Below, piece after piece: positions 1-64,000 of a stretch of 64,000 nucleotides of DNA. Origin of the DNA: Escherichia coli. Lineage in GTDB: Bacteria; Pseudomonadota; Gammaproteobacteria; Enterobacterales; Enterobacteriaceae. The stretch lies in the NCBI RefSeq assembly GCF_003334405.1, contig NZ_QOWM01000002.1; one strand, 5' to 3'. A program made the translations under genes and the position numbers. Under the pieces are notes generated by a model. It did not search any database. It worked only from the letters and a program-made list of their open reading frames with translations, and had not been told where the DNA came from. Positions within the stretch are counted from its first letter, which is position 1, and each line of letters begins with the position of its first letter.

Positions 1-2
1 AT

Positions 3-803
3 CACACCACGCAATATGTTTATGAGCATCGCATGGGCGTCAAACCTGGCGGCAATATTGCACTGCTGGCGTGTGCAGGTCCGATGGGCATTGGCGCTAT
101 CGATTACGCCATTAACGGCGGCATACAACCGTCGCGGGTGGTGGTGGTCGATATCGACGACAAACGTCTGGCGCAGGTACAGAAGCTGCTGCCGGTGGAA
201 CTGGCGGCCAGTAAAGGCATTGAGCTGGTGTATGTGAATACCAAAGGGATGAGCGATCCTGTCCAGATGCTGCGGGCGCTGACAGGAGATGCCGGGTTCG
301 ATGACATTTTTGTTTATGCGGCGGTGCCTGCTGTCGTTGAGATGGCTGATGAATTACTGGCGGAAGATGGCTGTCTGAACTTCTTTGCCGGGCCGACGGA
401 TAAAAACTTCAAAGTGCCGTTTAATTTCTACAACGTCCATTACAACAGCACGCACGTCGTCGGTACATCTGGCGGTTCAACGGACGACATGAAAGAGGCG
501 ATTGCCCTTAGCGCCACTGGGCAGTTACAGCCGTCGTTTATGGTGACCCATATCGGTGGCCTGGATGCGGTGCCAGAAACCGTGCTCAATCTGCCGGATA
601 TCCCTGGCGGTAAAAAACTCATTTATAACGGCGTGACCATGCCGCTCACTGCCATTGCCGATTTTGCCGAAAAAGGCAAAACCGATCCGCTGTTTAAAGA
701 GTTGGCGCGGCTGGTTGAGGAAACGCACGGCATCTGGAATGAACAGGCCGAGAAATATCTGCTGGCACAATTTGGCGTTGATATCGGGGAGGCCGCGCAA
801 TGA
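3..803 (+). CDS. yggP: Zn-dependent alcohol dehydrogenase-like oxidoreductase, C-terminal part (gene starts upstream of the window)
   Basis: Open frame runs from the window edge to the stop at 803; translation has a Rossmann-type GxGxxG segment (LLACAGPMGIGAID); lies immediately upstream of the GlpX paralog as in K-12. The ATG at 33 is internal, not the true start. Confidence 0.7.
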   Translation, partial: HTTQYVYEHRMGVKPGGNIALLACAGPMGIGAIDYAINGGIQPSRVVVVDIDDKRLAQVQKLLPVELAASKGIELVYVNTKGMSDPVQMLRALTGDAGFDDIFVYAAVPAVVEMADELLAEDGCLNFFAGPTDKNFKVPFNFYNVHYNSTHVVGTSGGSTDDMKEAIALSATGQLQPSFMVTHIGGLDAVPETVLNLPDIPGGKKLIYNGVTMPLTAIADFAEKGKTDPLFKELARLVEETHGIWNEQAEKYLLAQFGVDIGEAAQ

Positions 804-1765
804 TGTCCCTGGCGTGGCCATTATTTCGCGTTACGGAACAGGCAGCGTTGGCTGCCTGGCCGCAAACCGGATGTGGCGACAAAAATAAAATTGATGGCCT
901 GGCGGTCACCGCGATGCGCCAGGCATTAAACGACGTCGCTTTTCGTGGACGAGTGGTTATCGGCGAAGGAGAAATTGACCATGCGCCGATGCTGTGGATT
1001 GGCGAAGAGGTGGGCAAAGGCGATGGGCCAGAAGTCGATATCGCGGTTGATCCCATTGAAGGCACGCGGATGGTGGCGATGGGGCAGAGCAATGCGCTGG
1101 CGGTCATGGCTTTCGCCCCTCGAGATAGCCTGTTACATGCGCCCGATATGTATATGAAAAAGCTGGTTGTTAATCGGCTGGCGGCGGGCGCGATTGATCT
1201 GTCTTTGCCTCTGACGGACAACCTGCGCAACGTGGCGAAAGCGTTAGGCAAACCGCTGGATAAGCTGCGCATGGTTACGCTGGATAAACCGCGCCTGAGT
1301 GCCGCGATTGAGGAAGCAACACAGCTGGGCGTGAAGGTTTTTGCCCTGCCGGATGGCGATGTCGCCGCCAGCGTGCTGACCTGCTGGCAGGATAATCCTT
1401 ACGATGTGATGTACACCATCGGCGGTGCGCCAGAAGGCGTGATTTCTGCCTGTGCCGTTAAAGCATTAGGCGGGGATATGCAGGCCGAGCTGATTGACTT
1501 TTGCCAGGCTAAAGGGGATTACACGGAAAATCGGCAGATTGCAGAGCAGGAGCGCAAGCGTTGCAAGGCAATGGGCGTTGACGTTAACCGTGTGTACTCG
1601 CTCGATGAACTGGTGAGGGGGAACGATATCCTCTTTAGCGCTACGGGCGTGACGGGCGGTGAGCTGGTGAACGGTATCCAACAGACGGCGAATGGGGTGC
1701 GGACGCAGACATTACTGATCGGCGGCGCGGACCAAACGTGTAATATAATAGACTCCCTGCATTGA
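800..1765 (+). CDS. yggF: fructose-1,6-bisphosphatase class II (GlpX paralog)
   Basis: 321 aa ORF; GlpX-family motifs (VVIGEGEIDHAPML, DPIEGT); ATG overlaps the upstream stop (ATGA). Confidence 0.85.
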   Translation: MMSLAWPLFRVTEQAALAAWPQTGCGDKNKIDGLAVTAMRQALNDVAFRGRVVIGEGEIDHAPMLWIGEEVGKGDGPEVDIAVDPIEGTRMVAMGQSNALAVMAFAPRDSLLHAPDMYMKKLVVNRLAAGAIDLSLPLTDNLRNVAKALGKPLDKLRMVTLDKPRLSAAIEEATQLGVKVFALPDGDVAASVLTCWQDNPYDVMYTIGGAPEGVISACAVKALGGDMQAELIDFCQAKGDYTENRQIAEQERKRCKAMGVDVNRVYSLDELVRGNDILFSATGVTGGELVNGIQQTANGVRTQTLLIGGADQTCNIIDSLH

Positions 1766-1786
1766 TGGTGATCTATCGGAAGACCA

Positions 1787-2296
1787 ATGGCGACGCTGAC
1801 AGAAGATGATGTGCTTGAGCAACTGGATGCACAGGACAATTTATTTTCATTTATGAAAACTGCGCATACCATTTTGCTCCAGGGGATACGCCAGTTTCTG
1901 CCGTCGCTGTTTGTCGATAACGATGAAGAGATCGTGGAATATGCAGTGAAGCCGTTACTCGCCCAAAGCGGCCCGCTTGACGATATTGATGTTGCACTGC
2001 GTTTGATTTATGCGTTGGGGAAAATGGATAAATGGTTGTACGCCGATATCACGCATTTTTCCCAGTTCTGGCATTACCTGAACGAACAGGATGAAACGCC
2101 CGGATTTGCCGATGACATGACCTGGGATTTTATCAGCAACGTCAATAGCATAACCCGCAATGCGATGCTCTATGACGCGTTAAAAGCGATGAAGTTCGCT
2201 GATTTCTCCGTCTGGTCAGAGGCGCGTTTTAGCGGAATGGTCAAAACGGCGCTGACGCTGGCAGTAACGACCACCTTAAAGGAATTAACGCCGTGA
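1787..2296 (+). CDS. yggD: MtlR-like protein (mannitol-operon-repressor family)
   Basis: 169 aa ORF; position between yggF and yggC matches K-12 synteny. Confidence 0.75.
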   Translation: MATLTEDDVLEQLDAQDNLFSFMKTAHTILLQGIRQFLPSLFVDNDEEIVEYAVKPLLAQSGPLDDIDVALRLIYALGKMDKWLYADITHFSQFWHYLNEQDETPGFADDMTWDFISNVNSITRNAMLYDALKAMKFADFSVWSEARFSGMVKTALTLAVTTTLKELTP

Positions 2297-3006
2297 AAAT
2301 TGAATTAACGGTGAATGGGCTGAAGATACAGGCACAGTACCAGAACGAAGAGATTGAAAATGTACATAAACCGTTGCTGCACATGTTGGCGGCCTTACAG
2401 ACGGTAAATCCGCAGCGGCGTACGGTGGTTTTTCTTTGCGCTCCGCCGGGGACGGGTAAATCAACCCTAACCACCTTCTGGGAATATCTCGCGCAACAAG
2501 ACCCGGAACTGCCCGCTATTCAGACGCTCCCGATGGATGGTTTTCACCATTACAATAGCTGGCTGGATGCGCATCAATTGCGCCCCTTCAAAGGCGCACC
2601 AGAGACATTTGACGTTGCGAAACTGACGGAAAATCTGCGCCAGGTCGTGGAAGGGGATTGTACGTGGCCGCAGTACGATCGACAAAAGCATGATCCTGTT
2701 GAAGATGCGTTGCACGTTACCGCACCACTCGTCATCGTCGAAGGAAACTGGTTGTTACTGGATGATGAAAAGTGGCTGGAGTTGGCATCTTTCTGCGATT
2801 TTTCTATTTTTATTCATGCACCTGCTCAAATTCTGCGGGAGCGCTTGATTAGTCGTAAAATTGCGGGAGGATTAACGCGGCAAGTAGCCGAAGCATTTTA
2901 TGCCCGCACCGATGGCCCCAATGTCGAGCGTGTGCTGATGAATAGCCGTCAGGCCAATCTGATAGTAGAGATGACTGAAGAAGGCCGGTATCACTTCACA
3001 AGCTGA
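2293..3006 (+). CDS. yggC: P-loop nucleoside/pantothenate kinase-like protein
   Basis: 237 aa ORF with Walker A motif (APPGTGKST); GTG start overlaps the yggD stop (GTGA). Confidence 0.8.
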   Translation: MKIELTVNGLKIQAQYQNEEIENVHKPLLHMLAALQTVNPQRRTVVFLCAPPGTGKSTLTTFWEYLAQQDPELPAIQTLPMDGFHHYNSWLDAHQLRPFKGAPETFDVAKLTENLRQVVEGDCTWPQYDRQKHDPVEDALHVTAPLVIVEGNWLLLDDEKWLELASFCDFSIFIHAPAQILRERLISRKIAGGLTRQVAEAFYARTDGPNVERVLMNSRQANLIVEMTEEGRYHFTS

Positions 3007-3290
3007 CAATTTATTCCAGTTATTGTAGGGTTATTATTACGCCAGCCTGGAATAAAGCTTCCCACAAAAGGGGATAAAAGTGTGATGTGAGTCAGATAAA
3101 TGTCTTCTTCGGCTGGACAAACATTCCTTTTATTCCACGTTTCGCTTATCCTAGCTGAAGCGTTTCAGTCGATTAAATGTTCGACAATTAACCAATCAGT
3201 CGCAGTTTGCGACAGGTAAGGTTTCCCCGGACGATTTGCTGGATTACTCTGTCTGGCAAATTTGCTCAGGGAAAACCTTGCAGGAGATCT

Positions 3291-4310
3291 ATGACCGTAC
3301 GCGTAGCGATAAATGGCTTCGGTCGCATCGGGCGTAATGTGGTTCGTGCTTTGTATGAATCCGGACGCCGGGCGGAAATTACCGTGGTGGCAATCAACGA
3401 ACTGGCGGATGCTGCGGGCATGGCGCATTTGTTGAAATATGACACCAGCCATGGCCGTTTTGCATGGGAAGTACGACAGGAACGCGATCAACTTTTTGTT
3501 GGTGATGACGCCATCCGCGTATTGCATGAACGTTCACTGCAATCGCTCCCCTGGCGTGAACTTGGCGTTGATGTAGTCCTCGACTGCACCGGCGTATATG
3601 GCTCCCGCGAGCATGGCGAAGCGCATATTGCCGCCGGGGCCAAAAAAGTGCTCTTTTCACATCCTGGCAGTAACGATCTCGACGCGACCGTTGTTTACGG
3701 CGTCAATCAGGATCAACTTCGTGCGGAACACCGCATCGTTTCTAACGCTTCCTGTACCACGAATTGCATAATTCCCGTCATCAAATTGTTAGATGATGCG
3801 TACGGTATTGAGTCCGGCACTGTGACCACAATTCACTCCGCCATGCACGATCAACAGGTTATTGATGCATACCATCCTGACCTGCGTCGCACCCGGGCAG
3901 CCAGCCAGTCGATCATTCCGGTCGATACTAAACTGGCCGCCGGTATCACACGATTTTTTCCGCAATTTAACGATCGCTTTGAAGCGATTGCGGTACGTGT
4001 GCCAACCATAAATGTGACGGCAATCGATTTAAGCGTGACGGTGAAGAAACCTGTAAAAGCCAATGAAGTCAACCTGTTGCTGCAAAAAGCAGCACAAGGT
4101 GCATTTCATGGTATAGTTGACTATACGGAATTGCCGTTGGTCTCTGTAGATTTTAACCACGATCCGCACAGTGCCATTGTCGATGGCACCCAAACCCGGG
4201 TCAGTGGCGCACACCTGATCAAAACGTTGGTCTGGTGCGATAACGAATGGGGCTTTGCTAACCGAATGCTCGACACGACGTTAGCTATGGCTACTGTTGC
4301 TTTCAGGTAA
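3291..4310 (+). CDS. epd: D-erythrose-4-phosphate dehydrogenase
   Basis: 339 aa from the internal ATG ([17 protein letters not shown]...); GAPDH-family N-terminus and active-site region (SNASCTTNC); the ORF-track start at 3207 is a spurious extension. Confidence 0.9.
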
Positions 4311-4359
4311 GACGCAAGCAGCGTCTGCAAAACTTTTAGAATCAACGAGAGGATTCACC

Positions 4360-5523
4360 ATGTCTGTAATTAAGATGACCGATCTGGATCTTGCTGGGAA
4401 ACGTGTATTTATCCGTGCGGATCTGAACGTACCAGTAAAAGACGGGAAAGTAACCAGCGACGCGCGTATCCGTGCTTCTCTGCCGACCATCGAACTGGCC
4501 CTGAAACAAGGCGCAAAAGTGATGGTAACTTCCCACCTGGGTCGTCCTACCGAAGGCGAGTACAACGAAGAATTCTCTCTGCTGCCGGTTGTTAACTACC
4601 TGAAAGACAAACTGTCTAACCCGGTTCGTCTGGTTAAAGATTACCTCGACGGCGTTGACGTTGCTGAAGGTGAACTGGTTGTTCTGGAAAACGTTCGCTT
4701 CAACAAAGGCGAGAAGAAAGACGACGAAACCCTGTCCAAAAAATACGCTGCACTGTGTGACGTGTTCGTAATGGACGCATTCGGTACTGCTCACCGCGCG
4801 CAGGCTTCTACTCACGGTATCGGTAAATTCGCTGACGTTGCGTGCGCAGGCCCGCTGCTGGCAGCTGAACTGGACGCGCTGGGTAAAGCACTGAAAGAAC
4901 CTGCTCGCCCGATGGTGGCTATCGTTGGTGGTTCTAAAGTATCTACCAAACTGACCGTTCTGGACTCCCTGTCTAAAATCGCTGACCAGCTGATTGTTGG
5001 TGGTGGTATCGCTAACACCTTTATCGCGGCACAAGGCCACGATGTGGGTAAATCCCTGTACGAAGCTGACCTGGTTGACGAAGCTAAACGTCTGCTGACC
5101 ACCTGCAACATCCCGGTTCCGTCTGATGTTCGCGTAGCAACCGAGTTCTCTGAAACTGCACCGGCTACCCTGAAATCTGTTAACGATGTGAAAGCTGACG
5201 AGCAGATCCTGGATATCGGTGATGCTTCCGCTCAGGAACTGGCTGAAATCCTGAAGAATGCGAAAACCATTCTGTGGAACGGTCCGGTTGGCGTGTTCGA
5301 ATTCCCGAACTTCCGCAAAGGTACTGAAATCGTGGCTAACGCTATCGCAGACAGCGAAGCGTTCTCCATCGCTGGCGGCGGCGACACTCTGGCAGCAATC
5401 GACCTGTTCGGCATTGCTGACAAAATCTCCTACATCTCCACTGGCGGCGGCGCATTCCTCGAATTCGTGGAAGGTAAAGTACTGCCTGCAGTAGCGATGC
5501 TCGAAGAGCGCGCTAAGAAGTAA
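4360..5523 (+). CDS. pgk: phosphoglycerate kinase
   Basis: 387 aa from [25 protein letters not shown]...; classic Pgk sequence; the track start at 4297 is an upstream extension. Confidence 0.95.
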
Positions 5524-5530
5524 AAAATCA

Positions 5531-5557
5531 CAGGGCAGGGAAACCTGCCCTTGTTTC
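5531..5557 (+). terminator. stem-loop (GGGCAGG-GAAA-CCTGCCC) followed by a weak T-tract between pgk and fbaA; possible partial terminator/attenuator
   Basis: 7-bp inverted repeat seen directly in the sequence just after the pgk stop. Confidence 0.4.
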
Positions 5558-5737
5558 AGCGCGCTTTTAGAGCACGCAATTTTTCATACTCTAAATAATT
5601 CGAGTTGCAGGAAGGCGACAAGAGAGTGAATCCCCAGGAGCTTACATAAGTAAGTGACTGGGGTGAGCGAACGCAGACGCAGCACATGCAACTTGAAGTA
5701 TGACGAGTATAAGGCCCGACGATACAGGACAAGAGAC

Positions 5738-6817
5738 ATGTCTAAGATTTTTGATTTCGTAAAACCTGGCGTAATCACTGGTGATGACGTACAGAAAGTT
5801 TTCCAGGTAGCAAAAGAAAACAACTTCGCACTGCCAGCAGTAAACTGCGTCGGTACTGACTCCATCAACGCCGTACTGGAAACCGCTGCTAAAGTTAAAG
5901 CGCCGGTTATCGTTCAGTTCTCCAACGGTGGTGCTTCTTTTATCGCTGGTAAAGGCGTGAAATCTGACGTTCCGCAGGGTGCTGCTATCCTGGGCGCGAT
6001 CTCTGGTGCGCATCACGTTCACCAGATGGCTGAACATTATGGTGTTCCGGTTATCCTGCACACTGACCACTGCGCGAAGAAACTGCTGCCGTGGATCGAC
6101 GGTCTGTTGGACGCGGGTGAAAAACACTTCGCAGCTACCGGTAAGCCGCTGTTCTCTTCTCACATGATCGACCTGTCTGAAGAATCTCTGCAAGAGAACA
6201 TCGAAATCTGCTCTAAATACCTGGAGCGCATGTCCAAAATCGGCATGACTCTGGAAATCGAACTGGGTTGCACCGGTGGTGAAGAAGACGGCGTGGACAA
6301 CAGCCACATGGACGCTTCTGCACTGTACACCCAGCCGGAAGACGTTGATTACGCATACACCGAACTGAGCAAAATCAGCCCGCGTTTCACCATCGCAGCG
6401 TCCTTCGGTAACGTACACGGTGTTTACAAGCCGGGTAACGTGGTTCTGACTCCGACCATCCTGCGTGATTCTCAGGAATATGTTTCCAAGAAACACAACC
6501 TGCCGCACAACAGCCTGAACTTCGTATTCCACGGTGGTTCCGGTTCTACTGCTCAGGAAATCAAAGACTCCGTAAGCTACGGCGTAGTAAAAATGAACAT
6601 CGATACCGATACCCAATGGGCAACCTGGGAAGGCGTTCTGAACTACTACAAAGCGAACGAAGCTTATCTGCAGGGTCAGCTGGGTAACCCGAAAGGCGAA
6701 GATCAGCCGAACAAGAAATACTACGATCCGCGCGTATGGCTGCGTGCCGGTCAGACTTCGATGATCGCTCGTCTGGAGAAAGCATTCCAGGAACTGAACG
6801 CGATCGACGTTCTGTAA
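5738..6817 (+). CDS. fbaA: fructose-bisphosphate aldolase class II
   Basis: 359 aa from MSKIFDFVKPGVITGDDVQKVF...; the track start at 5654 is an upstream extension. Confidence 0.95.
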   Translation: MSKIFDFVKPGVITGDDVQKVFQVAKENNFALPAVNCVGTDSINAVLETAAKVKAPVIVQFSNGGASFIAGKGVKSDVPQGAAILGAISGAHHVHQMAEHYGVPVILHTDHCAKKLLPWIDGLLDAGEKHFAATGKPLFSSHMIDLSEESLQENIEICSKYLERMSKIGMTLEIELGCTGGEEDGVDNSHMDASALYTQPEDVDYAYTELSKISPRFTIAASFGNVHGVYKPGNVVLTPTILRDSQEYVSKKHNLPHNSLNFVFHGGSGSTAQEIKDSVSYGVVKMNIDTDTQWATWEGVLNYYKANEAYLQGQLGNPKGEDQPNKKYYDPRVWLRAGQTSMIARLEKAFQELNAIDVL

Positions 6818-6842
6818 GATATTCCTTTCTGCTTATCTCAAG

Positions 6843-6867
6843 GCCCGCTCTGCGGGTCTTTTTTTCG
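6843..6867 (+). terminator. rho-independent terminator after fbaA
   Basis: CCCGC-TCT-GCGGG stem followed by TCTTTTTTT. Confidence 0.6.
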
Positions 6868-6877
6868 CCAAAAGCAA

Positions 6878-6985
6878 AATTGCCTGATGCGCTACGCTTA
6901 TCAGGCCTACACGTATCCTGCAATATATTGAATTTGCAGGTTTTTGTAGGCCGGATAAGGCGTTCACGCCGCATCCGGCATGACA
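6878..6985. repeat. REP/BIME element (two REP units in opposite orientation)
   Basis: GCCTGATGCGCTACGCTTATCAGGCCTAC and GTAGGCCGGATAAGGCGTTCACGCCGCATCCGGCA are canonical E. coli REP palindromes. Confidence 0.8.
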
Positions 6986-7010
6986 AAGCGCACATTGATA
7001 TCTGTCTGAG

Positions 7011-7033
7011 CCCCGCTCTGCGGGGATTTTTTC
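7011..7033 (+). terminator. second terminator-like hairpin (near-duplicate of the one at 6843)
   Basis: CCCCGC-TCT-GCGGGG stem plus T-tract, followed by the same TCGCCAAAAGCAA tail as the first copy. Confidence 0.45.
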
Positions 7034-7174
7034 GCCAAAAGCAAGGTGATTCAGATGAGAAATCTGTGATCTATTTGGCAAAATTATGCTTTATTGTTTA
7101 CCCTTGTCAGACTGCCCGTCATAAGGCGGCGGAGTGTATTTCTCCATTTTGAGTCAGTTGAAAAGGAATATTGA

Positions 7175-8035
<861 letters not shown>

Positions 8036-8173
8036 TCAACGCTGAGGCCAGATAATACTCTCTGGCCTCTCTCTTATTAGTTTTTCTGATTGCCAATTAA
8101 TATTATCAATTTCCGCTAATAACAATCCCGCGATATAGTCTCTGCATCAGATACTTAATTCGGAATATCCAAC

Positions 8174-8809
8174 GTGTTTTCTTATTACTTTCAAGGTCTT
8201 GCACTTGGGGCGGCTATGATCCTACCGCTCGGTCCACAAAATGCTTTTGTGATGAATCAGGGCATACGTCGTCAGTACCACATTATGATTGCCTTACTTT
8301 GTGCTATCAGCGATTTGGTCCTGATTTGCGCCGGGATTTTTGGTGGCAGCGCGTTATTGATGCAGTCGCCGTGGTTGCTGGCGCTGGTCACCTGGGGCGG
8401 CGTAGCCTTCTTGCTGTGGTATGGTTTTGGCGCTTTTAAAACAGCAATGAGCAGTAATATTGAGTTAGCCAGCGCCGAAGTCATGAAGCAAGGCAGATGG
8501 AAAATTATCGCCACCATGTTGGCAGTGACCTGGCTGAATCCGCATGTTTACCTGGATACTTTTGTTGTACTGGGCAGCCTTGGCGGGCAACTTGATGTGG
8601 AACCAAAACGCTGGTTTGCACTCGGGACAATTAGCGCCTCTTTCCTGTGGTTCTTTGGTCTGGCTCTTCTCGCAGCCTGGCTGGCACCGCGTCTGCGCAC
8701 GGCAAAAGCACAGCGCATTATCAATCTGGTTGTGGGATGTGTTATGTGGTTTATTGCCTTGCAGCTGGCGAGAGACGGTATTGCTCATGCACAAGCCTTG
8801 TTCAGTTAG
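8174..8809 (+). CDS. argO: arginine exporter (LysE family)
   Basis: 211 aa hydrophobic LysE-type protein; position and divergent LysR regulator argP nearby are consistent. Confidence 0.9.
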
Positions 8810-8901
8810 GCGCTATCTGATGGAAAAATAAAACAGAGGCGCTAAGCTTGCCTCCAGAGGTCCTGAATTTTGGGCAAGTCAATTAACACGGAGAGACTAA
8901 C

Positions 8902-9642
8902 GTGAAGTTCAAAGTTATCGCCCTGGCGGCATTAATGGGTATTAGCGGGATGGCAGCGCAGGCTAACGAATTGCCGGATGGACCGCATATTGTCACCTCC
9001 GGTACGGCAAGCGTGGATGCGGTGCCAGACATTGCCACTCTTGCGATTGAAGTTAACGTGGCCGCGAAGGATGCCGCTACTGCCAAGAAACAGGCAGATG
9101 AGCGCGTCGCACAATACATTTCCTTCCTTGAACTCAATCAGATCGCGAAAAAAGATATCAGCTCAGCGAACTTACGCACCCAGCCAGATTATGATTATCA
9201 GGATGGTAAAAGTATCCTTAAAGGCTACCGCGCTGTGAGAACGGTGGAAGTCACGCTCCGTCAGTTAGACAAACTGAATTCCTTGCTGGATGGCGCGCTG
9301 AAGGCGGGTCTTAACGAAATTCGTTCTGTGTCGCTGGGCGTGGCGCAGCCGGATGCCTATAAAGACAAAGCGCGTAAGGCAGCGATTGATAACGCGATTC
9401 ATCAGGCGCAGGAACTGGCGAACGGCTTTCATCGTAAACTGGGGCCGGTATATAGCGTGCGCTACCATGTTTCCAACTATCAGCCCAGCCCAATGGTGCG
9501 GATGATGAAAGCCGATGCCGCGCCGGTGTCCGCCCAGGAAACTTACGAGCAGGCCGCTATTCAGTTTGATGATCAGGTCGATGTGGTCTTCCAGTTAGAA
9601 CCTGTGGATCAACAACCCGCTAAAACACCTGCAGCACAATAA
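8902..9642 (+). CDS. yggE: periplasmic DUF541/SIMPL-like oxidative-stress defence protein
   Basis: 246 aa with N-terminal signal peptide (MKFKVIALAALMGISGMAAQA); GTG start. Confidence 0.85.
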   Translation: MKFKVIALAALMGISGMAAQANELPDGPHIVTSGTASVDAVPDIATLAIEVNVAAKDAATAKKQADERVAQYISFLELNQIAKKDISSANLRTQPDYDYQDGKSILKGYRAVRTVEVTLRQLDKLNSLLDGALKAGLNEIRSVSLGVAQPDAYKDKARKAAIDNAIHQAQELANGFHRKLGPVYSVRYHVSNYQPSPMVRMMKADAAPVSAQETYEQAAIQFDDQVDVVFQLEPVDQQPAKTPAAQ

Positions 9643-9808
9643 TATTTGTAGCCCGACGTATTCGTCGGGCTAATGCCTTTACCCGATATTGCCTCCTTTT
9701 TCTGTAATTTTCTGTAAAACCATGACGTAATCACCTATCTTTGCTCGCGGTTTCATCAAGGATAGGCTGACTGAAACGGTTAAGCGGACAAGGATGCGGG
9801 GGAGGGGG

Positions 9809-10705
9809 ATGGACATTTTTATTTCGAAAAAGATGCGCAATTTCATTTTATTAGCGCAAACCAATAATATTGCCCGGGCGGCAGAAAAAATCCATATGAC
9901 GGCTTCGCCATTTGGTAAAAGCATTGCCGCGCTGGAAGAACAAATTGGCTATACGCTATTTACCCGCAAAGATAATAATATCAGCCTCAATAAAGCCGGA
10001 CAGGAACTGTATCAAAAACTGTTCCCGGTTTATCAACGGCTTTCTGCGATTGATAATGAAATCCATAACTCAGGGCGTCGTTCACGAGAAATTGTGATTG
10101 GCATAGATAATACTTATCCGACAATTATTTTCGATCAGTTGATTAGTCTCGGAGATAAGTATGAAGGCGTGACCGCCCAGCCAGTTGAGTTCAGCGAAAA
10201 TGGCGTTATCGATAATCTTTTTGACCGCCAGTTAGATTTTATTATCTCCCCACAGCATGTATCTGCACGAGTTCAGGAACTGGAAAACCTGACTATCAGT
10301 GAACTACCACCGCTGCGATTAGGCTTTCTCGTTTCTCGCCGTTATGAAGAGCGACAAGAGCAAGAGCTGCTTCAGGAGCTGCCCTGGCTACAAATGCGCT
10401 TTCAGAACCGGGCCAACTTCGAAGCAATGATTGATGCGAATATGCGACCTTGTGGGATCAATCCAACCATTATTTATCGTCCCTACAGTTTTATGGCCAA
10501 AATCAGCGCCGTGGAGCGCGGACATTTTCTGACGGTGATCCCGCATTTTGCCTGGCGACTGGTGAATCCGGCAACGCTGAAATATTTTGATGCACCGCAC
10601 AGGCCGATGTATATGCAGGAATATCTTTATTCAATCAGAAATCATCGTTATACCGCCACGATGCTTCAGCATATTGCTGAAGATCGTGACGGGACGAGTC
10701 ATTAA
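9809..10705 (+). CDS. ygfI: LysR-family transcriptional regulator
   Basis: 298 aa from MDIFISKKMRNFILLAQTNNIARAAEKIHMTASPFGKS (HTH); the track start at 9794 is extended. Confidence 0.8.
   Translation: MDIFISKKMRNFILLAQTNNIARAAEKIHMTASPFGKSIAALEEQIGYTLFTRKDNNISLNKAGQELYQKLFPVYQRLSAIDNEIHNSGRRSREIVIGIDNTYPTIIFDQLISLGDKYEGVTAQPVEFSENGVIDNLFDRQLDFIISPQHVSARVQELENLTISELPPLRLGFLVSRRYEERQEQELLQELPWLQMRFQNRANFEAMIDANMRPCGINPTIIYRPYSFMAKISAVERGHFLTVIPHFAWRLVNPATLKYFDAPHRPMYMQEYLYSIRNHRYTATMLQHIAEDRDGTSH

Positions 10706-64000: not shown

Follow-up and report, generated by a model that had tools for sequence, protein, structure and literature searches.

The window analysed here is a stretch of 64,000 nucleotides from Escherichia coli, whose positions 1-3300 match E. 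coli K-12 MG1655 with 100% identity and in which RefSeq places yggP, yggF (named "glpX"), yggD (named "fumE"), yggC, and epd in this order, all on the plus strand. The region 1-3290 is the already known and annotated back end of the K-12 cmtBA-yggPFDC sugar-uptake cluster (b2934-b2928, RefSeq); sequence, genes, and gene order are the same without any difference, and the present finding is only the portion that falls within the window. The initial annotation took yggP to yggC to be a four-gene unit, which has to be enlarged to six same-strand genes, cmtB-cmtA-yggP-yggF-yggD-yggC, of which the window holds the 3′ two-thirds. The cluster begins with the mannitol-family PTS transporter genes cmtB and cmtA, which lie immediately 5′ of yggP on the same strand, and the PTS turned out to be the invariant partner across species. 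The junctions between the six genes measure 27, 14 (cmtA/yggP), −4, 21 (yggF/yggD), and −4 nt in order. The 4-nt overlaps that had been claimed for yggP/yggF and yggD/yggC are indeed in the sequence, as ATGA at 800-803 common to the yggP stop and the yggF start, and as GTGA at 2293-2296 common to the yggD stop and the yggC start. These start/stop overlaps are retained in Salmonella, and the tight packing is the same or nearly so in other genera. A terminator scan inside 1-3006 revealed no terminator-like site. All six genes share one strand and have frames that overlap or lie close together, a layout that is that of a predicted single operon with translational coupling, and CRP activation of the cmtB promoter has been reported from a lacZ assay (PMC3105977).

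Profile and structure matches uphold the families that had been proposed for the four genes in the window, namely an MDR zinc dehydrogenase, a GlpX-type class II fructose-1,6-bisphosphatase (FBPase), an MtlR-family protein, and a P-loop kinase. The first of these, yggP, is present as claimed, but the window edge cuts the gene: its 3′ part occupies 1-803 on the plus strand, the last 803 nt of a RefSeq CDS (L001 5526-6803, equal to window −474 to 803) whose start lies 474 nt before position 1. Over residues 1-415, 98% of its length, YggP shares 45.8% identity with the annotated SorE of Klebsiella pneumoniae (E 4e-114), and the sorC-like, SDR, and mannose-family EIIABCD genes that neighbour this sorE identify a genuine sor operon; comparison with Lactobacillus plantarum SorE gave a similar result. 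The catalytic-zinc ligands C39, H68, and E69 and the Rossmann motif G185-P-M-G188 are invariant in an alignment of 13 sequences, and Pfam ADH_N and ADH_zinc_N are on record for YggP homologues, while an NCBIfam scan returned no equivalog at its cut-off. Homology and motifs mark YggP as a paralogue of the L-sorbose-1-phosphate reductase SorE within the MDR superfamily; a search of the literature found no biochemical report of YggP enzymatic activity. A sigma-54 motif, CTGGCGGCAATATTGCA, is located within yggP at 46-62 (plus strand, sense orientation), 744 nt upstream of yggF, at the ChIP-seq site IS35 (PMC4591121). Of the loci examined, those of Escherichia alone have the motif intact, and this intragenic site could leave room for an internal start or some independent transcription of yggFDC.

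The second gene, yggF (800-1765, plus strand, starting in the ATGA overlap), encodes a paralogue of GlpX. Its product reaches 588 bits against the GlpX equivalog model TIGR00330 (cut-off 259.3) over residues 1-321, and matches the E. coli GlpX structure 1ni9 at E 5e-111, so that a full-length model match assigns it, as a prediction, to the class II GlpX-type FBPases. PMC8719807 credits metal-dependent removal of the C1 phosphate of FBP by YggF, with kinetic parameters, to Brown et al. 2009, and describes a slight effect of yggF loss on fermentative growth on glycerol. YggF is dispensable, because Vibrionaceae carry a PHP-domain protein after yggC in place of yggF, because yggF is missing in five Rahnella species and in Budvicia (tblastn over 80 species-representative loci), and because about 10% of E. 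coli genomes have an internal yggF deletion with the neighbouring genes kept.

The third gene, yggD (1787-2296, plus strand), encodes a small all-helical protein that matches the equivalog model NF007455 with 333 bits (cut-off 167) and PDB 3c8g, an essentially identical protein, at E 4e-108. The MtlR structures 6kcr and 3brj are more distant (E 3e-12 and 5e-9), the MltR subfamily model NF008234 is matched with 89 bits, under its cut-off of 149, and Pfam MtlR is on record for the Salmonella and Aliivibrio orthologues, and by sequence and fold YggD belongs to the MtlR family (PF05068). The initial annotation called it an MtlR-like regulator; the likeness stands, but the term "regulator" became doubtful, as ChIP-exo found zero DNA binding sites for YggD and direct DNA binding is therefore disfavoured under the conditions tested (PMC8464067). 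The RefSeq name "fumarase E" rests on an activity report cited in PMC8464067. As a fumarase of a known family YggD was rejected: in searches of NCBIfam and PDB for class I/II fumarase homology, the former gave only the two MtlR-type models and the latter only YggD and MtlR entries. The "fumarase E" assignment does not fit the pathway proposed below.

The last gene, yggC (2293-3006, plus strand), starts with the GTG of the GTGA overlap. Its product carries a Walker A motif, GTGKST, at residues 53-58 and matches NF006742 with 504 bits (cut-off 402), while the PanK and Udk models match under their cut-offs. Among known structures it comes closest to 3c8u, which was deposited as "fructokinase" (E 4.6e-21), and next to PanK structures (E 1e-10). 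Pfam PRK is on record for the Aliivibrio orthologue, and K-12 YggC itself has zero significant Pfam matches. Walker A motif and homology together suggest a P-loop small-molecule kinase of the group of PanK, uridine kinase, and PRK, and YggC has separately been predicted as "Sugar/polyol kinase, in progress" (PMC3223725); a literature search found no enzymatic activity of YggC.

Taken gene by gene, the locus could be read as a set of unrelated neighbours, in which a spare gluconeogenic FBPase (YggF), a fumarase (FumE), a nucleoside/nucleotide kinase (YggC), an orphan dehydrogenase, and a cryptic mannitol PTS have come to lie side by side. This agrees with the RefSeq product names, with the FBPase activity and glycerol phenotype of YggF and the cited fumarase E assignment, and with the loss of yggF alone from about a tenth of E. 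coli genomes. Comparative synteny, obtained by tblastn over the 80 species-representative loci, speaks against it. In essentially every complete locus cmtB, cmtA, yggP, and yggC are found together, and mannitol-family EIIA and EIICB, YggP, and YggC are the conserved core in Enterobacterales, Vibrionaceae, and Clostridia; from Enterobacterales to Clostridia the order PTS-YggP-YggC is near-constant and YggP keeps 63-67% identity. Moreover, the start/stop overlaps are conserved, a non-orthologous phosphatase (PHP) substitutes at the same locus, and YggD has the MtlR fold with no fumarase family match. We regard such a set of unrelated neighbours as rather improbable.

The same comparison bears on the relation between the last two genes. 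Since the frames of yggD and yggC overlap or directly adjoin each other in all gammaproteobacterial loci, and YggC lacks a significant Pfam enzyme-family match, the two could form a regulatory pair that senses a sugar phosphate or the phosphorylation state of the PTS and controls cmt expression, in which case the pathway would only run from the PTS through YggP to a central intermediate. MtlR-family proteins, such as those of PDB 6kcr and 3brj, are not known to work through a classical helix-turn-helix, which we counted in favour of such a pair. However, yggD is present in all Gammaproteobacteria of the set and absent in Firmicutes, where yggC is kept, lying between the EIIA and EIICB genes, and a PRD-type regulator is used; YggC therefore functions independently of YggD, and its closest relatives (PanK, uridine kinase, and the 3c8u "fructokinase") are small-molecule kinases. 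A regulatory pair is, in our judgement, the least probable of the alternatives considered here. Other genes found next to the cluster are those of aldolase and transketolase. In Rahnella laticis, a class II FBP aldolase and a transketolase lie directly 3′ of yggC, one contig with Firmicute-like gene content carries EIIA-EIICB-YggP-GlpX-tktN-tktC-YggC-like-PHP as a single string, and tkt adjoins the cluster in five Vibrionaceae loci; in Enterobacteriaceae, tkt adjacency could be positional, not functional. Beside the cmt cluster, some Rahnella genomes have a second cmtA-like and yggD-like pair, which may be an mtl operon.

Downstream of yggC, epd (RefSeq CDS 3291-4310, plus strand) heads the epd-pgk-fbaA operon, which is transcribed from its own promoter. 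Its transcription start has been located 132 nt upstream of the ATG by 5′RACE and pyrosequencing (PMC2759082), and mapping of this published promoter onto the window gives a core promoter at 3121-3159 (plus strand) with the start A at 3159 and the −10 element TATCCT at 3147-3152. A CRP-type box, TGTGATGTGAGTCAGA, was found by pattern match at 3081-3096 (plus strand), centred 70.5 nt upstream of this start, and is conserved in all aligned genera. CRP has been reported as a class I activator of epd, bound upstream of the core promoter (PMC5888115), and assigning this binding to the box at 3081-3096 is our own reading. Alignment of the spacers further revealed a Cra (FruR)-type palindrome, GCTGAAGCGTTTCAGT, over the transcription start at 3154-3169 (plus strand), invariant in 22 of 23 aligned enterobacterial spacers, the remaining one having a single change at the 3′ end. 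A ChIP-exo footprint of Cra spans the −10 and the start site of epd (PMC5888115), and it is likewise on our reading that this footprint is placed on the palindrome. The epd-pgk-fbaA genes are thus a separate unit with a CRP/Cra-controlled promoter of its own, context to the cluster and not a member of it.

Of 5426 complete E. coli genomes, only 2095 show the direct placement upstream of glycolytic genes described in the initial annotation; in 3329 (61%), a 3.3-kb ECF-transporter operon in convergent orientation lies between yggC and epd, as it also does in those genomes of Salmonella, E. albertii, and (in several cases) Citrobacter that were examined. Outside Enterobacteriaceae, the cmt cluster sits elsewhere than beside epd. 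The adjacency in K-12 arose because a divergent patch of about 320 bp replaced the ECF operon together with the 3′ end of yggC. This mosaic patch, at 2752-3069 and comprising the last ~85 yggC codons and the inverted repeat described below, is present in the 2095 genomes and only in E. coli strains without the ECF island. At about position 2752, identity between K-12 and O157 falls from at least 95% to 63-67%. The patch is 89-94% identical to that of other island-less E. coli and at most ~74% (~69% over longer alignments) to all other genera, and a blastn search with 2938-3069 returned zero matches.

The patch holds an inverted repeat on the plus strand, which begins 3 nt past the yggC stop. 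It had been described as a perfect 9-bp repeat with a 27-nt spacer at 3011-3055; it is real and longer, with perfect 10-bp arms TTTATTCCAG at 3010-3019 and CTGGAATAAA at 3047-3056, again 27 nt apart. When a 284-nt spacer of the same composition was resampled, a perfect inverted repeat of 10 bp with a 3-40 nt loop had a probability of about 1%. The 9-mer TTTATTCCA occurs three times in the window against 0.39 expected, the third copy lying at 3129-3137, that is −30 to −22 of the epd core promoter. The right arm is part of the conserved sequence upstream of epd and is already there in island-bearing genomes, and the left arm is missing in island-bearing strains and in genera with a 240-bp spacer.

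These features of the spacer bear on the idea, along the lines of the initial annotation, that a self-contained polyol-phosphate unit yggPFDC is functionally coupled to epd-pgk-fbaA by position and read-through, with the repeat as an operator. The 4-nt overlaps are real, the repeat motif is present three times, once in the epd core promoter, and the right arm TGGAATAA stays at a fixed distance from epd whether the island is present or not; other lineages show a linkage of the cluster to aldolase and transketolase, and binding of H-NS and FlhDC has been reported in this spacer or at the 3′ end of yggC. No canonical terminator between yggC and epd came out of the terminator scan, which also passed over the repeat at 3010-3056, and therefore some read-through is possible in K-12. 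On the contrary, where the convergent operon separates yggC from epd (61% of E. coli and the examined Salmonella), read-through coupling is excluded. Besides, the PTS genes cmtBA are invariant members of the unit, epd has its own mapped start with its own CRP and Cra control, the left arm is not found in island-bearing strains or in the genera with a 240-bp spacer, and YggD, the sole candidate local regulator, had no DNA binding in ChIP-exo (PMC8464067). A self-contained four-gene unit coupled to epd in this way is considered unlikely.

What the repeat resembles is a stem-loop at a transcript 3′ end. In Citrobacter and Raoultella, a strong and probably conserved hairpin lies immediately 3′ of the yggC stop, folding at −17 to −24 kcal/mol (z −4.4 to −6.5), compared to −13.2 kcal/mol for the K-12 repeat, which is marginally above shuffled stability (z −1.2 to −1.6); in E. 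coli the inner stem is broken. Among only eight sequences, hairpin pairing holds in 81% of cells, against 25-48% with the partner strand slid, and the outermost pair is AU in four sequences and UA in three; the covariation score was equalled by 8 of 500 shuffles, its support being essentially this one AU-to-UA switch in eight sequences. Like intrinsic terminators and 3′-UTR stabilising stem-loops, the structure is a stable stem-loop placed directly behind the final stop codon of its operon. It differs from intrinsic terminators in that the sequence 3′ of the stem, GCTTCCCAC, has no U-tract, the stem base is AT-rich, the scan is negative, and the E. coli copy is near shuffled stability, and as an intrinsic terminator it was rejected on the U-tract, the scan, and the K-12 z-scores.

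Alternatively, the repeat may have no function and be a decaying palindromic scar that was left when the island and the 3′ end of yggC were replaced; a template switch duplicating the pre-existing right arm is one way in which it could have formed. The repeat sits exactly on the recombination junction, its left half is the reverse complement of a right half that pre-exists in island-bearing genomes, erosion has already affected its inner stem in E. coli, and the genera with a 240-bp spacer manage without it. Yet the 284-bp spacer and the palindrome are kept in Escherichia, Citrobacter, and Raoultella while their flanks diverge, with z down to −6.5, and the outermost pairing is kept through the switch from A-U to U-A. 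A functionless scar is doubtful, if the most credible of the alternatives. The patch is a strain-specific recombination tract holding what is probably a decayed hairpin, and the repeat would be more readily understood as what erosion has left of a putatively conserved ~20-bp 3′-end hairpin than as a dedicated protein-binding site.

As for the chemistry, several known systems offer parallels. In the sor operon of K. pneumoniae and Lactobacillus, which combines a PTS with SorE and a glucitol-6-P dehydrogenase, the PTS passes on a sugar phosphorylated at C1, which is taken up by an MDR dehydrogenase of the SorE type, in likeness to the cmt cluster. However, the sor PTS is of the mannose family (EIIA/B/C/D) whereas that of cmt is of the mannitol family (EIICB and EIIA), and the sor operon has an SDR as second dehydrogenase and no kinase or bisphosphatase, whereas in the cmt cluster a second dehydrogenase is absent and YggC and YggF (or PHP) are present. 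The fructose route, with FruBA forming fructose-1-P and FruK converting it to FBP, from which hexose-6-P is obtained by the required FBPase, and the galactitol route, with the Gat PTS, GatD, a kinase, and the GatYZ aldolase, share with the proposed cmt logic a PTS product that is phosphorylated a second time to a ketose 1,6-bisphosphate and passed to an aldolase or bisphosphatase. GatD is an MDR dehydrogenase too. The kinase of cmt is, by contrast, of the P-loop type, kin of PanK, Udk, and PRK and not PfkB- or PfkA-like, and the cmt steps are predicted ones. With mtlADR the cluster shares mannitol-type EIICB and EIIA, whose NCBIfam models CmtA and CmtB reach, and the MtlR fold family of YggD, but it is without an MtlD-type mannitol-1-P 5-dehydrogenase and YggD stays under the MltR cut-off (89 vs 149 bits). 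In glpFKX, the class II FBPase GlpX is co-transcribed with a catabolic pathway entering below FBP, a likewise placed GlpX-family FBPase in a carbon-source operon with reported CRP control; YggF differs as a paralogue in another operon, dispensable in many lineages.

Considering all parts jointly, the reading that we hold with moderate confidence is a PTS-fed polyol or ketose pathway running through a ketose bisphosphate, with epd separate and the repeat a 3′-end hairpin. The left arm and loop would form a hairpin 3 nt past the yggC stop with the right arm supplied by the epd upstream region, most likely serving to mark or stabilise the cmt-ygg transcript at its 3′ end and to limit read-through. 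YggD would be a non-DNA-binding accessory of the MtlR type, most likely a regulator acting by protein-protein contact. The PTS would bring in a polyol or ketose, phosphorylating it at C1, and YggP would interconvert polyol-1-P and ketose-1-P. The roles of the kinase and the bisphosphatase we infer from family membership and gene linkage: YggC would put a second phosphate on the far end to yield a ketose 1,ω-bisphosphate, which may be cleaved by a class II aldolase, or from which YggF may remove the C1 phosphate, giving a ketose ω-phosphate for transketolase or glycolysis. In Vibrionaceae, the PHP-domain protein, a predicted phosphatase, would carry out this C1 dephosphorylation in place of YggF. 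The sugar- or polyol-phosphate catabolic role suggested from the start thus remains the best reading of the cluster.

The sequence of E. coli K-12 MG1655 is identical to window positions 1-3300 (100%), and a match to this stretch is present in all 5426 complete E. coli genomes of the collection. In MG1655 the genes tkt, cmtB, cmtA, yggP, yggF, yggD, yggC, epd, pgk, fbaA and mscS follow one another on a single strand, with yggF and yggD labelled "glpX" and "fumE" in the record. The window starts 474 nt inside yggP, so that only the last 803 nt of this gene, and neither cmtB nor cmtA, were visible to the initial annotation, which had proposed a unit of four genes. That unit has to be enlarged by the two genes of a mannitol-family PTS, cmtB (EIIA) and cmtA (EIICB), which lie directly upstream of yggP with a cmtA-yggP gap of 14 nt; activation by CRP has been reported for the cmtB promoter (PMC3105977). 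The tight packing and the view of the genes as a catabolic unit of unknown substrate are borne out, and the 4-nt overlaps are seen in the sequence, ATGA at 800-803 for yggP/yggF and GTGA at 2293-2296 for yggD/yggC. As the cmt-ygg locus is fully annotated and in large part described, it is already known, and what stays of interest is its substrate.

The family assignments made earlier for all four proteins agree with profile and structure matches or homology. YggP is a zinc-type dehydrogenase of the MDR superfamily, sharing 45.8% identity over 98% of its length with the L-sorbose-1-phosphate reductase SorE of a typical K. pneumoniae sor operon. YggF is a full-length class II fructose-1,6-bisphosphatase (FBPase) of the GlpX family (TIGR00330, 588 bits; E 5e-111 against the E. 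coli GlpX structure), for which FBPase activity has been published (PMC8719807). YggD belongs to the MtlR family, being essentially the same protein as PDB 3c8g and a distant relative of the MtlR structures 6kcr and 3brj; no DNA binding was detected by ChIP-exo (PMC8464067). The protein has been renamed fumarase E; a family-model scan of YggD gave no fumarase family match. YggC is a P-loop kinase closest to pantothenate kinases, uridine kinases and the structural-genomics "fructokinase" 3c8u; a Pfam scan of the K-12 protein returned no significant family, and a sugar or polyol kinase was predicted in 2011 (PMC3223725). No substrate or activity for yggP, yggC or cmtAB was found in the searchable literature.

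The placement of the cluster directly upstream of the glycolytic genes, as initially described, holds for K-12 and in total for only 2095 of the 5426 complete E. coli genomes (39%). The other form, seen in 3329 genomes and not in K-12, carries a 3.3-kb operon between yggC and epd, at the place that corresponds to the window between 3006 and about 3070 (for example at 2806-5882 of locus L006 and 12648-15733 of locus L009). The genes of this island code for a PPC-domain protein, for the S component (CD3073 family) and T component of an ECF system, and for two ABC ATPases. The island is transcribed away from epd and towards yggC, and its overlap with yggC is 29 nt. The island form is also found in Salmonella, E. 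albertii, E. whittamii, several Citrobacter and other genera, and in Buttiauxella sp. B2 the island is found at the opposite end of the cluster, flanked by tkt and cmtB. In the PPC-epd spacer of island-bearing strains (about 1340-1500 of locus L002), a palindrome, TCTGATATAAATCAGG, precedes the PPC gene and is conserved in Escherichia, Salmonella, Citrobacter and Silvania; it is a possible operator of the ECF operon. Two further spacers, of 639 bp in Escherichia sp. E1V33 and 591 bp in MOD1-EC7003, contain no ECF genes and keep island-type sequence on the epd side; these appear to be independent island losses that differ from the K-12 junction.

That the K-12 lineage simply lost the island by a recent deletion was considered and rejected, because island-less Citrobacter and Raoultella share the 284-bp spacer and its palindrome, and because the 3′ third of K-12 yggC is about equally far from O157 (64% amino-acid identity) and from other genera. 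Between cmtB and about window position 2751, K-12 and O157 share at least 95% identity; a sharp recombination breakpoint inside yggC follows, with identity down to 63-67% from about 2752 to the yggC stop, and homology returns at about 3070. The patch thus delimited, 2752-3069, lies at about the same distance from O157 and from other genera; high similarity (89-94% identity) is seen only to other E. coli without the island. At the protein level the C-terminal 92 residues of YggC show 64% identity between K-12 and O157, against 72-80% between O157 and Salmonella or Citrobacter, and together with the drop at about 2752 this marks K-12 yggC as a mosaic. The 80 species loci yielded no donor for the patch. 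The adjacency of yggC and epd in K-12 is a strain-specific outcome of recombination, and function should not be read into it.

The inverted repeat noted between the two genes lies in this stretch, imported or divergent, which took the place of the island. It is real and perfect, with the 27-nt spacer reported, and each arm is one base longer than the 9 bp first given: the left arm, TTTATTCCAG, occupies 3010-3019 and the right arm, CTGGAATAAA, 3047-3056. A perfect 10-bp inverted repeat with a loop of 3-40 nt is expected by chance in about 1% of 284-nt spacers of the same composition. A third copy of TTTATTCCA occurs at 3129-3137, giving three copies in the 64 kb where 0.39 are expected. A mobile element of the REP or MITE kind was rejected as the source, since no genome carrying the 91-bp segment has more than one copy of it and the 9-mer occurs only here within the window. 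The right arm (TGGAATAA) is found at equal distance from epd in island-bearing genomes, from which the left arm and loop are absent.

What the repeat may have been is suggested by the island-less Citrobacter and Raoultella, in which the same 284-bp spacer holds a near-perfect hairpin of about 20 bp right after the yggC stop (-17 to -24 kcal/mol, z -4.4 to -6.5); the inner part of the stem is degraded in the K-12 copy (-13.2 kcal/mol, z -1.2). In an alignment of only eight sequences, 81% of cells are paired, compared with 25-48% after sliding the partner strand, and the outermost pair is A-U in some genera and U-A in others; both observations are suggestive of a conserved hairpin. In our reading the repeat is a putative hairpin at the 3′ end of the cmt-ygg transcript, now eroding in E. 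coli, and such a decayed transcript-end hairpin is more likely than an operator. The main alternative is a junction palindrome without function. At the repeat there is no U-tract and a terminator scan made no call. A promoter scan gave just three weak promoter-like matches, below the number in shuffles, and was uninformative; an Rfam scan of 1-7200 (E up to 1) returned no match inside 1-3290, hence no known RNA family at the repeat. Spacers of 240 bp without the left half are found in Lelliottia, Huaxiibacter and an Enterobacter MAG.

Downstream of the patch, epd-pgk-fbaA has its own promoter. The transcription start of epd has been placed 132 nt upstream of the ATG by 5′RACE and pyrosequencing (PMC2759082), which maps to window position 3159. 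A CRP-type box was found by pattern match at 3081-3096, centred at -70.5, and a Cra-type palindrome lies over the start site at 3154-3169; as predicted sites, the two fit the published model of class I activation by CRP and promoter occlusion by Cra (PMC5888115). All aligned genera retain both boxes, as well as a TTTATTCC element at -30 to -22. A strong genomic-SELEX peak has been attributed to epd (PMC9962212), and the FlhDC box predicted from it falls at 2850-2893, in the 3′ end of yggC and within the divergent patch, and would thus be missing or altered in island-bearing strains. The 132-nt epd leader (3159-3290) is very highly conserved between genera and holds several small hairpins (GTCGA...TCGAC, AAGG...CCTT and GCTG...CAGC, with arms for example at 3218-3231 and 3266-3279), with little covariation (RNAalifold -11.4 kcal/mol; double changes in three pairs). 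Rfam matches outside the cluster, at 5584-5703, 6903-6945 (minus strand) and 6949-6984, comprise a sub-threshold V_AS5-like match in the pgk-fbaA spacer and, downstream of fbaA, ES036/CssrF above the gathering threshold with a sub-threshold naRNA4 adjoining.

Inside yggP, a sigma-54 ChIP-seq site, IS35, has been described with the motif CTGGCGGCAATATTGCA (PMC4591121), which lies in sense orientation on the plus strand at 46-62, 744 nt upstream of yggF. A conserved internal promoter was rejected here, as the motif is intact only in Escherichia species among the loci examined, synonymous changes destroying it in Salmonella, Citrobacter and other genera; the site is thus probably genus-specific or fortuitous.

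Comparison across species was based on 80 species-representative loci, retrieved by alignment of YggP homologues and annotated with tblastn and precomputed Pfam neighbourhoods. EIIA, EIICB, YggP and YggC occur together in essentially all complete loci from Enterobacterales through Vibrionaceae to Clostridia, a range over which YggP keeps 63-67% identity to the E. coli protein. All Gammaproteobacteria of the set have YggD and none of its Firmicutes does; in the latter the gene order is EIIA-YggC-EIICB-YggP and the regulator is of the PRD type. YggF is missing from some loci: five Rahnella species and Budvicia lack it, and in all complete Vibrionaceae loci (such as L007:10603-11349 and those among L064-L089) yggF is absent and yggC is followed by the gene for a PHP-domain protein, a predicted phosphatase (NF006702), which looks like a non-orthologous replacement of the bisphosphatase. 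Within E. coli itself, about 560 of the 5426 complete genomes carry yggF with an internal deletion of about 650 bp (window about 975-1625), and in the blood isolate SF-173 (L096:1400-1715) yggF is annotated as incomplete, its C-terminus missing, with yggP, yggD and yggC intact. Aldolase and transketolase genes recur beside the cluster in distant lineages: in Rahnella laticis (L052:13566-16800) a class II FBP aldolase and a transketolase follow directly, with fba and tkt overlapping by 20 nt; tkt adjoins the cluster, on either side, in five Vibrionaceae loci; and one contig of Firmicute-like gene content (L092:8269-13150) shows the string EIIA-EIICB-YggP-GlpX-tktN-tktC-YggC-like-PHP, with a split transketolase. 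A second pair of cmtA-like (52% identity) and yggD-like (34-35%) genes, 2-4 kb downstream of the cmt cluster in the Rahnella loci L055-L059, is probably the mtlA...mtlR mannitol operon. The comparison gives an obligatory core of the PTS, YggP and YggC, an exchangeable phosphatase, and aldolase and transketolase as recurrent partners.

We infer from these associations a pathway in which the mannitol-family PTS would bring in a polyol or ketose phosphorylated at C1, and SorE-like YggP would work at the carbon beside the C1 phosphate, interconverting polyol-1-phosphate and ketose-1-phosphate. YggC would then add a phosphate at the opposite end, and the resulting ketose bisphosphate would either be split by an aldolase or lose its C1 phosphate to YggF (or PHP), yielding a ketose omega-phosphate for glycolysis or transketolase. 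The scheme, which has the same logic as the conversion of fructose-1-phosphate through FBP to F6P, would explain an obligatory kinase in a PTS pathway, the swap or loss of the phosphatase, and the repeated aldolase and transketolase neighbours. It is a tentative idea, and one we would not bet on, that this core with its exchangeable YggF/PHP and aldolase/transketolase links constitutes an undescribed "phosphate-swap" route for a rare polyol or ketose, in which the PanK/PRK-like YggC would represent a ketose-phosphate kinase of a new class and the bisphosphate, possibly sedoheptulose-1,7-bisphosphate or another non-fructose bisphosphate, would be the substrate of the GlpX paralogue. Candidate substrates of such a route are a rare hexitol, a pentitol, a heptitol or sedoheptulose, and a tetritol. 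The cmt-ygg cluster is among the last carbohydrate loci of E. coli K-12 without a known substrate, and the comparison across species narrows this problem to a few substrate classes and a concrete pathway that can be tested.

What the first reader, a model, noticed from the sequence alone, without database searches (positions are those of the whole stretch)
6839..7046. Duplicated terminator hairpin flanking a REP pair downstream of fbaA
Two near-identical hairpin-plus-T-tract units (CGCTCTGCGGG...TTTTTCGCCAAAAGCAA) occur about 170 bp apart with two inverted REP units between them. This looks like a composite BIME with terminator duplication, which could modulate 3'-end stability of the epd-pgk-fbaA mRNA or insulate mscS.
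Basis: seen in the sequence. Interest (0 to 1): 0.3.

Follow-up and report, generated by a model that had tools for sequence, protein, structure and literature searches.

The report
Terminator duplicated by BIME-1 insertion
A common E. coli repeat element (BIME-1) sits between two copies of the fbaA transcription terminator, and the same duplicated-hairpin footprint at other BIME-1 sites hints at how these repeats insert.

Summary
Two same-orientation copies of the fbaA intrinsic terminator (6841-6877 and 7009-7044) bracket a 131-bp BIME-1/RIP element made of a Y REP, an IHF-type linker and a Z1 REP.

The arrangement is an insertion/deletion polymorphism. About 3,720 of 5,426 complete E. coli genomes carry it. 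About 1,630-1,700 carry an allele 167 bp shorter, with one terminator. One E. coli strain and one Escherichia sp. have three terminators and two BIMEs. 49 other enterobacterial species representatives, spanning many genera, have a single-terminator spacer of about 190 bp.

Published Term-seq places RNA 3' ends in the U-tract of copy 1 in all three conditions, and of copy 2 in stationary phase only.

The pattern is general. At three other polymorphic BIME-1 loci (metE-ysgA, rutG-ymdF, srmB-yfiE) the empty site has one terminator hairpin and the filled site has that hairpin on both sides. Six of 27 sampled BIME-1 sites show such flanking repeats; none of 702 cross-site controls does.

The duplication is therefore best read as the footprint of BIME-1 insertion, later reshaped by unequal recombination. 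Back-up termination and insulation of mscS are plausible by-products, not shown to be adaptive.

The element and its presence/absence polymorphism are known. I did not find the hairpin-duplication rule in the literature I could read.

The parts
5738..6817 (+). fbaA coding sequence (class II fructose-bisphosphate aldolase); stop codon 6815-6817
   Evidence: Annotation under the BLAST hits. MG1655 b2925 lies at 3070165-3071244, using the mapping MG1655 coordinate = 3076982 - window coordinate.
6841..6877 (+). Terminator copy 1 (T1). Hairpin 6840-6860 (9 bp including one G-U), U-tract 6859-6865, native tail CGCCAAAAGCAA 6866-6877. This is the left copy of the 37-bp duplicated target.
   Evidence: Term-seq 3' ends at MG1655 3070119/3070118 = window 6863/6864 in LB OD 0.4, LB OD 2.0 and M63. 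The pgk-fbaA full-length transcript ends at 3070118.
6878..7008 (+). BIME-1 / RIP element, 131 bp. It lacks the usual left external motif.
   Evidence: It is absent, together with one T copy, from the 167-bp-shorter allele. It aligns with 14 other BIME-1 copies. It folds as a -51.6 kcal/mol long hairpin.
6882..6910 (+). Y-type REP (palindromic unit): GCCTGATGCGCTACGCTTATCAGGCCTAC
6911..6945 (+). L linker of BIME-1, with an IHF-consensus-like site ATTCAATATATTG at 6933-6921 on the minus strand (1 mismatch to WATCAANNNNTTR)
   Evidence: Rfam ES036 (CssrF) hit at 6903-6945 on the minus strand, 47.3 bits against a gathering score of 37.6. IHF-consensus scan.
6946..6980 (+). Z1-type REP: GTAGGCCGGATAAGGCGTTCACGCCGCATCCGGCA
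   Evidence: Partial Rfam naRNA4 match, below the gathering score.
6981..7008 (+). Right external motif of BIME-1 (TGACAAAGCGCACATTGATATCTGTCTG). In typical copies it is the inverted partner of the left external motif.
   Evidence: Alignment of 15 BIME-1 sites.
7009..7044 (+). Terminator copy 2 (T2). Hairpin 7011-7025 (6 G-C pairs), U-tract 7027-7032, tail 7033-7044. This is the right copy of the duplicated target.
   Evidence: Term-seq 3' end at MG1655 3069950 = window 7032 in LB OD 2.0 only, 44,902 reads, classed 'orphan'.
7111..7111 (+). mscS transcription start site, 67 nt downstream of the end of T2
   Evidence: SMRT-Cappable-seq transcript 3069871-3068908 on the reverse strand, converted with the mapping.
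7175..8035 (+). mscS coding sequence

Best explanation
The fbaA-mscS spacer originally held one intrinsic terminator, as it still does in other enterobacteria and in about 31% of E. coli. A BIME-1 (RIP/RIB) element was inserted there in an early Escherichia lineage. The insertion duplicated the target, so one copy of the terminator now lies on each side of the element. This is the local case of a general BIME-1 footprint: elsewhere the element sits between two copies of the whole local terminator stem-loop (19-24 bp). Here the duplicated segment is unusually long at 37 bp. It includes the U-tract and 12 more bases, and the element's left external motif is missing. As a result both copies are complete terminators. 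Once present, the 36-37-bp direct repeats recombine unequally, giving alleles with 1, 2 or 3 terminators. Functionally, T1 ends most epd-pgk-fbaA transcripts. Read-through RNA carries the BIME hairpin and stops at T2, upstream of the mscS promoter. T2 therefore acts as a back-up terminator and produces a minor, REP-containing 3'-UTR isoform that is visible in stationary phase.

Shown: the anatomy, the polymorphism, the single-terminator state outside Escherichia, in vivo 3' ends at both copies, and the recurrence of hairpin duplication at other loci. Inferred: that the duplication arose at the insertion event itself, the molecular mechanism, and any fitness value of the tandem terminators.
For: (1) Empty and filled alleles. 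3,726 of 5,426 genomes have the long allele. The rest have a place exactly 167 bp shorter, with a single T1-type terminator joined directly to GGTGAT. A second query gave 1,627 short alleles.
(2) Outgroups. In 49 of 51 non-Escherichia species representatives whose fbaA lies next to mscS, the spacer is 158-218 bp with one terminator and no REP.
(3) Age. The same junctions occur in E. whittamii (L008) and Escherichia sp. E1V33 (L007). The insert is 115-119/134 identical to the E. coli copy, matching mscS divergence of 89-91%.
(4) Copy-number change. L007 has T-B-T-B-T with its two BIMEs 133/134 identical. E. coli SW070917 has T1-B-T2-B-T2 with an exact extra 167-bp unit.
(5) Generality. Among 27 distinct BIME-1 sites, left and right flanks share direct repeats scoring 14-25.5 at 6 sites. 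In 702 cross-site pairs the maximum is 11 and the mean 6.85. The repeats always abut the element ends.
(6) Three independent empty/filled pairs. metE-ysgA, rutG-ymdF (1,734 filled genomes) and srmB-yfiE (2,525 filled) each have one hairpin in the empty site and the hairpin on both sides in the filled site.
(7) Function. Term-seq and SMRT-Cappable-seq 3' ends lie at T1. A Term-seq 3' end lies at the last U of T2 in LB OD 2.0. The mscS start site is downstream of T2.
(8) T2 keeps a stem through a paired change (G.U in T1 becomes C-G in T2). In another E. coli lineage it is a 7-bp GC stem plus U7.
Against: No insertion event was observed, so 'duplication at insertion' is inferred from end states.

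The fbaA site departs from the typical footprint: a 37-bp repeat that runs past the hairpin, and no left external motif. The native tail GCCAAAAGCAA matches the missing motif's GACAAACGCAA at 9 of 11 positions, in register with the junction. This suggests a second, homology-guided step (patch conversion or microhomology joining) rather than one clean event.

Only about a quarter to a third of sampled BIME-1 sites show a recognisable flanking repeat.

Whether today's short alleles are never-occupied sites or secondary deletions is unresolved. Both alleles occur on several flank haplotypes, and no chimeric T1/T2 short allele was found.

E. albertii, E. fergusonii and Salmonella could not be retrieved.

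The T2 3' end appears in one condition of one dataset. It could reflect greater stability of REP-containing decay products rather than more read-through.

T2 is degenerate in E. whittamii, so it is not universally maintained.
Confidence: 0.75

Rival explanations
1. The arrangement is an adaptive regulatory module. It exists because selection favoured tandem terminators plus a REP stabiliser, giving a growth-phase-dependent choice between a short and a BIME-containing fbaA 3' UTR and tight insulation of mscS from a very highly expressed operon.
For: T2 3' ends reach 82% of the T1 read count in LB OD 2.0 and are not listed in exponential phase. T2 keeps a stem by a paired substitution and is stronger in another lineage. 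Both copies keep U-tracts, unlike the left hairpin copy at typical BIME-1 sites. The mscS start site lies just downstream.
Against: About 31% of E. coli, and most Enterobacteriaceae, manage with one terminator. T2 is degenerate in E. whittamii. The same architecture arises at unrelated loci as an insertion footprint. No expression data compare the alleles. Stationary-phase enrichment can be explained by RNA stability alone.
Confidence: 0.2
2. The repeat arose by local duplication unrelated to BIME insertion. Either a tandem T-T slippage duplication was later split by a BIME, or a T+BIME unit was duplicated.
For: Unequal recombination clearly operates here, giving the 3-copy alleles.
Against: Duplicating a T-B or B-T unit would give T-B-T-B or B-T-B-T, not T-B-T with both outer flanks identical to the empty site. 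A T-T intermediate was not seen in the alleles examined. The same hairpin-element-hairpin layout recurs at at least five other loci with different hairpins, which independent slippage cannot explain.
Confidence: 0.05
3. T2 is the terminator of a separate small RNA that starts inside or just upstream of the BIME (a REP-derived or naRNA-like transcript). It is not a back-up terminator for fbaA.
For: Adams et al. class the T2 3' end as 'orphan', and it is seen only in stationary phase. Rfam REP-derived families (naRNA4, ES036) match the BIME.
Against: No sigma-70-like promoter is predicted on the plus strand between T1 and T2. The ES036 match is on the opposite strand. The naRNA4 match is below the gathering score. 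No start site in this interval was found in the data I could read.
Confidence: 0.1
4. The two copies resemble each other by chance, or by convergence of GC-rich terminator hairpins.
For: None beyond the fact that terminators share a generic shape.
Against: 33 of 36 aligned positions match, including an 18-nt non-palindromic tail. Shuffles expect 0.00-0.04 matches. Cross-site flank comparisons never exceed a score of 11, against 25.5 here. The empty allele has exactly one copy.
Confidence: 0.01

Closest known systems
BIME-1 / RIP / RIB elements of E. coli (Y REP - L linker with IHF site - Z1 REP; Gilson, Bachellier, Hofnung; Oppenheim; Boccard and Prentki)
   Same: It has the same REP types, the same conserved L linker with an IHF-like site, a single-copy extragenic location at the 3' end of a transcription unit, and presence/absence polymorphism among isolates. 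The polymorphism is reported by Bachellier 1997 as summarised in PMC1187871. The structure is described in PMC3333891.
   Different: This copy lacks the left external motif and is flanked by a 37-bp direct repeat that includes a complete terminator. None of the papers I could read mentions duplication of the target hairpin. The two most relevant older papers were not held.
MITEs (miniature inverted-repeat transposable elements: terminal inverted repeats plus a target-site duplication)
   Same: Typical BIME-1 copies have inverted external motifs (about AGAYTGWTGACAAA) at both ends and are flanked by a direct duplication of target DNA. Matching empty sites exist.
   Different: The duplication is 19-37 bp, varies in length, and equals a whole palindromic stem-loop. 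MITEs have a fixed 2-10 bp duplication set by a DDE transposase (MITE features as described in PMC3184786). No cognate transposase is known to produce this.
REPIN / RAYT (TnpA_REP, IS200/IS605-like Y1 transposase) model of REP doublet mobility
   Same: It is a doublet of inverted REPs able to form a long hairpin in single-stranded nucleic acid, and E. coli BIMEs are the proposed substrates of TnpA_REP (PMC3333891).
   Different: IS200/IS605-type transposition produces no larger target-site duplication (PMC2817692). The footprint seen here is therefore not what that mechanism predicts.
CRISPR spacer integration by Cas1-Cas2, in which the repeat is duplicated on both sides of the new spacer (analogy drawn from my own knowledge)
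   Same: A partly palindromic target of about 28-37 bp ends up duplicated on either side of the inserted DNA. This implies staggered attacks at the two borders of the palindrome. IHF is involved in E. coli type I-E integration, and an IHF site lies in the BIME-1 linker.
   Different: No cas genes, leader or array are involved here. The insert is a 130-190-bp repeat element, not a 33-bp spacer. This is an analogy of outcome only.
Tandem ('fail-safe') intrinsic terminators and REP mRNA stabilisers at the 3' ends of operons
   Same: Two same-sense hairpin-plus-U-tract terminators lie in series, both used in vivo. A REP-containing 3' UTR could protect RNA from 3' exonucleases; this is an established REP function, cited in PMC3333891.
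   Different: Here the second terminator is a paralogous copy of the first, created by a repeat-element insertion, and it is dispensable in a third of strains.

Membership tests
BIME-1 / RIP (RIB) | One Y-type and one Z1-type REP in inverted orientation | tested here: met
   Y REP at 6882-6910 and Z1 REP at 6946-6980. Column-by-column agreement with 14 other BIME-1 copies.
BIME-1 / RIP (RIB) | Conserved long L linker carrying an IHF consensus site | tested here: met
   Rfam ES036 (the L motif) scores 47.3 bits against a gathering score of 37.6. ATTCAATATATTG at 6933-6921 on the minus strand has 1 mismatch to WATCAANNNNTTR. IHF binding itself is not testable here.
BIME-1 / RIP (RIB) | External flanking motifs on both sides (inverted partners) | tested here: not met
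   The right motif is present (6981-7008). The left motif (about TGAGACTGATGACAAACGCAAAACTGCC) is replaced by the native U-tract plus tail. I therefore file it as a 5'-truncated or converted BIME-1.
BIME-1 / RIP (RIB) | Single copy, extragenic, at the 3' end of a transcription unit; present or absent among isolates | tested here: met
   It lies downstream of fbaA. There are 3,726 long and about 1,630-1,700 short alleles. Rare 2-BIME alleles exist.
Intrinsic (Rho-independent) terminator | GC-rich hairpin immediately followed by a U-tract, in the sense orientation | tested here: met
   T1 has 9 bp plus U7 (-14.1 kcal/mol). T2 has 6 bp plus A-U6 (-11.6 kcal/mol).
Intrinsic (Rho-independent) terminator | RNA 3' ends in the U-tract in vivo | tested here: met
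   T1: window 6863/6864 in three Term-seq conditions and in SMRT-Cappable-seq. T2: window 7032 in LB OD 2.0 only. Termination and processing are not distinguished.
MITE | Terminal inverted repeats | tested here: inconclusive
   They are present in the BIME-1 consensus, but the left one is missing at this locus.
MITE | Short target-site duplication of fixed length | tested here: not met
   The duplication is long and variable: 19-24 bp at metE, rutG and srmB, and 37 bp here. It equals the target palindrome.
REPIN mobilised by RAYT (IS200/IS605-like) | Insertion without target duplication (peel-and-paste into single-stranded DNA) | tested here: not met
   Flanking duplications with matching empty sites occur at four loci. 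The property of the family is taken from PMC2817692.
REPIN mobilised by RAYT (IS200/IS605-like) | Dependence on TnpA_REP for movement | not testable with these tools
   This needs genetics or biochemistry.
Copy-number-variable tandem repeat (minisatellite-like) | Head-to-tail units whose number differs between close relatives | tested here: met
   The unit is BIME plus T (167-168 bp). There are 0, 1 or 2 extra units in E. coli and 0-2 in other Escherichia.

The most novel reading that the evidence does not exclude
BIME-1 is a MITE-like element that integrates by a structure-directed reaction, cutting on either side of an extruded intrinsic-terminator hairpin. Candidate routes are staggered nicks at the base of a cruciform, or cruciform resolution followed by capture of the element. 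Either way the whole palindrome is duplicated, as a CRISPR repeat is at spacer integration. This would be a mechanism distinct from RAYT/IS200-type peel-and-paste. It would explain why BIME-1/RIB elements sit at the 3' ends of transcription units: targeting, not only purifying selection.
Probability: 0.3. Interest if true: 0.7.

Novelty: new variant of a known kind. Interest (0 to 1): 0.4.

Why it matters
How REP/BIME elements spread is a 40-year-old open question, and no insertion event has been observed. Matched empty and filled sites in which a whole terminator hairpin is duplicated give a concrete footprint that any proposed mechanism must reproduce. The favoured IS200-like RAYT mechanism does not predict it. 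The footprint also suggests a direct assay: trapping BIME-1 into plasmid-borne terminator hairpins.

Locally, a third of E. coli strains differ from K-12 by a 167-bp indel. It changes the 3' UTR of one of the most highly expressed glycolytic operons and the sequence upstream of the mscS promoter. It also behaves as a small copy-number-variable locus.

If the hairpin-duplication rule was already described in the 1990s BIME literature that I could not read, the finding reduces to an ordinary, well-understood BIME-1 locus.

Tried and rejected
- Strict 37-nt REP consensus pattern. It gave no hit in the window because it was too strict. I replaced it with short head and tail motifs.
- Genome-contig scan with MscS. 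It returned four non-coli Escherichia lineages and many genera, but not E. albertii, E. fergusonii, Salmonella or E. coli itself. About 25 of the 80 loci were a paralogous mscS next to a LysR-type gene, and I discarded them.
- Protein search with MscS to reach named outgroups. It was swamped by near-identical E. coli singletons.
- Exact-protein look-up with FbaA. It gave only E. coli-like contigs without organism names. It did add a long allele on a different flank haplotype.
- Whether the T unit is part of the mobile element. Rejected: it does not recur elsewhere in the window, the hairpins flanking other BIME-1 copies are locus-specific, and the tail is orthologous to Citrobacter and Klebsiella spacer sequence.
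- Whether the flanking repeats are inverted rather than direct (hairpins are self-complementary). Direct scores are equal or higher at all six high-scoring sites. Here the contrast is decisive, 25.5 against 7.
- Chimeric T1/T2 short allele, as a signature of deletion within the hairpin. None was found, which is uninformative on polarity.
- The acnB-downstream BIME-1 site. It is not E. coli, so no empty-site comparison was possible.
- Term-seq look-up for ymdF and srmB, to test read-through at typical sites. No usable entries.
- Supplement of PMC9023263. Not held.
- Bachellier 1997 (PMC1207841) and Boccard and Prentki 1993 (PMC413762). Not held.

Full report
**Observation.** Copy 1 (6841-6877, 37 nt) and copy 2 (7009-7044, 36 nt) are same-orientation units made of a GC hairpin, a T-tract and the tail CGCCAAAAGCAA. 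They lie 167-168 bp apart and differ at three bases and one T of the run. Neither half of the unit occurs elsewhere in the window with up to two mismatches, and shuffles expect 0.00-0.04 matches. Both copies are called as intrinsic-terminator-like sites. They fold as RNA at -14.1 kcal/mol (9 bp plus U7) and -11.6 kcal/mol (6 bp, then A-U6). Between them lie two inverted REPs. The upstream gene is fbaA and the downstream gene is mscS. The window matches E. coli K-12 MG1655 with one mismatch in 6,001 nt, which gives the mapping MG1655 coordinate = 3076982 - window coordinate.

**What lies between the copies.** The 131 bp at 6878-7008 are a BIME-1 (also called RIP or RIB). The parts are a Y REP (6882-6910), the conserved L linker (6911-6945), a Z1 REP (6946-6980) and the right external motif (6981-7008). 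The linker matches Rfam ES036 above its gathering score. It carries an IHF-consensus-like site with one mismatch. The whole segment aligns column by column with 14 other BIME-1 copies. As RNA it forms a long hairpin of -51.6 kcal/mol.

**The arrangement is polymorphic.** Of 5,426 complete E. coli genomes, 3,726 carry the long allele. The others have a locus exactly 167 bp shorter. Alignment shows that the short allele has one terminator of the copy-1 type joined directly to the sequence that follows copy 2. A junction-specific query counted 1,627 short alleles, and none was chimeric between the two hairpins. A query specific for copy 2 followed by a BIME found one E. coli strain, SW070917, with T1-BIME-T2-BIME-T2. 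Its extra 167-bp unit is exact. Copy number in the species is therefore 1, 2 or, rarely, 3. Long alleles include K-12, BL21-type, W, O104:H4, O111:H8 and O157 strains. Short alleles include ST131. Both alleles occur on several flank haplotypes. Some short alleles have flanks identical or nearly identical to K-12, and one long allele sits on a haplotype otherwise seen with short alleles.

**Outside E. coli.** Among other Escherichia lineages, two have the short form (L005, L006). E. whittamii has the long form with a degenerate second hairpin (L008). Escherichia sp. E1V33 has three terminators and two BIMEs that differ by one base (L007). These states are interleaved relative to mscS divergence. 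The junctions are the same as in E. coli. The insert is 115-119/134 identical to the E. coli copy, the same level as the neighbouring gene. The insertion is therefore old and mostly vertically inherited. In 49 of the 51 non-Escherichia species representatives whose fbaA lies next to mscS, the spacer is 158-218 bp with a single terminator and no REP; they span many genera. The other two carry unrelated insertions. The single-terminator state is thus ancestral for the family, and T-BIME-T is derived. I could not decide whether present-day short alleles within Escherichia are never-occupied sites or secondary deletions between the repeats. The 3-copy alleles show that unequal exchange between the terminator copies does occur, and deletion is its reciprocal product.

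**The wider pattern.** I scanned metagenome contigs for the BIME-1 linker motif and clustered the hits into 27 distinct genomic sites. At many of them the element runs left external motif - Y - L - Z1 - right external motif, with the two external motifs inverted partners of each other. It is bracketed by two copies of a locus-specific GC-rich stem-loop.

- Local alignment of the 95 nt left against the 95 nt right of each element scored 14-25.5 at six sites.
- A further site scored 14 only in the inverted orientation, and two or three more were weaker but positionally consistent.
- In 702 cross-site pairings the mean score was 6.85 and the maximum 11.
- The repeats always abut the ends of the element.

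Three of these loci are polymorphic in E. coli or between close relatives, and in each the empty site carries exactly one hairpin:

| Locus | Hairpin in the empty site | Status of the locus |
|---|---|---|
| metE-ysgA | CCGGGTGGTAATACCACCCGG | empty in K-12; filled in a relative |
| rutG-ymdF | CACCGCCGGTAATCCCGGCGG | 1,734 filled genomes |
| srmB-yfiE | AATGCCGGGTTTAAGCCCGGCATT | 2,525 filled genomes |

The duplicated segment there is the whole stem-loop, 19-24 bp. The fbaA duplication is therefore one instance of a general BIME-1 footprint.

**How the fbaA site differs.** Its repeat is the longest seen, at 37 bp. It extends past the hairpin through the U-tract and 12 more bases, and the left external motif is absent. 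The native tail GCCAAAAGCAA is orthologous to Citrobacter and Klebsiella spacer sequence. It matches the corresponding part of the missing motif (GACAAACGCAA) at 9 of 11 positions, in register with the junction. I infer a homology-guided step. Either a canonical insertion was followed by short-patch conversion of the left copy from the right copy, or the left end was joined by microhomology. In either case both copies here are complete terminators. At typical sites, by contrast, the promoter-proximal hairpin loses its U-tract.

**Function.** Term-seq data from Adams et al. 2021 (PMC7815308, Supplementary file 1) list the following 3' ends.

| Site | MG1655 coordinate | Window coordinate | LB OD 0.4 | LB OD 2.0 | M63 OD 0.4 |
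|---|---|---|---|---|---|
| T1 U-tract | 3070119 / 3070118 | 6863 / 6864 | 160,555 reads | 54,607 reads | 120,854 reads |
| T2, last U | 3069950 | 7032 | not listed | 44,902 reads ('orphan') | not listed |

SMRT-Cappable-seq (PMC6131387) has the pgk-fbaA transcript ending at 3070118. It places the mscS start site at 3069871, window 7111, downstream of T2. T1 is therefore the main terminator. T2 is used in vivo at least in stationary phase, and it lies between the BIME and the mscS promoter. The stationary-phase signal could reflect more read-through, or greater stability of RNAs ending in a BIME hairpin plus T2. T2 keeps its stem through a paired change (G.U becomes C-G), and in another E. coli lineage it is a 7-bp GC stem plus U7. 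It has decayed in E. whittamii. A back-up and insulating role is plausible. It is not required, since a third of strains and most relatives lack T2.

**Mechanism of the duplication (inferred).** A duplication that equals a whole palindrome implies that the two strands were opened at opposite borders of the hairpin and the gap was filled. Possible routes are staggered nicks at the base of an extruded cruciform, or resolution of the cruciform into two ends that each retain the palindrome, followed by capture of the element. The outcome resembles repeat duplication at CRISPR spacer integration; this comparison rests on my own knowledge and is an analogy only. It is not the outcome expected from IS200/IS605-like Y1 transposases such as the REP-associated TnpA_REP, which make no such duplication (PMC2817692; PMC3333891).

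**Comparison with what is known.** BIME-1 structure, IHF binding, location at 3' ends of transcription units and presence/absence among isolates are established. In four literature searches and eight papers read I found no description of target-hairpin duplication (25, 30, 41, 42, 57, 58, 69, 70). The two most relevant older papers were not available, so prior description cannot be excluded.

**Verdict.**
- The structural interpretation is right.
- The regulatory interpretation is plausible but unproven.
- The best-supported reading is an old BIME-1 insertion footprint that happens to have produced tandem working terminators and a small copy-number-variable locus.
- Interest is moderate. The locus itself is ordinary. 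The general footprint bears on the unsolved question of how BIME elements insert.

Noticed in passing
window 34500-34690: A second REP cluster with at least four REP heads or tails in alternating orientation (BIME-2 or atypical type) lies after a stop codon. By eye it has no flanking hairpin repeat.
   Followed up: partly
window 6903-6945 (minus strand): The Rfam family ES036 (CssrF 'sRNA') matches above its gathering score, but what it models is the L linker of BIME-1 plus the foot of the Y REP. The family therefore looks like a repeat-element motif rather than a single gene.
   Followed up: partly
L008 (E. whittamii), about 1330-1370, compared with L088 (metagenome BIME-1 site, cluster #2): The degenerate second hairpin of E. 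whittamii (CAACAATCTGAGGCCGCCAGGATAG...) matches the right border and flanking hairpin of a different BIME-1 locus (CAACAATCTGAAGCGGCCAGAATAG...) at about 22 of 25 positions. This suggests ectopic gene conversion between BIME-1 copies that runs into the flank.
   Followed up: no
L110, compared with L206 (metE-ysgA): The right copy of the duplicated hairpin differs from the left copy by a compensatory pair (GGTGGT...ACCACC against GGTGGC...GCCACC). This parallels the G.U to C-G change between T1 and T2 at fbaA.
   Followed up: no
window 5938: This is the single base difference from MG1655 NC_000913.3 within 6,001 compared bases, and it lies inside fbaA.
   Followed up: no
L009-L014, L016, L017, L030, L041 and others: Many Citrobacter, Trabulsiella, Pseudocitrobacter and Yokenella genomes carry a second mscS-like gene (85-94% identical to E. 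coli MscS). It lies downstream of a LysR-type regulator gene and is not linked to fbaA.
   Followed up: no
L029 1095-1500; L038 1006-1500: Intestinirhabdus alba and Entomohabitans teleogrylli have enlarged fbaA-mscS spacers (405 and 494 bp). They carry unrelated inserted sequence, including extra hairpins, and no REP.
   Followed up: no
L212 2581-2937: In an E. coli-like contig about 98% identical to the window, the tail of T1 has diverged (TTTTTTTTGCTAAAAGAAA) while T2 is intact. Downstream of mscS lies a DctP-family gene instead of argO.
   Followed up: no
window 7083-7110 (minus strand): A sigma-70-like promoter match (CTGACA, 16-nt spacer, CATAAT; 10 of 12) points away from mscS towards the BIME. 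The match count equals the shuffle expectation, so it is probably chance.
   Followed up: no
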